Positions 1 through 64,000 of a DNA stretch of 64,000 nucleotides are shown in pieces. The notes under the pieces are model-generated. The model made no database searches. It saw nothing but the letters and a program-made list of their open reading frames with translations, and had not been told where the DNA came from. The stretch lies in the NCBI GenBank assembly GCA_040882355.1, contig JBBEBM010000067.1:1-64000 (forward strand), given 5' to 3'. The position numbers were made by a program, and so were the translations under genes. Within the stretch, counting starts at the first letter, position 1. Every line of letters starts with the position of its first letter. The DNA is from Dehalococcoidia bacterium (GTDB lineage Bacteria > Chloroflexota > Dehalococcoidia > DSTF01 > RBG-16-68-14).

Positions 1-1190
1 TCGACCTGACGTGGGTGCTCTCGGGGCCGTACGCCTCGATGGTGCTCTGCGACCTGGGCGCCGAGGTGATCAAGGTCGAGCGCCCGCCCTGGGGCGACAT
101 CGCCCGCACGACGGGCCCCCACATCAACGGCGAGAGCTGCTACTTCTTCAGCGTCAACCGCGGCAAGAAGAGCACGGCGATCGATCTCCAGAAGGACGAG
201 GGCAAGGAGCTCTTCCTGCGGCTGGTCGAGCACGTCGACGTGGTGATGGAGAACTTCACTCCCGGCACCATGGACGGCCTGGGGCTGGGCTACGTCGCAC
301 TGAGCAAACGCAACCCCCGCTTAATCTACGCTGCGACATCGGGCTTCGGGCAGACAGGGCCCGACCGGCTGCGGCCCGCGCTCGACATCGTCGTGCAGGG
401 GATGGGCGGCGTGATGAGCATCACCGGCCACCCGGGCGGCCCGCCGACCCGCCCCGGCCTCTCGCTGGGCGACATCGCGGGCGGACTGTTCACCGCGATC
501 GGCGTGCTGGCGGCGTTGCGCGAGCGCGACCAGAGCGGGCAGGGCCAGCTCGTCGACGTGAGCATGCTCGACTGCCAGATCGCGGTGCTCGAGAACGCCT
601 TCGTGCGCTACTTCGCCACCGGCCAGCCCCCGGGGCCGATCGGTACGCGCCACCCGCTGGCGACGCCGTTTCAGGCGTTCCCGACGAAGGACGGCTGGAT
701 CGTGCTCGCGCTGAGCTGGGGCGTCGAGAACCAGTGGGAGCTCTTCTGCGCCCTGATCGAGCGGCCCGAGCTGATCAACGACGGCCGCTTCGAGACAAGC
801 GGCCTGCGCACGGAGCATCACGCGGAGCTGGAGCCGATCTTGAACGAGGCGCTGAGCCAGCGCACGACCGCGCAGTGGCTCACGGAGTTCGACGCCATCG
901 GCCTGCCCTGCGGCCCGCTAAACACCATCCCGCAGGCGGCAGAGCTGCCGCAGATCAAGGCGCGCGACATGCTCGTCGAAGTCGAGCACCCGGCGATCGG
1001 CAAGCTGCCGCTGGCGAACACGCCGGTAAAGCTGTCGCGCACGCCGGGCGGCATCAGGGGGCCCTCGCCAGCCGCCGGGGCCCACACGGACGCCGTGCTT
1101 CGCGACCTGCTCGGCCTCTCAGGCGTGGAGATCGCGCGGCTACGGGAGTCGGAGGTCGTCGGCGGGCCCTACCCGCCGCCGCCGGTTTGA
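1..1190 (+). CDS. CaiB/BaiF family (class III) CoA-transferase, 5' end truncated by window edge
   Basis: Frame open from position 3 (DLTWVLSGPY...); motifs DLGAEVIKVE, NRGKKS, ENF.PG, GFGQTGP. Confidence 0.93.
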   Translation, partial: DLTWVLSGPYASMVLCDLGAEVIKVERPPWGDIARTTGPHINGESCYFFSVNRGKKSTAIDLQKDEGKELFLRLVEHVDVVMENFTPGTMDGLGLGYVALSKRNPRLIYAATSGFGQTGPDRLRPALDIVVQGMGGVMSITGHPGGPPTRPGLSLGDIAGGLFTAIGVLAALRERDQSGQGQLVDVSMLDCQIAVLENAFVRYFATGQPPGPIGTRHPLATPFQAFPTKDGWIVLALSWGVENQWELFCALIERPELINDGRFETSGLRTEHHAELEPILNEALSQRTTAQWLTEFDAIGLPCGPLNTIPQAAELPQIKARDMLVEVEHPAIGKLPLANTPVKLSRTPGGIRGPSPAAGAHTDAVLRDLLGLSGVEIARLRESEVVGGPYPPPPV

Positions 1191-1194
1191 CGGC

Positions 1195-1230
1195 TTTGAA
1201 ATTCGAAGTTCGAGGATTCGATGTTCGAAG
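1195..1230. repeat. Degenerate heptamer tandem repeat (TTCGAAG-like, about 5 units)
   Basis: tttgaaa-ttcgaag-ttcgagga-ttcgatg-ttcgaag between convergent stop codons. Confidence 0.55.
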
Positions 1231-1258
1231 GCCAGGCTTTGGCCTGGCGCGAGGTTCG

Positions 1259-3268
1259 CTAGGTCCCGCGCCGCGCCAGCGAGACGGCGCCCCAGCCGAG
1301 CGCCAGCACGGCGACGCCGGAGAGCAGGATGATCGCAGCGACGGACGCGTTGCCGTCAAACGGCCAGTCCCAGATGCTGCTGGACGAACCCTCGCCCTCA
1401 GCCTCGCCACCTTCGGAGGTCGCGGCGCGGATCGGCAGGTCGAAGGTGGTGCTGACGTCGTCCTCGCCGAGGCGGCGCACGGTGACGGTCACTTCCCAAT
1501 CGCCCGGCAACCCCAGGTTGCTCCCGCTGGCCGCGAACTTCGCGCTGCCGAAGAGCGGCAGCGCCAGCCGCGACGGGCCGACGTCCTGGGTAAGGTTTTT
1601 GAAATCGAGTCGCGTCTCCTGGATCTCGCCGACGAAGCCGAACTCGGAGCCAACGCCGACCTCGAAGTTGTTCTGGCCGATCTCCGCTGGTTCGACCCTC
1701 AGCGAGAGGACAAGGCCGCCCGCCTGGTTCGCCTTCAAGAAGTACCCCTGCTCGTCCTGGGGCAGCGCGCCCGTCGGCCCGCTCGAGACAGACGCCTGTT
1801 CCTCCGCGTCGGCAGCGGCGCGCGGCGGCTCGAGCTGGACTAGCACGGCGACGGCGACCAGGATGACGATGCCCAGTACGGCCTCGAGGCGTACGGTGTT
1901 CGACAGCATGTCTTGCAGGCGCGCGATCGCGCCCGTCGCGGTGGAATCGCCTGCGGGCCGTTCGCCGCCGTTCACTTCATCGATCGCGTCGACGACGCGC
2001 GGGCGGAGGATGAACGCGTTCAGCCCGGCAACGGCGAGCAGCGGGACCATGACGCCCATCTTGGCGATGAGCGACCAGCCGTAGTTCGTGCTCCAGAGGT
2101 CGCTCCACGAATCGAACTGTACGAGCGCGCTGAAGACGCCGCTGGCCATGATCACGACCACGGAAACCGCGGCCAGCACCGAGAAGCGCCGGAACGAATC
2201 GCCGGCGAACAGCGTGCGAGGCGCGCCCTGCAGCTCGTCCAGCCAGCGGGGCATCGCCAGGCCGATGTGGACCAGCGCGCCGATCCAGAACGACGCGGCC
2301 AGCATGTGCAGGAAGTCAGCGGTCGTGGCCCAGAAGGCGCCGTCGCTGCCGCCCGCGTGGCTCACCATCGACTGCGTGAAGAGCACGCCAACAGACGACA
2401 CAAGCAGCAGGACGAGCGCAGGAAGCTGAAGCGCGCGTTCGCCCGCGCGCCAGATCAGCGCGAGCGAGCCGAGGCCGACGAGCAGCAGCGCTTGTCTAGC
2501 GATCAGGTAGTTGCCCGATCGCGTGTCGAAGAGGATCTCGTCTACCTTGCCGAGGCCGCCGAGCCGGTCGGCGTCGAGCAACAGCTCGATCAGGCTGCCC
2601 TCCAGCACGAGGAACGCGCCGATGGCGCCCGTCACCAACAGGATAGAGCGGGACAGCGAGCGCACCTTCGCGCTGGAATCGGGCGCGAGAACGCCCGTGG
2701 CCGGGAGACCGACGAACAGGACGTAAGCGGATCCTCCCAGCAGCACCGCGCCTCCCAGGAGCACGACCCAGCGCGCGACCGAGTCGAGCGTGGACGGAGT
2801 GTCGGACGGCAGATCGATGAGATCCTCAACCGAGACGGCCGTGCCGCCGACCGGCTTCTCCCCGTTCGGGCCCAGCACGCTGAAGGTGTAGGAGCCCGCC
2901 CAGGTGTGACCGTCGACCGTCGAGAGGTTGCGCCACACGACCGTATAGACGCCCATGGTGAGGTCTTGCGAGACGGTCGCCACCATCTCCTCTGTCGAAG
3001 GGAAGGAGACGCCGGTTAGCGGGACCTCTTTCGCCTCCCCGTCCCAGAGCTGCATGGTGCTCACGGACGGCTCGATCTCCTCGCTGAAGGTGACGGCTAG
3101 CTGGTCCGGCGAATTAGTGAGCTCGCTGTTGGGCTCCGGGCTGGCCGTGACCTGGACCGCGTGCGCTTCCGCGCGCCCCGCGCCGAGGATCATGATGGGA
3201 AGCGTGAGGAGCATCGCTAGGAGGGCGCCGGCGCCCAGAGGCCAGAGTCTCGTGAATTTTTTCGTCAT
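1259..3268 (-). CDS. CopC/CopD fusion copper uptake/resistance protein with C-terminal extracellular domain and membrane anchor
   Basis: Signal peptide AEA-HA then CopC motifs (HA...SP, TFSE, WRNLSTVDGH); multiple TM helices with SHAG and HMLAASFWIG CopD motifs. Confidence 0.9.
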   Translation of the reverse strand: MTKKFTRLWPLGAGALLAMLLTLPIMILGAGRAEAHAVQVTASPEPNSELTNSPDQLAVTFSEEIEPSVSTMQLWDGEAKEVPLTGVSFPSTEEMVATVSQDLTMGVYTVVWRNLSTVDGHTWAGSYTFSVLGPNGEKPVGGTAVSVEDLIDLPSDTPSTLDSVARWVVLLGGAVLLGGSAYVLFVGLPATGVLAPDSSAKVRSLSRSILLVTGAIGAFLVLEGSLIELLLDADRLGGLGKVDEILFDTRSGNYLIARQALLLVGLGSLALIWRAGERALQLPALVLLLVSSVGVLFTQSMVSHAGGSDGAFWATTADFLHMLAASFWIGALVHIGLAMPRWLDELQGAPRTLFAGDSFRRFSVLAAVSVVVIMASGVFSALVQFDSWSDLWSTNYGWSLIAKMGVMVPLLAVAGLNAFILRPRVVDAIDEVNGGERPAGDSTATGAIARLQDMLSNTVRLEAVLGIVILVAVAVLVQLEPPRAAADAEEQASVSSGPTGALPQDEQGYFLKANQAGGLVLSLRVEPAEIGQNNFEVGVGSEFGFVGEIQETRLDFKNLTQDVGPSRLALPLFGSAKFAASGSNLGLPGDWEVTVTVRRLGEDDVSTTFDLPIRAATSEGGEAEGEGSSSSIWDWPFDGNASVAAIILLSGVAVLALGWGAVSLARRGT

Positions 3269-3284
3269 TTGGCTTCGCGTCCCC

Positions 3285-3313
3285 TTGACAGCCGAGTCCT
3301 GAGGCGGCAGAAT
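3285..3313 (+). promoter_or_regulatory. Putative sigma70 promoter
   Basis: TTGACA-17 nt-CAGAAT upstream of 3358 ATG (AGGAG at 3345). Confidence 0.5.
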
Positions 3314-3357
3314 GGATTCACTGAATGCCGTTCAGTTTTCCCCCAGGAGTGTATACC

Positions 3358-4386
3358 ATGAAGAAGCCAGGCCCGTCAAAGGAACTCCTCCCCCTGCTGC
3401 TCCTGGCCGCGTGCGTGGCGCTCGCGGTCGTCGCATCCACGCTGAACGTTGTGCTGGACGGCGACAACGGCTGGGCTGAGATCGCGGCAGCGGCCGCGCT
3501 CGTCGCCACCGTCGTGGCGATCGCCATCCTCCTGAGCAGCAAGCAGGGTTGGGTGAACGGCACGCGGGTCTCGCGCGCGGCGCTTGCGACCATCGTCGTA
3601 GGCATGGGCGCGCTGGTCATGGTCGTGGTCACCTACGCGGGCATGGGCGATTCGGGCACCTCGGCGTCGAGCGCGCCGGTGAGCGACGAAGGCGCAGCGC
3701 TCAGCCAGCAGGTCTCCAACAACGACATCCAGCCGCCCGGATACGCCCACGACCTGGGCGGACACCCAGCGTTCGCGAACTTCATGTCGATGGACGACGC
3801 GACCGTCCTCGCAAACGTGCCAGGCGGGACGCTGCTCCCGAACGAGGTCGGTCCCCTGCAAGACGAGCTCACCGCGGCTAGGGAGTTCGCTCTGCAGCAC
3901 GACACCATCGAGAAGGCGCAGGCGGCCGGCTTCTTCAACACCACCAACGACGTACCGTTCATGGGCGCGCACTTCATCAGCCAGGAGTACCTGACGGACG
4001 GCGTGTTCGACCCGAGCAAGCCGGAAGGGCTGCTGTTCAGCAAGAAGGGCGGCGGCGACACCGCCCCCTGGCAGCTCGTCGGCGTGTGGTTCCTGCTCGT
4101 GCCGGGGATTAACGGCGGCGTCACGACGACCATGCCGCCTGAGGGCTTCGCGGGCAACCTGGACCTGTGGCACGCCCACCGCGGGCTCTGCACCCGGGCT
4201 AATGGCATCTCCGAGAACAACACCCAGGAAAGCTGCGTTGCCGACAAGGGCAACTTCATCGGCGACATCCGCTGGATGATGCACGTGTGGGTGTACCCGG
4301 AGGGCGCCGACAACCCCGAGGGCGTCTTCACCTACCTGAACACCAACCTCTACCAGATGCAGCAAAACGTCCAAGCGGCACCGTAG
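3358..4386 (+). CDS. Membrane-anchored hypothetical protein with His/Met-containing extracellular domain
   Basis: Three N-terminal TM segments; MGAHF, PEGLLF, WHAH, MMHVWV...NPEGVF motifs; divergent from copCD. Confidence 0.75.
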   Translation: MKKPGPSKELLPLLLLAACVALAVVASTLNVVLDGDNGWAEIAAAAALVATVVAIAILLSSKQGWVNGTRVSRAALATIVVGMGALVMVVVTYAGMGDSGTSASSAPVSDEGAALSQQVSNNDIQPPGYAHDLGGHPAFANFMSMDDATVLANVPGGTLLPNEVGPLQDELTAAREFALQHDTIEKAQAAGFFNTTNDVPFMGAHFISQEYLTDGVFDPSKPEGLLFSKKGGGDTAPWQLVGVWFLLVPGINGGVTTTMPPEGFAGNLDLWHAHRGLCTRANGISENNTQESCVADKGNFIGDIRWMMHVWVYPEGADNPEGVFTYLNTNLYQMQQNVQAAP

Positions 4387-4435
4387 CCCTGCCCCGCCGC
4401 CCCGTCCCGCCCCGGGGGGGGGGGGGGGGGGGGGG

Positions 4436-4445
4436 NNNNNNNNNN
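4436..4445. other. Assembly gap (10 N) preceded by 22-nt poly-G
   Basis: Seen directly. Confidence 0.99.
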
Positions 4446-4539
4446 ACGCCTCGGTTGTTGTTGCGGAGTCTTCGTTTCGCTGTGACGAGGGCAGTGCTAC
4501 AATTGGCGCAGCGATCACTTCCCTAACCAGGAGCGACTG

Positions 4540-4761
4540 GTGGCAGACCTCGTCATCTACACAGTGCCCGGATGCAACACCTGCGCGCGCGCCGTCCAGG
4601 AGATGACGGACGAGGGCATCGAGTTCGAGGAGCGCGACATCCACAAGAACGCCCAGTGGCTCGAGGAGGCGTCGCGACTCGCGGTCACCGTCCCGATCCT
4701 CGTACGCGGGAACCGCATCGAGGTGGGCTGGCGCGGGGACTCGGGCTGCCTCTTCCAGTGA
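4540..4761 (+). CDS. Glutaredoxin/NrdH-like redoxin with additional C-terminal Cys
   Basis: IYTVPGCNTC (CxxC), TVP cis-Pro loop, IEVGW, terminal GCLFQ*; RBS AGGAG; extended -10 TGcTACAAT at 4495-4503. Confidence 0.85.
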   Translation: MADLVIYTVPGCNTCARAVQEMTDEGIEFEERDIHKNAQWLEEASRLAVTVPILVRGNRIEVGWRGDSGCLFQ

Positions 4762-4786
4762 GCCCAGGGAACGCAGAGGTCGCTCG

Positions 4787-6952
4787 TTGCTCCAGATCCA
4801 CAACACGCTGACCCGCCGGAAGGAACCGTTCGCTCCGCTGGATGCGGGCCAGGCGCGCATCTACTCCTGCGGCCCGACCGTCTATCGAGACGTCCACGTC
4901 GGCAATCTGCGCACATACCTGCTCGCCGACTGGCTACGCCGAACGCTAGAGAAGTCCGGCCTGACGGTGACGCACGTCAAGAACATCACCGACGTCGGCC
5001 ACATGCGCCAGGAGCTGCTGGAGCGCGGCGACGACAAGGTGATCGCCGCGGCGCTCGCCGCCGGCAAGACGCCCCAGCAGATCGCGGAGACGTACACGCA
5101 GTCGTTCCTGCGCGACGAGACCGCGCTCAACATCAAGCCCGCGCACGTCTTCCCGCGCGCCACGGAGCACATCCCCCAGATGATCGCGATGACGGAGCGC
5201 CTGATCGAACGCGGCCTGGCGTACGAGGTCGAGGGCAACGTCTACTTCAGCGTCGAGCGCTTCCCGGCCTACGGGGCGCTCTCCGGCAATACCGGCGAGT
5301 CGCTGCTGGAGGGCGTGCGGGCCGAGACCGACCCGAAGAAGCGCGACCCGCGCGACTTCGCCCTCTGGAAGGCGGCGGAGCCGGGCCGCGCGATGAAGTG
5401 GCCGAGCCCCTGGGGTGACGGCTTTCCCGGCTGGCACATCGAGTGCTCCGCGATGTCCACCTTCCACCTGGGCGAGCGGTTCGACATCCACACAGGCGGC
5501 GTCGACAACGTCTTTCCGCACCACGAGGGCGAGCGCGCCCAGAGCGAGGGCGCCCTGGAGCACCAGGTCGTCAACTACTGGGTGCACGGCCAGCACCTGC
5601 TCGTGGATGGGCTGAAGATGGCGAAGTCCACGGGCAACGTCTACACGCTGCCCGACCTAGAGGCGCGTGGCTACGACCCGCTCGCCTTCCGCTACCTCTG
5701 CGCGACCGTCCACTATCGCCGCCGCCTCAACTTCACGTTCGACTCGCTGCGCGCGGCGGCGATCGGCCTGAACCGCCTGCGTCAGGAGACGTTCCTGGCG
5801 GCGTCGGTCTCAGACGGAGCGCACGGGGCCGACGCCGCAGGCAAGCAGTGGGAGCGCGCCTTCCGCGACGCGCTCGAGGACGACCTGCACTTGCCGCGCG
5901 CCCTCGCGGTCGTGTGGGAGCTGGTGCGGCGCTCCGACGCATCGCCTGCCTCGAAGGCGCGCCTGCTCCGTTCGTTCGACGAGGTGCTCGGCCTCGACCT
6001 ACTCCCCGCGAACACCGATGTGCCGTCGTCGGTTCAGACGCTGGTCGAGGAACGCTCCTCGCTGCGTGATCGAGCGTCGTTCGCGGGGGCGGACGCCTTG
6101 CGCGAGCGCATCAGTGCCGCCGGCTACGACGTCCGCGACACGCGCGACGGCCCGCTGCTCGTGCCGCGCTTCGCGCCACCGGCGAAGGTCGCGGCGCTCC
6201 ACTCATCGCGGGAGGCGGCATCGCGCCTCGATCAGCCGGACGAGCTCGATTTCACCGTCGTGGTCGTGGGGCGCGACGAGTTGTCGGGCCTGCGGCGCAC
6301 CGCCGAGAGCGTGCTGCGACACGCCGGCGACCAGGAGGTCGAACTGATCGTCGTCGACAACGGCTCGACGGACGGCACGGATGCCTGGTTGCGTGAAGCG
6401 GCGCAGATCGACACGCGCATGCAACCGGTCGTCTGCGACCACAACCTGGGGACCGCGGCCGCGCGCAACATCGCCCTGCAGCGAGCGCGCGGGCGCAACG
6501 TCGTGCTGCTCGACACCAGCATCGAGGTCGCCGGCGACATCTTCGCGCCGATCGCGGAGGGGCTCGCCGATGACGCGGTAGGCGTCGTGGGACCGTTCGG
6601 GGTGAACACGAACGACCTGCGCCAGTTCGAAGACGCGCCGGGACCGGAGGTGGACGCGGTCGAAGGTTACCTGATGGCGTTCCGCCGCGACCGCGCGCGC
6701 GAGGTGGGGCCCCTGGACGAGAAGTTCCGCTTCTACCGCCACCTCGACCTCGACTTCAGCCTGACGTTGCGCGAGCGAGGCTATCGCAACCGGCTGGTGC
6801 CGGACCTGCCGCTGCTCCGTCACGCCCACACCGACTGGGAGCGGACGCCGGAGGAAGAACGCGAGCGGCTGAGCAAGCGCAACTTCTACCGCTTCCTGAA
6901 GAAGCACGGGCACAGCCAGGACGTGCTGGTCGCGAACGCGCGCAAATCGTAG
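4787..6952 (+). CDS. cysS: Cysteinyl-tRNA synthetase fused to C-terminal family-2 glycosyltransferase domain
   Basis: CGPTVY, HVGN (HIGH), NITDV, DFALWK, GWHIECSAM, FPHHE, KMAKS, DALR-type helical and anticodon domains; then VVDNGSTDGT, NLGTAAARN, LDEKF..DLDFS of the GT-A fold. Confidence 0.9.
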   Translation: MLQIHNTLTRRKEPFAPLDAGQARIYSCGPTVYRDVHVGNLRTYLLADWLRRTLEKSGLTVTHVKNITDVGHMRQELLERGDDKVIAAALAAGKTPQQIAETYTQSFLRDETALNIKPAHVFPRATEHIPQMIAMTERLIERGLAYEVEGNVYFSVERFPAYGALSGNTGESLLEGVRAETDPKKRDPRDFALWKAAEPGRAMKWPSPWGDGFPGWHIECSAMSTFHLGERFDIHTGGVDNVFPHHEGERAQSEGALEHQVVNYWVHGQHLLVDGLKMAKSTGNVYTLPDLEARGYDPLAFRYLCATVHYRRRLNFTFDSLRAAAIGLNRLRQETFLAASVSDGAHGADAAGKQWERAFRDALEDDLHLPRALAVVWELVRRSDASPASKARLLRSFDEVLGLDLLPANTDVPSSVQTLVEERSSLRDRASFAGADALRERISAAGYDVRDTRDGPLLVPRFAPPAKVAALHSSREAASRLDQPDELDFTVVVVGRDELSGLRRTAESVLRHAGDQEVELIVVDNGSTDGTDAWLREAAQIDTRMQPVVCDHNLGTAAARNIALQRARGRNVVLLDTSIEVAGDIFAPIAEGLADDAVGVVGPFGVNTNDLRQFEDAPGPEVDAVEGYLMAFRRDRAREVGPLDEKFRFYRHLDLDFSLTLRERGYRNRLVPDLPLLRHAHTDWERTPEEERERLSKRNFYRFLKKHGHSQDVLVANARKS

Positions 6953-7043
6953 CGATCTCGCGCATCGTTGCGCCTGAGTTCGCTTTTCCCCCTTAAGCCG
7001 TCCACACATCGCAAGGATGGCCGATCGAGGCAAGTCTTGATGG

Positions 7044-7084
7044 TTGCAATGCTGTAGCGGGCGATATATACTGGCCGTAGGTAT
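7044..7084 (+). promoter_or_regulatory. Sigma70 promoter with overlapping inverted repeat (candidate PadR operator)
   Basis: TTGCAA-17 nt-TATACT (7044-7072); ATAC-N9-GTAT at 7068-7084. Confidence 0.6.
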
Positions 7085-7113
7085 TGGACACAGAGGCATT
7101 GGGAGCATAGGTA

Positions 7114-7521
7114 ATGGCTGAACTCATCGAACGTGACCTGACCGACAAGACGTACTGGCGCATGCTGGCCAGCCGGGGCACCGGGCGCTTCCTGGTGCTC
7201 GCCGCCCTCAACGAGCGGCCCCGTCACGGCTACGAGCTGGCCCGCGCCGTCACCATCGCCTGCGACGGCTGCTGCGAGCCCTCGGACGCGATGATCTACC
7301 CCACCATCCGCGAGCTGCTCGAGGGCGGCTACATCGTCTGCCGGACGGAGGCGCAGGGCAACCGCCAGCGCAAGGTCTGCGAGCTGACCGACCGCGGCCG
7401 CGACGCCTATCGCGCCGCCGCGGAGGTCTGGAGCGCGGTGCTCCCCGCCCTACAGGACGCGGTCGCCGTGGGCCTGGCGCTGCCAGCCACGGAGAAGAAA
7501 CGGATCGAGGTAAGCGCGTAG
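7114..7521 (+). CDS. PadR family transcriptional regulator, Cys-rich
   Basis: LAAL.ERPRHGYEL, IYPT...L...GYI, RK.CELT..G; CDGCC insert. Confidence 0.9.
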   Translation: MAELIERDLTDKTYWRMLASRGTGRFLVLAALNERPRHGYELARAVTIACDGCCEPSDAMIYPTIRELLEGGYIVCRTEAQGNRQRKVCELTDRGRDAYRAAAEVWSAVLPALQDAVAVGLALPATEKKRIEVSA

Positions 7522-7545
7522 GGGCGTTCAGTTGAAGGCCCCTAC
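7518..7545. repeat. GTAG-type REP palindrome
   Basis: GTAGGGGCGTTCAgtTGAAGGCCCCTAC; its TAG is the PadR stop codon. Confidence 0.75.
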
Positions 7546-7567
7546 CAAGTAACCGAGGAGGTACGTC

Positions 7568-8392
7568 ATGACCAACCGAACAGCCGAGGAGATCAAGGAA
7601 GCGGTCGTCGAGCGATACGGCTCACGGGCGCGCGGGCAGCTCGCGAAGGAGGAGACGATCGCCGTTGCCGCTGTCGGCGAAGACTCCTGTTGCGGGCCGA
7701 GCAAGGACGTTGTGCCCGACACCTCGAACTGGGCCGACAAGCTCTACTCCGCACAGGAGCTGGGCGCCGTGCCGAAAGAGGTCACCGAGCTCTCGCTCGG
7801 CTGCGGCAACCCGACCGCCATCGCCGAGCTGCGCCCCGGCGACGCCGTGCTCGATCTGGGTAGCGGCAGCGGGCTCGACTGCTTCCTGGCGGCGCAGCAG
7901 GTCGGCCCGCAGGGCCGCGTCGTCGGCCTCGACATGACGGACGACATGCTCGCGCTCGCGGGCCGCAACCTGGCGAAGGTCGGCGCGACGAACGTTGAGT
8001 TCCATAAGGGGGAGATGGAGTCGATGCCGCTGCCCGGCGACACGTTCGACGTGATCATCTCGAACTGCGTGATCAACCTCTCGCCGGACAAGGATGCCGT
8101 CTTCCGCGAGTCGTTCCGCGTGCTCAAGCCGGGCGGCCGCGTGCGCGTCTCCGACATCGTCTGGACGCGCGAACCCAGCGCCTCCGAGCGCGACGACCTT
8201 TCGAGTTGGGCGGGCTGCATCGCGGGGGCGCTGCTCGTTGACGAGTACACGGGCAAGCTGAAGGACGCCGGCTTCCAGGCGATCGACATGCAGTTCGCGG
8301 GCGAGCCAGACAAGCGCGGCTGGGCGAGCGCCTACGTCACCGCGACCAAGCCCGCCGACGCCGCCTGCTGCGGCCCGAGCTGCTGCGGTTAG
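7568..8392 (+). CDS. arsM: Arsenite S-adenosylmethionine methyltransferase
   Basis: SCCG, SLGCGNP, LDLGSGSGLD, ISNCVINL, WAGCIAGA, C-terminal CC pairs. Confidence 0.9.
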   Translation: MTNRTAEEIKEAVVERYGSRARGQLAKEETIAVAAVGEDSCCGPSKDVVPDTSNWADKLYSAQELGAVPKEVTELSLGCGNPTAIAELRPGDAVLDLGSGSGLDCFLAAQQVGPQGRVVGLDMTDDMLALAGRNLAKVGATNVEFHKGEMESMPLPGDTFDVIISNCVINLSPDKDAVFRESFRVLKPGGRVRVSDIVWTREPSASERDDLSSWAGCIAGALLVDEYTGKLKDAGFQAIDMQFAGEPDKRGWASAYVTATKPADAACCGPSCCG

Positions 8393-8396
8393 CCAC

Positions 8397-8690
8397 GTGA
8401 GCGACGAGAACGCCCTCGACATCCTCGCCTGCGAGATCGAGCTGCGCCCGCGCGGCGCGCCCGGTATCGAGGATATCGCGAGGGCGATCGTGACCGTGGA
8501 GCGAGCTGGGCCGTGCACACTGGCGGTCGAGTTCGACGCGGCAGCGGCCGCCGATGTGGAGGCGTTCGCCGCCGCGGAACAGCGCTGCTGTTCGACGCTC
8601 TCGTGGACGGTCGAGCATCGAGAGGGCGTCACTCGCCTGACGATCGGCGCAGAGCCGCCGCAGATCGACCTGCTGGAGGAGATCTTCTAG
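8397..8690 (+). CDS. Small hypothetical protein with EQRCC metal(loid)-binding-like motif
   Basis: Third gene of PadR-arsM operon; AAAEQRCCSTL. Confidence 0.7.
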   Translation: MSDENALDILACEIELRPRGAPGIEDIARAIVTVERAGPCTLAVEFDAAAAADVEAFAAAEQRCCSTLSWTVEHREGVTRLTIGAEPPQIDLLEEIF

Positions 8691-8777
8691 AAGCCCGGCT
8701 GAAGCCGAGAACGGGAACGCCCACGAACGATGGAGAGGCTCCCAAGCGGGAGCCTCTCGCGCTTGTCTGAGCCAGGC

Positions 8778-10100
8778 CTACTGCGGCGCGTTGAGACCGC
8801 CGCTGATGCGCTGGGCGAGCGTACTTGCGAGGCCGGTGACGTCGAACCCGTCACCATCGAGGTCCATGCCGACCAAACTGATCATCCCGACGATTCGGTC
8901 GACCTGCACCAGCACCAGTGCCGCATCGAAGCGGCCGAGTGCGGAGTCGAACGAAGCCTGGTAGCCCACAGCCCAGTCGCCGCCGAACACTGCGATTGGT
9001 GTGACTGAAACGTCACTCAGCTCGATTCCCGCGCCAGCGCCCTCCTCTATCAAGGAGGCAACGAAGTCCTCGCCAGCCTCCCCGCTGGAGATCGCCTGCA
9101 ACGAGCGCAACTGGACAGATGCATTCGCTGCGTCAGCATACACCTCGATATCGTTCTTTAATCTTGCAAACGGCGGCGCCTCGCCAACGGCCGACGAGGG
9201 GTCAAACTCTCGGCTGAACTTCGCGACGGCCTCGCCGGCGTCTGGCGCGTAGCCCTCGCGAGAGACGGTCACGCCTTCTGGGAAGTCGCCGGGGCCGAGC
9301 GCCATGGCGGAGAGGTCGGGACTGTCGACGGGCGGCGTTGCATCTAGCCGATCGTCGTCCCCCGACAGGTCCTCATCGTCGCCCTCGTCCGGCAGCGGGA
9401 CAGGCGTCGCGGATACGCTGCCCAGTAGCACGCCCCGGATGCGCTCGTCGAGGAGTCCGACGATGCGCTCGACCTCCCCAATGACGTCCTGATCATCGCC
9501 CCGTTTGACCGCAGCCAGCCCAACGAGGCGGTCCAGTCGGAGATAGACGACGGTGCCATAGATGTCCAACTCACCGAAGACGGCGTGAAACTCCATGACC
9601 ATCGCCTCATCGGCCAGGTCAGCGGGCCCGGTCTCGAAGTCCTCCAGCAGAACGCCTTCTTGGACCTCGCCTTTCGCCTCCTCAGCGTCGCTCTCTTCCT
9701 TGTCGATGAACGCGCTTGCGCCTTCAGCATCCTCGAAGAGCGTCACGCTCGTGACCGCCGTCAGAAGGCCACCGCTCCCGTCCCGTGACAAGAAGCCTGG
9801 ATCGCGGTAGGTGAGATCGTAGCCGGTGACGCGGCCCATCTCTTCGAGGTCCTCCGCAGTTCTGTCAGTATCGAAGCTGTCTTCGGCGGCTTCCACGTTG
9901 GTGATCTGACCTGAACCATCGCCAAATACCTCCAGGCCTTCATAGTCATCGCCCATCTCCTCAGCGGGCAGCACCATGATCGCCAGGTCATTGTCCGTGA
10001 TGTCCGCCTGCGCCTTCTTGAGCGCATCGCTACTGGTGCAGGAGATTCCTGTCGTGACGAGGAGCAGGCAGACGCCGGAGATGAGGGCCGCTCGCTTCAT
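8778..10100 (-). CDS. Acidic putative lipoprotein with two internally repeated domains
   Basis: MKRAAL...GISC lipobox-like start; repeats begin DLAIMVLP and DLSAMALG. Confidence 0.7.
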   Translation of the reverse strand: MKRAALISGVCLLLVTTGISCTSSDALKKAQADITDNDLAIMVLPAEEMGDDYEGLEVFGDGSGQITNVEAAEDSFDTDRTAEDLEEMGRVTGYDLTYRDPGFLSRDGSGGLLTAVTSVTLFEDAEGASAFIDKEESDAEEAKGEVQEGVLLEDFETGPADLADEAMVMEFHAVFGELDIYGTVVYLRLDRLVGLAAVKRGDDQDVIGEVERIVGLLDERIRGVLLGSVSATPVPLPDEGDDEDLSGDDDRLDATPPVDSPDLSAMALGPGDFPEGVTVSREGYAPDAGEAVAKFSREFDPSSAVGEAPPFARLKNDIEVYADAANASVQLRSLQAISSGEAGEDFVASLIEEGAGAGIELSDVSVTPIAVFGGDWAVGYQASFDSALGRFDAALVLVQVDRIVGMISLVGMDLDGDGFDVTGLASTLAQRISGGLNAPQ

Positions 10101-10155
10101 GAGACCGCCTCCTTTCGCCGGTATGTTCGGCTGGTCTCCACCGGTGCGGAAGGGG

Positions 10156-10977
10156 CTAGCCGCCGAAGTCGAACTCGGGGAAGTGCTCTTCGAACGGAAG
10201 GATGGGGCGGTAACCGACGCCATAGATCCTGTTCCGCTGACGGTAGAAGCCGACTAGTGACTCGGGTGGGGCTAGCTGAAGGATTTCATCAGCAGCCTGG
10301 CCTCGAACTACACGAGTTTGCTGCTCCGCACCTGCGATCTCCGCGAGGTCGATCGACTCGACAGGCCACGCGGGCACGTCGCCTGTGACCTCAGATGCGG
10401 GCTGCTCGAACGCGTCGACAAGGACCTGCTCAGCCTCATATGGGCCTAGCGCTTCGCCACCGACTTCTTCGGGATCGAGTTTCCTCAGACGCTCGCGAAT
10501 GCCGGCAATTCGCCGGAACTCGCTGAACTCATCGCTCGAGGCCTCGCCTTTGTCGGCGAAGCCAAGCGCGTAGGCGCTGACGGCGTTGGCACTGGTCTTC
10601 GTTTGAGCGTAGAGATACGTCGTCTCAGCGTCATTCACGAAATCGATCACTGGCTGCTCGTACTGAAATTGGAAGAAGTCTTCGTCTTCCATAAACTCCA
10701 GAACATCCTGTACAGCTTGCCCCGGCATCTGACCTCGCAGCACCTGGGCGGCGCCGTCCTCGTCCTGGCGAACGTAGAGCACGGTGCCGTCGCCGTACAG
10801 CGTGAACTCAGGTACCGTCAGGTCGAAGCGGGACCAGCCTCCGCCGGTGCGCATCTGCACCAGCACCGCGTCTTCGCGCGCGAGGTACTCGATGGGGTCG
10901 TCGGGCTGCGGCAGGCAGCCGGCAAGGGCAGCGACGACAATCGCCACGATGAGCAACGGTGCTCTGCGAGGACGCAT
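10156..10977 (-). CDS. Putative lipoprotein
   Basis: MRPRR...ALAGC lipobox; P.FTLYGDGTV motif. Confidence 0.75.
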   Translation of the reverse strand: MRPRRAPLLIVAIVVAALAGCLPQPDDPIEYLAREDAVLVQMRTGGGWSRFDLTVPEFTLYGDGTVLYVRQDEDGAAQVLRGQMPGQAVQDVLEFMEDEDFFQFQYEQPVIDFVNDAETTYLYAQTKTSANAVSAYALGFADKGEASSDEFSEFRRIAGIRERLRKLDPEEVGGEALGPYEAEQVLVDAFEQPASEVTGDVPAWPVESIDLAEIAGAEQQTRVVRGQAADEILQLAPPESLVGFYRQRNRIYGVGYRPILPFEEHFPEFDFGG

Positions 10978-11062
10978 CGTACCCATGATACCTTGACGCC
11001 AGGGCAGGGGTAGGCTGCCCGGCTTGCGCCCTTGTTCGCGGGTTCGGCATACTGCGGGCGCC

Positions 11063-12253
11063 GTGAACGACCGCGATCTGAAGGGGAAGACCGCCATCTC
11101 CGGGCTCGGTGTGACGGAGATGGGGCGCGTCTACGGCCAGAGCGCCGGCTGGTTCGCCGCGGAGGCGATCCGCCTCGCCGTCGAGGAATCCGGCCTGCGC
11201 AAGGACGAGATCGACGGCCTGCTGGTGAACCAGGGAATGACGCCGCTGCCTGGGATGGGCGGCATCGACCTGCAGAACCACCTCGGCCTGACGAACCTGC
11301 GCCTGCTCTCGGCGATGAACGCCGGCGGCGCAACGGCGGGCATCATGGTGCAGTACGCTGCGCTCGCCATCGCGCACGGGATGGCGAGCAACGTCGTCTG
11401 CGTCTTCGCCGACGCCCCCCTGCGCGAGGGGCGGGGCGGCGGCGCGGCCTACGGGGGCGGCGGAGGGGGTGGAGCGCCGCAGGGCATGCGAGGGCTCTAC
11501 ACCGCGTTCGGCATGTTCGGCGTGAACGCGCAGTACGCGCTCGCCGCGCGCCGACATATGGGCATGTACGGCACGACGAACGACCATTTCGGCGCGATCG
11601 CCGTTGCGCAGCGGCAGTGGGCAACGATGAACCCGATCGCCCAGCAGCGCGAGCCGATCACCATCGAGGACTACCACGCCTCGCGCTGGGTCGCCGAGCC
11701 GCTCCACCTGCTCGACTGCTGCCTCGTTTCGAACGGTGGCGTCGCGGTGATCGTCTCGTCGGCGGAGCGCGCGCGCGACCTGAAGCAGCCTCCCGCCTAC
11801 ATCTGGGGGATGGGCCAGGGCCACCCGGGCGACCTGCGTCACGCCGGTTGGGATGTCGACACGAAGACCGGCGCGCCGATCGCGAAGGAGCGCGCGTTCT
11901 CGATGGCGGGGATCGACGCGAGCGACATCGACGTCTGCCAGGTCTACGACTGCTATACGTACACGGTGCTAGTGACGCTGGAGGACTACGGCTTCTGCGC
12001 GAAGGGCGAGGGCGGGCCGTTCGTCGCGGACGGCAAGCTCGGGCCGGGCGGCGCGCTGCCGACGAACACCGGCGGCGGGCAGCTCTCCGGCTACTACATG
12101 TGGGGCATGACGCCGCTGGCGGAGGGCGTGATCCAAACGCGCGGCCAGGGCGGCGAGCGCCAGGCGCCCGAGCGCGACGTGGTGCTGGTGACGGGCAACG
12201 GCGGCATCCTGGACCACCACTCCACGCTGATCCTCAGTCCCGAACCGAGCTGA
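11063..12253 (+). CDS. Thiolase family protein (SCP-x/Ltp2-like)
   Basis: AISGLG, EPLHLLDCC.VSNGG, YDCYT, NTGGGQLS; no canonical N-terminal catalytic Cys (NAGGAT). Confidence 0.9.
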   Translation: MNDRDLKGKTAISGLGVTEMGRVYGQSAGWFAAEAIRLAVEESGLRKDEIDGLLVNQGMTPLPGMGGIDLQNHLGLTNLRLLSAMNAGGATAGIMVQYAALAIAHGMASNVVCVFADAPLREGRGGGAAYGGGGGGGAPQGMRGLYTAFGMFGVNAQYALAARRHMGMYGTTNDHFGAIAVAQRQWATMNPIAQQREPITIEDYHASRWVAEPLHLLDCCLVSNGGVAVIVSSAERARDLKQPPAYIWGMGQGHPGDLRHAGWDVDTKTGAPIAKERAFSMAGIDASDIDVCQVYDCYTYTVLVTLEDYGFCAKGEGGPFVADGKLGPGGALPTNTGGGQLSGYYMWGMTPLAEGVIQTRGQGGERQAPERDVVLVTGNGGILDHHSTLILSPEPS

Positions 12254-12258
12254 GCACC

Positions 12259-13008
12259 ATGCGCCTGCCAACGATCTTCCTGGACGACGGCGGCGTCATG
12301 AACGACAACGACATCCGGGGCCGGCAGTGGGAGGCGCTCGTCGCTGAGTATCTCGCGCCGAGGTTGGGTGGCGAGCCCGCGCGCTGGGGCGAGGCCAACC
12401 GAATCGTTGCGGAGCGGCTGTGGGCCGAGTACTCGGAGCGCATGGCCGCTCGTCCACAGGACGGCTACCGGAGGGCTTGGGACGCGTTCCTCACGAGGTG
12501 GTTCAAGGAGATGTGCGTTCTCGTCGGCGTCACCGCGCCGCCGGACGAGGAATGCAGGTCGCTCTCGATCGAGACCTCCGCGTACGTCACACCCCGCATT
12601 CGGTCAGCCTACCCCGGCGCCATCGATGCGATCCGCGAGCTGCACGATCGCGGCTACCCGCTCCGCAGCGCTTCCGGCGAGCCGTCCGACCATCTGGAGG
12701 GCTACTTGACCGGCATGGGCGTGCGCGAGTGCTTCGCAGGGGTGCTCTATGGGCCCGACACCATCGACACGCCCAAGAGCCACCCGCTGTACTACCAGCG
12801 CATCTTTGAGCATGCCGCGGTCGCGCCAGCGGACGCCATTGTCGTAGACAACGAAGTCGAGGCGCTGGCGAACGCGGCCGGCGCAGGCGCGTCCACCGTC
12901 ATCGTTTCGGCCGATGGCGCCTCGCACGCTCGCATCGCCACCATCGCCAGCCTCAGCGATCTGCCAGACTTGTTACAATCATCGATCTCGGCCCCCGGTG
13001 CCGCCTGA
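12259..13008 (+). CDS. HAD family hydrolase
   Basis: IFLDDGGV motif I, AYPGA, PK, VVDN. Confidence 0.85.
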   Translation: MRLPTIFLDDGGVMNDNDIRGRQWEALVAEYLAPRLGGEPARWGEANRIVAERLWAEYSERMAARPQDGYRRAWDAFLTRWFKEMCVLVGVTAPPDEECRSLSIETSAYVTPRIRSAYPGAIDAIRELHDRGYPLRSASGEPSDHLEGYLTGMGVRECFAGVLYGPDTIDTPKSHPLYYQRIFEHAAVAPADAIVVDNEVEALANAAGAGASTVIVSADGASHARIATIASLSDLPDLLQSSISAPGAA

Positions 13009-13020
13009 AAGGACCTCTCG

Positions 13021-13635
13021 ATGGATGCCGTCGAACTCTTCCTCCGCGAGCACGCGCGCGTGCACTCGGCGCAGGTCGCGGAGGCCGAGGCCGCGATGTG
13101 GCTGGAGGACATCGTGCTCGGCGAGATGACCGACGAGCAGATCCGCCACCGCCCGCACGAATCGATGAACTCGCTCGCCTGGATCTTCTGGCACATGGCG
13201 CGCGCCGAGGATATGGGCGTCAACGCGCTCGTCGCTGGGCAGCCGCAGGTGATCGAGGGCGACGGCTGGCTGGAGAAGCTGGGCCTCTCGCGAGTGGACA
13301 TCGGCACCGGTATGAGCGACGACGAGGTCTCCGACTTCAGCCAGCGCGTCGACATCGCCACGCTGCGCGCGTATCGCGCCGCCGTCGGCCGGCGGACGCG
13401 CGAGGTCGTCGGCGGCCTGAAGGCGGACGACTGGGACCAGCTCATCGACACGGACGCGATGGAGCGCGCGGCTGCTGCCGGCGCCATCGGGCCGAACGCC
13501 GGCTGGCTCTCGGTGGTCTTCGGCGGCAAGACGAAGGCGCTGATCCTGAGCCACGTCGGTGCGAGCCACAACTTCTGGCATCTGGGCGAGGCCATGACTG
13601 TCCGCAGCCTTGCCGGACAACGGCTACCGTTCTAG
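13021..13635 (+). CDS. DinB family protein
   Basis: NSLAWIFWHMAR.ED and H..WHLGE. Confidence 0.85.
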   Translation: MDAVELFLREHARVHSAQVAEAEAAMWLEDIVLGEMTDEQIRHRPHESMNSLAWIFWHMARAEDMGVNALVAGQPQVIEGDGWLEKLGLSRVDIGTGMSDDEVSDFSQRVDIATLRAYRAAVGRRTREVVGGLKADDWDQLIDTDAMERAAAAGAIGPNAGWLSVVFGGKTKALILSHVGASHNFWHLGEAMTVRSLAGQRLPF

Positions 13636-13649
13636 CCTGGAGACACGCC

Positions 13650-14819
13650 ATGACCGCAACGCAGGAAGCCGCCACCGACCTCATCGACGCCGCGAAGGCG
13701 CTCGTCCCCCAGATCGAGGCGTATGGCGACCAGAGCGAGCGCGACCGCACGATGCCCAAAGAGCTCGTGCGCGCGATCGCCGAGGCCGGGCTGTTTCGCA
13801 TCTGGGTACCGAAGGCGCTCGGCGGCTACGAGGCCAATATCGAAACGAACCTGCGCGTCATCGAAGAGATCGCCCGCGCGGACGGCGCCGCCGGCTGGAA
13901 CGTGATGATCGCGGGCACGGGCGGCATGTTCGCCGCCTACATGCCTGAGCAGGCCGCGCGCGAGATCTTCGGCGACCGATTCGCGACCGTGGCGGGCGCG
14001 CTGGCGCCCAAGGGCCGGGCCGTGCCGGTCGACGGCGGCTTCCGCGTCTCCGGGCAGTGGCCGCTCGCGAGCGGCTGCCTGCACGCCTCCTGGCTGGCGG
14101 GCGGCAGCTTCATCTTCGATGGCGACGGCCAGACGCCGCGCATGGGCGACCTCGGCATCCCCGACCTGAAGCTCTTCTTCGCGCCCAAGGACGAGTGCGA
14201 GATCCTCGATACCTGGTACTCGGCCGGGCTGCGCGGCACGGGTAGCCACGACTTCGCGGTCAAGGACATGTTCGTGCCGGAGGACAGGGCGTTCTCGCTC
14301 ATGGGGAAGGCGCACCATGATGGGACGCTCTACCGGGCGGGCATCCTCAACGTCTTTTCCCCTCCAGTGGCCGCGGTTGCGCTTGGCATCGCGCGTGGCG
14401 CACTCGACGCGTTCGAGGAGCTGGCCGGATCGAAGACGCCGACCTTCAGCTTCTCAACGCTGCGCGACAGAACGACGGTGCAGGCGCAGGTCGCCCAGGC
14501 GGAGGCGCTCGTCAGGTCCGCGCGAGCGTTCCTCTTCGAGGTCGCGGGCTCCATGTGGGAGACGATGCGCGCGGGCGACCAGCTCTCCGAAGAGCAGGAG
14601 GCGCTTGTCCGGCTCTCCTGCACCCACACCGCCGCCGCCTGCGCGGAGGCAGTCGATATCGTCTACACGCTGGGCGGCGCAACTTCGGTCTACGCGACGA
14701 GTAAGCTGGAGCGGTGCTTCCGCGACGTGCACGTCGTCACGCAGCACATCGCGGTCTCCTATCAGTGGTACGAGCGCACCGGCCAGTACTTCCTCGGCAT
14801 GGGCCTGGCCCGGTTCTAG
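13650..14819 (+). CDS. Acyl-CoA dehydrogenase-fold flavin-dependent monooxygenase (HsaA/HpaH-like)
   Basis: GLF..WVPK.LGG, GQWPLASGC.HA, DTW...GLRGTGSHD, ERCFRD.H...QH. Confidence 0.88.
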   Translation: MTATQEAATDLIDAAKALVPQIEAYGDQSERDRTMPKELVRAIAEAGLFRIWVPKALGGYEANIETNLRVIEEIARADGAAGWNVMIAGTGGMFAAYMPEQAAREIFGDRFATVAGALAPKGRAVPVDGGFRVSGQWPLASGCLHASWLAGGSFIFDGDGQTPRMGDLGIPDLKLFFAPKDECEILDTWYSAGLRGTGSHDFAVKDMFVPEDRAFSLMGKAHHDGTLYRAGILNVFSPPVAAVALGIARGALDAFEELAGSKTPTFSFSTLRDRTTVQAQVAQAEALVRSARAFLFEVAGSMWETMRAGDQLSEEQEALVRLSCTHTAAACAEAVDIVYTLGGATSVYATSKLERCFRDVHVVTQHIAVSYQWYERTGQYFLGMGLARF

Positions 14820-14836
14820 AGAGGTCGTTTCGAACT

Positions 14837-15673
14837 ATGCCGCTCTACATGGACCGTCACGACTTGGAACAGGCGTCGCCGGAAGACGTGCCGCTCTCTC
14901 ACCAGCTTGCGAGTGCCCACATGCAGGATCTGGAGTTCCAGGGCCAGCATGGGGTCAGATACCTCACCTACTGGCTAGACGATCGGGTGAACAAAGCCTT
15001 CTGTCTCGTCGATGCGCCGAGCAAGCAGCGGGCTGTGGCGGTACACCGGGAGGCGCACGGTCAGATCCCTTCTGAGATCATCGAGGTGGACCGGCTGGTG
15101 GTGGAGGGCTTTCTGGGCAAGGTTGAAGAGACCCCCGCGTTCCAGGACCCAGCCACGACGGAAACGGAGTCCGCCTTCCGCACTGTCCTCTTCACCGACA
15201 TGCGCGCGTCCACCGCCTCGGCCCAGCGCTTGGGCGACGCGCGCCACGTCGAGGTTCTGCGCGTCCACAACGAGATCATTCGGAGCACGCTGCAAGAACA
15301 CCGCGGGACGGAAATCAAGCACACGGGCGACGGCGTCATGGCCTCGTTCGCCGCGGCATCGCGCGCCGTCGAGTGCGCGGTCGCGCTCCAGCAGGCCTTC
15401 GCCGCGTACAACAAGGCGGGCCCCGACGAGCCGATCCAGATCAAGGTCGGCGCGAGCGCCGGCGAGCCCGTCGAGCACGATCAGGACCTTTTTGGCGCCA
15501 CCGTGCAGCTCGCGGCACGCCTGCGTGACAAGGCGAAGCCCGACCAGATACTCGTCGCGGGCGTGATCCGCGACCTCTGCCTCGGCAAGGACCTGGAGTT
15601 CGCCGATCTGGGCGATGCGAAGCTCAAGGGCTTCAAGGAGTCGCAGCGCATCTGCGAAGTGCGCTGGCGCTAG
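14837..15673 (+). CDS. DUF4242/SCO4226-like domain fused to class III nucleotide cyclase
   Basis: MPLYMDRH...AH..DL..Q...AFCL..AP...VH..AHG; FTDM, KHTGDG, DLFG.TV.LAARL. Confidence 0.88.
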   Translation: MPLYMDRHDLEQASPEDVPLSHQLASAHMQDLEFQGQHGVRYLTYWLDDRVNKAFCLVDAPSKQRAVAVHREAHGQIPSEIIEVDRLVVEGFLGKVEETPAFQDPATTETESAFRTVLFTDMRASTASAQRLGDARHVEVLRVHNEIIRSTLQEHRGTEIKHTGDGVMASFAAASRAVECAVALQQAFAAYNKAGPDEPIQIKVGASAGEPVEHDQDLFGATVQLAARLRDKAKPDQILVAGVIRDLCLGKDLEFADLGDAKLKGFKESQRICEVRWR

Positions 15674-15676
15674 GCG

Positions 15677-16093
15677 ATGCCTGACCGCGAGTACACGCTG
15701 CCCATCCCGGTCGCCGACGAAGCCTCGGCACCATTCTTCGAGGGTGCGAAGCAACGACGTCTCATGCTGCTCCGCTGCTCGTCATGCCGGCGCTGGCGCC
15801 TGCCCGGCCGCGACCGCTGCACGGAGTGCTGGTCGACCGACGCGGAGTGGGAGGAGGCGTCCGGCAAAGGCAAGCTGTACACGTTCGGCATCATGCACCA
15901 GCAGTACCATCCAGCGTTCGCGGACGTGATCCCCTACAACTACGCCATCGTGGAGCTGGACGAGGGGCCGCGCCTGATCACCAACATCGTCGACTGCGCG
16001 AACGACGCGCTGCGCACCGACATGCCCGTCGAGGCCGCCTTCGACGACGTGAGCGAGGAGACGACGCTGGTGCGCTTCCGGCCGAAAACGTGA
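15677..16093 (+). CDS. DUF35 Zn-ribbon/OB-fold protein
   Basis: CxxC...CxxC, SGKG.LYTF, PY..A.VELDEGPRL. Confidence 0.92.
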   Translation: MPDREYTLPIPVADEASAPFFEGAKQRRLMLLRCSSCRRWRLPGRDRCTECWSTDAEWEEASGKGKLYTFGIMHQQYHPAFADVIPYNYAIVELDEGPRLITNIVDCANDALRTDMPVEAAFDDVSEETTLVRFRPKT

Positions 16094-16515
16094 AGCCGAC
16101 GCGAGAAGCTCGGTCGGATGGACATCGCGCGGCGCTGGTGGCCGCTGCTCGATCGTTGCGTCAGCGCGAAACGAACAGCGAACGAATCCTGTGGAATGCG
16201 CTGCGAGATCGCAGGTTCAAAGGCCGAAAGTTCCGTCGTCAGAGCCGGGTCGGCAGCTTCGTCGTGGACTTCTCGTACGCAGCCGAGGGCCTGGTCGTTG
16301 AGGTCGACGGCGCAGAGCACAACGACCAACGTACCGAAGATGTTGATCGGCAAACTGCGCTGGAAGCGATGGGGCTCAGGGTGGTGCGCGTGACGGCCCA
16401 GGAGGTCGAACGACATCTCGAAGGCGCGCTCGACCGCATTCGCCGCTCCCTCACCCCGACCTTCGGCCACCCCTCTCCCTCGGGCCGAGGGAGAGGGGCC
16501 AGCGTGAGGCAGTGA
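16090..16515 (+). CDS. DUF559 (Vsr-like) endonuclease
   Basis: AR.LR...T.SE..LW..LR, KFRRQ, VDF, VEVDG.EH, GLRVVR. Confidence 0.88.
   Translation: MKPTREARSDGHRAALVAAARSLRQRETNSERILWNALRDRRFKGRKFRRQSRVGSFVVDFSYAAEGLVVEVDGAEHNDQRTEDVDRQTALEAMGLRVVRVTAQEVERHLEGALDRIRRSLTPTFGHPSPSGRGRGASVRQ
16448..16499. repeat. CCCTCACCCC...CCCTCTCCC-GGGAGAGGG palindromic repeat
   Basis: 14-bp stem cccctctccctcgg/ccgagggagagggg at 16470-16498 in the 3' end of the DUF559 gene. Confidence 0.75.
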
Positions 16516-17162
16516 CCTTCTCGATCATCGCGCGGGACCCGGAGCGCGGGCTGTTCGGCGTCGCTGTTTCGACGGCGATTCCCAGCGTGGGCGCGGTGGT
16601 GCCGCACGTGAAGCAGGGCGTGGGCGCGATCGCGACGCAGTCTCACACGAGTATCCGGCTTGGCAGCGACGGACTGCGGTTGCTGGAGCTGGGGCTCAGC
16701 CCGGAGGCCGCGCTCACGGCCCTCCTCGGCGAGGACGCGCAGGCCGACGTCCGTCAGGCGGCCGGCATTGACGCGCAGGGTCGCGTCTTCGCGTATTCCG
16801 GCGCGAGCTGCGTCGACTGGTACGGCCATCGCACCGGCGAGAACTACTCGGTGCAGGGCAACATGCTCGTCGGTAAGGAAACGGTCGACGCGATGGCGGA
16901 GGCGTTCGAGGGCTCGACCGGCCACCTGGCGCTGCGGCTGCTCGAAGCGCTGGAGGCGGGGCAGGCGGCGGGCGGTGACAAGCGCGGCCGCGAGTCCGCC
17001 GCGCTGCTCGTGCCCGCGCCGCCCGGCGCCGAGCGGTGGGAGGGCGTCGACCTCCGCGTCGACCAGCACGACGACCCGGTTGCCGAGCTGCGCCGCATCT
17101 TCGACCTGCTGCGCGAACGCCGCCGGCAGTTCATCGCCGACGCGAAGCGAGCCGAACGCTGA
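16512..17162 (+). CDS. DUF1028 family (Ntn-hydrolase-like) protein
   Basis: MTFSIIARD, GAIATQ, QGNML, GGDKRG.ESAA, DLRVD.H..P. Confidence 0.92.
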   Translation: MTFSIIARDPERGLFGVAVSTAIPSVGAVVPHVKQGVGAIATQSHTSIRLGSDGLRLLELGLSPEAALTALLGEDAQADVRQAAGIDAQGRVFAYSGASCVDWYGHRTGENYSVQGNMLVGKETVDAMAEAFEGSTGHLALRLLEALEAGQAAGGDKRGRESAALLVPAPPGAERWEGVDLRVDQHDDPVAELRRIFDLLRERRRQFIADAKRAER

Positions 17163-17193
17163 TGCGCGGCTCCCTCACTCGAACCGGGCCTGC

Positions 17194-18156
17194 GTGAAGC
17201 CCTCACCGCGAGCGCCCGCGGGCAGCCTGGCGCGGTTGGTCGAGCGGTTGTCGCCGGGCGGGCGCCTGGTGCGCATGCGCCGTTTGCGCGGCGGCATCGG
17301 CACACGGATGCACGTCCTCGACATCAAGAATGCGGAGGGCGCGCGGCGGAAGGTGACGCTGCGGCGGTTCGTGCCGGGTCATCACTACGCCACACCTGAG
17401 CACGTCGCCCAGGAGTTCGACATTCTCCGTCTGGTCAGGTCGGCCGGCATCGCGGCGCCGGAACCGCTGGTCCTGGATGCCGAAGGCGAGCTGTTCGGCG
17501 TGCCGGCGATGGTGCTCTCCTACGTCCCTGGCGGGCCGCTGTACGCCCCCCGGGACGAACGCGCGTGGGTGGAGCAGCTTGCCGGAGCGCTGCTACCGCT
17601 CCACGCGATGACGCCGAACCGCTTCGACCTATCGAGTCTCGAGGTACGGCTCGCGGACGCCATACGCGATCAGCTATGCCGGAGGGCTGAGACGGCGGGG
17701 GCGCATGGCGCGCTCGCTCGCGACGTCCACGCCGTGTTGACGCGGAACTTGGACCAGATCGACTGGGCCGAGCCCTGCCTCACGCATGACGACTACTGGC
17801 TCGGCAATACGGTCTGGTATCGCGGGCGCTTCGCGGCGATCATCGACTGGACTCCAGCCAAGGTGGGCGACCCTCGCGCCGACGTCGCGCAGTGCCGCAT
17901 CGACCTGGCGATCAGCCACGGGCGCGACGTGCCGGACGCCTTTCTCGAGGCCTATCAGAGGCTGGCGCCGCGGCCGCTGCCCGATGTCTGGTACTTCGAC
18001 CTGCAGCGCGGACTGGACGGTCTGCTCTACTACGAGCAGTGGCTGGAGGGCTACCAGGACTTCGGTCTGACTCACCTGACGCCGACGCTTGCCCGCCGCC
18101 GGCTCGAGGCGTTCTTGCGCAGGGCGCTGGCGGAGGGAGCGAGGGCCCGATCGTAG
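17194..18156 (+). CDS. Aminoglycoside phosphotransferase/choline kinase-like protein
   Basis: HDDYWLGN and IIDW motifs; start approximate. Confidence 0.85.
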   Translation: MKPSPRAPAGSLARLVERLSPGGRLVRMRRLRGGIGTRMHVLDIKNAEGARRKVTLRRFVPGHHYATPEHVAQEFDILRLVRSAGIAAPEPLVLDAEGELFGVPAMVLSYVPGGPLYAPRDERAWVEQLAGALLPLHAMTPNRFDLSSLEVRLADAIRDQLCRRAETAGAHGALARDVHAVLTRNLDQIDWAEPCLTHDDYWLGNTVWYRGRFAAIIDWTPAKVGDPRADVAQCRIDLAISHGRDVPDAFLEAYQRLAPRPLPDVWYFDLQRGLDGLLYYEQWLEGYQDFGLTHLTPTLARRRLEAFLRRALAEGARARS

Positions 18157-18266
18157 GGACAGACCTTCAGGTCTGTCCGGCCCTGAATCGCAGCGTTTTT
18201 CTTGAGGGCCGGACAGAGCTTCCGCCGGTGGCGGACCCGCCTTCGGCGGGCAAGCTCTGTCCCGAC
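18153..18266. repeat. REPIN-like inverted pair of REPs, second copy interrupted by two mini-hairpins
   Basis: GTAGGGACAGACCTtcAGGTCTGTCC and inverted GGACAGAGCT...AGCTCTGTCCCGAC; ctgtccggccct/agggccggacag stem. Confidence 0.75.
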
Positions 18267-18293
18267 ACCCGCTCCCTGCCCCAGCACCCCTTG

Positions 18294-19154
18294 CTAGAAC
18301 ATGACGGACGGGCAGAAGGTGCCCTGGGGCTCTTCGTACGGGCCAAGCGCCATCAGGTTCATGACCTTGGTGTTGCGGTGGCCGGCCGCCAGCGCCCGGC
18401 GGTAGAGCTCGCCCTGCCGCAACGGCACGAACGAGTGCGACTCCGGCACACTGACGCCCAGCCCCGCGAGCAAGGCGAGCATATCGTCTTCCGACTCAGC
18501 GACGCCGTGCCCGAGAGCGGTGCCCAGGAGATACCCGGCGACTCGCCCACCGCGGTCGATCGTGAGCGCGGGAAAGCCGAGCCCCATCAGCACGGCGCAC
18601 TCGCCCTTGCGACTGATGAGGTAGACGCTGCGGCACAACTCGTCCATCGCATCGAGGTCGTCGGCCGTGGCCGGTCGCAGGTTAGGGTCGAGAGCGCCTT
18701 CCTGCGAGAGCGCCACGTAGGAGAGCGGCTCCTTCGTGTCGAAGCCGAGCGAGGAGTAGAGGGCGAGCGACTGCATGTTGAACGAGTCCTGGCAGAGCCG
18801 GATCATCTCATAGCCTTGCGCCCGGCCGTGCGCGACGACGTCCGTCATCGTCTGGCGCCCGATACCCCGCCCCTGGGAGCCCACGTCCACCGAGACCGGC
18901 CCCACGCCCGCGACCTCGCCCCACATGTTGAGGAAGTTCGATCCCTTCGCGGCGCCGTCCTCGAACGCGGCGACGCCGTACACCTGCTCGTTCTGCACGA
19001 GCAGCCCGACGACCTGCTGCGCGAACTCTACGGTCGAGAAATCGCTCAGGAAGCCGTGCCGCTCCGAGATGTCCTTGAACGCTTCGTAGCAGATGCGCCC
19101 CAGCTCGGACACGTCTTCCGGGCGCGCGGACCGCAGCTCGATGGCCATCGTCAT
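18294..19154 (-). CDS. GNAT family acetyltransferase
   Basis: GPVSVD..SQGRGIG, SLALYSSLGF. Confidence 0.88.
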   Translation of the reverse strand: MTMAIELRSARPEDVSELGRICYEAFKDISERHGFLSDFSTVEFAQQVVGLLVQNEQVYGVAAFEDGAAKGSNFLNMWGEVAGVGPVSVDVGSQGRGIGRQTMTDVVAHGRAQGYEMIRLCQDSFNMQSLALYSSLGFDTKEPLSYVALSQEGALDPNLRPATADDLDAMDELCRSVYLISRKGECAVLMGLGFPALTIDRGGRVAGYLLGTALGHGVAESEDDMLALLAGLGVSVPESHSFVPLRQGELYRRALAAGHRNTKVMNLMALGPYEEPQGTFCPSVMF

Positions 19155-19158
19155 CCTC

Positions 19159-20277
19159 CTAATCGATCGGCAGCCCGAACGCCATCCGGCCGGCGTACTG
19201 GCGCTGAGGCATCTCCTGCATGGGGTGGAAGCGCGCCCCCTGGACGTCGCGGAAGAGACGCTCCAGGCCGGCCTTGCGGTAGAAGGCGGCGCCGCTGCCC
19301 AGCTCCAGCGCCCGCTCGACCGTGCGTACGGCGGCGCGACCGGCGAGGGTCCTGCCGATCGTCGCGCGGTTCGTCGCTTCCGGGCCGGGCTGGCTCGTGC
19401 TGCCGTTCTCGATCATGTCGCGCAGCGCGAGCCGGGCGCCTGTCAGCTCGTTGTCGAGCTCGCCGGCGAGCAACTGGACGCCCGTATCGTCACGCTTCTT
19501 CTCCGCCAGCCGCAGCGCGAGGTCGCGCGCCGCTTCGGCGACGCCGACGTAGACCGAGTAGATGAGCGGCAGCGCGATCATGGCGACGGTGTGCATCGCC
19601 GGATGCCACACGCCGGCCGGCCGGCGCACGGCGACCGCGCCCTCAGGTACGAAGACGTCCTCCAGCGTAACGTCATTCGAGCCGGTCGCGCGCATGCCGA
19701 GGGTGTGCCAGGTGTCGAGGACCTTCGCCCCCTCGTCGTTGAGCGCGACGGGAAGGTGCAAGACGGTGCGCCCATCGTTGGGGTCGTCATAGACCGCGGT
19801 CGTCATGAGCATCGCGCCGGCGGGGACGCCGCTGCAGAAGATCTTGCGCCCGCTCACGCGGAACCCGCCGTCGACCTTCTCGGCAGTGCCGGAGCCGTCC
19901 AGCCAGTCGGATCCCCCCGTGGAGACGAGGACCGGCTGCTCCTTCGCCACGCGCTCCAGTAGCGCATTCACCGGTGCTCCCTGGTTTCGGTAGCGCCAGG
20001 CCGGCACGGCCACCAGGTGCGTATGCATCGAGAGCGCCAGCGCGGTCGAGCCGCAGTAGTGGGCGAGCGTGCGCAGCAGGTCGCACAGGTCCTGGAGGGA
20101 CGCGTCGCCACCGCCGAGGTCGGCCGGCACGGCCGCGCCAAAGACGTTGCGCGCCTTCAGCTCTTCGTAATTCTTGTGCACGAACGAGTCGTCCTGGTCG
20201 TGCTGGGCCGCGCGTTCGGCGAACGCGGGTCCCAGCTCGTTCGCGAGGCCAATCCAGTCCTGTGTCGTGGTGGTCAT
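19159..20277 (-). CDS. Acyl-CoA dehydrogenase family protein
   Basis: AERAAQHD, GRKIFCSG, W.TLGMRATGS, LERLFRD. Confidence 0.9.
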   Translation of the reverse strand: MTTTTQDWIGLANELGPAFAERAAQHDQDDSFVHKNYEELKARNVFGAAVPADLGGGDASLQDLCDLLRTLAHYCGSTALALSMHTHLVAVPAWRYRNQGAPVNALLERVAKEQPVLVSTGGSDWLDGSGTAEKVDGGFRVSGRKIFCSGVPAGAMLMTTAVYDDPNDGRTVLHLPVALNDEGAKVLDTWHTLGMRATGSNDVTLEDVFVPEGAVAVRRPAGVWHPAMHTVAMIALPLIYSVYVGVAEAARDLALRLAEKKRDDTGVQLLAGELDNELTGARLALRDMIENGSTSQPGPEATNRATIGRTLAGRAAVRTVERALELGSGAAFYRKAGLERLFRDVQGARFHPMQEMPQRQYAGRMAFGLPID

Positions 20278-20308
20278 GTCGCTACCTCCAACCTCAGCTC
20301 CCCGACTC

Positions 20309-21250
20309 TTATACTCTTACCAGCTTCGCCAGCTCTGACTTCACGGCGAGCGCCGCCTGAACGACCTCGTCCTGGTTGCGCTGCGCTCCGACGAGGTTGA
20401 TGTGGTGACAGCCCGCCTCCAGATACGGCGCCAGGAACTGCGCGATCTCCTCGGGACGCCCATAGGGCGAGTACTTCTCGAATCGGTCGAACGGGATCTG
20501 GTAGAAGCCCTCCATCCGCCGCGCGAGCAGCTTGCGCGCCTCGTCGCGTTCGTCGTCGACGGCGTACCAGAGCTGCAGGCCAAGCACGATCTGCGAGGCA
20601 TCGCGGCCGGCCTCCGCTGCCCACTCGTCGATCTTCTCGCGCGCCTCGACCATGCGGCGAGGCGACACCCAGATCGACGTCCAGGCGTCGCCGAAGCGGG
20701 CGGTGCGGCGCAGCGCCGCGTCCGAACGACCGCCGATGTAGATCGGCACCCCGGTCTCGCGAAAGGGCTTCGGCTGCAGGCGCACCTTGTTGAGCTGGAA
20801 GTATTTGCCGTCGAAGGTCGTCTCCTCCTGCGTCCAGAGGGAGCGCAGGATTTCCAGCGACTCGTCCGTGCGGCGGGCGCGCGTCTTCGGATCGACGCCG
20901 CAGGCCCACCACTCGTTCGGGTCCTCGCCACCGATGCCGACGCCGAGCACCAGGCGGCCACGGCTGAGCTGGTCGACCATCGCGCACTGGAGCGCGACGG
21001 CCGTCGGGTGGCGCAGCGCGAGCAGATAGACGCTGGTCTTCAGCTCCATGCGTTCGGTAACGGCGGCGACGGCAGCGAGGTTGATCAGGCCGTCGTTGCC
21101 GGAGCCGTAGAACGTGACGTGGTCGCCGGCGAAGAGGCTATCGACGCCGGCCGCCTCGGCCTCGCGAGCTGCGTCCAGCACCTGTTCGGCGGCGATGCCG
21201 GCGCGGACGTTCCAAGCGCCGGTGGGGACGGAGATGATGGGGAGTTGCAT
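20309..21250 (-). CDS. LLM class flavin-dependent oxidoreductase
   Basis: GDH, LRHP, DQLSRGRL.LG.G.G, PIYIGG.S.AA..R.AR. Confidence 0.92.
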   Translation of the reverse strand: MQLPIISVPTGAWNVRAGIAAEQVLDAAREAEAAGVDSLFAGDHVTFYGSGNDGLINLAAVAAVTERMELKTSVYLLALRHPTAVALQCAMVDQLSRGRLVLGVGIGGEDPNEWWACGVDPKTRARRTDESLEILRSLWTQEETTFDGKYFQLNKVRLQPKPFRETGVPIYIGGRSDAALRRTARFGDAWTSIWVSPRRMVEAREKIDEWAAEAGRDASQIVLGLQLWYAVDDERDEARKLLARRMEGFYQIPFDRFEKYSPYGRPEEIAQFLAPYLEAGCHHINLVGAQRNQDEVVQAALAVKSELAKLVRV

Positions 21251-21383
21251 GATCGCGTAACCTGTCCTGTCCTTTCCTATCCTTGCGTGCGAAGGAGCGA
21301 CATCTCAATCGCAATGTCGAGCGGGGCTGAAGCCCTGCAGATGCGGCGTCTTCAATCTGTTGGCGCGGCCCTGCGGTCGCGCA

Positions 21384-21406
21384 GGGCGACCGGATGGTCG
21401 CCCTAC
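21384..21406 (-). repeat. GTAG-type REP
   Basis: Minus strand GTAGGGCGACCatccGGTCGCCC; its TAG is the stop of the CoA-transferase. Confidence 0.75.
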
Positions 21407-22620
21407 ATGTTCGCGTCGTGCTTCGGGCCGATGGCACCCTCGTTCCGAAGCGCCTCAATCTCGGCCCAGGAGTAGCCGGCCTCCAGCAGGACCTCTTCTG
21501 TGTGCTGGCCCAGCTCCGGCGCCAGGCTCGTGATCGCCGTTGGGCTCGCTGTGAACTGGATCGGCGTCGTCACCATGCCGACGGGCGGGCCGTCCGGCCG
21601 CTCGACCTGGACGATGTACCCGTTCGCCAGGACCTGCGGGTCGTTGACGACCTCCTCGTAGTCCTGGACGAGCGCGCTGAACACGCCCCGCCCGCACAGC
21701 TCGCTGACCCACTCCGCAGCCGGGCGCTGCGCGAAGGCCTCGTCCAGCAGGGTGAGCAGCTCCTTCGCGTGCCTGCCGACGCGGCTGCGGTAATCGGCGA
21801 AGCGTTCGTCGTGCTCAAGCTCCGGCCGGCCGAGGGCGGCGCAGATGTCGCTCCAGTGACGGTCCTGCAGGATGCCGATCACGAAGTGGCGGCCGTCGCT
21901 GCCGGCATAGGTGTTCCAGAACGGCAGCGCACTGGGACGCGGTGTCCGGCCGGGCACGATGCCCGACAGCATGTACGTGGTTAGGTTGAACGACTGAAGC
22001 GCCAGCACGGTGCCCAGGAGTGACGTGTCGACCTGCTGGCCCTCGCCGGTGCGTTCGCGATGCCAGAGCGCGGCCAGGATGCCGGTGACCACCATGATGC
22101 CGCCCACCTGGTCGGCGACGGGCGCGCCGACGTTTTGAGGCGGACCGTCCGGGCCACCGTTGATCGACATCAGGCCGCCGCGAGCCTGGCCTAGCAGGTC
22201 GAATGAGCCCTCCTCCGCCTCCGGGCCGTCCCGGCCCCAGCCGGAGGCGCGGGCGTAGATGATCCTCGGGTTCACCTTCGACAGCTCTTCGTAGCCGATG
22301 CCGAGGCGCTCGGCGACGCCGGGCCGGTAGTTCATGAGGAAGACGTCCGCGTCGCGGGCGAGGCGTAGAAGGGCCTCGCGCCCTTTCGGATGCTTCAGGT
22401 CCAGGGCGAGGGAGCGCTTGCCCCGATTCAGGGCCTGGAAATAGCCGCTCATACCACCAGCCTGCTGGATTTGCACCAGCCCGCGGCCGGGGTCGCCGCT
22501 GGTCGGCTCCTCGATCTTGATCACATCGGCGCCCAGATCGGCCAGCATGGCCGAGCCGGACGTGCCTTGCTGCCAGATCGTCCAATCGAGGACGCGGATC
22601 CCTTCAAGCGGGCCGGGCAT
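21403..22620 (-). CDS. CaiB/BaiF family CoA-transferase
   Basis: PLEGIRVLD, DLGADVIKIE, NRGKRS, APELGQHTEEVL. Confidence 0.94.
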   Translation of the reverse strand: MPGPLEGIRVLDWTIWQQGTSGSAMLADLGADVIKIEEPTSGDPGRGLVQIQQAGGMSGYFQALNRGKRSLALDLKHPKGREALLRLARDADVFLMNYRPGVAERLGIGYEELSKVNPRIIYARASGWGRDGPEAEEGSFDLLGQARGGLMSINGGPDGPPQNVGAPVADQVGGIMVVTGILAALWHRERTGEGQQVDTSLLGTVLALQSFNLTTYMLSGIVPGRTPRPSALPFWNTYAGSDGRHFVIGILQDRHWSDICAALGRPELEHDERFADYRSRVGRHAKELLTLLDEAFAQRPAAEWVSELCGRGVFSALVQDYEEVVNDPQVLANGYIVQVERPDGPPVGMVTTPIQFTASPTAITSLAPELGQHTEEVLLEAGYSWAEIEALRNEGAIGPKHDANM

Positions 22621-22736
22621 TCGAACCTCCTCAGCGAGTCTCTTATAGCAGAAACGGACGGCCGGTCGGAAGCGTTGGACTGTTCGAGAGCGGGGAATCG
22701 GACGATTCTACCTGAAGAGACCCTGGAGGAGAGGCC

Positions 22737-23216
22737 ATGACCGTCAAAGACGTAGACACCGGGCTCCTCGATAGCGAGTACTTCCTGGACTTCCTGAGCA
22801 AGGAGGTCGGGAACGCCTCCATGCACGGCGAACCCTATTCAGTCATTGTCTGCTATCCGCAGCGCTTTTCGGACGAACACTTGATCGAGGTGGTGCAGGC
22901 GGCAGCGGCGTGCGTGAGGGAGCTCCTCCGCGACGAGGACGTGGTGGGCCGCCTGGCCGAGGACGTGATCGCCATCGGCCTGCCTAACACCGCGCCGGAC
23001 GGCGCCCGCGTGCTGACGTACCGGCTGAAGGGCGACCTGGCGATCAAGACATCGCACCTACGCACCTCCGTCTGGGAAGCAGGCTACGCCTGCCTGCCGG
23101 ACGACGGGCTCACGGGGACCGAGCTGCTCGAGGTCGCCTATGACGGCGCGAAGCACGGTCGCGACGCGCGCGTGCCGGGCAGCGAGCTGCCGCCCATCCC
23201 CCTCGGCTTCGATTGA
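22737..23216 (+). CDS. Degenerate stand-alone GGDEF-like domain protein
   Basis: D.DTGL, LRDEDVVGR, AGYACLP.DG; signature replaced by LAEDV. Confidence 0.7.
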   Translation: MTVKDVDTGLLDSEYFLDFLSKEVGNASMHGEPYSVIVCYPQRFSDEHLIEVVQAAAACVRELLRDEDVVGRLAEDVIAIGLPNTAPDGARVLTYRLKGDLAIKTSHLRTSVWEAGYACLPDDGLTGTELLEVAYDGAKHGRDARVPGSELPPIPLGFD

Positions 23217-23250
23217 CCGCGTCCGCCCGATGCCCTACAACTGTAGGGTT

Positions 23251-24099
23251 ATGGGCATCAGGGAAGGCTTCGTCGACAGCGACGGGGTCGCTCTCCACTA
23301 CCTCGATTGGGCCGGCGAGGGCCCGCCGCTCGTCCTCATCCACGCCACCGGCTTCCTCGCCCAGCTCTGGCGTCCGATCGCCGAGGAGCTGTCGAGCCGC
23401 TTCCGCGTCGTCGCCGTCGACCAACGCGGCCACGGCGACAGCGACAAGCCGCCGGACGGTTATCGCTTCGAGGCGCTCGCCGACGACCTCCAGCGCGTGA
23501 TCGAGGCGCTGGAGCTAGAGGCGCCTGTCGTCGCCGGGCATTCGTCCGGCGGCACGACCATCGTGGTCCACGCGGCGCGACATCCCGACGTCATCCAGCG
23601 CGCCGTCTTAATCGAGCCGATCCTGCCCCGCGCTGACTGGTCCACACAACCGCCGGGCGGCCGCACATCGAACTCGCTGGCGGACGGCGCCCGCAAGCGT
23701 CGCGCGGTCTGGCCGAGCCGCGACGAGCTGCTGGAGACGTACCGAACGCGGCCCACCTTCGCGACGTGGCGGGAGGACGTGCTGCGCCTCTACGTTGAGG
23801 AAGGCACCTGGATGCGCGAGGACGGCCACGTGGAGTTGAAGTGCCCGCCGGAGATCGAGGGACAGTACTTCGACGCGGTCCGCCACGTCGAGCCGTGGGA
23901 AGCGGTGTCTCAGCTTCGATGTCCCACACTGGCGCTCTGGGGCGCCGAGAGCCACCTGCACGGCCGCGGGCTTGACGCAGCGCTGCAGCAGGCGTTGCCC
24001 AACGGCCGGACCGAGGACGTCAAAGGCGCGACGCACTTCCTGCCCCAGGAGCGCCCCGACGAGGTGGCGCGTCTGATGCTGGAGTTCTTCTCGGATTGA
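23251..24099 (+). CDS. Alpha/beta hydrolase
   Basis: HATGF, DQRGHGDS, GHSSGG, H..PQE.P. Confidence 0.92.
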   Translation: MGIREGFVDSDGVALHYLDWAGEGPPLVLIHATGFLAQLWRPIAEELSSRFRVVAVDQRGHGDSDKPPDGYRFEALADDLQRVIEALELEAPVVAGHSSGGTTIVVHAARHPDVIQRAVLIEPILPRADWSTQPPGGRTSNSLADGARKRRAVWPSRDELLETYRTRPTFATWREDVLRLYVEEGTWMREDGHVELKCPPEIEGQYFDAVRHVEPWEAVSQLRCPTLALWGAESHLHGRGLDAALQQALPNGRTEDVKGATHFLPQERPDEVARLMLEFFSD

Positions 24100-24115
24100 G
24101 GGGACGGAGGCTGGG

Positions 24116-25360
24116 TTGACGGAGTTTCGACGCGTCGTCGTCACGGGCCTGGGCGTGGTGAGCCCTGTGGGTCAGGACGTCGACACCTTCTGGCAGAGCC
24201 TGCTCGCCGGCCGCTCCGGCATCGGCCCGATCAGCGGCTTCGACGCCTCGAACTTCCCGGTGCGCGTAGCGGGCGAGGTGCGCGACTTCGACCCGCAGCA
24301 GCACATGGACTTCAAGATGGCGCGCCGGAGCGGCCGCTTCGCGCACCTTGCCGTCGCCGCCGCCAAGCAGGCGCTTTGCTCGGGCGGTCTGGAGGTGAAC
24401 GATGAGACGCGCGACGAGATCGGCGTCGTCATCGCCACGACCGGTGGCACATTCGACATGGGTCCCGCGCACGAGGCGCTCGCCCAGCGCGGCCCGACGA
24501 AGGTCGACCCGCTGGCGATCCCGCGCTACGGCGCTCACATGGCCGCGGCCCGCCCGGGCCGGGTGCTGGGTGTGCGGGGGCCGAACACCACCATCAGCTC
24601 CGCCTGCGCATCGGGCACCGACGCGCTGGGCCACGCCCTGATCATGATCCGCGCGGGCGTCGCCGACGTGCTCCTGGCCGGCGCGAGCGAGGCGATCGTC
24701 TCGCCGCTGGGCATCGCCTCGATGGGCACGCTGGGCGCCCTCACGAAGGACTGGAACGATGAGCCAGAGCGCGCCTCTCGCCCGTTCGACGCGAAGCGCT
24801 CGGGCTTCGTGCTGGCTGAGGGCGCGGGCATCCTGCTGCTTGAGGCGGAGGAGCACGCGCAGGCGCGCGGCGCGAAGGTCCTCGCGGAGTTCGCCGGCTG
24901 CGGCTGGTCGTTCGACGCCACCGACGACGCCGCGCCGGATGCAGAAGGCCAGTCGCTGGCGATGGTCCGGGCGCTGAAGTCGGCCGGGCTACGACCTGAG
25001 GACGTGAGCTACATCAGCGCCCACGGGACATCGACCGAGCTGAACGACAAGGCGGAGACCGCCGCGATCAAGCTCGCGCTCGGCGAGGACGTCGCGCGGC
25101 GCGTGCCGGTCAGCTCGATCAAGTCGATGACCGGCCACTCGGGCGCGGGCGCGGGCGGCGTCGAGGCGGTAGCGAGCGTGCTCACCCTGCGCGACAACAT
25201 GCTCCCGCCCACGATCAACTACGAGTTTCCCGACCCCGCCTGCGACCTGGATTACGTGCCCAACGAGGCGCGCGCGCATCAGGTAGACGTCGTACTCTCC
25301 AACTCCTTCGGCCTGGGCGGGCAAAACGCATGCCTGGTGCTGCGGCGATACCGCACCTAG
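24116..25360 (+). CDS. fabF: Beta-ketoacyl-ACP synthase II
   Basis: RRVVVTGLG, SACASG, SRPFD, AHGTST, KSMTGH, SNSFG.GG.N. Confidence 0.9.
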   Translation: MTEFRRVVVTGLGVVSPVGQDVDTFWQSLLAGRSGIGPISGFDASNFPVRVAGEVRDFDPQQHMDFKMARRSGRFAHLAVAAAKQALCSGGLEVNDETRDEIGVVIATTGGTFDMGPAHEALAQRGPTKVDPLAIPRYGAHMAAARPGRVLGVRGPNTTISSACASGTDALGHALIMIRAGVADVLLAGASEAIVSPLGIASMGTLGALTKDWNDEPERASRPFDAKRSGFVLAEGAGILLLEAEEHAQARGAKVLAEFAGCGWSFDATDDAAPDAEGQSLAMVRALKSAGLRPEDVSYISAHGTSTELNDKAETAAIKLALGEDVARRVPVSSIKSMTGHSGAGAGGVEAVASVLTLRDNMLPPTINYEFPDPACDLDYVPNEARAHQVDVVLSNSFGLGGQNACLVLRRYRT

Positions 25361-25409
25361 GGGTTTCCCGCCTCCAGCCTCCTCCGCTCCTGCCGAGTAT
25401 CCTCATAGG

Positions 25410-26123
25410 ATGCTTAGCCTGCTCTTCGGACTGCTCGGCGTGCCGGTCGGGCTGGCGCTCGACCAGGGCGTCGAGCGCCTCGCCGTCCCTCCGGGCGACG
25501 ACGAGGACGCCTCGCTCGAAGCCGACGCCTCGCCGCCCGCGCTCCACGCCGAGGCCGGCACGCTCGTCGTCGCCGCGTCGCCGACGCAGGAGTGGCTGCG
25601 ACGGGCGCTCATCGTCGCCGCGACGGCGGGCCTGTTCGCCGCGGCCGGCCTGCGTTACGACGACCCGCTGGACCTGACGATCGTCGCGGCGTATTGCTGC
25701 GTGCTGCTCGTGTGCGCCGCCACCGACGCCCTCTCGTTCCGGGTGCCGAACGTCGTCACCTACCCGGCGATCCTGGGCGCGCTGCTCATCGGCGGCGTCA
25801 TGCCGGACGCCAACATCCTGGGCGTGCTCGCTGGCGGGGCGCTGGCCGGCGGGGTGCTCCTGGTGCCGTCGCTGATCACGGGCGGCGTCGGCATGGGCAT
25901 GGGCGACGTGAAGCTGGCGACGTTCGTCGGGCTGGCGCTGGGCTTCGAGCTGGCGGTGCCGGCGATGCTGCTGATGGCCTTCGCAGGCGGCATCGCGGCG
26001 GTGCTGCTGCTGCTCACCGGCATCCGCAAGCGCGGCGAGCCGATCCCCTACGCGCCCTTCATTTCGGGCGGAGCGCTGGCGGTGCTCCTCTGGCAGGGCA
26101 CGGCCTTCGTCGTGCTCACCTAA
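25410..26123 (+). CDS. A24 family prepilin peptidase
   Basis: Multi-TM; ATD...RVPN, GMGDVKL, IPYAPFI. Confidence 0.88.
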   Translation: MLSLLFGLLGVPVGLALDQGVERLAVPPGDDEDASLEADASPPALHAEAGTLVVAASPTQEWLRRALIVAATAGLFAAAGLRYDDPLDLTIVAAYCCVLLVCAATDALSFRVPNVVTYPAILGALLIGGVMPDANILGVLAGGALAGGVLLVPSLITGGVGMGMGDVKLATFVGLALGFELAVPAMLLMAFAGGIAAVLLLLTGIRKRGEPIPYAPFISGGALAVLLWQGTAFVVLT

Positions 26124-26237
26124 TTCGCGACGAACTTTCCTCTTACGACATAAGAACCCTCTCCTCAAGTCGCAGCCGCGCTAGAATGAGGCGCAGGGCG
26201 CGCCCGCGTCCTCACGCCACTCGTTCAGCGAGGCCGC

Positions 26238-27059
26238 ATGCCGATCCAAGTCAAGCTGCTTGACTACACGCAGGACCCGATCCGGTCGCTCTACGTCGCC
26301 TACCGGACGGCGTACTCCGCCCTAACGCCGATCCAGATCGACAAGCGCATCGAGGACGGGCGCATCTCGCGCGAGCAGATGGAGGAGTTCATTGAGCGGC
26401 GCCTCCAGACCGGCCACGCGTCGCCGCTGGAGCAGGTCTGGTTCGAGTTCGGCATCTCGGGCGTGAGCCGAGCGTTCAGCCACCAGTTCGTGCGGCATCG
26501 CATCGGCATCAGCTTCGAGCAGCAGAGCCAGCGTTACGTCAAGTTCAAGGACGCGCGCTTCCCCTACGCGATCCCGGAGTCGGTGCAGCGGGCGGGCATG
26601 GCCGACAAGATGAAGGGCGCCTTCGAAGAGATCGGCCGGCTCTACCAGGAGCTGCTCGACGCGGGGGTGCCCGCGGAGGACGCTCGCTTCCTTCTCCCCA
26701 ATGCGACGAGCACGAACTTCAAAGTCGTCGTCAACTTCCAGGAGCTGCTCCACATCTGCGACCTGCGGCTGTGCACGCGGGCGCAGTGGGAGTTCCGCAA
26801 GGTGGCGTCGCTGATGCGCGCGGAGGTGAACCGTCGCTTCCCGGACTTCGGGCGCCACCTCCAGCCCAAGTGCGGCGAGCGTCGCTACGGCTACTGCGAC
26901 GAAGACTACGAGGCCTGGCAGGCCTGCCCCATCGGCCGGAAGCGCCCCCACAAGCGCGACCTCTTCGCGCTCTTCGACTCCTACCGCAAGGGCGAGCTGA
27001 TCCCCCTGGACGAGGCCGACTTCAAGCTGATCGAAAAGGAAGAGACGAGCGTGCCGTAG
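26238..27059 (+). CDS. thyX: FAD-dependent thymidylate synthase
   Basis: GH.SPLE, SRAFSHQFVRHR, QQSQRYV, AQWE. Confidence 0.95.
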   Translation: MPIQVKLLDYTQDPIRSLYVAYRTAYSALTPIQIDKRIEDGRISREQMEEFIERRLQTGHASPLEQVWFEFGISGVSRAFSHQFVRHRIGISFEQQSQRYVKFKDARFPYAIPESVQRAGMADKMKGAFEEIGRLYQELLDAGVPAEDARFLLPNATSTNFKVVVNFQELLHICDLRLCTRAQWEFRKVASLMRAEVNRRFPDFGRHLQPKCGERRYGYCDEDYEAWQACPIGRKRPHKRDLFALFDSYRKGELIPLDEADFKLIEKEETSVP

Positions 27060-27069
27060 GGCTGGCCGC

Positions 27070-27097
27070 TTGACAAGCTAGGCGGCGGAGCTATACT
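27070..27097 (+). promoter_or_regulatory. Putative sigma70 promoter
   Basis: TTGACA-16 nt-TATACT; GGAGG RBS before 27141. Confidence 0.6.
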
Positions 27098-27140
27098 TGG
27101 CACGTTCTGTAGCTCTTGCTGCGGCGGGGAGGATACCGCG

Positions 27141-30100
27141 ATGCGCCGATTCCTCTGTTCGATTTGCTTGAGGGCAGCTCTGCTTGCCGCCGTTCTGACC
27201 GCGCTCTCGATACCCGTGGTTCAACATGCGGCGCGTCCGGCCTCCGCTGCTGGCATCCCACTTGAGGGAGTCACCGGCATAGCGGTCGGCGGTCTTCACA
27301 CTTGCGCCGTAACTCAGGAGCAAACACCAGGCGGTGGCGGCGGGGCGAAGTGCTGGGGTGCCAACTACGCTGGTCAACTGGGGACCGGGACAACGACCCA
27401 GGCGAGCTATCCGACAGACGTCGTTGGACTCGGGACTGGCGTCGCCAGCGTCGTTGGCGGGGACATCACGAGCTGTGCCGTACTTGTCACAGGTGGCGTC
27501 AAGTGCTGGGGCGAAAGTGGTGTACGCGTCACCGGAGTGCCAGGACCTAACGCCCTGACGCCGGTAGACGTAAACCCTCTCACCAACATAGCGGCTGTCA
27601 CCGTCGGTGCCGACCATAGCTGTGCCCTCACCACTACCGGAGGGGTCAAGTGCTGGGGCTTTGACCTGTACGGGCAGCTCGGCGATGGAAGCAGTGCAGG
27701 CGCCTGCGTCACATTTTGTCCCCCAGTAGAGGTGGCAGGACTAGGGGGCGGCGTGGTCGCAATCAGTGCAGGTGGCTTGCAGACGTGCGCCGTGACCGCC
27801 CCGTTGGGCGGCGTCAAGTGCTGGGGGGAGAACCAGCACGGCCAACTCGGCGCGACAACGGAGATATGCGACCCTCCCGGGGGGTATAGTAATGCACCGT
27901 GCAGCACGACACCCGTCGACGTGTGTGAGACATACGATGGGCAAGGAGTCTGCACGGAGTTCCTGTCGGGGGTGATCGCGGTAGCGGCCGGCTCGGTTCA
28001 CACTTGCGCACTGACCGCGCTGGGTGGGGTCAAGTGCTGGGGTTGGAACGGTTACGGCAAGCTCGGCGGTACGACCCAGGGCGGCACTACCCCTGTCGAT
28101 GTGCCGGGACTTAGCGGTGTCGTTGCTATTTCGGCCGGCGAACTCCACAGTTGTGCACTAACCTCAGCAGGCGCTGTTAAATGCTGGGGATCCAATATTG
28201 ATGGCGAGCTTGGCTGCGGGACAGAGTTTTGCGCTGGCGGGCCGGTTGTACAGGTAGTTGGCCTGGCGACCAGTGGGTCAGCCGTGACGAGCAACCGTTT
28301 CCATAGCTGCGCCATAACGGATGCGGGGCGTGTCAAGTGCTGGGGACGGAGCGCGGAAGGACAGCTCGGCGACGGCACAACTGGCGGTGACCCAAGCTGT
28401 GCCTGCCGCAGAACGCCGGTGGATGTGGTGGTGGGCCCCAACCGGGAGCTACAGATCGCCAACGTCGAGTTCACGCAGGCCATTCAAGAACTCAATCCGT
28501 CACTAGCCGACTTGCAGGCGAACGGGCCGAAGGTACCTATTGTCAAAGGCAAGCCCGCTGTGATGCGGGTGATGCTGCAACAGGTCAGCCAGGATACACC
28601 GGTACGCGTAGAAGCCACCGGTTCTGTGTCCCATACGCGCTTTGGCATTCTGCGGGCCCCCTGCGACCCGCAGAAGCAGCGCAGGCGGGAGGATGGCTGC
28701 GTGACCGCGGACTTCTACTTCACGCCTGGAGACAACGTCAGTGTGACTGTCAAGCTCAAGGATGAGAGGGGGAAGGTGTCGGACAGCGAAGCCATCAGCT
28801 TTAGCACCAGGACCGCGAAACCAATCGTTCTGGTGCCCGTGAAGGTCTGTGATGCAAAGGTGAACGGGAGGTGGCTCTGTAGCAACGAGCGATTGTTGGC
28901 TCACCTGATCCCGTTCCTGAGGTCTAGCGCCCCCACAAATGATGTACGAACAACGGGTAGAACAGAAACCGTGCGTGTCGAGGCAGCGAACCACACAAAC
29001 GACTTCTGGGACACAACTGTACATCGAATCAATAACCTGTGGGCAGCGGACGATCGCCCGCCAAACACTTATTACTACGGGATGGTGCGCACGTATCTCG
29101 GCCCGCTAGGTCTCGCGGACGACATCCCGAGTCGTGGCGCCGCCAGCACCGAATCGTTCGTGGATCGTGGCGTTGAGGTGAACGACCAGACCGTCGCGCA
29201 CGAGACCGCCCACATGCTGGGGCGGAAACACACCAATACAGATGAACCGCAGGCAAACTGCGCCCTAGCTCCTGATCAAACCACAGACTGGCCGTACTCA
29301 AACAACAGTATCCAAGACCTAGGGTTTGATCTCACAGGTCAATTCGGGTCCGATCCAGCGCGGCAACTGATTCGCCCAGAAGGAACTTTTGACTGGATGA
29401 GCTACTGCGTGCCCACCTGGATATCGCCGTTTACGTACACGAAGGTCTCGGACGTTCTCCTCGATCAGGAAGGGGCCGGAGCCGCCGATGTTCGACAGCA
29501 GTCGCTTGTTACAGCCGACTTCTGGAATATCTCAGGACGAATCGAGGGTGGAACGGCGGCGCTTGACCCGCTGTTCACCTTACAGACCAAGGGCTCCGGG
29601 GACGCGGGTAGCGGCACGTACAGAATAGACGTTGAAGACAGCACGGGAAGCATACTCTTTGCGCGCTTCTTCGAACCGACGCGCTTTGGAACTAGGACTA
29701 CGGGCACTGAAATTGAAGGCATGAGCTTCACCGAAATGGTCCCTGTGACTGCCGGAGCAGCCAGCATCATTGTTCGTGACCCCCTGGGTGCTACGCTGGG
29801 TACCATCATGCTAGGTGGGGCCAGTCCGTCCGTAACTATTGGCTATCCTGCGGGCGGTGAGACACTGAGCGGTGAGCAACAGCTAACTTGGACCGCTACT
29901 GATCCAGATAGCAGCTCACACACCTTCCGCGTCGAATATTCCGCTGATGGCGGCGGCACGTGGCAGACGCTCTCTACCGACATTCAAGACACTAGTCTGG
30001 TGGTCGACTTCAATGAGCTGCCGGGCTCCGCCGGGAACGCCGTGGTTCGCGTCTTAGCCTCCGATGGAGCGAACACAGGCGTCGCCGTCTCGCAGCTTTT

Positions 30101-30761
30101 CACCGTACCGACAAAAGGACCGCAGGCCGAGATCGTGGCGCCCGACAACGCGGGTGTCTACGACCTGGGCGACCTCGTGTGGCTGCAGGCGCTCGCATGG
30201 GATCCGGAGGGTGGGTATCTAGATGGCACCCAGGTACAGTGGCAGTCAAGTCGGGACGGTCTCCTGGGCTCTGGGCAGGAGCTGCATATGACGACGCTGT
30301 CCGCAGGCGTCCACACCATCACGTTGACCGTAACAGATGCCGACGGCAACCAGGCCACTGCTGCCGTTACCGTTACCGTAAACGACCCAGACACGGATGG
30401 CGACGGCTGCGGTAACAATCGTGAGCTGGGCGCGAACCCAAGCCAGGGTGGCCAACGCGACCCGCTCAGCTTCTGGGACTTTATGGACCAGTACACGGGC
30501 GCCCCACTGGCCCGCGACGAGATTGTCTCGGTTGGCGACATCGGTGCTGTGGTCGCGCGCTTCGGCGCGACCGGCAATCCCACCGGCGACCCGCTTCAGG
30601 CGCCAGAGAAGGCCAGCGGCTACCACACCATCGCGGACCGCAACGGGTCGTACGCTGGCCAGGACCCATGGGACCTGCTGCCGCCGGACGGGAACATCTC
30701 CGTCGGCGACATTGGAGCGGTCGTGGGCCAGTTCGGCCACACTTGCTTCACCGATCCCTAG
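27141..30761 (+). CDS. Secreted multidomain protein: RCC1-like repeats, zinc metallopeptidase, Ig-like domains, C-terminal dockerin-like module
   Basis: Signal peptide; about 7 H.CA...GVKCWG....GQLG repeats; HETAHMLGRKH; MSYC Met-turn; DTDGDGC...SVGDIGAVV..FG twice. Confidence 0.85.
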   Translation: MRRFLCSICLRAALLAAVLTALSIPVVQHAARPASAAGIPLEGVTGIAVGGLHTCAVTQEQTPGGGGGAKCWGANYAGQLGTGTTTQASYPTDVVGLGTGVASVVGGDITSCAVLVTGGVKCWGESGVRVTGVPGPNALTPVDVNPLTNIAAVTVGADHSCALTTTGGVKCWGFDLYGQLGDGSSAGACVTFCPPVEVAGLGGGVVAISAGGLQTCAVTAPLGGVKCWGENQHGQLGATTEICDPPGGYSNAPCSTTPVDVCETYDGQGVCTEFLSGVIAVAAGSVHTCALTALGGVKCWGWNGYGKLGGTTQGGTTPVDVPGLSGVVAISAGELHSCALTSAGAVKCWGSNIDGELGCGTEFCAGGPVVQVVGLATSGSAVTSNRFHSCAITDAGRVKCWGRSAEGQLGDGTTGGDPSCACRRTPVDVVVGPNRELQIANVEFTQAIQELNPSLADLQANGPKVPIVKGKPAVMRVMLQQVSQDTPVRVEATGSVSHTRFGILRAPCDPQKQRRREDGCVTADFYFTPGDNVSVTVKLKDERGKVSDSEAISFSTRTAKPIVLVPVKVCDAKVNGRWLCSNERLLAHLIPFLRSSAPTNDVRTTGRTETVRVEAANHTNDFWDTTVHRINNLWAADDRPPNTYYYGMVRTYLGPLGLADDIPSRGAASTESFVDRGVEVNDQTVAHETAHMLGRKHTNTDEPQANCALAPDQTTDWPYSNNSIQDLGFDLTGQFGSDPARQLIRPEGTFDWMSYCVPTWISPFTYTKVSDVLLDQEGAGAADVRQQSLVTADFWNISGRIEGGTAALDPLFTLQTKGSGDAGSGTYRIDVEDSTGSILFARFFEPTRFGTRTTGTEIEGMSFTEMVPVTAGAASIIVRDPLGATLGTIMLGGASPSVTIGYPAGGETLSGEQQLTWTATDPDSSSHTFRVEYSADGGGTWQTLSTDIQDTSLVVDFNELPGSAGNAVVRVLASDGANTGVAVSQLFTVPTKGPQAEIVAPDNAGVYDLGDLVWLQALAWDPEGGYLDGTQVQWQSSRDGLLGSGQELHMTTLSAGVHTITLTVTDADGNQATAAVTVTVNDPDTDGDGCGNNRELGANPSQGGQRDPLSFWDFMDQYTGAPLARDEIVSVGDIGAVVARFGATGNPTGDPLQAPEKASGYHTIADRNGSYAGQDPWDLLPPDGNISVGDIGAVVGQFGHTCFTDP

Positions 30762-30801
30762 CCTGCACCCTAGCCGGCCGCGCCCCGCGCCGAGACGCGT
30801 C

Positions 30802-31680
30802 CTACTGGGGTGGCGGGAGGCCGAGCGCGCGGGCGGCCCATGGCAGGGCAACGGTGAGCTGCCGGAGCTGCAGGTCTCGGACCCGCCTGAGATACTCGGG
30901 CGCGGGGAGCCCGGCCCGTCCCGCCAGGTAGCCGGCGATCATCGCAACCAGGCCCGGCTCACCGTCGTACACGTCGTCAGGTAGCGGGCCGCCCTCGGTG
31001 TGAAGGCTGGGCAGCCACGCGACGAGGTCCAGCTCGGAGTTGCCCACCGACGCCCAGTTCCAGTCCACGAGCACCGTCCGCTCGCCGTCGAAGCAGATGT
31101 TGTCGCTGCGAACGTCCAGGTGCAGCAACGCACCGCGTTCGAGAGGGGCGCTCGCTTCGGCTTGCAGGAGGACCGGCAGCGCCCCCTGCAGCCACTCAGC
31201 GGAGCAGACGCCGAGCGACAGGAACGGCGCCACATCGCGCTCCACCAGGTACCAGCCGCTGAAGTGCTCGCGCTGGTCGACGACACGCCGCACGCGCTCG
31301 GGCGGCGGGGTGCTCGCCACCGCGGACAGCGTCGTGAGTACGCGCTCGATGAGGGCGCTCGACCAGGGCGGCGGCCAGACGCCGCGGCTCAAGTCTTCGA
31401 GGACGAGGATGCGCCGCCCGTGATCGTCCCTGGTCCAGCCCAGCACCGAGGGCAGAAACCCGCCATCGCAGGAGTCGTAGATGATGCGCTCCACCTGCAA
31501 CCAGCCGTCGGTGTCGTCGTCGGTCGCCGCCTTGACGAACGCGGATGAGCCGTCGTCGAAGGTGGCGACGCAGCGGGTGGCCTGCGTGTAGCCCGACGCA
31601 ATCGGCGTCCAGCCGACGATTCGCCGACCGAGCAGGCGCTCGACAGGCGCGCGCAGCCTCGTGAAGTCGGGGGCGCTCAT
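30802..31680 (-). CDS. Phosphotransferase (APH/choline kinase-like)
   Basis: AFVK, LVLEDL, HLDVRSDN, VDW. Confidence 0.85.
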   Translation of the reverse strand: MSAPDFTRLRAPVERLLGRRIVGWTPIASGYTQATRCVATFDDGSSAFVKAATDDDTDGWLQVERIIYDSCDGGFLPSVLGWTRDDHGRRILVLEDLSRGVWPPPWSSALIERVLTTLSAVASTPPPERVRRVVDQREHFSGWYLVERDVAPFLSLGVCSAEWLQGALPVLLQAEASAPLERGALLHLDVRSDNICFDGERTVLVDWNWASVGNSELDLVAWLPSLHTEGGPLPDDVYDGEPGLVAMIAGYLAGRAGLPAPEYLRRVRDLQLRQLTVALPWAARALGLPPPQ

Positions 31681-31844
31681 GAGTTCGAAGTGCTCTCGCG
31701 AGGCTTCCGCGCCGCCAGGATGATGTGCGAACCGGTGTCGACGAGGCCGGGCGCGCGGCAGAGCTCGCGCCGAAGCCGCTCCCACTCGTAGCCGGCGTAG
31801 GTGTCGTAGAAGTTGCGCGTGCGCGCCGGGTCGTACATCGTCAT
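31677..31844 (-). pseudogene. Probable internally deleted SAM-dependent methyltransferase remnant
   Basis: N-terminal RNFYDTYAGYEWERL joined directly to C-terminal-like ELCRAPGLVDTGSHII..ARK; no GxGxG core. Confidence 0.5.
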
Positions 31845-32077
31845 GATCCCCTCGTGTGGTGGCGTCCAGTATACGGGGCGAGCGCTGCACCCCAACCATC
31901 GTCCCGTTTGACAACGCCGACGGCCCCGTGCTACGGTCTCCCATCATACGCGACTGGTGGTGAGGGCATCGAGAACATGAAGCGCGTATCGCGGGCGTAG
32001 GGAGAGGCCCACGAGAAGCGCCGCCATCGCCACCCCAGCCTGCCGGCAGGTAGGCGCCCCTGGGAGGAGGTGCGGCC

Positions 32078-34069
32078 ATGCTGCGCCGCATACTGCTGCT
32101 CGTACTCGCTGGCTGGCTGGGCGTCATCACCTGGAGCAGCGGCGGTCCGGCCTCCGCAACGGGGCCGGTCGTCTTCACGCACGGCGTCGCCAGCGGCGAC
32201 GTCACCTCGACGACGGCAATCGTCTGGACGCGCATCGACGTGGCGGAGACGATCACTGCCCAGGTCGATGACGACCCTGGCTTCGGGACGCTCGACTTCT
32301 CGCAGGCGGTCGTTACCGCAGCCGCCAGCGATTTCACGGCGAAGGTCGATGCGACCGGCCTCACCCCGAACACCGTGTACTACTACCGCTGGCACCACGA
32401 CAACGCCGGCAGCGACCAGTTCAGCCCAACCGGCACGTTCAAGACAGCGCCCGACGAGAACGCGTCCATTGACGTTTCGTTCGCCTATTCCGGCGACTCG
32501 GACGGCACGACGACCAATGTGGCGCCTGCCTTCCCGCAGGACTTCGCCACGCTCGACCTGGCGAACGCGGACAACCCCGACTTCTTCGTCTACCTGGGCG
32601 ACACGATCTACTCGGACTCGGGGCTGCGGAACAACCTGCCCGACCCGCCCGGCCCGGGCCCCGCGACGACCGTCGAGCAGTACCGCGAGGCGTACCAGAT
32701 GAACCGCAGCATCCAGGCACTGCCAGACTTGCTTGAGAGCACTTCGATCTACGCCCAGCCGGACGACCACGAGGTGCAGAACGACTACAGCGGCGAGACC
32801 GTCGACCAGACGCGCTATGACAACGGCCGCCAGGCGTTCCTGGAGTACATGCCTGTGCGCGAAACGGGCCTGCTCAGCGATGCCTCCTGCGCGGGCGACC
32901 CCCTCTATCGCACGTTCCGCTGGGGCAGCGAGGTCGAGATCTTCGTGCTGGACGAGCGTTCTTGCCGCAACGACGACTTAGAGACGACCTGCTCCAGCGA
33001 CCTGGGTCCCACGTTTCCCAGCGCCGTCCGCACCCAGTCGCCGTTCAACGTCTTCCTCCAGCCAATGCCCCCCGCTGGCTGCCTGGCCGCGCTCAACGAC
33101 GGCAACCGGACGATGCTGGGCCCGGTGCAGAAGGCGCAGTTCAAGGCGGACCTACTCGCCTCCGACGCGCGCTTCAAGTTCGTCGTCAGCCAGCTAGCCG
33201 TCCAGCAGTTCCACGTCCTGCTCTACGACCGGTGGGAGGGCTACGGCGCGGAGCGCACCGAACTGCTGAACTACATCCGGGACAACAGCGTCGAAGACGT
33301 CATCTTCCTCACCACGGACAACCACGCCAACCTGATGAACGAGGTCGCCATCGACCGCTTCGCCGACCCGCGCACGGTCGCGTACGAGCTGATCACGGGC
33401 CCAATCGCCACGAACACGCTGCAAACGTCGGTCTTCAACATGTTCGGGCAGTTCGGTGTGGACGCGTTCAACACGGCGCTCGGTTACTCGGGCACGGACT
33501 GTCGGGACCTGGACGCCATTTCCTACGGCCTGCTCGACATCGACGCCGCTGCCGGCACCGCGACCGCCACGTTTAAGGACGACGCAGGCGCCTCCGTCCA
33601 GAACCAGGCGACGCCGCCGATCGCGAGCTGCGATAAGGTGTTCCCAGCGCCGACGCTCCAGATCCTGGACTGCGACGTCAACGGCGACGCCGTCTGCTCC
33701 GTAGGCGACATCGGCGTCGTGGTAGGCGCGTTCGGGAGCGCCAACCAGGTCGGCGATCTGAACGCGGACTCGCAGATCAGCGTGGGCGACATAGGACTCG
33801 TGGTGGGCGCCTTCGGGCTGACCGATCCGACGACGAATCTACCGGAGGGCCGCCTCGTCCGCTTCTTCATCAAGGAGGGCGGCCCGGGCACGCTGACCTG
33901 CGCGGCGACGGACCTGCCCGCAGGCGCCACGTTCAGCACCTCGTGCGAGTTCGTCTGGACGCCGTCGCCGACCCAGTCGGGCAGCTATCGCGTCACGTTC
34001 AGCGTCTCGAACGGCACCGCCACAGAGATCGAAACGCTGCCAATAACCGTGCTGGATACGATGCCGTGA
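32078..34069 (+). CDS. phoD: PhoD-family alkaline phosphatase with dockerin-like and Ig-like C-terminal domains
   Basis: FTHGVASGD, LGDTIYSD, DDHEV.ND, DERS.R, DRWEGY..ER, TTDNH. Confidence 0.88.
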   Translation: MLRRILLLVLAGWLGVITWSSGGPASATGPVVFTHGVASGDVTSTTAIVWTRIDVAETITAQVDDDPGFGTLDFSQAVVTAAASDFTAKVDATGLTPNTVYYYRWHHDNAGSDQFSPTGTFKTAPDENASIDVSFAYSGDSDGTTTNVAPAFPQDFATLDLANADNPDFFVYLGDTIYSDSGLRNNLPDPPGPGPATTVEQYREAYQMNRSIQALPDLLESTSIYAQPDDHEVQNDYSGETVDQTRYDNGRQAFLEYMPVRETGLLSDASCAGDPLYRTFRWGSEVEIFVLDERSCRNDDLETTCSSDLGPTFPSAVRTQSPFNVFLQPMPPAGCLAALNDGNRTMLGPVQKAQFKADLLASDARFKFVVSQLAVQQFHVLLYDRWEGYGAERTELLNYIRDNSVEDVIFLTTDNHANLMNEVAIDRFADPRTVAYELITGPIATNTLQTSVFNMFGQFGVDAFNTALGYSGTDCRDLDAISYGLLDIDAAAGTATATFKDDAGASVQNQATPPIASCDKVFPAPTLQILDCDVNGDAVCSVGDIGVVVGAFGSANQVGDLNADSQISVGDIGLVVGAFGLTDPTTNLPEGRLVRFFIKEGGPGTLTCAATDLPAGATFSTSCEFVWTPSPTQSGSYRVTFSVSNGTATEIETLPITVLDTMP

Positions 34070-34082
34070 CCCGGAGAGCGCC

Positions 34083-34778
34083 CTAGCTGCGGCAGCTCTC
34101 GCCGTCCGCCCGCGGCGGACGCCAGGCGACCTCGAAGATGCGCTGGCGGCCGCGCACGCCGCGGAGCTGGCGCCGGCCGATGTCGGCGAAGCGCACGCCA
34201 TCGACACGGCCCGCGAGCACCCGCGTCGCCTCGGACGCGAGGATCTGGCCGCCTGAGGCCCGCCCGGCGATGCGGGAGGCGATGTTGACGGTGTGTCCGA
34301 AGAAGTCATCGCCCTCACGAATGGCGTCGCCGCTGTTCAGGCCCACGGAGACGCCCAGCCTCTGGCCCAGGTGGACAGACTCGTGGGCTAAGGCGGCCCG
34401 CTGGATCTCGGCGGCGCAGCGCACGGCGCGGGCGGCGCTGGAGAAGGCGATCATGAAGCCGTCGCCGGTCTGCTTCACTTCGAAGCCGCCGTGTTGCCCA
34501 ATCTGCTCGCGCACGAGACCGTGGTACGCCTGGATGAGCTCGCGCACGACCTCCTGGTCGACGCGGCTGGCGAAGGACGTGTAGCCCTCCAGGTCGGTGA
34601 AGACGATGGTGACCAGATCGCCGGGGGCCGGGGCAAGGGTGGCAGCCAGCGCGCGCCCGCACTGGCCGCAGAAGCGAAACCCCTCAGGCATTGCGGCGCC
34701 GCAGGTGGGGCAGAGCTCCACCTGCGAGCCACCCTCGCGCCTAAACGCGGGGTTCACCTCCGCTTTCGCTTCAAGCAT
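34083..34778 (-). CDS. Zinc-ribbon + class III nucleotide cyclase
   Basis: CPTCG...FCGQCG; FTDLEGYT, KQTGDG, DFFG.TVN.ASR; start uncertain. Confidence 0.88.
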   Translation of the reverse strand: MLEAKAEVNPAFRREGGSQVELCPTCGAAMPEGFRFCGQCGRALAATLAPAPGDLVTIVFTDLEGYTSFASRVDQEVVRELIQAYHGLVREQIGQHGGFEVKQTGDGFMIAFSSAARAVRCAAEIQRAALAHESVHLGQRLGVSVGLNSGDAIREGDDFFGHTVNIASRIAGRASGGQILASEATRVLAGRVDGVRFADIGRRQLRGVRGRQRIFEVAWRPPRADGESCRS

Positions 34779-34800
34779 CGTCACCTGACTAGTCCCCCTA

Positions 34801-34835
34801 ACAAAGAAACAGCCCACTGCATACGGCAGTGGGCT
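34801..34835 (-). terminator. Intrinsic terminator
   Basis: 10-bp stem agcccactgc/gcagtgggct followed on minus strand by GTTTCTTTGT. Confidence 0.7.
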
Positions 34836-35000
34836 CGCAACTCGATACGGTTTCGCGTATCAGCTACGTTCACCCACGCCAGCCGACGCCCCATCCACCG
34901 ACGAAGTGGACGCGGCGCGACACATCGACGAGGTCACATTCTGCCCGATTTGTTCTCGCTCCATGTTCTCCTTTAGCTTACCAGCCCGGCCGCCCGGCGG

Positions 35001-36944
35001 TCAAGAAACAGATGGCTTAGCCGGCGCCGGGGCGGGCGTTCCGCCGTTCGATGCGATCGACTTCGACTGGTCGAGGAAGTGAGGCTCGCCTTCGCCGTTT
35101 CGCTCCTGATAGGTCATCTGGTAGAGCTTGGCGTACAGGCCGTCCGTGGCGAGCAGCTCGTCGTGCGTGCCCTGCTCGGCGATGTGCCCCTGATCGAGCA
35201 CGATGACGCGGTCCGCGCTGCGGATGGTGGACAACCTGTGGGCAATGACGAACGACGTGCGGTTGCGAAGCAGCTCGCGGAGCGCCTGCTGGATCACGGC
35301 TTCGGTGCGGGTGTCGACGTTTGCCGTGGCCTCGTCCAGGATGAGGATGCGCGGGTCGGCCAGGACCGCCCGGGCAAAGCTGATGAGCTGTCGCTGGCCC
35401 ACTGAGACGTTCTGGCCCCGCTCGTGAAGGACGGTGTCGTAGCCGAGCTCCAGCCGCGCGATGAAGTCATGGGCGCCGACCGCGCGAGCCGCCTTTTCAG
35501 CATCTTCCCGCGTGGCCTCGGGCCGGCCGTAGCAGATGTTCTCCAACACGGTACCCGAGAAGAGGAACGCCTCCTGGAGGACCAGCCCCATCCGCCGGGC
35601 AAGCGACTGGCGCTTGATATGGCGAATGTCGTGGCCATCGACGAGGATCCGGCCGCCGGTCACGTCGTAGAATCGGGCAGCTAGGGACGTGATGGTCGTC
35701 TTGCCGGCGCCCGTCGGCCCGACGAAGGCGACCGTTTCGCCGGGGTTCACGTGCAGGCTGAAGTCGCGCAGGACGGGTACGCCCTCGGCGTACTCGAAGT
35801 CGACGTGCTCGAAGGTGACCTCGCCGCGCACGTCCTCCAGCTCAACTGCGTCCGCAGCGTCCTGGATCTCCGGCTCGGTGTCCAGCACCTCGAAGATGCG
35901 CTCGCCGCCCGCCATCGCCCGCTGGATCTGCGTGTACTGGAGCACCAGGTCACGCACGGGATCGAAGAAGCGCTGAACGGATAGGGCGAACGTCACGACG
36001 ACACCGACGGACATCGCACCATCCAGGACCTTGTAGCCGCCGTAGACGATGACCAGCGCCGTCGCGATGGCGACCGATAGCTCCACCAGCGGCATGACGA
36101 TGGCCGTGACCCGGCCGGCGACGACGTTCGCCATCAGATTGTCGCGGTTGACGGTGTCGAAGCGCTTGCTGTTCTCCGCCTCGCGCGAAAGGCTCTGGAT
36201 CACCCGCACACCCGACACGTTCTCTTGCAGGCTGGCGTTGACGATCGCGATCGCCTGCCGCACGCGGATGAACGAGCGGCGGGCATAGGCCTGCCAGATC
36301 GCCATCGCGGCAACCAGGAACGGCACGACGGCGAAGGTGATCAGAGCCAGCTCCGCGTCCAGATAGAGCATGATCCCGACCACCACGAACAGTCCCACGA
36401 AGTCCGCGAGGATAGTGATCATGCCGCTGGTCAGGAGCTCCTGCAACGTCGTGACATCGCTGGTGATGCGCGACATCACCCTTCCTACCTCGTTGCCATC
36501 GTAGAAGCGCAGCGAGAGCTTCTGGAGGTGGTTGAACATCTGCGTGCGCAGCGTGAACAGGATGCGATGCCCAATCCAGCCAGTGTTCGTAAGCTGGACC
36601 CAGTACGCGCCCCAACTGAAGAGCACCAGGCCCAGGAAGATGAACCCCGTCCTGTTGAGCTTGCCTAGGTCGCCGTCACTCGCTGCATCGATGAGTGTAC
36701 CGATGAGCAGCGCCTGCACGGGTACCGCCGCGGCAAAGCCGAGCATGCCGATGAGCGCCAGCGCGGTCCGAAACTTGAATGGACGGAGATACGGGATGAG
36801 CCGGGTCATCACTCGGTGGTTATAGAGCGACCCGTACTCCTCGTCGTCCCAGCCGTCGGTGCTGCGGCGCAAGCGCTGGCCGGGCCCGCCCGGGCCCATG
36901 CCACCGCTCCAGCCGCCGGCCGCTCCGGCGCCCCAGTAGGCCAT
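35001..36944 (-). CDS. ABC exporter ATP-binding/permease subunit
   Basis: TMD + GPTGAGKT, SVGQRQL, ILDEAT, IAHRLST. Confidence 0.95.
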   Translation of the reverse strand: MAYWGAGAAGGWSGGMGPGGPGQRLRRSTDGWDDEEYGSLYNHRVMTRLIPYLRPFKFRTALALIGMLGFAAAVPVQALLIGTLIDAASDGDLGKLNRTGFIFLGLVLFSWGAYWVQLTNTGWIGHRILFTLRTQMFNHLQKLSLRFYDGNEVGRVMSRITSDVTTLQELLTSGMITILADFVGLFVVVGIMLYLDAELALITFAVVPFLVAAMAIWQAYARRSFIRVRQAIAIVNASLQENVSGVRVIQSLSREAENSKRFDTVNRDNLMANVVAGRVTAIVMPLVELSVAIATALVIVYGGYKVLDGAMSVGVVVTFALSVQRFFDPVRDLVLQYTQIQRAMAGGERIFEVLDTEPEIQDAADAVELEDVRGEVTFEHVDFEYAEGVPVLRDFSLHVNPGETVAFVGPTGAGKTTITSLAARFYDVTGGRILVDGHDIRHIKRQSLARRMGLVLQEAFLFSGTVLENICYGRPEATREDAEKAARAVGAHDFIARLELGYDTVLHERGQNVSVGQRQLISFARAVLADPRILILDEATANVDTRTEAVIQQALRELLRNRTSFVIAHRLSTIRSADRVIVLDQGHIAEQGTHDELLATDGLYAKLYQMTYQERNGEGEPHFLDQSKSIASNGGTPAPAPAKPSVS

Positions 36945-36946
36945 CG

Positions 36947-37147
36947 CTACGCTTCGACTCCCTTGCGTTTCGCCCGCGCGCGGGCGGCGACCTCAAGGCG
37001 CTGGCCGGCGAGAACGAGCTGGCGGGCCCGCTCTCTTGTCAGGCCGCCAAGCTGCTCGCCGATCTCACGCAGCTTCAACCCTTCTCGCCGTAGGCGAAGC
37101 GCTTCGATCGCCTTCTCCCGTACGGCAGGACTTGGACGCGATACCAT
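36947..37147 (-). CDS. Small sigma70 region 4-like HTH protein
   Basis: LREIGEQLGGLTRERARQL; GGAGG RBS; fills the space between the ABC genes. Confidence 0.7.
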   Translation of the reverse strand: MVSRPSPAVREKAIEALRLRREGLKLREIGEQLGGLTRERARQLVLAGQRLEVAARARAKRKGVEA

Positions 37148-37160
37148 CGGTTCCCTCCTC

Positions 37161-38999
37161 TTATCCAGCGCCTGCGGCCGGCGTCGCCGCCGGCTCCTGA
37201 ACGCCCGCGCGCGTCCGTTCGAACGCTTCTTCCTGATCGCGGAGCTCCAGGTCGTAGATCTGGCGGTACAGCCCGTCTTGCTCGATCAGCTCCTCATGGC
37301 GACCTCGCTCAACGATGCGCCCGTCTTGCAGCACGAGTATCTGGTCAGCCTGCGTCACCGTGCGCAGCCGCTGCGCGATCACGAACGTCGTTCGCCCGCG
37401 CATCAGCTCCGCCAGCGCCTGCTGGATCAGATACTCAGTCTCCGTATCGACGCTCGACGTCGAGTCATCGAAGATCAAGAGCTTCGGGTCGAGCAGCAGC
37501 GTCCGCGCGATGGCCATGCGCTGGCGCTGACCGCCTGACAAGGTGATGCCGCGCTCGCCCACCCAGGTGTCGTAGCCGTCGGGCATGCTGACGATGAACT
37601 CGTGGATGCGCGCGGCCTTCGCCACTCGCTCGATCGCTTCCTGCGACGCGTCCACCGCCCCGTAGGCGATGTTCTCGCGGACTGTCGCCGAGAACAGGAA
37701 GAGGTCCTGCTGGACGATGCCGATGTTGCTGCGCAGCGACGCCAGGGTGACGTCGCGCACGTCTGTGCCGTCGATGGTGATGCGGCCTTCCGTCACGTCG
37801 TAGAAGCGGGGGAGCAGATTGACGATCGTGCTCTTGCCGGAGCCGGTCGGCCCCAGGAGCGCGATCATCTGGCCGGGCTGCGCGTCGATGTCGACGCCTC
37901 GCAGCACCGGGCTGATCGCGTCGTAGGCGAAAGACACGTTCTCGAACTGGACGTGGCCCTGGACCGCGGCCAACTCTCCGGCGTTCGGCTTCTCCTGCAC
38001 CGCCGATTCGGCGTCAAGGATGTCGTAGATGCGCTCTCCGGACGACTGCGCCCTGGCGAAGAGCATCACGATCCAGCCCAGGCTGCGCACGGGCAACTGG
38101 AGCAACGTCAAGAAGAGGGCGAACGTCGCGAGATCGCCCGCAGTGAGGCTGCCGGCACGGATCTCCAGCGCGCCCACCCAGGTCACGGCCATGAGCGAGA
38201 GCATCCAGACCGCCGAAAGGAGCGGAGTATTGAAGGCTTGGATCTGGTTCGTGGCGTAGCTGTGCTCGAAGAGGTTCTTCGCCTCCTTGGCGAACTTGAC
38301 GCTCTCATACTGTTCGCGGGCGAACGCCTTGACGACCCTCTGTCCTGACAGATTCTCCTGGAGTACCGTTCCCAGCCGGCCCTGGAGGTTCTGCACCTCC
38401 AGCCAGATCGGGCGCAATTGTGAGGTGACCTGGATCGAGCGGACCGCAACGATGGGCAGGAACGCCCAGGCAACGAGCGCCAGCTTCCAGCTCGTTACCG
38501 CCATGAGGGCGGTGCTGGCGATGAGCAAAATTACCACGTAGAGCAGCCGGAGCACGCCCATGCTGATGAACACGCGCACGCCCTCCACGTCTTGGGTCGC
38601 GCGGGACATGAGCTGACCGGTCTGCGCCTTGTCGTGGTAGGCGAAGCTGAGGCGCTGGAGGTGGTTGTAGATGCTATTGCGGATGTCGTAGGCGACGCGC
38701 TGCGAGATCCACTCGGCCCAAAACGTCTGGCCGTAGGCGAAGGCGCCCCGCAATGCGGCTGTGCCCACGATGCCGATGCCGATCCAGAGCAGCGCCTGCT
38801 TGTCCCCCTGGGCCACCTGCTCTCCGTTCACCTCGACGACGTTCAGGCCCACGTCGATCGCCCGGCCGATGAGGATCGGCATGAGCAAGACGAAGCTGCT
38901 AGCGCCCGCCACGCAGAGCCAGGCCAGGAGGATCTGGCGCCAGTAGGCGGTGGCGAAGGACAGCAGGCGTATGAGGACCGGTCTTGTGCTCTGGCGCAT
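37161..38999 (-). CDS. ABC exporter ATP-binding/permease subunit (degenerate site)
   Basis: GPTGSGKS, LSGGQRQ, FDDSTS, IAQR: typical of heterodimeric exporters. Confidence 0.95.
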   Translation of the reverse strand: MRQSTRPVLIRLLSFATAYWRQILLAWLCVAGASSFVLLMPILIGRAIDVGLNVVEVNGEQVAQGDKQALLWIGIGIVGTAALRGAFAYGQTFWAEWISQRVAYDIRNSIYNHLQRLSFAYHDKAQTGQLMSRATQDVEGVRVFISMGVLRLLYVVILLIASTALMAVTSWKLALVAWAFLPIVAVRSIQVTSQLRPIWLEVQNLQGRLGTVLQENLSGQRVVKAFAREQYESVKFAKEAKNLFEHSYATNQIQAFNTPLLSAVWMLSLMAVTWVGALEIRAGSLTAGDLATFALFLTLLQLPVRSLGWIVMLFARAQSSGERIYDILDAESAVQEKPNAGELAAVQGHVQFENVSFAYDAISPVLRGVDIDAQPGQMIALLGPTGSGKSTIVNLLPRFYDVTEGRITIDGTDVRDVTLASLRSNIGIVQQDLFLFSATVRENIAYGAVDASQEAIERVAKAARIHEFIVSMPDGYDTWVGERGITLSGGQRQRMAIARTLLLDPKLLIFDDSTSSVDTETEYLIQQALAELMRGRTTFVIAQRLRTVTQADQILVLQDGRIVERGRHEELIEQDGLYRQIYDLELRDQEEAFERTRAGVQEPAATPAAGAG

Positions 39000-39127
39000 G
39001 CGAAATCTCGCTTTTTCGTACCTGAATACGTTCGCGTAGTATAGCCTATCTTTTACGCTAACGTCAAATTGACGAAGCTACGCTGGGCGGGCGCCGCGCC
39101 ATCACCTATAATGGGACGCCGGAGACC

Positions 39128-40360
39128 ATGCCTGACCACCAAACCTTCGTCATTGTCGGCGCCAGCCTGGCCGGAGGACGCGCCGCTGAGGCCCTGCGCA
39201 AGGAGGGCTTCGACGGTCGCATCGTCCTCGTCGGCGCCGAGCCCGACCCCCCTTACGAGCGCCCACCGCTCTCGAAGGAGTACGTGCGCGGGGATGTGGC
39301 GCGGGAGAAGATCTTCGTCCACAAGCCCGGCTTCTACGAAGCGCAGGCGATCGAGCTGCGCCTGGGCGCGCCCGCCACCCGCCTCGATCTCCAGGGCCGG
39401 ACGGTGGAGGTGGAGGGCGACGAGCGGCTCTCATACGATAAGCTCCTGCTCGCCACCGGCGGCAGGCCGCGGCGTCTCGACGCGCCCGGCAGCGATCTCG
39501 AGGGCATCTACTACCTGCGCACCGTCGCCGACAGCGAACGCATCGCGGCCGAGCTTGAGCCCGGTCGGCGCCTGGTCGTGATCGGCGCCGGCTTCATCGG
39601 GGCCGAGGTGGCAGCGTCGGCGCGGATGAAGGGGCTGGATGTGAGCATCCTGGAGATGGCGTCGGTACCGCTTGGCCGCGCCCTGAGCGAGGAGATGGGC
39701 CAGATCTACGCGCAGATCCACCGCGACGAGGGCGTTGCCCTCTACACGGACGAGGCGATCGAGCGCTTCGAAGGGGGCACGCGGGTCGAGCGGGTCGTGA
39801 GCAGCACCGGCCGCACGCTCGAGTGCGACTTCGTCGTCGCCGGCGTGGGCATGGAGCCGGCGACAGAGCTGGCAGAGCAGGCAGGCCTGGCCGTCGATAA
39901 CGGTATCGTCGTGAATGAGTACTGCGAGACCTCCTCGCCGGACGTCTACGCCGCCGGCGACGTAGCCAGCTTCTATCATCCAATGCTGGGAGAGCGCATC
40001 CGCGTCGAACACTGGGCGAATGCTCAGAATCAGGGCGTCGCGGCCGCGAAGAGCATGCTCGGCGCGCGCGAGCCGTACGCCGAGATCCCCTGGTTCTACT
40101 CCGACCAGTACAAACTGAACCTGCAGTACCTCGGCCACGCGCGGAGCTGGGACGCAGTCGTCCTGCGCGGCGACGTTGCCTCGCGGAAGTTCAGCGCCTT
40201 CTACCTGCAGGACGGCCGCATCAAGGCCGTCCTGGCCGTCAACCGCTTCAAGGACATCAACGGCTCTCGAGAGCTGATCCGGCAGGGCGTGGTTGTCGAG
40301 CCCGCCCAGCTCCGCGACGAGGGCATCGACCTGAAGGGCCTGATACCGCAGACCGCCTAG
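39128..40360 (+). CDS. FAD-dependent NAD(P)H ferredoxin reductase-like oxidoreductase
   Basis: GASLAG, PYERPPLSK, GAGFIG.E, YAAGD, RVEHW.NA, WFYSDQY. Confidence 0.93.
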   Translation: MPDHQTFVIVGASLAGGRAAEALRKEGFDGRIVLVGAEPDPPYERPPLSKEYVRGDVAREKIFVHKPGFYEAQAIELRLGAPATRLDLQGRTVEVEGDERLSYDKLLLATGGRPRRLDAPGSDLEGIYYLRTVADSERIAAELEPGRRLVVIGAGFIGAEVAASARMKGLDVSILEMASVPLGRALSEEMGQIYAQIHRDEGVALYTDEAIERFEGGTRVERVVSSTGRTLECDFVVAGVGMEPATELAEQAGLAVDNGIVVNEYCETSSPDVYAAGDVASFYHPMLGERIRVEHWANAQNQGVAAAKSMLGAREPYAEIPWFYSDQYKLNLQYLGHARSWDAVVLRGDVASRKFSAFYLQDGRIKAVLAVNRFKDINGSRELIRQGVVVEPAQLRDEGIDLKGLIPQTA

Positions 40361-40376
40361 CACGAAGGAGCGCTAC

Positions 40377-41654
40377 ATGGCAGAAGCCACCTGGGAGATC
40401 GAGACGCTGGCGAACGGCCTGCGCGTGGTGACCACGCCGGTGCCAACGGCGCAGTCGGTGAGCGTGAACGTCTTCGTCGGCGTCGGTTCGCGCGCTGAGG
40501 ACCGGCGCACGAACGGCCTCTCCCACTACCTGGAGCACATGCTCTTTAAGGGCACCGAACAGCGCCCGACGGCCATCGCCATCTCCGAGGCGATCGAGGG
40601 CGCCGGCGGCAACATGAACGCCGGCACCGACAGGGAGCTCACCGTCTACTACAACCTGATGCCCTACGAGAAGCTACCGCTCGCCATGGACGTCCTCGCC
40701 GAGATGATCCAGCATTCGCTCATCGACGCCGACGAGCTGGAACGAGAGCGCACCGTGGTGCAGCAGGAGATCCAGCGCGCCTACGACCAGCCCGGCGCCA
40801 GGGCGAGCCGTTTGCTCTACCAGGCCACCTTCGGCGACCAGCCGCTCGGCTGGCCCGTCTCCGGCACCGTGGAGACGGTGCAGGAGATGACCCGAGACGA
40901 CTTCGTGAACCACGTCCGCACGTGGTACGTGCCCCAGAACATGGTGCTCAGCGTCGCGGGGAACACGACGCATCGTGAGGTCGTCGAGCACGCGCGGCGG
41001 CTCTACAGCGACCTCGAAAGCGGGGCGCCGCCCGCGATCGACGGCGCGCGCGAGGGCGTCGCCAACAAGCAGGTCGTGACGGAGGCGCGCGACATCGCCC
41101 AGAGCAACCTCGCGATGGCGGTGCGCGGCCTTTCGCGCAAGGACCCTGACCGCTACGCGCTCGGCATCCTGAACGCGGTGCTGGGACGCGGCATGAGCTC
41201 ACGCCTCTTCCGGGAGGTGCGCGAGCGTCGCGGCCTCGCCTACTCCATCGGCTCCGGCGTCACGCGCTTCCAGGACACCGGCCTCCTCTCGATTAGCGCC
41301 GGGGTCAGCGCGGAGAACGTGGCCCAAACGGTCGCCGTAATCAAGGAGGAGCTGCAGAAGCTCGTTGACGAACCCGTCGGCGAAGAGGAGATGACCAAAG
41401 CGCGAGACTACAGCGTCGGCACGTTCCGGCTGAGCATGGAGAGCCCGATGGCGCTCGCGCACCGCACGGGCGAAGACCTGCTCTTCCTGGGCGCGATCGA
41501 GCCGATCGAGACGCTGGTGGGCCGTCTGCAGGCCGTAACAGCGGACGACGTCCAGCGGATGGCGCAGCGGCTCTTCCGCAACGAGAACATGTCGATGTCC
41601 CTCGTCGGGCCGGGCGCGGACGAGGGCGAGATGACCGAGCTGCTGGCGGCGTAA
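40377..41654 (+). CDS. M16 family zinc peptidase
   Basis: HYLEHMLFKGT, GMSSRLF.EVRE.RGLAY. Confidence 0.95.
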   Translation: MAEATWEIETLANGLRVVTTPVPTAQSVSVNVFVGVGSRAEDRRTNGLSHYLEHMLFKGTEQRPTAIAISEAIEGAGGNMNAGTDRELTVYYNLMPYEKLPLAMDVLAEMIQHSLIDADELERERTVVQQEIQRAYDQPGARASRLLYQATFGDQPLGWPVSGTVETVQEMTRDDFVNHVRTWYVPQNMVLSVAGNTTHREVVEHARRLYSDLESGAPPAIDGAREGVANKQVVTEARDIAQSNLAMAVRGLSRKDPDRYALGILNAVLGRGMSSRLFREVRERRGLAYSIGSGVTRFQDTGLLSISAGVSAENVAQTVAVIKEELQKLVDEPVGEEEMTKARDYSVGTFRLSMESPMALAHRTGEDLLFLGAIEPIETLVGRLQAVTADDVQRMAQRLFRNENMSMSLVGPGADEGEMTELLAA

Positions 41655-41684
41655 GCCTGCCCGAATTCGAAAGGAGGAACCGAT

Positions 41685-42179
41685 ATGTCGATGCGAGACG
41701 AGTGCCTCGCCGCGAACCAGCAGTACGCGGCATCATTCGGTCACGGCGGCCTACCCATGCCCCCGGGGAGAAAGCTCGCAGCGGTTGTCTGCATGGACGC
41801 GCGCCTGATGCCGGACCAGTTCCTCGGTCTCAGGACGGGCGACGCGCACGTCATCCGCAACGCGGGCGGTATCGTCACGGACGATGCGCTGCGTTCGCTC
41901 ATCATCTCCCATAAGCTGCTGGGCACCAACGAGTTCTTCGTCATCAACCACACCGACTGCGGCATGCTCACCTTCCAGGACGAGGACCTGCGTCAGCGCC
42001 TGAAGGAGGAGACCGGCGCCGACGCGAGCGGGCTCCAGTTCCACGCCTTCAGGAATCTGGATGGGAACGTGCGCGCCCAAGTAGAGAAGATCAAGTCGAG
42101 CCCATTCCTGCCGGACGACATCCCGGTCCACGGCTTCATCTACCAGGTTGAGGACGGGAGACTGCGACAGGTCGTGTAG
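41685..42179 (+). CDS. Beta-class carbonic anhydrase
   Basis: CMDAR, RNAGG, HTDCG. Confidence 0.95.
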   Translation: MSMRDECLAANQQYAASFGHGGLPMPPGRKLAAVVCMDARLMPDQFLGLRTGDAHVIRNAGGIVTDDALRSLIISHKLLGTNEFFVINHTDCGMLTFQDEDLRQRLKEETGADASGLQFHAFRNLDGNVRAQVEKIKSSPFLPDDIPVHGFIYQVEDGRLRQVV

Positions 42180-42193
42180 GACGGGGAAGGACC

Positions 42194-43048
42194 ATGCCCA
42201 AGGCGAAGGTGAACGGCATCGACCTGGCGTACGAGGTCTACGGCGAGGGCCCGCCGCTGGTCCTCGCGCACGGCTACATCGCCTCGAAGGAGATGTGGGA
42301 CTACCAGATCGGGCCCTTCTCCGAGAAGCACCGCGTCGTCGTCTACGATATGCGCGGCCACGGCGAGTCCGAAGCGCCACCCGAGGATGACGCCGGCTAC
42401 GCCATGGACACGCTCGTCGAAGACCAGCGGGCGCTGATGGGCCACCTGGGCATCGAGCAGGCGTACCTGGGCGGGCTATCGATGGGCGGCAGCATCGCGA
42501 TGCGCTTTGCGCTCAAGTACCCGCAGCGAGTGCGGGCGCTCCTGCTCTTCGACACCGCCGCCGGTCACACGCAGGCCGGACAGGAGATGCGCCGCCAGTG
42601 GCAGACGAACCACGACCTGATCTCGACGTTCATCCGCAGCACCGGAGTCGCTGACACGCTGCGCAACCTCTACGCCCAGCGCGTGCAGACGCCAGGCGCC
42701 GGCACGGCCGAGGCGCCCGCGGAAGTGCACGCCTTCATGGAGCGCATGCAGCACCTGAGCCCGGACGGCTTCCTGGGCGCGGGACGCGCCCTCTGGGAGC
42801 AGGACGACGTGCTCGACCGCATGCCGGAGATCGCGGCGCCGACGCTCGTCCTGGTCGGCGAGATGGACTTCCTGCTCGACGCGAGCAAGCGGATGCACGA
42901 GAAGCTGTCCGGCGCGCGCTTCTGCCTGATCAAGTCCTCGGGTCACGGGACGGCGATGTGGCAGCCGGAGAAGTTCACGTCGGCGGTGCTCGACTTCCTC
43001 ACAGACGTGGAGGCGGGCCGACCTGTCGCGGGCTCCGAGGAGCGCTGA
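42194..43048 (+). CDS. Alpha/beta hydrolase
   Basis: HG, DMRGHG.S, GLSMGG. Confidence 0.92.
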   Translation: MPKAKVNGIDLAYEVYGEGPPLVLAHGYIASKEMWDYQIGPFSEKHRVVVYDMRGHGESEAPPEDDAGYAMDTLVEDQRALMGHLGIEQAYLGGLSMGGSIAMRFALKYPQRVRALLLFDTAAGHTQAGQEMRRQWQTNHDLISTFIRSTGVADTLRNLYAQRVQTPGAGTAEAPAEVHAFMERMQHLSPDGFLGAGRALWEQDDVLDRMPEIAAPTLVLVGEMDFLLDASKRMHEKLSGARFCLIKSSGHGTAMWQPEKFTSAVLDFLTDVEAGRPVAGSEER

Positions 43049-43389
43049 TGGCCGTCTACGTCCTGCGCACGTGGCAGATCAAGCCAGGCACGTGGCGCGA
43101 GTTTCAGGAGCTGTCGAACAACGACATCTGGCCCGCGATGGAGGCTGCCGGCGCCAAGATCGTCGGGCTCTGGCAGACGATCCTCGGTGAAGGCAATGAA
43201 GTCGTCCTGCTGACACGCTACGACGACCTCGCGATGTGGGAGCGCACGCGCACCTGGCGTCAGCCCGCGCCCGACGGCGTCGACGCCGACATCTGGCGCC
43301 GCGCCGCCGAAGCCGTCGCAAAGCGCCAGACGCTGACCGAATCGACCCACTCGCGCGTCCTCGCGCCCAGCGAGTACCGGGCGCCGTAG
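43048..43389 (+). CDS. NIPSNAP family protein
   Basis: YVLRTW.IKPG, GLWQT..G..NEV, L.P..Y. Confidence 0.85.
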   Translation: MAVYVLRTWQIKPGTWREFQELSNNDIWPAMEAAGAKIVGLWQTILGEGNEVVLLTRYDDLAMWERTRTWRQPAPDGVDADIWRRAAEAVAKRQTLTESTHSRVLAPSEYRAP

Positions 43390-43391
43390 GC

Positions 43392-44261
43392 ATGCCGGTC
43401 GTTCGCGTCAACGGCATCGACATCTGGTACGAGCTTCGCGGCGACGGCCCGACGCTCGCGCTGAGCCACGGCTGGATCGGCCCGACGGAGGACTGGCCAG
43501 CGTCGGTCTTCGATCTGGCGAAGCACGTCCGCCTGCTCGTCTACGACGTGCGCGGGCAGGGCCGCACGACAGCGCCGGAGGATCCCGACGCCTATTCGCT
43601 GCCGATCTACGCTCAGGACCTGCGCGCGCTGCTGGACGAGCTCGACATTGAGCAGGCGCACATCGCCGGCGTCTCGCAAGGCGGGATGATCTCCGCTCAG
43701 TTCGCCGTCGACTTCCCGGAGCGCACGCGCTCGCTCGTCCTGAGCGACAGCACCGCCGGCAACGGACAGGATAAAGGGCCGGGCGGCGAATGGGAGCGCA
43801 CCATCCGAGGACACTTCGAGATGATGGAGCACATCGCCGTCAAGTACGGCCTGGCCGACCTCTGCGAGCGGCGCATCGCCTACGACGCTGCGAACGACCC
43901 GCACCTCCACGACCACCCGGACCCGCTCGAAGAGCGTCAGGCGCAGGAGCGACGGCGCTACGCCCGTCTCAGCCTGCACGCCTTCGTCGGGACAGTCCGC
44001 GCGATTCACAACCGGCCTGACCTCACGGCCCGCATCCGCGAGCTACGCATGCCGGCGCTCGTCATCGTCGGCGAGTGGGACGGCTTCCGGCCCTGCGCCG
44101 AGCGCGACCACAAGCTCATCGAAGGCTCGCGCTTCGTGCTGATGCGCCGCGCGGGCCACGCGACCGACCGCTGGCGACAGGACGCCTTCGTGCCAACGAT
44201 CGCCCGGTTCGTTGCCGACGTCGAGGCCGGACGAGACGTGGCCGGGGAGTTCGAGCTGTGA
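43392..44261 (+). CDS. Alpha/beta hydrolase
   Basis: HG, DVRGQG, GVSQGG. Confidence 0.9.
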   Translation: MPVVRVNGIDIWYELRGDGPTLALSHGWIGPTEDWPASVFDLAKHVRLLVYDVRGQGRTTAPEDPDAYSLPIYAQDLRALLDELDIEQAHIAGVSQGGMISAQFAVDFPERTRSLVLSDSTAGNGQDKGPGGEWERTIRGHFEMMEHIAVKYGLADLCERRIAYDAANDPHLHDHPDPLEERQAQERRRYARLSLHAFVGTVRAIHNRPDLTARIRELRMPALVIVGEWDGFRPCAERDHKLIEGSRFVLMRRAGHATDRWRQDAFVPTIARFVADVEAGRDVAGEFEL

Positions 44262-45175
44262 TCCTGCACCGCTCGCACCTCTTCGTCCCCGGCGCCCGCA
44301 GCGACATGCTCGACAAGTGCGGCCAGTATCCCGCAGACGTGCTCTGCCTGGACCTGGAGGAGGCCGTCCTGCCCGACGACAAGCCGCGCGCCCGGGAGCT
44401 GGTGCATGCCGCTGTCGCCTGGCTCTCCGGCGCGCCCACCGCAGGCCAGTCCGCCTCCGGCGGAGGCCGGACGGTCCACGTCCGCGTCAACAGCATCGAG
44501 AGCGGTCTGACGCGCGACGACCTGGCCGCTGCCGTCCAGCCGGGCCTCGCTGGCGTCGTCCTCGCGAAGACGAGGTCGCCGCAGGACGTGCGGGATGTCG
44601 ACGTGCTGCTGCGCGAGCAGGAGCTGGCCCACGAGGTGCGAGCCGGCACCGTCGCGCTCATCGTCGCTATCGAATCGGCGCAGGCGCTGCTCCGCTGCGA
44701 GGAGATCAGCCGCGCCTCGACGCGCATTTCGGCGCTCATGCTGGGCGGCGAGGACTTCGCCTTCGACATGGGCGTGCCCCGCACGAAGCGCGGCCGCGAG
44801 CTCTGGTACGCGCGCAACGTCGTCGCCACCTGCGCGCGCGCCGCCAACCTCGTCGCGCTCGACACACCGTGGACCGACATCGCGGACCTCGGCCGCCTGG
44901 AGGCGGACGCGAAGCGCGCGCGGTCGATCGGCTTCAGCGGCAAGTACGTGATCCACCCGACCCACATCGAGGCCGTGCACGCCGCCTTCAGCCCGCGCGC
45001 CGACGAAATCGCCGGCGCGCGCAAGGTGCTCGCCGCGTGGGACGACGCGCAGGCGAAGGGCCTGGGCGCCATCCAGCTCGACGGTCGCATGGTCGACCGC
45101 CCCATCGCCGAGCGCGCCCGCCACGTGATCGAGATGGCGGAGGCGATCGCGGCGCACCCTAATAAGACGCCCTAG
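44258..45175 (+). CDS. CitE/HpcH family acyl-CoA lyase
   Basis: RS.LFVPG, DLEE.V, VRVN, IESA, GGEDF, IHP, DGRMVD.P. Confidence 0.92.
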   Translation: MILHRSHLFVPGARSDMLDKCGQYPADVLCLDLEEAVLPDDKPRARELVHAAVAWLSGAPTAGQSASGGGRTVHVRVNSIESGLTRDDLAAAVQPGLAGVVLAKTRSPQDVRDVDVLLREQELAHEVRAGTVALIVAIESAQALLRCEEISRASTRISALMLGGEDFAFDMGVPRTKRGRELWYARNVVATCARAANLVALDTPWTDIADLGRLEADAKRARSIGFSGKYVIHPTHIEAVHAAFSPRADEIAGARKVLAAWDDAQAKGLGAIQLDGRMVDRPIAERARHVIEMAEAIAAHPNKTP

Positions 45176-45488
45176 CCGGAGGGCTCGAGGCGGGAGGCTG
45201 GAGCCCCGCGCCACCCCTCCACCCACAAGCCGCGCGTTTTGTGTCATTACGTTTCGCAAAATCGCCTCTTTCGGGCAGCGCACCTCAGAACTCCTCCCGA
45301 GGACGAGTCTGCCGCACTGACGCTCAGCGCCGCATGCCGTCTCGGTGTTGTCGAGTGTGAGGATAAGAGCGCGGCCGGTTAGCGCGAAGTGCGGAGTGGC
45401 ACGGGTTTGGAGCTGCGGCGCGACCAACAGCGGACGAAGGAGCGAAGCGCCGGGGGCAGACACCGCCTTTTCACGGGAGCAGTTCACA

Positions 45489-45513
45489 ATCATCCTGAGC
45501 TGGTCGAAGGGCG
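45489..45513. repeat. CTTCG..GCTCAGG-type REP-like element
   Basis: Reverse complement CCCTTCGACCAGCTCAGGATGAT; related copies at 49317 and 49439. Confidence 0.6.
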
Positions 45514-45634
45514 TGCGGCACACATCCTCGCGTCGTGGAGACGGCGCGCCGGTGTCAAGGGCAGGCCCTCCATACCCCCTGTCCCCTAGACTCGTTGTGC
45601 TAGAATCCGCTCAACCGCGGCGAGGAGGTGGCTT

Positions 45635-46072
45635 ATGGGCCTATTCCGCAAGAAGGTCAGCGACGACGCGTGGAAGCAGGCGGTCTCCATCACGGCAGAT
45701 GCAATCCGCGAGATTGGCGATGTCTTTGAGGCGACGGGTGGCGCTGTCGGGAATGATCCGTTGTTGGGATGGGCGACCGTAGCTGACGACCTCGCATGGC
45801 TCGATGGACTCGAGGCGCAGTTCAAGGCGGCAAAGGGCGCCTACGACAACGCGGGCGAGCCCGTCGCCGAGGACGAGGACCTCTTTGGGACAGCCGTCCA
45901 GCTCGCGCGGCGCATCTGCGACGAAGCGCGGTCGGGCGAGATCCTCGCCTCGAACGTCGTGCGAGAGCTGGCCGCTGGTAAGGGCTTCCTCTTCGCCGAC
46001 CGGGGCGCTTCGGCGCTCAAAGGATTCGAGGACCCGGTACGGCTCTACGAGGTGCGGTGGCCGGAACCTTAG
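45635..46072 (+). CDS. Chimeric protein: unknown N-terminus plus C-terminal half of a class III cyclase
   Basis: GGAGG RBS; from NAGEP onward resembles the C-terminus of the 14837-15673 cyclase; lacks TD and GDG motifs. Confidence 0.7.
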   Translation: MGLFRKKVSDDAWKQAVSITADAIREIGDVFEATGGAVGNDPLLGWATVADDLAWLDGLEAQFKAAKGAYDNAGEPVAEDEDLFGTAVQLARRICDEARSGEILASNVVRELAAGKGFLFADRGASALKGFEDPVRLYEVRWPEP

Positions 46073-46190
46073 GTCCCACGGGGCTCGATCCCTCGCTTCC
46101 ATCGGTTGGCACGAACCGCGCGATTTTTAGGAGCATCCAACCATCCAACACGGTGTCTTCAAGCTCGACGCATCGCACACCGACGAAGCC

Positions 46191-46757
46191 GTGGCGCTGC
46201 TCACGCGCGCCTTCTTCAAATCTCCGGTATGGACCTGGGTAGTCCCGGACGAAGCGCAGCGCCGCGCGGTCCTGCCGCTGGGGATGCGCGCATCGGTCGA
46301 CGCGGGGCTCATCCTCGACAGCGCGTACGGCATTGGGAAGCCGCTGCGTGGCGTGGCGATCTGGGCGCCGCCCCGCATGGCGGACGTCGATGTCGATCCT
46401 GACGGCACGCAGGCCGGTTGGGACGCCGTCCTCGCGGCCGTCGGCCCCGATGGCAGGCGGCGGTTCGACAGCATGGGCGAGGTGGAGAAGCATCGCGAAA
46501 ACTGCATCGCTGCCGAGGGCTGGTACCTGTCCTTGCTGGGCGTCGAGCCGGAGGCGCAGCGCACTGGCGTCGGGACGGCGTTGCTCCGCGCGATGTGGGC
46601 GCGCCTCGATGCGATCCGCGCCGCGACCTACACGGACACCGAGAACGAGGCGAACGTCGCGTACTACCTGAAGCATGGTTACGCCCTCGTGCAGCAGGGC
46701 GGCCTCCCCGACAACGGCCCGCCATACTTCTGCTTCCTGCGCACACCCCCGCGCTAG
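46191..46757 (+). CDS. GNAT family acetyltransferase
   Basis: WYL.LLGVEPEAQRTGVG, NVAYY.KHGY; true start may lie up to 60 nt upstream. Confidence 0.85.
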   Translation: MALLTRAFFKSPVWTWVVPDEAQRRAVLPLGMRASVDAGLILDSAYGIGKPLRGVAIWAPPRMADVDVDPDGTQAGWDAVLAAVGPDGRRRFDSMGEVEKHRENCIAAEGWYLSLLGVEPEAQRTGVGTALLRAMWARLDAIRAATYTDTENEANVAYYLKHGYALVQQGGLPDNGPPYFCFLRTPPR

Positions 46758-46919
46758 CGCGACCATCAGGGGCTTGTCGATCTTGACACGACCGTAGGCT
46801 ACTAAGGTCGGCCGTCGCTATGGCGAGATAGCGTCAGGCGCCCGTAGCGCTGCGCTTCTGATCCGCCGCCTCCCGCACAGCGCTTCCCGCCTCCACGGCC
46901 GTGCTAGACTAGGCGCGCA

Positions 46920-48455
46920 ATGATCGAAGACGCCCCTCCCCTTCCGCCTGCGCCAGCGTCACCCAAGAACGCCATCGTCGTGCTGCTCGATTCGCTCAAC
47001 CGGCACATGCTGGGCGCGTACGGCGGCGACGAGTTCGCGACGCCCAACCTCGACGCGTTCGCCGCGCGGTCGCTTCGCTTCGAGCGGCACTACGCGGGCT
47101 CGCTGCCCTGCATCCCCGCCCGCCACGACCTGCTCTGCGGCGCGCTCGACTTCCTCTGGCGGCCCTGGGGCTCGATCGAGGTCTGGGAGCGCTCGCTGAC
47201 GGCGGAGCTGCGCCGCGCCGGCGTGACGACGATGCTCATCTCCGACCATCCGCACCTCTTCGAGACGGGCGGCGAGAACTACCACACGGACTTCGACGGC
47301 TGGGACTACGAACGCGGCCACGAGGGCGACCCGTGGAAGACGCGGCCCGACCCGAGCTGGATCGGCGCGCCGATGTTCGGGCGGCAATTCATGCCCTACG
47401 ACAACTCTCGCGGCCACTTCCGCGACGAGAACGACTTCCCCGGGCCGCGCACGATGGCCGCCGCCGCTCGCTGGCTGGACTCGAACGCCGGCTACCACGA
47501 CCGCTTCTTCCTGTTCATCGACGAGTTCGACCCGCACGAGCCGTTCGACACGCCGGAGCCTTACGCCTCGATGTACGACGACTCGTGGGAGGGCCCGCAC
47601 CTGATCTGGCCGCCATACATTCGAGGCGCGCTCCAGCAGGGCGTGCTCGACGAGCGTCAGGCGCGCCAGCTCCGCGCCTGCTACGGCGGCAAGCTGACGA
47701 TGATCGACGCCTGGTTCGGCAAGATCATCGACGCGGTCGAGCGCCACCAGCTCTGGGACGACACGGCGGTCATCGTCTGCACGGACCACGGCCACTACCT
47801 GGGCGAGAAGGACATCTGGGGCAAGCCGGGCGTTCCCGCCTACGAGCCGCTCGGCCACATCCCGCTCATGATCTCGTGGCCGGGCGCTGCGCCGGGCGCC
47901 GTCAACGCCCTCACGACAACCGCCGACATCAACGCGACGCTCGCCGACGTGTTCGGCGTCGAGGCGAAGCATCGCGCGCACGGCGTCTCGCTGCTGCCGC
48001 TCGTGCGCGGCGAGGCGCAGTCGGTGCGCGAGTACGCGCTCTCGGGCGTCTGGGGCCGCGAGGTGCACCTGATCGACGGGCGGCACAAGTACGCGCGGGC
48101 GCCCTCAGGCGCGAACGCGCCGCTCTCGCTCTGGTCGAACCGCTGGTCGACGATGCCGATACCGTCCCGGCCGGGGCTACGGCTGCCCGCGCCCGACGAC
48201 CGCGCCGTCCTCGACCGCATGCCAGGCTCGCGCGTGCCGGTGATCCGCCAGCCCTTCGTCGAAGGCGACCTGCTGCCCTACTGGGCGATCGGGCCGTTCA
48301 GCGGCAACCACCTCTACGATCTGGCGAACGACCCGTCGGAGGACGAGAACCTGGCGGGCTCACGCAGGGAGCGCGACATGGCGGACGCGCTTCGCGAGGC
48401 GCTCAAGCAGGTCGAGGCTCCGGACGATCAGTTCGTGCGGCTGGGGATGGAGTAG
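46920..48455 (+). CDS. Formylglycine-dependent sulfatase
   Basis: LLDSL, CIPAR (CxPxR), DPHEP, TDHG, LYDL..DP.E..NL. Confidence 0.93.
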   Translation: MIEDAPPLPPAPASPKNAIVVLLDSLNRHMLGAYGGDEFATPNLDAFAARSLRFERHYAGSLPCIPARHDLLCGALDFLWRPWGSIEVWERSLTAELRRAGVTTMLISDHPHLFETGGENYHTDFDGWDYERGHEGDPWKTRPDPSWIGAPMFGRQFMPYDNSRGHFRDENDFPGPRTMAAAARWLDSNAGYHDRFFLFIDEFDPHEPFDTPEPYASMYDDSWEGPHLIWPPYIRGALQQGVLDERQARQLRACYGGKLTMIDAWFGKIIDAVERHQLWDDTAVIVCTDHGHYLGEKDIWGKPGVPAYEPLGHIPLMISWPGAAPGAVNALTTTADINATLADVFGVEAKHRAHGVSLLPLVRGEAQSVREYALSGVWGREVHLIDGRHKYARAPSGANAPLSLWSNRWSTMPIPSRPGLRLPAPDDRAVLDRMPGSRVPVIRQPFVEGDLLPYWAIGPFSGNHLYDLANDPSEDENLAGSRRERDMADALREALKQVEAPDDQFVRLGME

Positions 48456-48481
48456 CGGGATTCCCGGAAGGAGGTCGGCAG

Positions 48482-49192
48482 ATGTCAGGGCGGACGTTTT
48501 TCATCGTCGCCGTCGGGACGGCGGTTCTCGCGTTCGGCGTCTTCTTGTTCGCGTTCATCTACCTCTTACCGGCAGTGATTGTCGCCACTTTCGGAGACGA
48601 ATTCGAAGAGGCCGTGCCTACGATCCAGGCATACCTTGCGACCACCCAGGCGGAGGCAACCGCCTCCGCCGAAGCGCGGACGCCGCCGCCTCCTCTAACG
48701 AGCACGCCTACTCCCCCGGCTGTCGATGTCAGGAACGGGTGCGGACCTCCGCTGCCCGACGTGTACTGTGAGAACTGGTACCGTCCACCGCCGTCCGACT
48801 GTCCGGTGAGCACCTTCGAGGTCATTCGCCCCGACGGGCTCTCCGGGATCGGCTCGAACCCCTTCTGGATGGTCGGCTACCCCGTGCAGCCTCTAGAGCC
48901 GGAGCCGCGCAGCAAGAGAATATGGATCATTGCAGACGGCGTTGTCGGAGAGGTTACGCTCACTGGCAAGAACCTGGATGGGCCTGGCACCATCACCTTC
49001 CCGAGCTATGAAAGGGATGCAAGCTTCAGCGAGGAGACGCCAGATAAAACCGCCCTCGTCCTCATGCCTCCTCACGGCATCGAGGAAGACCACCGTACCG
49101 CAATCGTCTACCCGAGCGCCGGGTGCTGGGAGTTCACCGCGGAACTGGGCGGTGAGACTGCGCGGATCGTGCAGTACGTCTACGAGGAGTAG
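48482..49192 (+). CDS. Hypothetical membrane-anchored protein
   Basis: GGAGG RBS, N-terminal TM, Pro/Thr linker, P..GCW motif. Confidence 0.7.
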   Translation: MSGRTFFIVAVGTAVLAFGVFLFAFIYLLPAVIVATFGDEFEEAVPTIQAYLATTQAEATASAEARTPPPPLTSTPTPPAVDVRNGCGPPLPDVYCENWYRPPPSDCPVSTFEVIRPDGLSGIGSNPFWMVGYPVQPLEPEPRSKRIWIIADGVVGEVTLTGKNLDGPGTITFPSYERDASFSEETPDKTALVLMPPHGIEEDHRTAIVYPSAGCWEFTAELGGETARIVQYVYEE

Positions 49193-49316
49193 GGGGCGGA
49201 GCCAGACGCTTCGGTGCCGCGCGGGGCCGACATCGCCCTCAAGTCGGATGCCCAGAAGGTAAGGGGTTCTACCCGCCCTCCCGCCCCAGGAGCCTCTTTC
49301 CGAGGAGCTCCGCCCT

Positions 49317-49489
49317 CCTTCGGCTTCGCTCAGGACAAGCCTCGGGCTCCCCGAGATCCACGGTTGGCTTGCGCGAGATCGCGCGGCTAGCGGCCCCATC
49401 GTTGGTCCGGGGCCTGATGCTTCGCTGCCGCGAGGGGCGAGACCCTTCGCGGAGTCTATCCTGAGCTGAAACGAAGGGCTCAGGGTGAC
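49317..49489. repeat. Cluster of CTTCG..GCTCAGG REP-like elements, one nested
   Basis: ccttcggcttcgctcaggacaag at 49317; gagacccttcgc[...tatcctgagctgaaacgaagg]gctcagggtgac at 49439. Confidence 0.6.
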
Positions 49490-49493
49490 CGGG

Positions 49494-49856
49494 CTACATC
49501 TGAACGAGGCCGACGAGGTTGCCTTCGGGGTCCTCGACGTGGGCGATGGTGGGGCGGCCGGGGACGTCCATGGGCTCGGTGAGGGCTTTGCCGCCCAGCT
49601 CCTCGGCCTTCTTCAGCGACGCGCGGAGATCGGCGACCTGGATGTAGACGGCGACGGCGGGCGCGCGGTCGCTTTGGAGGATGGTGCCGCCGACGCCCTC
49701 CACAGGCGGGCCCTTGCCCGGCGGGATCGTCGCGATGGGCGCGCCCTCCGGAGCGGTGATGTCCCAATCGAACATCTCGCGATAGAACGCTTCGATCGTG
49801 GCGCGGTCCTTCGCGAGGATCTGGAAGTGAACGACGGGGCGCGGCCAGTCAGACAT
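49494..49856 (-). CDS. VOC/glyoxalase family protein
   Basis: PVVHFQI, FY..MFDW, YIQV.D, DPEGN.VGL. Confidence 0.9.
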   Translation of the reverse strand: MSDWPRPVVHFQILAKDRATIEAFYREMFDWDITAPEGAPIATIPPGKGPPVEGVGGTILQSDRAPAVAVYIQVADLRASLKKAEELGGKALTEPMDVPGRPTIAHVEDPEGNLVGLVQM

Positions 49857-49870
49857 CGTGTCGCTCCTTG

Positions 49871-51001
49871 CTACGTCCAGCCCATCTCGCGTTCGATGGT
49901 GGCGAGATCGGGCGGAAGGGGTCGTAGCTCGGGCGCGAACTCGGCGAGCGCGCGCTCCGGGTCCTTCAGCCCGCTGCCGGTGATGATGCAGACGACAGTT
50001 TTGCCTGCGAGGTCCGCCCCCGTGAGGGCTCCCTCGCCGGCGGACTTGAGGAGGCCGGCGACGCCCGCCGCCGAGGCGGGCTCGCAGAAGATGCCCTCCT
50101 CCTGCGCCATGCGCCGGTAGGCGTCGAGGATCTCGTCGTCGGTGACGGCGCTGATCGCGCCGTTCGATTCGTCGCGGGCCGTGACGGCGCCCTGCCAGCT
50201 CGCGGGGTTGCCGATGCGGATAGCCGAGGCGACGGTCTGCGGCTCGGCGACGGGCGCGCCCTGCACGAGGGGCGCCGCACCGGCGGCCTGAAAGCCCCAC
50301 ATGCGCGGCTTCCGGCTCGCCGCCTCGCGCTGGTAGTACTCGACGAAGCCCTGCCAGTAGGCCGTGATGTTGCCGGCATTGCCAACCGGCAGGCAGAGCA
50401 CGTCGGGCGCGTCGCCGAGCGCATCGACGATCTCGAACGCGGCCGTCTTTTGGCCTTCGATGCGCTCCGGGTTCACCGAGTTCACGAGGGCGATCGGGTG
50501 GCGCCGCGTGATCTCGCGGGCGAGGCGAAGCGCGTCGTCGAAGTTGCCCTCGATGGCGATGATGCGCGCGCCGTGGGCGGCGGTCTGCGCCAGCTTTCCT
50601 TCGGCGATGCGCCCGTGCGGCACGACGATGTACGCCTCCAGCCCGCAGTGGGCGGCGTACGCCGCCGCTGAGGCGCTCGTGTTGCCCGTCGAGGCGCAGA
50701 GGATGGCGCGCTCGCCGCGCTCCACCGCCTTCGCAACGGCGACGACCATGCCCCGGTCTTTGAAGGAGCCGCTGGGGTTGCAGCTCTCCAGCTTGAAGTA
50801 GAGCGCCTCGCAGCCGACGTCGCCTTCGAGGCGCACGGAGCGGACGAGGGGCGTGTCACCCTCGCCGATGGTGATCAGCGGCGTCGCGTCCGTGATGGGC
50901 AGCAGGTGGCGGTAGCGGCGCAGCACGCCCAGGCCGCGCCCGGGCGGGTCCGGCGAGGCGGCCTCGGCGCCGCGGTCACTCTTCGCTGAGCGTAACGACA
51001 T
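49871..51001 (-). CDS. thrC: Threonine synthase
   Basis: EGDTPL, NPSGSFKDRG, CASTGNTSAS, PVGNAGN; near hom. Confidence 0.93.
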   Translation of the reverse strand: MSLRSAKSDRGAEAASPDPPGRGLGVLRRYRHLLPITDATPLITIGEGDTPLVRSVRLEGDVGCEALYFKLESCNPSGSFKDRGMVVAVAKAVERGERAILCASTGNTSASAAAYAAHCGLEAYIVVPHGRIAEGKLAQTAAHGARIIAIEGNFDDALRLAREITRRHPIALVNSVNPERIEGQKTAAFEIVDALGDAPDVLCLPVGNAGNITAYWQGFVEYYQREAASRKPRMWGFQAAGAAPLVQGAPVAEPQTVASAIRIGNPASWQGAVTARDESNGAISAVTDDEILDAYRRMAQEEGIFCEPASAAGVAGLLKSAGEGALTGADLAGKTVVCIITGSGLKDPERALAEFAPELRPLPPDLATIEREMGWT

Positions 51002-51986
51002 GCTTTCTCATCTCGCGCACTTCGCGCTCCAGCTCCTGGATCTGACGCCGCTTGGTGCGCTCCTGCGAGCTGATCAGTTTGCGCATCTGGTCGGTCAGCG
51101 TGGCCTTCTCCTGCTCGAGCTGCTCCTGGAGCGCATCGAGTCGTGAGCCGAGCGTCTGCTGGTGTGTGCGAAGCAGGCCTTGCTGCTGGTCATGCTGCTC
51201 GCCGCGCTCGCGCACGGCGTTCATTCCCTCTTCGAGATGCATCGCCCGCTCTTCCAGCCGTTGCCGTTCGGCGCGGTGCAACTCAATGCGGTCGGCGAGC
51301 ATCTCGAGGCGCTGCAGCTCCTGCAGGCTCTGGTTGATCGTGCCCTCGAGTCGATGGGCGACGTCGCCCGCGACCTTCGCGCGCTCGCCGATGGCCGCGT
51401 CCTCGCGCTGGAGAGCGAGGATGGTCGCCTCGACCTGCGTCAGCGTGTGCTCGGCGCGCGTCGCTCCCTCCAGGCCACGCGCCGCCTTGCTCTCCGTTGC
51501 TTCCAGCCGGCGCTCGATCTGGCCGAGCTGCAGGTGGATCTGGGAGACCTCCTCCTGAAAGTGCCTGCCGACCTCGTCGACGGCGGCCTGGCGGTCGTGC
51601 CACTGGTCGACCTGCCGTTCCACCTGGTCGATACGGCGGGCCAGTTCGGTCCATTCCTGCTGGTCGCGGTTCTCGTCGTCGTGGCGGCGCCTCGTGACGG
51701 TGCTAAGCTGCTCTTTCGCCGCCGCCTGTTCGTCCTGGAGCTGGAGGATCAACGCTGCAGCCTGGTTGATCTCCTCCTGGAGCCGCGGCACGTGCGCGGC
51801 CTCTCGCGCAGCCTCTTGAAGCGAACCGTGGAGCGCCCGCGAGTTGTCGCTCAGCTCGGAGGCCGTTGCGCGCAGGTGCTCGAGCTGCTGCTCGAGCTGC
51901 GCGACCTGGCCCTTCAGCTCGTAGACCTGGTCCTGCAGCCAGCCCACCGGGCCGACGGCGGTCTCCTGACGCGCCTCCTGTGTCAC
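50976..51986 (-). CDS. Long coiled-coil hypothetical protein
   Basis: E/Q/R/L-rich heptads throughout; abuts hom and overlaps thrC. Confidence 0.75.
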   Translation of the reverse strand: MTQEARQETAVGPVGWLQDQVYELKGQVAQLEQQLEHLRATASELSDNSRALHGSLQEAAREAAHVPRLQEEINQAAALILQLQDEQAAAKEQLSTVTRRRHDDENRDQQEWTELARRIDQVERQVDQWHDRQAAVDEVGRHFQEEVSQIHLQLGQIERRLEATESKAARGLEGATRAEHTLTQVEATILALQREDAAIGERAKVAGDVAHRLEGTINQSLQELQRLEMLADRIELHRAERQRLEERAMHLEEGMNAVRERGEQHDQQQGLLRTHQQTLGSRLDALQEQLEQEKATLTDQMRKLISSQERTKRRQIQELEREVREMRKHVVTLSEE

Positions 51987-53291
51987 CTAACCCTCCACCC
52001 GCAAGAACGTGCCGATCGCCGTGACGACCGGCAGCGCTTCCACCAGGCGCAGCGCCTCCTGCATCGACGCTTCCTTTGATTCGTGGGTCATGATCACCAG
52101 CTCGGCCGTGCGCGCCTCTTCGTCCGCCTCCTTCTGGAGCACGGAGGCGATGCTGATCTCGGCGTCGCCGAGCACGCGAGCGATCTGCGCCAGCACGCCT
52201 GGCTGGTCCGTGATGGTAAGGCGCAGGTAGTACTTGGTGCGCAGCTCGCCCATCGGCGCCACGCGCAGGGGGACTTCGCCGCTCCAGGAGAGCCGCTCGC
52301 GCACGCCGGTGACGACGCTATGGGCGGCGTCCAGCAGGTCGGCGACGACGGCGCTGGTGGTAGGCAGCGAGCCGGCGCCCTGCCCTTCGAACAGCGTGCG
52401 GCCGAGGAGGTCGCCCTCGACCTGGACCGCGTTCAGCACACCGTCTACCTTCGCCAGCGGCTCGTCGTCCGGCAGCATGGCCGGGTGTACGCGCATCTGC
52501 ACGCCCGAATTGTCCGGCAGCCGCCGCGCGATGGCGAGGAGCTTGATCGCGTAGCCGAGCTCCCGGGCGTAACGAAAGTCTCGCGCCGCCAGACGAGTGA
52601 TGCCTTCTCGATAGACCTGCTCCGGCCGAACCTCGCCGTGGAAGGCGAGACTGGCCAGAATGGCGAGCTTGTACGCGGCGTCGACGCCCTCCACGTCGTT
52701 CGCCGGGTCCGGTTCCGCATAGCCTAGCGCCTGCGCCTGCGAAAGCGCCTCGGCGAAGTCGCGGCCTTCGCGGCTCATGGCGGTGAGGATGTAGTTCGTC
52801 GTGCCGTTGATGATCGCGGAGATGGCGACGATGTCGTTCGCGAGGAGGTCGCGCTTGAGCGGGGCGATGATCGGGATGCCGCCGCCCACGCTCGCCTCGT
52901 ACAGCACGTCGACGCCGCGCTCCCGCGCCAGCGCTAGCAGGGCGGCGCCGTGCTTCGCCATGACCTCCTTGTTGCCGGTGACCACGTACTTGCCCGCCTG
53001 CAGCGCCTCGCGCGCGTAGCGGAAGGCCGGCTCCTCGCCGCCCATCACCTCGATGATAACGTCGATCTCAGGATCGTCGAGCACCGCGCCGGCGTCGGTC
53101 GTGAAGAGCGCGGGGTCGATGGCAACGGAACGTTCCTTTTCGGGGTCGCGCACCAGCACGCGGGCGAGCTCGAGGGGGCACCCCAATTCGGCAGCGTAGC
53201 GGTCGCGCTTCTCCGCCAGGATGCGGGCGACGCCGCCGCCGACGACTCCGAGACCCAGGAGGCCCACCTTCACGCTACGTCGTGCGCTCAT
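51987..53291 (-). CDS. hom: Homoserine dehydrogenase with ACT domain
   Basis: GLGVVG, EASVGGGIP, NGTTNYIL, GYAE.DP. Confidence 0.95.
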   Translation of the reverse strand: MSARRSVKVGLLGLGVVGGGVARILAEKRDRYAAELGCPLELARVLVRDPEKERSVAIDPALFTTDAGAVLDDPEIDVIIEVMGGEEPAFRYAREALQAGKYVVTGNKEVMAKHGAALLALARERGVDVLYEASVGGGIPIIAPLKRDLLANDIVAISAIINGTTNYILTAMSREGRDFAEALSQAQALGYAEPDPANDVEGVDAAYKLAILASLAFHGEVRPEQVYREGITRLAARDFRYARELGYAIKLLAIARRLPDNSGVQMRVHPAMLPDDEPLAKVDGVLNAVQVEGDLLGRTLFEGQGAGSLPTTSAVVADLLDAAHSVVTGVRERLSWSGEVPLRVAPMGELRTKYYLRLTITDQPGVLAQIARVLGDAEISIASVLQKEADEEARTAELVIMTHESKEASMQEALRLVEALPVVTAIGTFLRVEG

Positions 53292-53303
53292 GGGCTGTCA
53301 GCG

Positions 53304-54293
53304 TTAGTAGACGTCGTTGATGACGCGGTTTGTGTCTTCGGCCGAAAGATGGCGTTCGATCGTGAGCTCGTCGTCCTGCGCTTTGAACCAGTCCTCGAGC
53401 TCGCGATCGGCAACGAGCTGCTTCTGTGTGTCGTCCAGCGCGCGGCTGTCGGCCCGCTCAATCAGCTCGACGATGTAGGCGCCGACGCTGGTGTCGATCA
53501 CCTCGCTGCGGTCGCCGGGCTGGGCGTCAGCGAAGAGGAAGTCTTCGACCTTGTCGTCGGGGAACGCCCCCCGTGTGGTCCAGTCCATCTCGCCGCCCTT
53601 TTCGGCGCTGGTCGTGTCCTGCGAGACTTCGCGCGCGACCGTGGCGAAGTCCTCGCCCGCGTCCAGGCGCTCCAGCACCTGCCTGCCTTCGTTACGGTCC
53701 GCCACGAGAATCACGCGAGCGCGCACCTGCGGTTCTTCAGCCGGGGAAAGGTACAGGTAGTAGTTGCGCAGCTTCTGCTCGAGCAAGTCAGCCCGGATCT
53801 TCTGGCGAAACTCATCGCGATGGAGGCCGCTTGCCGCAAGCTGCTTGCCGAACTCGGCGGCAAAGGCGCCCGGGTCGGCGTCCGCGGCCAGGGCGCCGGT
53901 CTCCTTGATCTTGGCATCGATCTCGTCTTCCGTCACCGTGATGTCGTTGAGCGTGTTCGCCCGCTCGATCAGCTTGGCCTCGCGTTCGAGCTGGAGCATG
54001 ACGGTTTCGGGCAGGGCTTGAGCGTACTGCGGCTGCTGGAAGATGGTGTTCTCGTTGACCGTCAGCTTGGCGCGGCGCGTCAGGGCGTTCAAGCTGTACT
54101 CTTGCTTACCCACCTGGAGGACGGTCTTGCCGCCGGGCTTGATCTCCGTCTGGTACCAGCCGAACGCGATCACGCCCGCGGCGATGAGAAGGACCGCCGC
54201 AACGCCGCCCACGAGCAGGATGCGGCTCATCTGCTCCGGATCGGTCCGGCGAGAGGCCCTGGGCCGTCCGGACTGTGTCTTCGCCTTTGCCAT
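53304..54293 (-). CDS. Parvulin-type peptidyl-prolyl isomerase (PrsA/SurA-like)
   Basis: N-terminal TM; F..VARE.SQD..SAEKGG. Confidence 0.88.
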   Translation of the reverse strand: MAKAKTQSGRPRASRRTDPEQMSRILLVGGVAAVLLIAAGVIAFGWYQTEIKPGGKTVLQVGKQEYSLNALTRRAKLTVNENTIFQQPQYAQALPETVMLQLEREAKLIERANTLNDITVTEDEIDAKIKETGALAADADPGAFAAEFGKQLAASGLHRDEFRQKIRADLLEQKLRNYYLYLSPAEEPQVRARVILVADRNEGRQVLERLDAGEDFATVAREVSQDTTSAEKGGEMDWTTRGAFPDDKVEDFLFADAQPGDRSEVIDTSVGAYIVELIERADSRALDDTQKQLVADRELEDWFKAQDDELTIERHLSAEDTNRVINDVY

Positions 54294-54374
54294 GCTCGAT
54301 TCGCCTCTGCTAGCCCTGAAGATGCAACGAGGGCGCTCCGCCGCCGTCGCTCCCTCGGCCGCGCGTCCGGCGCG

Positions 54375-55037
54375 CTACTTCCGCGAAGGGAAGACGCCGG
54401 TTACGCGAACGTGCTCCGGTGTGTACGGCAGCAACGCCAGGTGACGCGCGCGCTTCAGTGCCACGCTCAGCCAGCGCTGGTGCTTCGCGCAGGTGCCGGT
54501 CTTCCGCCTGGGCTCGATGCGGGCGCGGTCGGACAGATACCGGCGCAGCTTGACGGGGTCCTTGTAATCGACGGCCTTGGCCTTTTCGACGCAGAAGCCA
54601 CAGACCTTGCGCCGTCCGAAGCGACCTCCGCCACCGCCGCCCCTGCGACGATCACCGTCGCGGCCCGGCCGCTCGGGCCGTCCTCCGCCTGACGGGCGCC
54701 CGCGGGGTCGCTCACCTACGGGGGGCGCGGTCCCTTCAACGGGAGCCCGGCTTTCCGTAGACGGAGCCTCCGCCGGCGTTGCCGGCCCGGCAGCGGGCGA
54801 AGCCTCCGCAGCGGCAGAGGGAGTCTCCTCCGCAACCGGCGCTTCGGCGACCGGCGGAGGCGCGCCTTCCGCGGCTACAGGTTCGGCCCCTGCCGGCGGA
54901 GCAGGCTGCTCCGCATCCGTTGGCCCGGCCTCAGGCGCCGGTGGCGCGCTGTCGGCGGGAGGCGGGGCGGCGGGCTCGGCGTTTGGCACGCCTTCTGTCT
55001 CGGTGTCCTTCTGCGTTTCGTCTTCCTCTGGGATCAA
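54375..55037 (-). CDS. rpsR: 30S ribosomal protein S18 with long N-terminal low-complexity extension
   Basis: [33 protein letters not shown] start with GAGGTG RBS. Confidence 0.9.
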
Positions 55038-55055
55038 ACGGTTCTCACCTCGCGC

Positions 55056-55460
55056 TTATTGCCCTTGATCGAACGGGATCTCTTCGGGCTCCACAGCTCC
55101 GCCGCCCTCTTCTGGCATCGGTGCGGCCTGGGGCCTATCGAGGAAGAGCACCGTGTTGGCGATGACTTCCGTGCGGTAGCGGCGCTGGCCGTCGGGGCCC
55201 TCCCACGATCGGGTCTGCAACCGTCCCTCAACGTAGGCGCGCCGGCCCTTCTGCAGGAACTGGCTGCACGTCTCAGCCAGCTTGTTCCAGGCGACGACGC
55301 TGAACCACTCGGTCTCTTCCTTCCGCTCGCCGTCCGGGCCTGTGTAGGTCCTGCTGCTGGCGATGCGGAACGAGGTGACGGCGCTCCCGTTCGCGGTATA
55401 GCGCATCTCCGGGTCAGACCCGAGGTTGCCGATGATCATGACTTTGTTAAGTCCCGCCAT
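55056..55460 (-). CDS. ssb: Single-stranded DNA-binding protein
   Basis: LNKV.IIGNLG.DPE, VEGRLQTRSW, EEIPF tail. Confidence 0.97.
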   Translation of the reverse strand: MAGLNKVMIIGNLGSDPEMRYTANGSAVTSFRIASSRTYTGPDGERKEETEWFSVVAWNKLAETCSQFLQKGRRAYVEGRLQTRSWEGPDGQRRYRTEVIANTVLFLDRPQAAPMPEEGGGAVEPEEIPFDQGQ

Positions 55461-55530
55461 CGCTGGCACTCTCCTCTCTCCCTGAGCCAGCCTCCCGCCG
55501 CCTCGCTGACGGCGGTCAAACGGCTGCCCG

Positions 55531-55821
55531 CTACTCGTCCAGGCGGATGAGAAGGTGTCGGATCACCTCCTCAGACAGTAGGAGGCCCTGCTCCAGCTCT
55601 TTCATCTGGAGCGGGGCGAGTCGCAACTGAGTCACGACGTAGTTGCCTTCGAGCTGCCGCTTGATGGGGTAGGCCAGCTTGCGCCGGCCCCACACGTTCA
55701 CGTCATCGATCTCGCCACCGCGAGTCTCGATCGGGCGGCGGACAAGCCGATCGATGGCGCCCGGGACGTCGTCCTCGGCCACCTCTGGGCTGATGATCAC
55801 TACCAGTTCATACCGCCGCAA
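55531..55821 (-). CDS. rpsF: 30S ribosomal protein S6
   Basis: RRYEL, WGRRKLAYPI, VIRHL; rpsF-ssb-rpsR synteny. Confidence 0.97.
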   Translation of the reverse strand: MRRYELVVIISPEVAEDDVPGAIDRLVRRPIETRGGEIDDVNVWGRRKLAYPIKRQLEGNYVVTQLRLAPLQMKELEQGLLLSEEVIRHLLIRLDE

Positions 55822-55939
55822 CCGTTACCTCCTGCGACACAAATGGAAACGAACCCGGCTCGTTCCTCCCTGCCGGGCTCGGGCGCTGTTTCCCAATTCC
55901 AGCGCACTCAGTATAGGAACGCCGCCACCTTCCGTCAAC

Positions 55940-57208
55940 CTAACGAACGGGTAGCCCCGGCGCCGGGAACGACCCGCAGAGCTCCCGTACTTCCTCCTGC
56001 ACCCTCCGGGCGACGTCCTCGTCGTTGGGCGCGGCGATGACTTCGTCCATCCATGCCGCGATCCGGCGCATCTCGCCCTCCTTCATCCCGCGCGACGTGA
56101 CCGCGGGCGTGCCGAGCCGGATGCCGCTGGGGTTGAAGGGTTTGCGGGAATCGTTCGGGATCGCGTTCTTGTTGCAGACGATGCCCGCCCGGTCGAGCGC
56201 CTCGGCGGCCTTCTTGCCAAAGACGCCCTTGCTGGTCAGGTCGATCAGGACGAGGTGGTTGTCGGTGCCGCCGGAGATGAGCGCGAAGCCGCGCTCCAGC
56301 AGCTCGCCGGCCAGGGCCTTCGCGTTGCGCACCACCTGCTGCGCGTACGCGCGGAACTCGTCCGTCGCCGCTTCGTGCAGGGCGACGCCGATGGCCGCTG
56401 TGGTGTGGTTGTGAGGCCCGCCCTGGAGCGCGGGGAACACCGCCCGGTCAACGGCGGCGGCGTGCTCCTCACGGCAGAGGACCATCGCGCCGCGAGGGCC
56501 CCGCAGCGTCTTGTGCGTCGTCGTGGTGACGGCGTCCGCGTGGGGCACCGGGTCCGGATGGACGCCCGCGACGATCAGGCCCGCGATGTGCGAGACGTCG
56601 GCGAGCAGATAGGCGTCCACCTCCCGCGCGATCTCGCCGAACGCCTGAAAGTCGATCTCGCGCGGGTACGCCGTCGCGCCGCACACGATGATCTTCGGGC
56701 GCTCCTTGCGCGCGATCTCGCGCATAAGGTCGTAATCGATGAGATGCGTCTCCGGATGAACGCCGTACGCGATCGCGCGGTAGAAGCGCGCCGAGAAGTT
56801 GACGTTGGCGCCGTGGGTGAGGTGGCCGCCGTCGGGCAGGCCCATGCCCAGGATCGTCTCGCCGGGCTGGAGGAGCGCGTAGTAGACGGCCATGTTCGCA
56901 GGCGAGCCTGAGTACGGCTGGACGTTCGCGTGTTCCGCGCCGAAGAGCTGCTTCGCCCGTTCCTGCACCAACGTCTCCAGCCGGTCGACGTTGCGCTGAC
57001 CCTCGTAGTAGCGCTTGCCCGGGTAGCCTTCCGAGTACTTGTTGGCGAAGACCGAGGCCGTCGCCTGCAGCACAGCAGCCGAAGCGTAGTTCTCCGACGG
57101 GATCAGCCGGACCGACTCCGCCTGATAGCGCTCTTCGTCCTCGATGAGCTGCGCTATCTCCGGGTCGGTCTTCGCCAGGGCCAGCCTGCTCTGCTCAAGC
57201 TCCAGCAT
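55940..57208 (-). CDS. glyA: Serine hydroxymethyltransferase
   Basis: LIPSEN, NKYSEGYPG.RYY, TTTHKTLRGPRG, SGIRLGTPA. Confidence 0.97.
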   Translation of the reverse strand: MLELEQSRLALAKTDPEIAQLIEDEERYQAESVRLIPSENYASAAVLQATASVFANKYSEGYPGKRYYEGQRNVDRLETLVQERAKQLFGAEHANVQPYSGSPANMAVYYALLQPGETILGMGLPDGGHLTHGANVNFSARFYRAIAYGVHPETHLIDYDLMREIARKERPKIIVCGATAYPREIDFQAFGEIAREVDAYLLADVSHIAGLIVAGVHPDPVPHADAVTTTTHKTLRGPRGAMVLCREEHAAAVDRAVFPALQGGPHNHTTAAIGVALHEAATDEFRAYAQQVVRNAKALAGELLERGFALISGGTDNHLVLIDLTSKGVFGKKAAEALDRAGIVCNKNAIPNDSRKPFNPSGIRLGTPAVTSRGMKEGEMRRIAAWMDEVIAAPNDEDVARRVQEEVRELCGSFPAPGLPVR

Positions 57209-57465
57209 GGTGCGCTCCTTCCTGCCCTAGAATAACGAATGAGCCACGTCCCGGGCGGGCGTGGCTCGCGATGCGCGCGCAGTCGCTCCGCCCTTACTCT
57301 GGACGGTACATTCCTCCGATGGCGATGATGCGGATACGGTGCACGCGGTCACCTCTTGCGGAGGCAGTCTAACGAAGGGCCGAACGCGCTGTCAATCCGT
57401 CTGATCGAGCGGTAGTGGGTCAGTTTGAAGTTGACGATGCTTGAGCGGCCTGCTACCGTCGAGGT

Positions 57466-57684
57466 ATGACGAAGCGCTCCAAGAAGCCCGCCGACGTGAA
57501 TGCGCTGGCCGCGTCCATCGTGGCTGAGGCGACGGACGAGGCGGAGCCTGAGCCAGTCAGCCAGCATGCAGAGGCGGGGCGGCTAGGCGGGTTGAAAGGC
57601 GGCAAGGCCAGGGCTAAGAAGTTGAGCGCGCAGAGGCGTTCCGAGATCGCGAAGAAGGCCGCTGCGGCCCGCTGGCGGCGTTAG
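57466..57684 (+). CDS. Small basic IS-associated protein
   Basis: PADVNALA..IV, GRLGGLKGGKARA.KLS..RRSEIAKKAA.ARW. Confidence 0.8.
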   Translation: MTKRSKKPADVNALAASIVAEATDEAEPEPVSQHAEAGRLGGLKGGKARAKKLSAQRRSEIAKKAAAARWRR

Positions 57685-57991
57685 TGATCGTGCTCGATGG
57701 GTCCGGACCGAGCGAAATCTCGCCTATATCCCGTTCGTAGTCTTGAACCTTCTCCGAGAGTATCTTGGCGAGCGCCTTTGCATGCTGCGGCGATAGTTGA
57801 ATTCTGCAAATCTCGTGCATCTCAGGTGTGCCCTTGGCACCGATTCCAATCTGCCCAAGAAGCAGCGTCACATCGAACACCGCAGTCAGAATTCGAATCT
57901 GATTGGGGGCATAGGTTGGAGCTTCGGGATTCCCAATCAAGTCTGGCATCTTGAATTCTTCCTGCTGCGCGGCTCCACGACGTGTCGCCAT
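57614..57991 (-). CDS. DUF3467-like protein
   Basis: YA...I....FDV.L.LGQ, I.LSPQHAKAL...L...V..YE...GEI. Confidence 0.7.
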   Translation of the reverse strand: MATRRGAAQQEEFKMPDLIGNPEAPTYAPNQIRILTAVFDVTLLLGQIGIGAKGTPEMHEICRIQLSPQHAKALAKILSEKVQDYERDIGEISLGPDPSSTITNAASGPQRPSSRSRNASARSTS

Positions 57992-57996
57992 TTGCC

Positions 57997-58545
57997 CTAC
58001 CTCCTTCCAACCGAGGCCATCTTCATTGGCGTCGGCGGCCTAGTCTCACCGGTCGCACTCGGCGTCCGGCGACTCGCGTAGTCAGCCAGATAAGTCACGT
58101 CTGGTTCAAAGCCCTTTCCCAACCGAAGCTGGCCTTCGGCCGTGGCGCTGCGCTTGGGCGTCGGCCTATCCTCCGCCTGCATTTTCTTCAAAGCGGTGTC
58201 ACGCTCGTATCGTGGCACCGATATGTCGATAGCGCTCATGCGGTCATGAAATTCTGCCAGCCTGCTGAACGGTTCAAAGCGAATTGCCAGAGATACGTCG
58301 AATGCGTCCGCAAGCCTCTCTAGCGTCGCCACGCTGTAGTTTGCGTATCCCGCGAGGTACTTCGAGATGAGGGGTTGCTTGAATTCGGCATGGCGTGCAA
58401 GGTCAGTCTGAGACCAACCTTCATGCTCCATCATGATTCTGAGCTGAGTCGAGACAATATTACCGATGTCGGCGTGTCGTAGCGCTCGACGAAATTCGAG
58501 GCTGTCTAGATTCCTGGCAAGCTCGGCCCGCGTACTACTCGACAT
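57997..58545 (-). CDS. XRE-family HTH antitoxin-like protein with C-terminal extension
   Basis: GWSQTDLA..A..KQP.IS, TLERLA.AFDV.L.IRF. Confidence 0.8.
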   Translation of the reverse strand: MSSSTRAELARNLDSLEFRRALRHADIGNIVSTQLRIMMEHEGWSQTDLARHAEFKQPLISKYLAGYANYSVATLERLADAFDVSLAIRFEPFSRLAEFHDRMSAIDISVPRYERDTALKKMQAEDRPTPKRSATAEGQLRLGKGFEPDVTYLADYASRRTPSATGETRPPTPMKMASVGRR

Positions 58546-58939
58546 GGGCAACCACCTTGGCTTCTCCTGTAACGATTAGCCTCCTCCTTTCAAGGGCAAG
58601 CTCCATGCCTTCCTTCATAGGCGCGTCGGTATCATGAATCCAGCCAGCGAGGAAGATGTACGTACCCCTTGCCGTCCCCCGGCAGGCACCAAGCCTATAC
58701 CTGAGTTTCCTCCGGCCGGGACGCGGCGCAAATGAGACCTTGAATTCGTGAAGCCCGCGATACCTCCCCCGGAGCGCTTGATACCCGGCTTGGTCTCGCC
58801 AGCGGCGTATGGCCAGGTTCTCAAGAAGGCTGAGCAGGGCGACGAACGAACCGCGAACCCCACCTCCCTGCCCCTGAAGCCACTGCTGTACAACGTTGGT
58901 GCCGTCAATCTCACAATCCTTGAACGTCGCGTACGCCAC
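58535..58939 (-). CDS. RelE/HigB (Gp49-like) toxin
   Basis: G...VQQWL, L.G...GLHEFK, YR, A.ERR; overlaps downstream HTH gene in HigBA order. Confidence 0.65.
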   Translation of the reverse strand: MAYATFKDCEIDGTNVVQQWLQGQGGGVRGSFVALLSLLENLAIRRWRDQAGYQALRGRYRGLHEFKVSFAPRPGRRKLRYRLGACRGTARGTYIFLAGWIHDTDAPMKEGMELALERRRLIVTGEAKVVAHVE

Positions 58940-59015
58940 AGCCTATCACATTTTCCTTATTCGTGCCCGGCGGTGAGTGCTATAATGTTTTTCTGATATT
59001 GGCTCGCCGAAACCC

Positions 59016-59044
59016 TTGACACAAGAGGTGCGGTCAAGCATAAT
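59016..59044 (+). promoter_or_regulatory. Transposase promoter, probably leaderless
   Basis: TTGACA-17 nt-CATAAT, ending 7 nt before ATG 59052. Confidence 0.6.
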
Positions 59045-59051
59045 GGACAGT

Positions 59052-59903
59052 ATGAACAGGCTCAGTCCAGAACGTCGGGCACAGGTGATTCGGGCGCTAG
59101 TCGAGGGGAATTCGATTCGCTCCACCTGTCGCATGACCGGCGCTGCCAAGGGCACCGTCCTCAAGCTCCTAGCCGACATAGGCGAGGTCTGCCGCGCATA
59201 CCAGGACGCTCACATGAAGAACCTCTACGCTCGCCGCGTCCAGTGTGACGAAATCTGGAGCTTCTGTCACGCGAAGGCCAAGAACGTGCCTGAGGAGCAC
59301 ACGGGCGAGTTCGGCTATGGCGACGTGTGGACGTGGACGGCCATCGACGCCGACTCCAAGCTCGTGCTGTCCTGGGCCATCGGCGGGCGGGACAGCTACA
59401 CGGCCCTGGCCTTCATGCAGGACGTAGCCCGCCGTCTGGCGCAACGTGTCCAGCTAACGACGGACGGCCACAAGGTCTACCTAGACGCCGTTGAGCGGGC
59501 CTTCGGCTCGAACATCGACTACGCCATGCTGGTGAAGGTCTACGGTGGTGGTGAGGAGCCTGAGAAGCGCTACAGCCCGGCAACGTGCGTGGGTGCGAAC
59601 CCCCAGCCTATTCAGGGAAACCCGGACCCAAAGCACGTCAGCACGAGCTACGTTGAGCGGCAGAACCTCACCATGCGAATGAGCATGCGCCGGTTCACCC
59701 GGCTAACCAACGCCTTCTCCAAGAAGGTTCAGAACCTTGGCCACGCCGTAGCGCTCCACTTCATGTCCTACAACTTCTGCCGCCGTCACCAGACACTCGG
59801 CATGTCGCCCGCGATGGCAGCGGGCATCGAGGATCACGAGTGGACGGTCGATGAGCTTGTGGCGCTGCTCGAAGCGAGCGAGAATCAGGACGGGTCAAAC
59901 TGA
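59052..59903 (+). CDS. IS1-family DDE transposase, single ORF
   Basis: N-terminal HTH (EGNSIR), QCDEIWSF, TTDG, ERQNLTMR..RF.R.T.AFSKK; stop lies within right IR. Confidence 0.92.
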   Translation: MNRLSPERRAQVIRALVEGNSIRSTCRMTGAAKGTVLKLLADIGEVCRAYQDAHMKNLYARRVQCDEIWSFCHAKAKNVPEEHTGEFGYGDVWTWTAIDADSKLVLSWAIGGRDSYTALAFMQDVARRLAQRVQLTTDGHKVYLDAVERAFGSNIDYAMLVKVYGGGEEPEKRYSPATCVGANPQPIQGNPDPKHVSTSYVERQNLTMRMSMRRFTRLTNAFSKKVQNLGHAVALHFMSYNFCRRHQTLGMSPAMAAGIEDHEWTVDELVALLEASENQDGSN

Positions 59904-59907
59904 CCCA

Positions 59908-61533
59908 CTACCGGTCGAGCGTATCCGTGCGCTCATACAGCAGGAAGAGGCCGTTATCGAGCACGGGGGTATACCCGTCCTCGATGAACCCGCTGAGGGC
60001 CGGGAAGTCGTCGCGGAGATACTCGTCCGAGGTCTGGGTCGTGCCGGTGAGCCAGGGCTGGTTGTCACCCCTGGCGACGGCGAAGAAGCGTGGCGGCGTG
60101 GCCTCGAGGTCTTCCATCAGCTCGTCGCGCCACGACTGCGGCGACCAGGTCGCGCGCAGGCCCGAGTTGACGATGAAGGGGCTGACGAGCGGGCGGTCCA
60201 GCCAGAAGTAGGTCTGCGGCCAGACCCCCCAGACGAAGAGCAGGTCATCGTCGTCGCCGCGCTCGCGCGCGTAGTCGACGATCTCATGGTTCGGCGCGTA
60301 GAGCGGGTAGTAGTGCGCCTCCACGTCGCGGCGGCTCAGCGATCCGTCCGCGTAGCTGCCCAACGCGCGATAGTCGTCGTAGGTGTCGAGCAGCGGCTGG
60401 AAGGCGAGGACGGCCAGGCCGCCGGCCAGCAGCGCAGCGGCGCCCCATGCCTGCGCGCGCGGCAGCGGCTGGAACAGCGATACGGACTCGTCGATGGCGT
60501 AGCCGGCGAGGAGCGCGAGCGGCGGGAGCGTGGCCAGCCAGTGGTAGTGAAACATCTTCCCCTGCCACCAGACACCCCCCAGCGCCAGCAGCGCGAGCAG
60601 CGCGAGCAGGAAGGCGCCTCGCGCTTTCGCGGGGCGGTAGGCGGCGAAGAAGAGGGCGGCCCCGGCGGGCACGACGATGAACGCCACGTCTCTGGTCCAG
60701 GCGGCCGTGCTGACCAGAAGGAACCGTGCGTGCGATCCCTCGGCGCCGCCCCAGCGGAACGCGTTGTACGGCCCCGTATAGTTGCGCTGGACATCGATGA
60801 AGTCGTCCAGGACACCGCCGCCGGCCATGTAGGCGAGCAGCGCGACCGGCACGACCAGGAAGCCAGCAGCCGTGATCGCCAGGCGCCGCGCGCGCCCCCG
60901 CAGCGTCCAGCCTTCGGCGCGCCAGAGCAGCTCCGCCGCCGGCAGGCCCAGGACGAAGAGGACGGCCGTGGTCTTCAGGGCAAACGCGACACCGAGCAGG
61001 GCCCCCGCCGAGAACGCCCGCAATGCCACGCGGCCCCCGTCGCCGCTTCGAGGGTAGAGGAAGAAGGCGAACGCGAGCGGCGCCGCCATGAAGCTCTCCG
61101 TCTCGCCCAGGTCCGCGGGCGCCGTCCACGCGAGATAGGCGAAGGCGTAGATAGCCGCGGCGAAGACGCCTGCGCGTTCAGAGAAGTAGCGCCGGCCCAA
61201 GAAGAACACGCCGGCCATCGCGATGGCGACGTTGATCAGGTCCATGACGCGCACCGCCTCCATGTGCTCGCCCGCCAGCGCGAATGGAACGGCGTACAGG
61301 AGGTAGATCAACGGCGACTTCTGGTCCCAGAAGTCGCGGTAGAGCTGGTCGCCGTCCAGGATGGTGCGGGCGCCGAGCGCGAACCAGACCTGATCGGTCG
61401 CGAAGGGAATGATCAGGGTGGGGAGACCCAACACGAGAAGGAGGGCCAGGCCCGAGAGCGCGTAGACGAGCCAGCGCGGCAGCTCGCGCACGCCTTCCGT
61501 GGTCGCCGCCCAGGCGCGAGAGAGCGTCCTCAT
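59908..61533 (-). CDS. GT-C fold membrane glycosyltransferase (ArnT/PMT-like)
   Basis: DQ..F, YRD.WDQK.P, ETE.F, many TM helices. Confidence 0.8.
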   Translation of the reverse strand: MRTLSRAWAATTEGVRELPRWLVYALSGLALLLVLGLPTLIIPFATDQVWFALGARTILDGDQLYRDFWDQKSPLIYLLYAVPFALAGEHMEAVRVMDLINVAIAMAGVFFLGRRYFSERAGVFAAAIYAFAYLAWTAPADLGETESFMAAPLAFAFFLYPRSGDGGRVALRAFSAGALLGVAFALKTTAVLFVLGLPAAELLWRAEGWTLRGRARRLAITAAGFLVVPVALLAYMAGGGVLDDFIDVQRNYTGPYNAFRWGGAEGSHARFLLVSTAAWTRDVAFIVVPAGAALFFAAYRPAKARGAFLLALLALLALGGVWWQGKMFHYHWLATLPPLALLAGYAIDESVSLFQPLPRAQAWGAAALLAGGLAVLAFQPLLDTYDDYRALGSYADGSLSRRDVEAHYYPLYAPNHEIVDYARERGDDDDLLFVWGVWPQTYFWLDRPLVSPFIVNSGLRATWSPQSWRDELMEDLEATPPRFFAVARGDNQPWLTGTTQTSDEYLRDDFPALSGFIEDGYTPVLDNGLFLLYERTDTLDR

Positions 61534-61608
61534 CGCCGGAAATCGCCAGACCCGACCGAAAGTGGAGCCCGCATCGCCGCCAGCATAACAGCGGGTCTTG
61601 GGGGGGCG

Positions 61609-62745
61609 CTAGGACGGAGCGCTCTGTCCCAACACGCGCTGGTCTTCGTCCCGCCAGGCCGCCTCCGTCAGCGCCATCAGGCCCCCGGCGACGAGTGAGT
61701 GCCCGCCGAAGGTCACGGGAAGCGGCGCCTCTCGGGCGGCCTGCGTCAGCTCGCGCAGGAAGGGGTCTTCGATCCGCTCCGGACAACCCAGGTCCGACCA
61801 GAAGCGGTCGGCCCGCGACGCCTGCACGCCCAGGTGCGAGAGCAGCGGTCGGGTATCGATGCAGGCGATGTCGCCCAGCTCCGCCAGCGCTTCGAAGAAG
61901 CGGCGGCAGCCCACCTCGCGCAGGTGGAAGGAGAGGAGCGAACGCGCCAGGCCGGTTTCGTCGCGACCGGCCGCCTGCATGCCGCGCTCTTCCGAGTAGA
62001 CGCGCAGGCGGCACGCCGTCTCCTTCTCCAGGTGCGACCACACTTGGCTGCCGACGCGGCCCGACAGCAGCACCTCGGCGTTCGGGTCGACGAGGGAGAG
62101 CAGCAGGCGGCGGTACGGCTCGAGATCGGCCTCGAAGTCATCGAGGAATCGGGTCAGGCCAGGGCCGGCGCCGCCGGTGAGCTTGAGGATTGCCAGGTCG
62201 GCCGGCGAATCGATGTTGAACTGGGTCGCGCTGGAGCGCGGAAGCGGGCTGCTCTCCAGGCCCGCCTGATCGTGCAGCAGGCGCGGCAGGAAGTTGTCGC
62301 TCGCCGGGAGCTTGATGCGCTCCAGGGCGTCACCCGGCGTGAAGGCTACGAGGTCCGCTGAGAAGTAGTTGTTGCTGATGACGACGGCGTCGGCCCCGGC
62401 GAGATGGTGCGCGACCGCGGCGATGTCGGAGCCGCGCAGCAGCGGCACAGCGCCCGCGCCGGCGTAGACCGGCCGAACGAGGGCGCGCTCTCGAACGAGC
62501 GCGGCCAGCCGCCGGCCGAAGTGAAACGGCTCGCGGTCGACGTCGAGGGCCACACCCGCAGGCAGCCGGTCGGCGATCGCGGCGGCGTTGTCCGTAACCA
62601 GCACGGCTTCGGCGAACGCGCCGGTGGCGAGGGCCTCGTCGAGCAGGTCGAGCGCCGCTTCGGCGAGGGCGCGGCCAAGCTGGTCTTCGATGGCGCTGCC
62701 GCGCATCCCGCCCAGGAAGACGACGAGTGCGGGCGCGTCTGGCAC
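61609..62745 (-). CDS. Conserved hypothetical protein, possible CofC-like nucleotidyltransferase fold
   Basis: VLVTD, FHFG.RL, GAG.VPLL, FNIDSP.DL; start approximate. Confidence 0.6.
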   Translation of the reverse strand: MPDAPALVVFLGGMRGSAIEDQLGRALAEAALDLLDEALATGAFAEAVLVTDNAAAIADRLPAGVALDVDREPFHFGRRLAALVRERALVRPVYAGAGAVPLLRGSDIAAVAHHLAGADAVVISNNYFSADLVAFTPGDALERIKLPASDNFLPRLLHDQAGLESSPLPRSSATQFNIDSPADLAILKLTGGAGPGLTRFLDDFEADLEPYRRLLLSLVDPNAEVLLSGRVGSQVWSHLEKETACRLRVYSEERGMQAAGRDETGLARSLLSFHLREVGCRRFFEALAELGDIACIDTRPLLSHLGVQASRADRFWSDLGCPERIEDPFLRELTQAAREAPLPVTFGGHSLVAGGLMALTEAAWRDEDQRVLGQSAPS

Positions 62746-62770
62746 AGGGGGTATCCTGACGAGGGTCTCG

Positions 62771-63721
62771 TTACGCGTGAACGGGGGCGCGCTCGCGAAG
62801 CTGCTCGAGGCGCACCTTGGGGAGCAGGCGCTCCACCTCTTCGCGGGTGCAGAGCTGGGTGCCCGGCGAGAGACAAGAGGCGGCGCCGGCGGCGGTGCCC
62901 CAACGCAGGCCTTCCTCGAGACTCGCGCCCTCCTCCAGCTTGAGCAGCATGCCGGCCAGAAGCGCATCGCCGGCGCCGACAGCGCTGGCCACCACCGTCT
63001 CCGGCGGCCAGGCCCACCATGCGCCTTCCTTTGAGACAGCAACGGCGCCGCGGCCGCCAGCGGTGATCACGGCAGCGTCCGCGCCGTCCCGCATCTCCTC
63101 GGCGGCCAGCACGACGTCGCTATCCTCGTCCAGGTCCCGGCCAAGTAGCCGTTCCGCCTCGTGATGGTTCGCCTTCACCAACTCCGGACGCGCGCCGAGG
63201 CCCGCTCGAAGCGCGTCGGCATCCGCGTCGACCACCGTGTGCGCGCCGAGCTGGCGCCCGAGCTCGACGAGCTGGCCGTACTCGCCGGCCTCGATGGGCG
63301 GCGGAATGCTCCCGGCCATGACCAACCAGTCGCCCTCCGAGAGGTAGCGCCGCAGCCGCGTCTCCAGCGTCTGGACGTGACGCGGGTCGATGGTCGGTCC
63401 GCGATAGCTGAGCACGGTGGTCTCGTGGATGCTGTCGTCGACGACGGTGAGGTTGGTGCGGGTCTGGCCGCGCGTGTGGACGAAGTCGCACAGGATCCCC
63501 ATGTCGAGCAGCGAGTGCTCGATGAAGCGGCCCAGGCTGCCGGGCGCGAGTCCGGTCGCAAGGCTCTCGCGGCCCAGCTCGCGGAGCACCCGCGAGACGT
63601 TGATCCCCTTACCGCCCGGGTCGATCCTGCTGTCGCGCACGCGGTTGGTATCGCCGGGCGAGAACCGGTCCAGCACGAGGGTCTGGTCGACGGCGGGGTT
63701 GAGCGTGACGGTGACGATCAC
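62771..63721 (-). CDS. PfkB family 1-phosphofructokinase-like sugar kinase
   Basis: VTLNPAVD, GGKGINV, GSIP, VGAGDA. Confidence 0.93.
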   Translation of the reverse strand: MIVTVTLNPAVDQTLVLDRFSPGDTNRVRDSRIDPGGKGINVSRVLRELGRESLATGLAPGSLGRFIEHSLLDMGILCDFVHTRGQTRTNLTVVDDSIHETTVLSYRGPTIDPRHVQTLETRLRRYLSEGDWLVMAGSIPPPIEAGEYGQLVELGRQLGAHTVVDADADALRAGLGARPELVKANHHEAERLLGRDLDEDSDVVLAAEEMRDGADAAVITAGGRGAVAVSKEGAWWAWPPETVVASAVGAGDALLAGMLLKLEEGASLEEGLRWGTAAGAASCLSPGTQLCTREEVERLLPKVRLEQLRERAPVHA

Positions 63722-64000
63722 GAGAGCTCCGGGATGATCAGCGTGTAGTCGCCGTCCTGGCGCCGCTGGAGCAAGGCGAACTGGCGGCCGTCGTCCTCCA
63801 GAAAGAGGAAGTGGTCTTCGCTCGTGAGGCCCATCTGTTCGACCGCCTCGTCGACGGTCATCGGCTTAACCGAAACGTGGCGCACCTCGGCGATCTTGTC
63901 GAGCGTTCCTTCCTCCCTGTCGTCGGCGACTGCGACGCCTTCCGTCTCCGCCGACGCCTTCGATGCCTGGTTGCGCGCGCGGCCGTAGAGGCGCTCCTTG
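63718..64000 (-). CDS. hpf: Long-form ribosome hibernation promoting factor, C-terminal part (truncated by window edge)
   Basis: Manual translation KPMTVDEAVEQM..F.F...RRQDGDY.LIIPE; GTGA overlap with pfkB start. Confidence 0.85.
   Translation of the reverse strand, partial: KERLYGRARNQASKASAETEGVAVADDREEGTLDKIAEVRHVSVKPMTVDEAVEQMGLTSEDHFLFLEDDGRQFALLQRRQDGDYTLIIPELS

Follow-up and report, generated by a model that had tools for sequence, protein, structure and literature searches.

GluQRS, PoxA and HisZ are paralogs of aminoacyl-tRNA synthetases that have left translation and, together with MshC, each of them has opened new biochemistry. MshC, the Cys:GlcN-Ins ligase of mycothiol synthesis, is derived from cysteinyl-tRNA synthetase (CysRS) and activates cysteine in a sugar context, according to the accessible part of the source (PMC2922099). 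The accessible part of another report (PMC5389517) describes CysRS* of Desulfobacterales as a second CysRS that is dedicated to a special tRNA-Cys and exists alongside the housekeeping enzyme. In the available portions of their sources, the animal enzymes QTGAL and QTMAN are described as glycosyltransferases modifying queuosine, a nucleoside of the tRNA anticodon loop; by analogy, they are a precedent for glycosylation of tRNA by a glycosyltransferase. Besides these two, no glycosyltransferases acting on tRNA anticodon-loop nucleosides were found in the literature searched, which includes those partly available sources.

Here, we analyzed a stretch of 64,000 nucleotides (the window) from a Dehalococcoidia bacterium, in which a single open reading frame encodes a CysRS followed by a GT2 glycosyltransferase domain (Table 1). 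Public databases annotate such CysRS–GT2 fusions plainly as 'cysteine--tRNA ligase'. An earlier note on this DNA had described a complete CysRS with its characteristic motifs and anticodon domain, continued in frame by a GT-A domain, and this description is upheld by Pfam, NCBIfam and an alignment of 64 fused homologs.

Table 1. Features of the CysRS–GT2 locus (positions in the window; residues are those of the fusion)
Feature	Position	Strand	Details
Glutaredoxin-like gene	4540..4761	+	73 aa; CxxC = C-N-T-C; Pfam Glutaredoxin 39.1 bits
CysRS–GT2 fusion ORF	4787..6952	+	721 aa plus stop; TTG start; AGAGG 8 nt upstream
Class I CysRS catalytic domain	4829..5758	+	Residues 15–324; PF01406 tRNA-synt_1e, E 6.9e-97
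Helical DALR_2-like domain	5858..5995	+	Residues 358–403; PF09190 21.0 bits, cutoff 22; helices in AlphaFold2 model
CysS_C anticodon-binding alpha/beta domain	6014..6148	+	Residues 410–454; PF23493 20.0 bits, cutoff 23
Ordered linker	6149..6244	+	Residues 455–486; S474, S479 conserved; motif SS.DV.S.L.EPD
GT2 / GT-A glycosyltransferase domain	6245..6949	+	Residues 487–721; PF00535
PadR gene	7114..7521		Downstream of fusion
ArsM gene	7568..8392		Downstream of fusion

Against the NCBIfam cysS model (TIGR00435), the fusion reaches 428.8 bits, above the cutoff of 340, in an alignment that spans positions 1–460 of the 466 in the model, and its best NCBIfam match is a PRK14536-type CysRS model (442 bits, below that model's cutoff of 780). 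The score against the MshC model (TIGR03447), 224.9 bits, is below the cutoff of 485.1. Searches with phmmer gave 294–326 bits for solved CysRS structures versus 174 bits for MshC structures. The DALR_2 and CysS_C domains both fall slightly below Pfam cutoffs. The catalytic domain carries the motifs H37-V-G-N40 and K277-M-A-K-S281, and the CysRS residues invariant among the 64 fused homologs are C28, H37/G39/N40, C220, H245/H246/E247/E249, K277-M-x-K280-S281, D436 and R439. We take C28, C220, H245 and E249 to correspond to E. coli C28, C209, H234 and E238, an assumption based on motif spacing. The CysS_C signature residues of the fusion are R423, R427, D436, R439 and D451. Mean column identity across the 64 fusions is 66%; many GT2 residues are invariant, as are S474 and S479 of the linker. 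The AlphaFold2 model of the whole fusion has a mean pLDDT of 85.5 and a pTM of 0.83, with the linker block at pLDDT 82–87 (94–98 in the domain model). In the model, the linker packs onto the GT2 domain, and the interdomain arrangement is modeled confidently.

In the GT2 domain, Glycos_transf_2 (PF00535) matches residues 490–615 with 66 bits against a cutoff of 23.3. Landmark residues are D524, D576-T-S578, D654, H679, H681 and a basic C-terminal helix (R692...R702). The GT-A DxD motif does read DTS, as had been noted earlier, and both D576 and S578 are invariant in the 64 fusions. When shorter relatives of the protein (the short forms discussed below) are included, D576 is still at least 90% conserved, and the second motif position is variable. 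DTS lacks the second acidic residue; a metal site might be completed by H679 and H681. Across fused and short forms, D576, E580, D654, H679 and H681 show little or no variation. Both active sites of the fusion are conserved, and the residue pattern of GT2 fits a working GT-A site, suggesting catalytic competence. The GT2 domain model (pLDDT 93.9) was aligned by VIA-align to PcManGT 6yv7 with Z 20.7 and rmsd 3.3 over 218 residues, and to GalNAc-T1 8v9q with Z 20.2. The fold searches returned only generic GT-A enzymes (polysaccharide, peptide and lipid-linked glycosyltransferases) and gave no hint of the acceptor. A search of PDB sequences with the GT2-domain profile matched SunS, the glycocin S-glycosyltransferase, at a non-significant E-value of 0.35–0.5 over ~55 residues. 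The domain is acidic (median pI 5.4–5.6, net charge about −8 to −9), with a C-terminal helix of net charge +3.

The earlier note had raised the questions of whether reads would cover the linker and whether the fusion might be unique to one assembly; both doubts are dispelled. The junction is bridged by a 591-nt contig of run X3, a sample other than the probable source, which spans 6153–6743, and by a 1715-nt contig of run X1, a possible source, which spans 5678–7200, each with 0 differences. 'Joints' at which metagenome contigs met the locus, with sides of 22–26 letters coming from other contigs, were not taken as variants. Moreover, PF01406 and PF00535 occur together in 114 of the 120 top-ranking relatives that a database search with the GT2 part gave. 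These independent bridging contigs and the recurrence of the architecture in other genomes exclude an assembly artifact. At least 567 species-level genomes encode relatives, the architecture being present in hundreds of Chloroflexota genomes; one of these belongs to a cultured carrier, Thermogemmatispora (Thermogemmatispora carboxidivorans record L137).

How does the fusion relate to other CysRS copies? The second, unfused cysS that the earlier note had proposed to look for is present in the same genome on contig C31 (18059–19414) and scores higher than the fusion on TIGR00435 (526 vs 429 bits). The suggestion that the fusion may double as the housekeeping CysRS therefore does not hold, and for this genome a role as the sole or housekeeping cysS is ruled out. 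At least one further cysS-family gene was found in 27 of 29 verified fusion genomes, and at least two in 24 of them. In each of five genomes in which every copy was inspected, the fusion is accompanied by an unfused CysRS of full length and by an MshC-sized paralog without the anticodon-binding domain (ABD-less). On the MshC model, ABD-less copies score 358–397 bits and the canonical CysRS of the genome of the fusion 327.9 bits, making the fusion the least MshC-like by sequence of the CysRS copies scored. The MshC-like role envisaged before thus receives no indication from sequence, and the third cysS-family match in 24 of 29 fusion genomes, ABD-less and MshC-sized in the five inspected, speaks further against it. 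That the ABD-less paralogs are MshC orthologs is unproven, since they stay below the cutoff of 485 and score higher on the cysS model. Many genomes of the GT2-less families f23, f29 and f44 also have two cysS-family matches, indicating that an extra CysRS paralog is not tied to GT2.

In a phylogenetic tree, a single clade (SH-aLRT 100), here called type B, unites all 22 fused copies with all four GT2-adjacent CysRS bodies and the three free CysRS of Ktedonobacteria; it stands apart from both type-A housekeeping copies and ABD-less paralogs. In three genomes (G111, G225 and G289), a free type-B copy is the sole other full-length CysRS, which argues that type B is a lineage of working tRNA synthetases. 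Our best reading of the sequence data is that the fusion is a second, specialized CysRS of this separate lineage, with aminoacylation predicted. The single tRNA-Cys(GCA) of the genome is ordinary, its sequence having no unusual features.

The GT2 domain is also found in proteins of ~320 aa (short forms). Their sequences point to the most telling feature of the family, one missed by the earlier note: GT2 is coupled to the anticodon-binding domain and not to the catalytic body. CysS_C lies directly before GT2 in 28 of 30 locus-derived short forms (E≤0.01), 13 of these being above the Pfam gathering score, and an exhaustive profile search detected it in 25 of 31 non-fusion-length matches with room ahead of GT2. 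In tblastn comparisons with the fusion, matches of short forms start at residue 407. The CysS_C signature is conserved in 7/7 unfused full-length, 63–64/64 fused and 22/22 short forms, except for R439, retained in only 17 of the 22 short forms. Since 28 of 30 short forms begin with CysS_C and retain its signature residues, CysS_C+GT2 is the unit that has been conserved. Either a full type-B CysRS precedes it in the same polypeptide, or it stands alone as a ~320-aa protein, often encoded beside a type-B CysRS.

Short forms split into two long-stemmed clades, both supported at 100/100, and where a genome encodes a short form as well as a fusion, the two are not sisters. Judging from the tree, short forms are of old descent and did not arise through recent truncation. 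The short-form gene of G029 overlaps that of a full CysRS downstream, while in three genomes of family f49 (L038, L149 and L151) it abuts a convergent CysRS, whose CysS_C is recognized by Pfam in L038 and L151 and by eye in L149. Because the short form and its unfused CysRS partner each have their own CysS_C, that of the short form is neither a fission remnant nor a mere docking stub. Seven genomes of 93–97% completeness encode a short form but gave only one cysS-family match; a cysteine ligase reserved for the GT2 module is therefore not required. On the other hand, CysS_C is entirely missing from one fusion (G068, L162), so that at least one lineage can do without this domain. The nucleotide-binding Asp is missing in some short forms (VVANEP in family f27), and the D576 equivalent is missing in L050 and L093. 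We also considered a 'split enzyme', since ~400-aa ABD-less CysRS end (...VLGLR) where short forms begin and the lengths sum to that of the fusion. The idea was judged weak in view of the second cysS-family match in many genomes of the GT2-less families, of the seven near-complete genomes with one cysS-family gene and of the GT2-adjacent CysRS, which keep their own CysS_C.

The glutaredoxin-like gene, which scores 62.6 bits against the NCBIfam Uxx-star family (cutoff 66), stops 25 nt short of the fusion; no terminator-like site was found in 4300–7600, hence none between these two genes. Together with the downstream ArsM gene, it had been taken to fit a glyco-thiol role. Both genes are real, and in 8 of 80 related loci the gene immediately preceding the fusion is a glutaredoxin homolog (9 of 81 counting the window), but L068, the closest relative, is the only locus in which PadR and ArsM are seen again (1 of 80 loci), and we rejected a functional link to either. 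None of the neighbors in the 80 loci is a universal operon partner: the top neighbor cluster is present in 18 of 80, and contexts vary by clade. Neighborhoods are mostly housekeeping and differ between clades. Some relatives of the GT2 module nevertheless lie in compact, operon-like groups with thiol-type genes. Directly upstream of the short form there is a gamma-glutamyltransferase gene (452 bits, cutoff 358) in four of nine f38 loci, and in L168 such a gene overlaps the short form by 4 nt. In two f49 genera this place is taken by a DinB_2 gene, the L149 copy of which also matches the mycothiol-S-transferase family. Further neighbors of the GT2 module are a LOG-family protein, a ManC-like enzyme (f38), a GT4 (G029; generic, 63 bits to MshA) and, at +1 in Ktedonobacteria-type loci, a GFO/IDH/MocA oxidoreductase. 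Away from the fusion, on contig C8 of the same genome, an MshA-like GT4 (398 bits, cutoff 462.5) adjoins an LmbE-family deacetylase (best family match BshB1, 100.6 bits, cutoff 182.5). We found no MshC-like copy, BshC or GshB in this genome, so that no gene in it is assigned to the cysteine-ligase step. The thiol neighbors and the MshA-like/LmbE pair keep alive the broader idea of a cysteine/thiol connection; its ArsM link is not conserved, and sequence gives no indication of an MshC-like role.

We favor, with a probability of roughly 0.4, the reading that the protein is a glycosyltransferase coupled to tRNA-Cys and working with a CysRS dedicated to it. Since GT2 nearly always accompanies the CysRS anticodon reader, it may act on or through tRNA-Cys. 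CysS_C would read the GCA anticodon and thereby offer the glycosyltransferase either tRNA-Cys or the Cys-tRNA-Cys that the synthetase body has charged in cis; a sugar would then pass from an NDP-sugar onto the anticodon arm or the cysteinyl load. Binding of tRNA-Cys by the short forms is predicted, as is catalysis by the GT2 domain. Conserved CysS_C residues presumably contact the anticodon, as in the E. coli complex, but could instead be structural. The reading gains from the fact that other roles are already filled by canonical cysS and, in the five inspected genomes, by the ABD-less paralog. Several observations count against it. The acidic GT2 domain, with only its C-terminal helix basic, is unlike a broad RNA-binding surface, and CysS_C is absent from the G068/L162 fusion. 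The closest partners of short forms are metabolic and thiol enzymes, a pattern more typical of a small-molecule pathway than of an enzyme that modifies tRNA; some short forms have suffered Asp losses, and there is but one, ordinary tRNA-Cys(GCA). Furthermore, with CysS_C on the anticodon, the adjoining GT2 would be remote from the aminoacyl end of the tRNA, so that the cysteinyl-load variant would need a fold-back or a dimer.

More tentatively, CysS_C+GT2 might represent a new class of bacterial enzymes, a glycosyltransferase aimed at one tRNA species through a borrowed anticodon reader. Its target could be the anticodon arm, or it could S- or N-glycosylate Cys on Cys-tRNA-Cys, charged in cis by the type-B CysRS in the fusion. 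The latter variant would make glycosyl-cysteine on a tRNA carrier and would fit the recurring S-conjugate/thiol neighbors (gamma-glutamyltransferase, oligopeptidase, DinB/MST and glutaredoxin).

The main rival, put forward in the earlier note, is tRNA-independent synthesis of a cysteine–sugar compound, either a low-molecular-weight thiol or a cysteinyl-glycoside. GT2 would make the glycoside and the CysRS body would ligate Cys-AMP to an amino sugar, as MshC does, with CysS_C being inherited baggage or a regulatory or docking element. The recurrence of thiol-type neighbors in independent lineages (glutaredoxin, gamma-glutamyltransferase and DinB_2) agrees with such a pathway, as do nearby sugar enzymes (ManC-like in f38, GT4 in G029, GFO/IDH/MocA at +1), although no neighbor is family-wide (top cluster 18/80), the G029 GT4 is generic and the thiol theme was spotted post hoc. 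The genome under study has an MshA-like GT4 and an LmbE deacetylase while no MshC-like copy, BshC or GshB was found in it, and the L162 fusion without CysS_C amounts to an MshC-like body plus GT2. Yet the fusion lies far under the MshC cutoff and even below an ordinary CysRS, and a ligase role could be filled by the third cysS-family gene present in 24 of 29 genomes (ABD-less in the five inspected). The seven near-complete genomes with a short form and a single cysS-family gene also count against it. Moreover, this alternative gives no reason for the persistence of CysS_C and its signature residues, seen in 28 of 30 short forms and also where the neighboring CysRS has a CysS_C of its own. On balance, we consider it possible but doubtful.

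An ordinary redundant CysRS, whose GT2 tail serves a target unrelated to cysteine or tRNA (for example an envelope or storage glycan) and whose fusion and CysS_C are historical accidents, appears unlikely. To be sure, the fusion passes the curated cysS cutoff with every catalytic residue present and is annotated accordingly, its GT2 fold is generic, and its neighborhoods are mostly housekeeping and clade-variable. However, the linkage of GT2 with CysRS parts has been maintained in several classes of the phylum and takes four shapes (fusion, short form with CysS_C, convergent CysRS neighbor and overlapping upstream neighbor of CysRS), a persistence that makes accident improbable, and both halves are strongly constrained, as seen from the mean column identity over 64 fusions. 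Alternatively, GT2 could be a sugar-nucleotide-binding sensor tuning the specialized CysRS, or CysS_C a sensor of uncharged tRNA-Cys tuning the glycosyltransferase. Regulatory aaRS-like domains exist elsewhere, as in HisZ and the HisRS-like domain of GCN2, and the degenerate D-T-S motif, the loss of the nucleotide-binding Asp or of the D576 equivalent in some relatives and the interdomain geometry fixed in the model would all suit a sensor. We give this possibility the least credence of all, as the (near-)invariance of D576, E580, D654, H679 and H681 matches a working GT-A pattern and short forms have no CysRS body to regulate.

The label 'cysteine--tRNA ligase' thus covers a phylum-wide family that joins a complete CysRS to a glycosyltransferase. 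Should the module act on tRNA-Cys, bacteria would have their first known tRNA glycosyltransferase, and with it a novel means of aiming an enzyme at one tRNA. If a cysteine–sugar thiol is the product, the family would bear on the redox buffer of Chloroflexota, because neither BshC nor glutathione synthetase was found in this genome. For annotation, taking the fusion for housekeeping cysS misleads pathway and completeness calls. The short form is a small soluble protein, and cultured carriers exist. In the literature searched, mostly outside subscription journals, we found no description of a CysRS–GT2 or CysS_C–GT2 protein; the CysS_C–GT2 coupling, with its possible action on or through tRNA-Cys, may not have been described before.

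Among known systems, the fusion shares with canonical CysS (TIGR00435; PF01406 + PF09190 + PF23493; 1li5/1u0b, 8qhp, 6ujd, 3sp1) the same domains, zinc/cysteine-site residues and class I motifs, but differs in the ~265 residues of linker plus GT2, in its paralog status and in belonging to the type-B clade. MshC (TIGR03447; 3c8z, 8hfm) has no anticodon-binding domain and is tRNA-independent, whereas the fusion keeps CysS_C at residues 410–454, and most fusion genomes encode a separate ABD-less paralog (its type confirmed in the five inspected genomes). CysRS*, as described in the accessible part of its source, is likewise devoid of the anticodon domain and works with a selC*-type tRNA that decodes opal; the fusion, in contrast, retains the domain, adds GT2 and has one ordinary tRNA-Cys(GCA) in its genome. 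The eukaryotic enzymes QTGAL and QTMAN, going by the available portions of their sources, have Q34 of tRNA-Tyr and tRNA-Asp as their target and contain no anticodon-binding domain derived from an aaRS; the likeness is one of mechanism only. Finally, generic GT2/GT-A enzymes (6yv7, 8v9q, SpsA 1h7l, WrtF 9omh) share the fold (Z 18–21 over 206–231 residues), but the fusion family is set apart by the N-terminal strap SS.DV.S.L.EPD, by D-x-S in place of DxD, by the invariant C-terminal FYRxLDxD...H.H...SKRNFxRF and by the association with CysS_C, kept in 28 of 30 short forms and lost in L162.

The CysRS–GT2 fusion, a CysRS body joined by a linker to a GT2 (GT-A) domain, belongs to a family that is real and widespread but so far undescribed; we predict its function here from sequence. 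All motifs named in the earlier note were recovered in the window protein, including DTS at the expected DxD position, and AGAGG lies 8 nt 5′ of its start. It scores above the cut-off of the curated cysS model (428.8 vs 340) and below that of the curated MshC model (224.9 vs 485.1). Across four metagenome runs, all from a single study, contigs support the junction, another point raised in that note. One of 591 nt, which does not come from the probable source sample, matches 6153–6743 without difference; another of 1715 nt, from the probable source sample, spans 5678–7200. Window positions 4420–4445 hold a poly-G run followed by 10 N (4436–4445), an assembly gap just 5′ of the fusion locus, between a 353-aa ORF (3325..4386) and the glutaredoxin gene.

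Features of the fusion, its surroundings and related loci (G000, the genome of the window; C, its contigs; L, loci of the Chloroflexota comparison)
Feature	Position	Strand	Remarks
CysRS–GT2 fusion ORF	window 4787..6952	+	721 aa, TTG start
Class I CysRS catalytic domain	fusion residues 15–324		Pfam E 6.9e-97
DALR_2	fusion residues 358–403		weak Pfam match
CysS_C (anticodon-binding domain)	fusion residues 410–454		weak Pfam match
Glycos_transf_2	fusion residues 490–615		Pfam 66 bits
CopC–CopD fusion	window 1259–3268	-	upstream of CysRS–GT2 fusion
Glutaredoxin-like gene, 73 aa	directly 5′ of fusion		its stop 25 nt before fusion ORF start
Promoter-like site	window 7044–7072		ahead of PadR
PadR regulator	window 7114–7521	+	downstream of fusion
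Arsenite methyltransferase (ArsM)	window 7568–8392	+	NF008823, 296.9 bits vs 263
97-aa ORF	window 8397–8690	+	no family; after arsenite methyltransferase gene
MshA-like GT4, full length	C8 (L148) 5440–6687	-	TIGR03449 398 bits, under cut-off 462.5
LmbE-family deacetylase	C8 (L148) 4595–5434	-	BshB1 100.6 bits, MshB 44 bits
tRNA-Sec(TCA)	C65:12740–12836	-	ARAGORN
'tRNA-???', 90 nt	C78:28124–28213	+	ARAGORN; four-base anticodon (ctcg)
Nucleoside 2-deoxyribosyltransferase-like gene	L149 6463–7815	-	precedes DinB_2/short form
LOG-family gene (TIGR00730)	L160:5890–6786	-	directly upstream of short form
LOG-family gene (TIGR00730)	L161:958–1842	+	directly upstream of short form

A protein database search with the GT2 part (residues 440–721), in which 8000 candidates were scored, gave 536 matches at E ≤ 1e-3. 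Among the 120 of these listed, 114 carry both PF01406 and PF00535 and are ~700–750 aa long; the remaining six are pieces of 406–438 aa from contigs of 1.3–3 kb. Where source names are given among the listed relatives, they read 'cysteine--tRNA ligase' from MAGs of Chloroflexota, Dehalococcoidia or Anaerolineae. Relatives are also encoded in at least 567 of 600 pattern-matched stretches of one-genome-per-species contigs, so the architecture is not peculiar to this assembly, as the earlier note had allowed it might be. Among the best 80 of these stretches, our neighbourhood set, are representatives of SAR202, Ktedonobacteria, Roseiflexaceae/Kouleothrix, Anaerolineae and the cultured Thermogemmatispora carboxidivorans PM5 (L137). 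One in-frame tblastn match runs through fusion residues ~1–717 at 27 of the 29 best loci; at the other two the match begins at residue 407. Across an even sample of the phylum, the GT2 module is present at E ≤ 1e-20 in 72 of 301 genomes, and in none of the five flagged as unpublished.

An alignment of 64 fusions, 56–82% identical to the window protein and with a mean column identity of 66%, indicates that constraint acts on both halves. Invariant residues include C28, H37, G39, N40, C220, H245, H246, E247, E249, K277, M278, K280 and S281 of the CysRS site, and D524, D576, S578, D654, H679, H681 and a long C-terminal signature in the GT2 half. Five fusions (L054, L056, L059, L061 and L062, from G289, G225, G111, G165 and G287, respectively) have an extra, very His-rich C-terminal tail of ~60–90 residues with the pattern HDHPHH...HTH.H.H..DH.HEH.H.H, which suggests metal binding; the window protein has no such tail. 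Typical fusions also occur on two contigs binned outside Chloroflexota, as a Desulfarculaceae bacterium (L072) and a Bathyarchaeia archaeon (L095). Both nest among Chloroflexota sequences in the GT2 tree, reflecting either mis-binning or horizontal transfer.

The proposal that the fusion doubles as housekeeping CysRS did not hold up: a search for a second, unfused cysS in G000 (3.33 Mb, 94% complete) found one on contig C31 (526 bits; 456-aa ORF). This canonical gene lies in L001, with ORFs at 85–558 (+), 725–1492 (+) and 1495–2865 (+). By eye, the two ORFs directly 5′ of it resemble ispF and a hexapeptide-repeat serine acetyltransferase gene (cysE), which looks like the classic housekeeping order. 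Among 29 genomes with verified fusions (27 with a full-span tblastn match, plus G000 and G287), 27 carry two or more cysS-family matches, and 24 carry three or more; just one match is present in the remaining two, whose completeness is 76% and 57%. Many genomes of families lacking the GT2 module also have two such matches, a count that does not distinguish the type of extra copy. Every cysS-family copy was inspected in five near-complete genomes, and in all five the set comprises an unfused full-length CysRS, the fusion and a paralogue lacking CysS_C. Paralogues of ~400 aa without CysS_C (L063–L067, L036, L037) form a monophyletic clade and end in '...VLGLR'; they score 398–414 bits on the cysS model and 358–397 on the MshC model, under its cut-off of 485, and may represent an MshC-like ligase of Chloroflexota.

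In a quick IQ-TREE analysis of CysRS bodies (38 rows), all 22 fused copies, all four CysRS adjacent to a GT2 module and three free Ktedonobacterial CysRS form a single clade (SH-aLRT 100, stem 0.7), which we call type B. The canonical copies of the housekeeping lineage (type A), that of G000 included, and the paralogues without CysS_C fall outside it. Type B is probably a working synthetase lineage, since the three Ktedonobacterial genomes have, besides the fusion, no full-length CysRS other than the free type-B copy.

The most informative feature of the family is that the anticodon reader is retained with the glycosyltransferase. Open frames of ~300–440 aa hold the GT2 module as well, and a query spanning the junction (residues 401–560) aligns to these standalone proteins starting near query position 7. 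CysS_C (PF23493) lies just before GT2 in all ten proteins of a first N-terminus scan (eight above the gathering score) and, at E ≤ 0.01, in 18 of 20 further loci (five above the gathering score); in the two missed, the motif is visible by eye. At E ≤ 1e-30, an exhaustive profile search over 1.84 billion representatives retrieved 1522 proteins. Giant multi-GT2 proteins with summed scores, which account for many of the top rows, were left out, and 42 single-stretch matches of non-fusion length were analyzed: CysS_C is present at E ≤ 0.01 in 25, the sequence ahead of the GT2 match is too short to hold it in 11 (fragments, or forms without CysS_C), one is a fusion fragment and five have room yet no CysS_C match. 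All 7 unfused full-length sequences keep the CysS_C signature R423, R427, D436, R439 and D451 (window numbering), as do 63–64 of 64 fusions and 22/22 short forms (~320-aa CysS_C–GT2 proteins without a CysRS catalytic body), save that R439 is kept in 17 of the 22, with Lys instead elsewhere. We take these residues to be those contacting the anticodon in the E. coli CysRS–tRNA complex (1U0B).

Short forms fall into two deep clades of the GT2 tree, each supported at 100/100, and where a genome encodes a fusion as well, its short form does not group with that fusion as sister; hence short forms are old. A full-length CysRS gene lies immediately next to the short form, in convergent orientation, in three genomes of family f49 (L038, L149, L151), and in G029 (L159) nadD, GT4, short form and CysRS follow on one strand, the last two genes overlapping. 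A separate CysS_C is present in the adjoining CysRS of L038, L151 and L159, and can be made out by eye in that of L149. Even when unfused, the GT2 module is found alongside type-B CysRS. CysS_C has been lost in one fusion (G068, L162), where a stretch of ~25 residues lies between '...LLGLDL' and the conserved pre-GT2 strap.

The whole-protein model has a pLDDT of 85.5 (linker blocks 82–87) and a pTM of 0.83; that of GT2 alone (pLDDT 93.9) shows a standard GT-A fold, close to PcManGT (Z 20.7), GalNAc-T1 (20.2) and SpsA (18.2). The top Foldseek matches were WrtF and ppGalNAc-Ts, and none of the structural matches points to an acceptor. The domain is acidic (median pI 5.4–5.6, net charge about -8 to -9), unlike its conserved C-terminal helix, which is basic.

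Within the best 80 loci, fusion neighbours vary by clade (pyruvate kinase/Na–Ca exchanger, DAO/CoA-transferase/MeaB or MatE/glutaredoxin/KASIII, for example, and a GFO-IDH-MocA oxidoreductase at +1 in Ktedonobacteria-type loci). None is family-wide, and the commonest cluster reaches at most 18/80. The glutaredoxin and ArsM genes had been thought supportive of a thiol pathway. Glutaredoxin does recur, directly upstream in 8 of the 80 loci besides the window; PadR and ArsM recur as a pair only in L068, the closest relative. The glutaredoxin-like gene matches, just under the cut-off, the Uxx-star family, whose NCBI model name includes '(seleno)protein', and is here in the Cys form.

Short-form neighbourhoods are tighter. 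Family f38 has the order ManC-like, gamma-glutamyltransferase (4/9 loci), short form, oligopeptidase F; the gamma-glutamyltransferase is a true member (452 vs 358), and in L168 its gene shares 4 nt with the short form. DinB_2 lies directly upstream in f49, the L149 copy also belonging to the mycothiol-S-transferase family; ETF genes and a carboxyltransferase occur in f37 and a rhomboid gene in f27. Nucleotide N-glycosidase-type genes precede short forms in two families, as LOG-family genes in f41 and as the nucleoside 2-deoxyribosyltransferase-like gene in f49, which hints at a nucleotide-derived substrate and fits neither of the readings weighed below in particular.

In G000 we found no BshC, no glutathione synthetase (GshB), no BshA above cut-off, and neither a cysS copy without the anticodon-binding domain nor an MshC-like one. 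On C8, an MshA-like GT4 gene lies directly upstream of an LmbE-family deacetylase gene, a pair predicted to carry out steps one and two of a mycothiol/bacillithiol-type pathway. The single tRNA-Cys(GCA) of the genome is an ordinary one (U73, A36-A37-A38 loop). Given the tRNA-Sec call, the organism probably uses selenocysteine.

We tentatively favor, at a probability of roughly 0.4, a tRNA-Cys-coupled glycosyltransferase: the persistent CysS_C–GT2 coupling would mean that tRNA-Cys is what the glycosyltransferase needs. This reading is preferred because CysS_C is kept in the old short forms and beside CysRS that have their own, because other genes already cover the housekeeping and MshC-like roles, and because seven near-complete genomes have a short form and only one cysS-family gene. 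The serious rival is a tRNA-independent glyco-thiol pathway making a small-molecule cysteine–sugar. It has in its favor the gene neighbours of thiol and sugar type, the acidity of the GT2 domain, the natural fusion without CysS_C and the orphan MshA-like/LmbE pair of G000; we rate it somewhat less probable than the tRNA-Cys reading. As a purely speculative hybrid, cysteine on tRNA-Cys might be glycosylated to a cysteine S-conjugate-like product, which would reconcile both sets of facts. That an unrelated GT2 sits on a redundant CysRS seems improbable to us, and a sensor role more improbable still.

A full-text search, with most subscription journals outside its scope, found no paper on a CysRS–glycosyltransferase fusion or a CysS_C–GT2 protein. 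SepRS/SepCysS fusions are treated in PMC8762117, where Chloroflexota go unmentioned, tRNA-Cys identity elements in PMC9976931, and CysRS*, which lacks the anticodon domain and serves selC*-type tRNA-Cys, in PMC5389517. The known CysRS-derived ligase is MshC, and PMC2922099 asks whether it is a one-off. It was with MshC that the earlier note compared the fusion: its observation is confirmed, its interpretation finds support in part, and the lead now moves from an MshC-like thiol ligase to a putative tRNA-Cys-coupled glycosyltransferase, because the anticodon reader stays with the glycosyltransferase.
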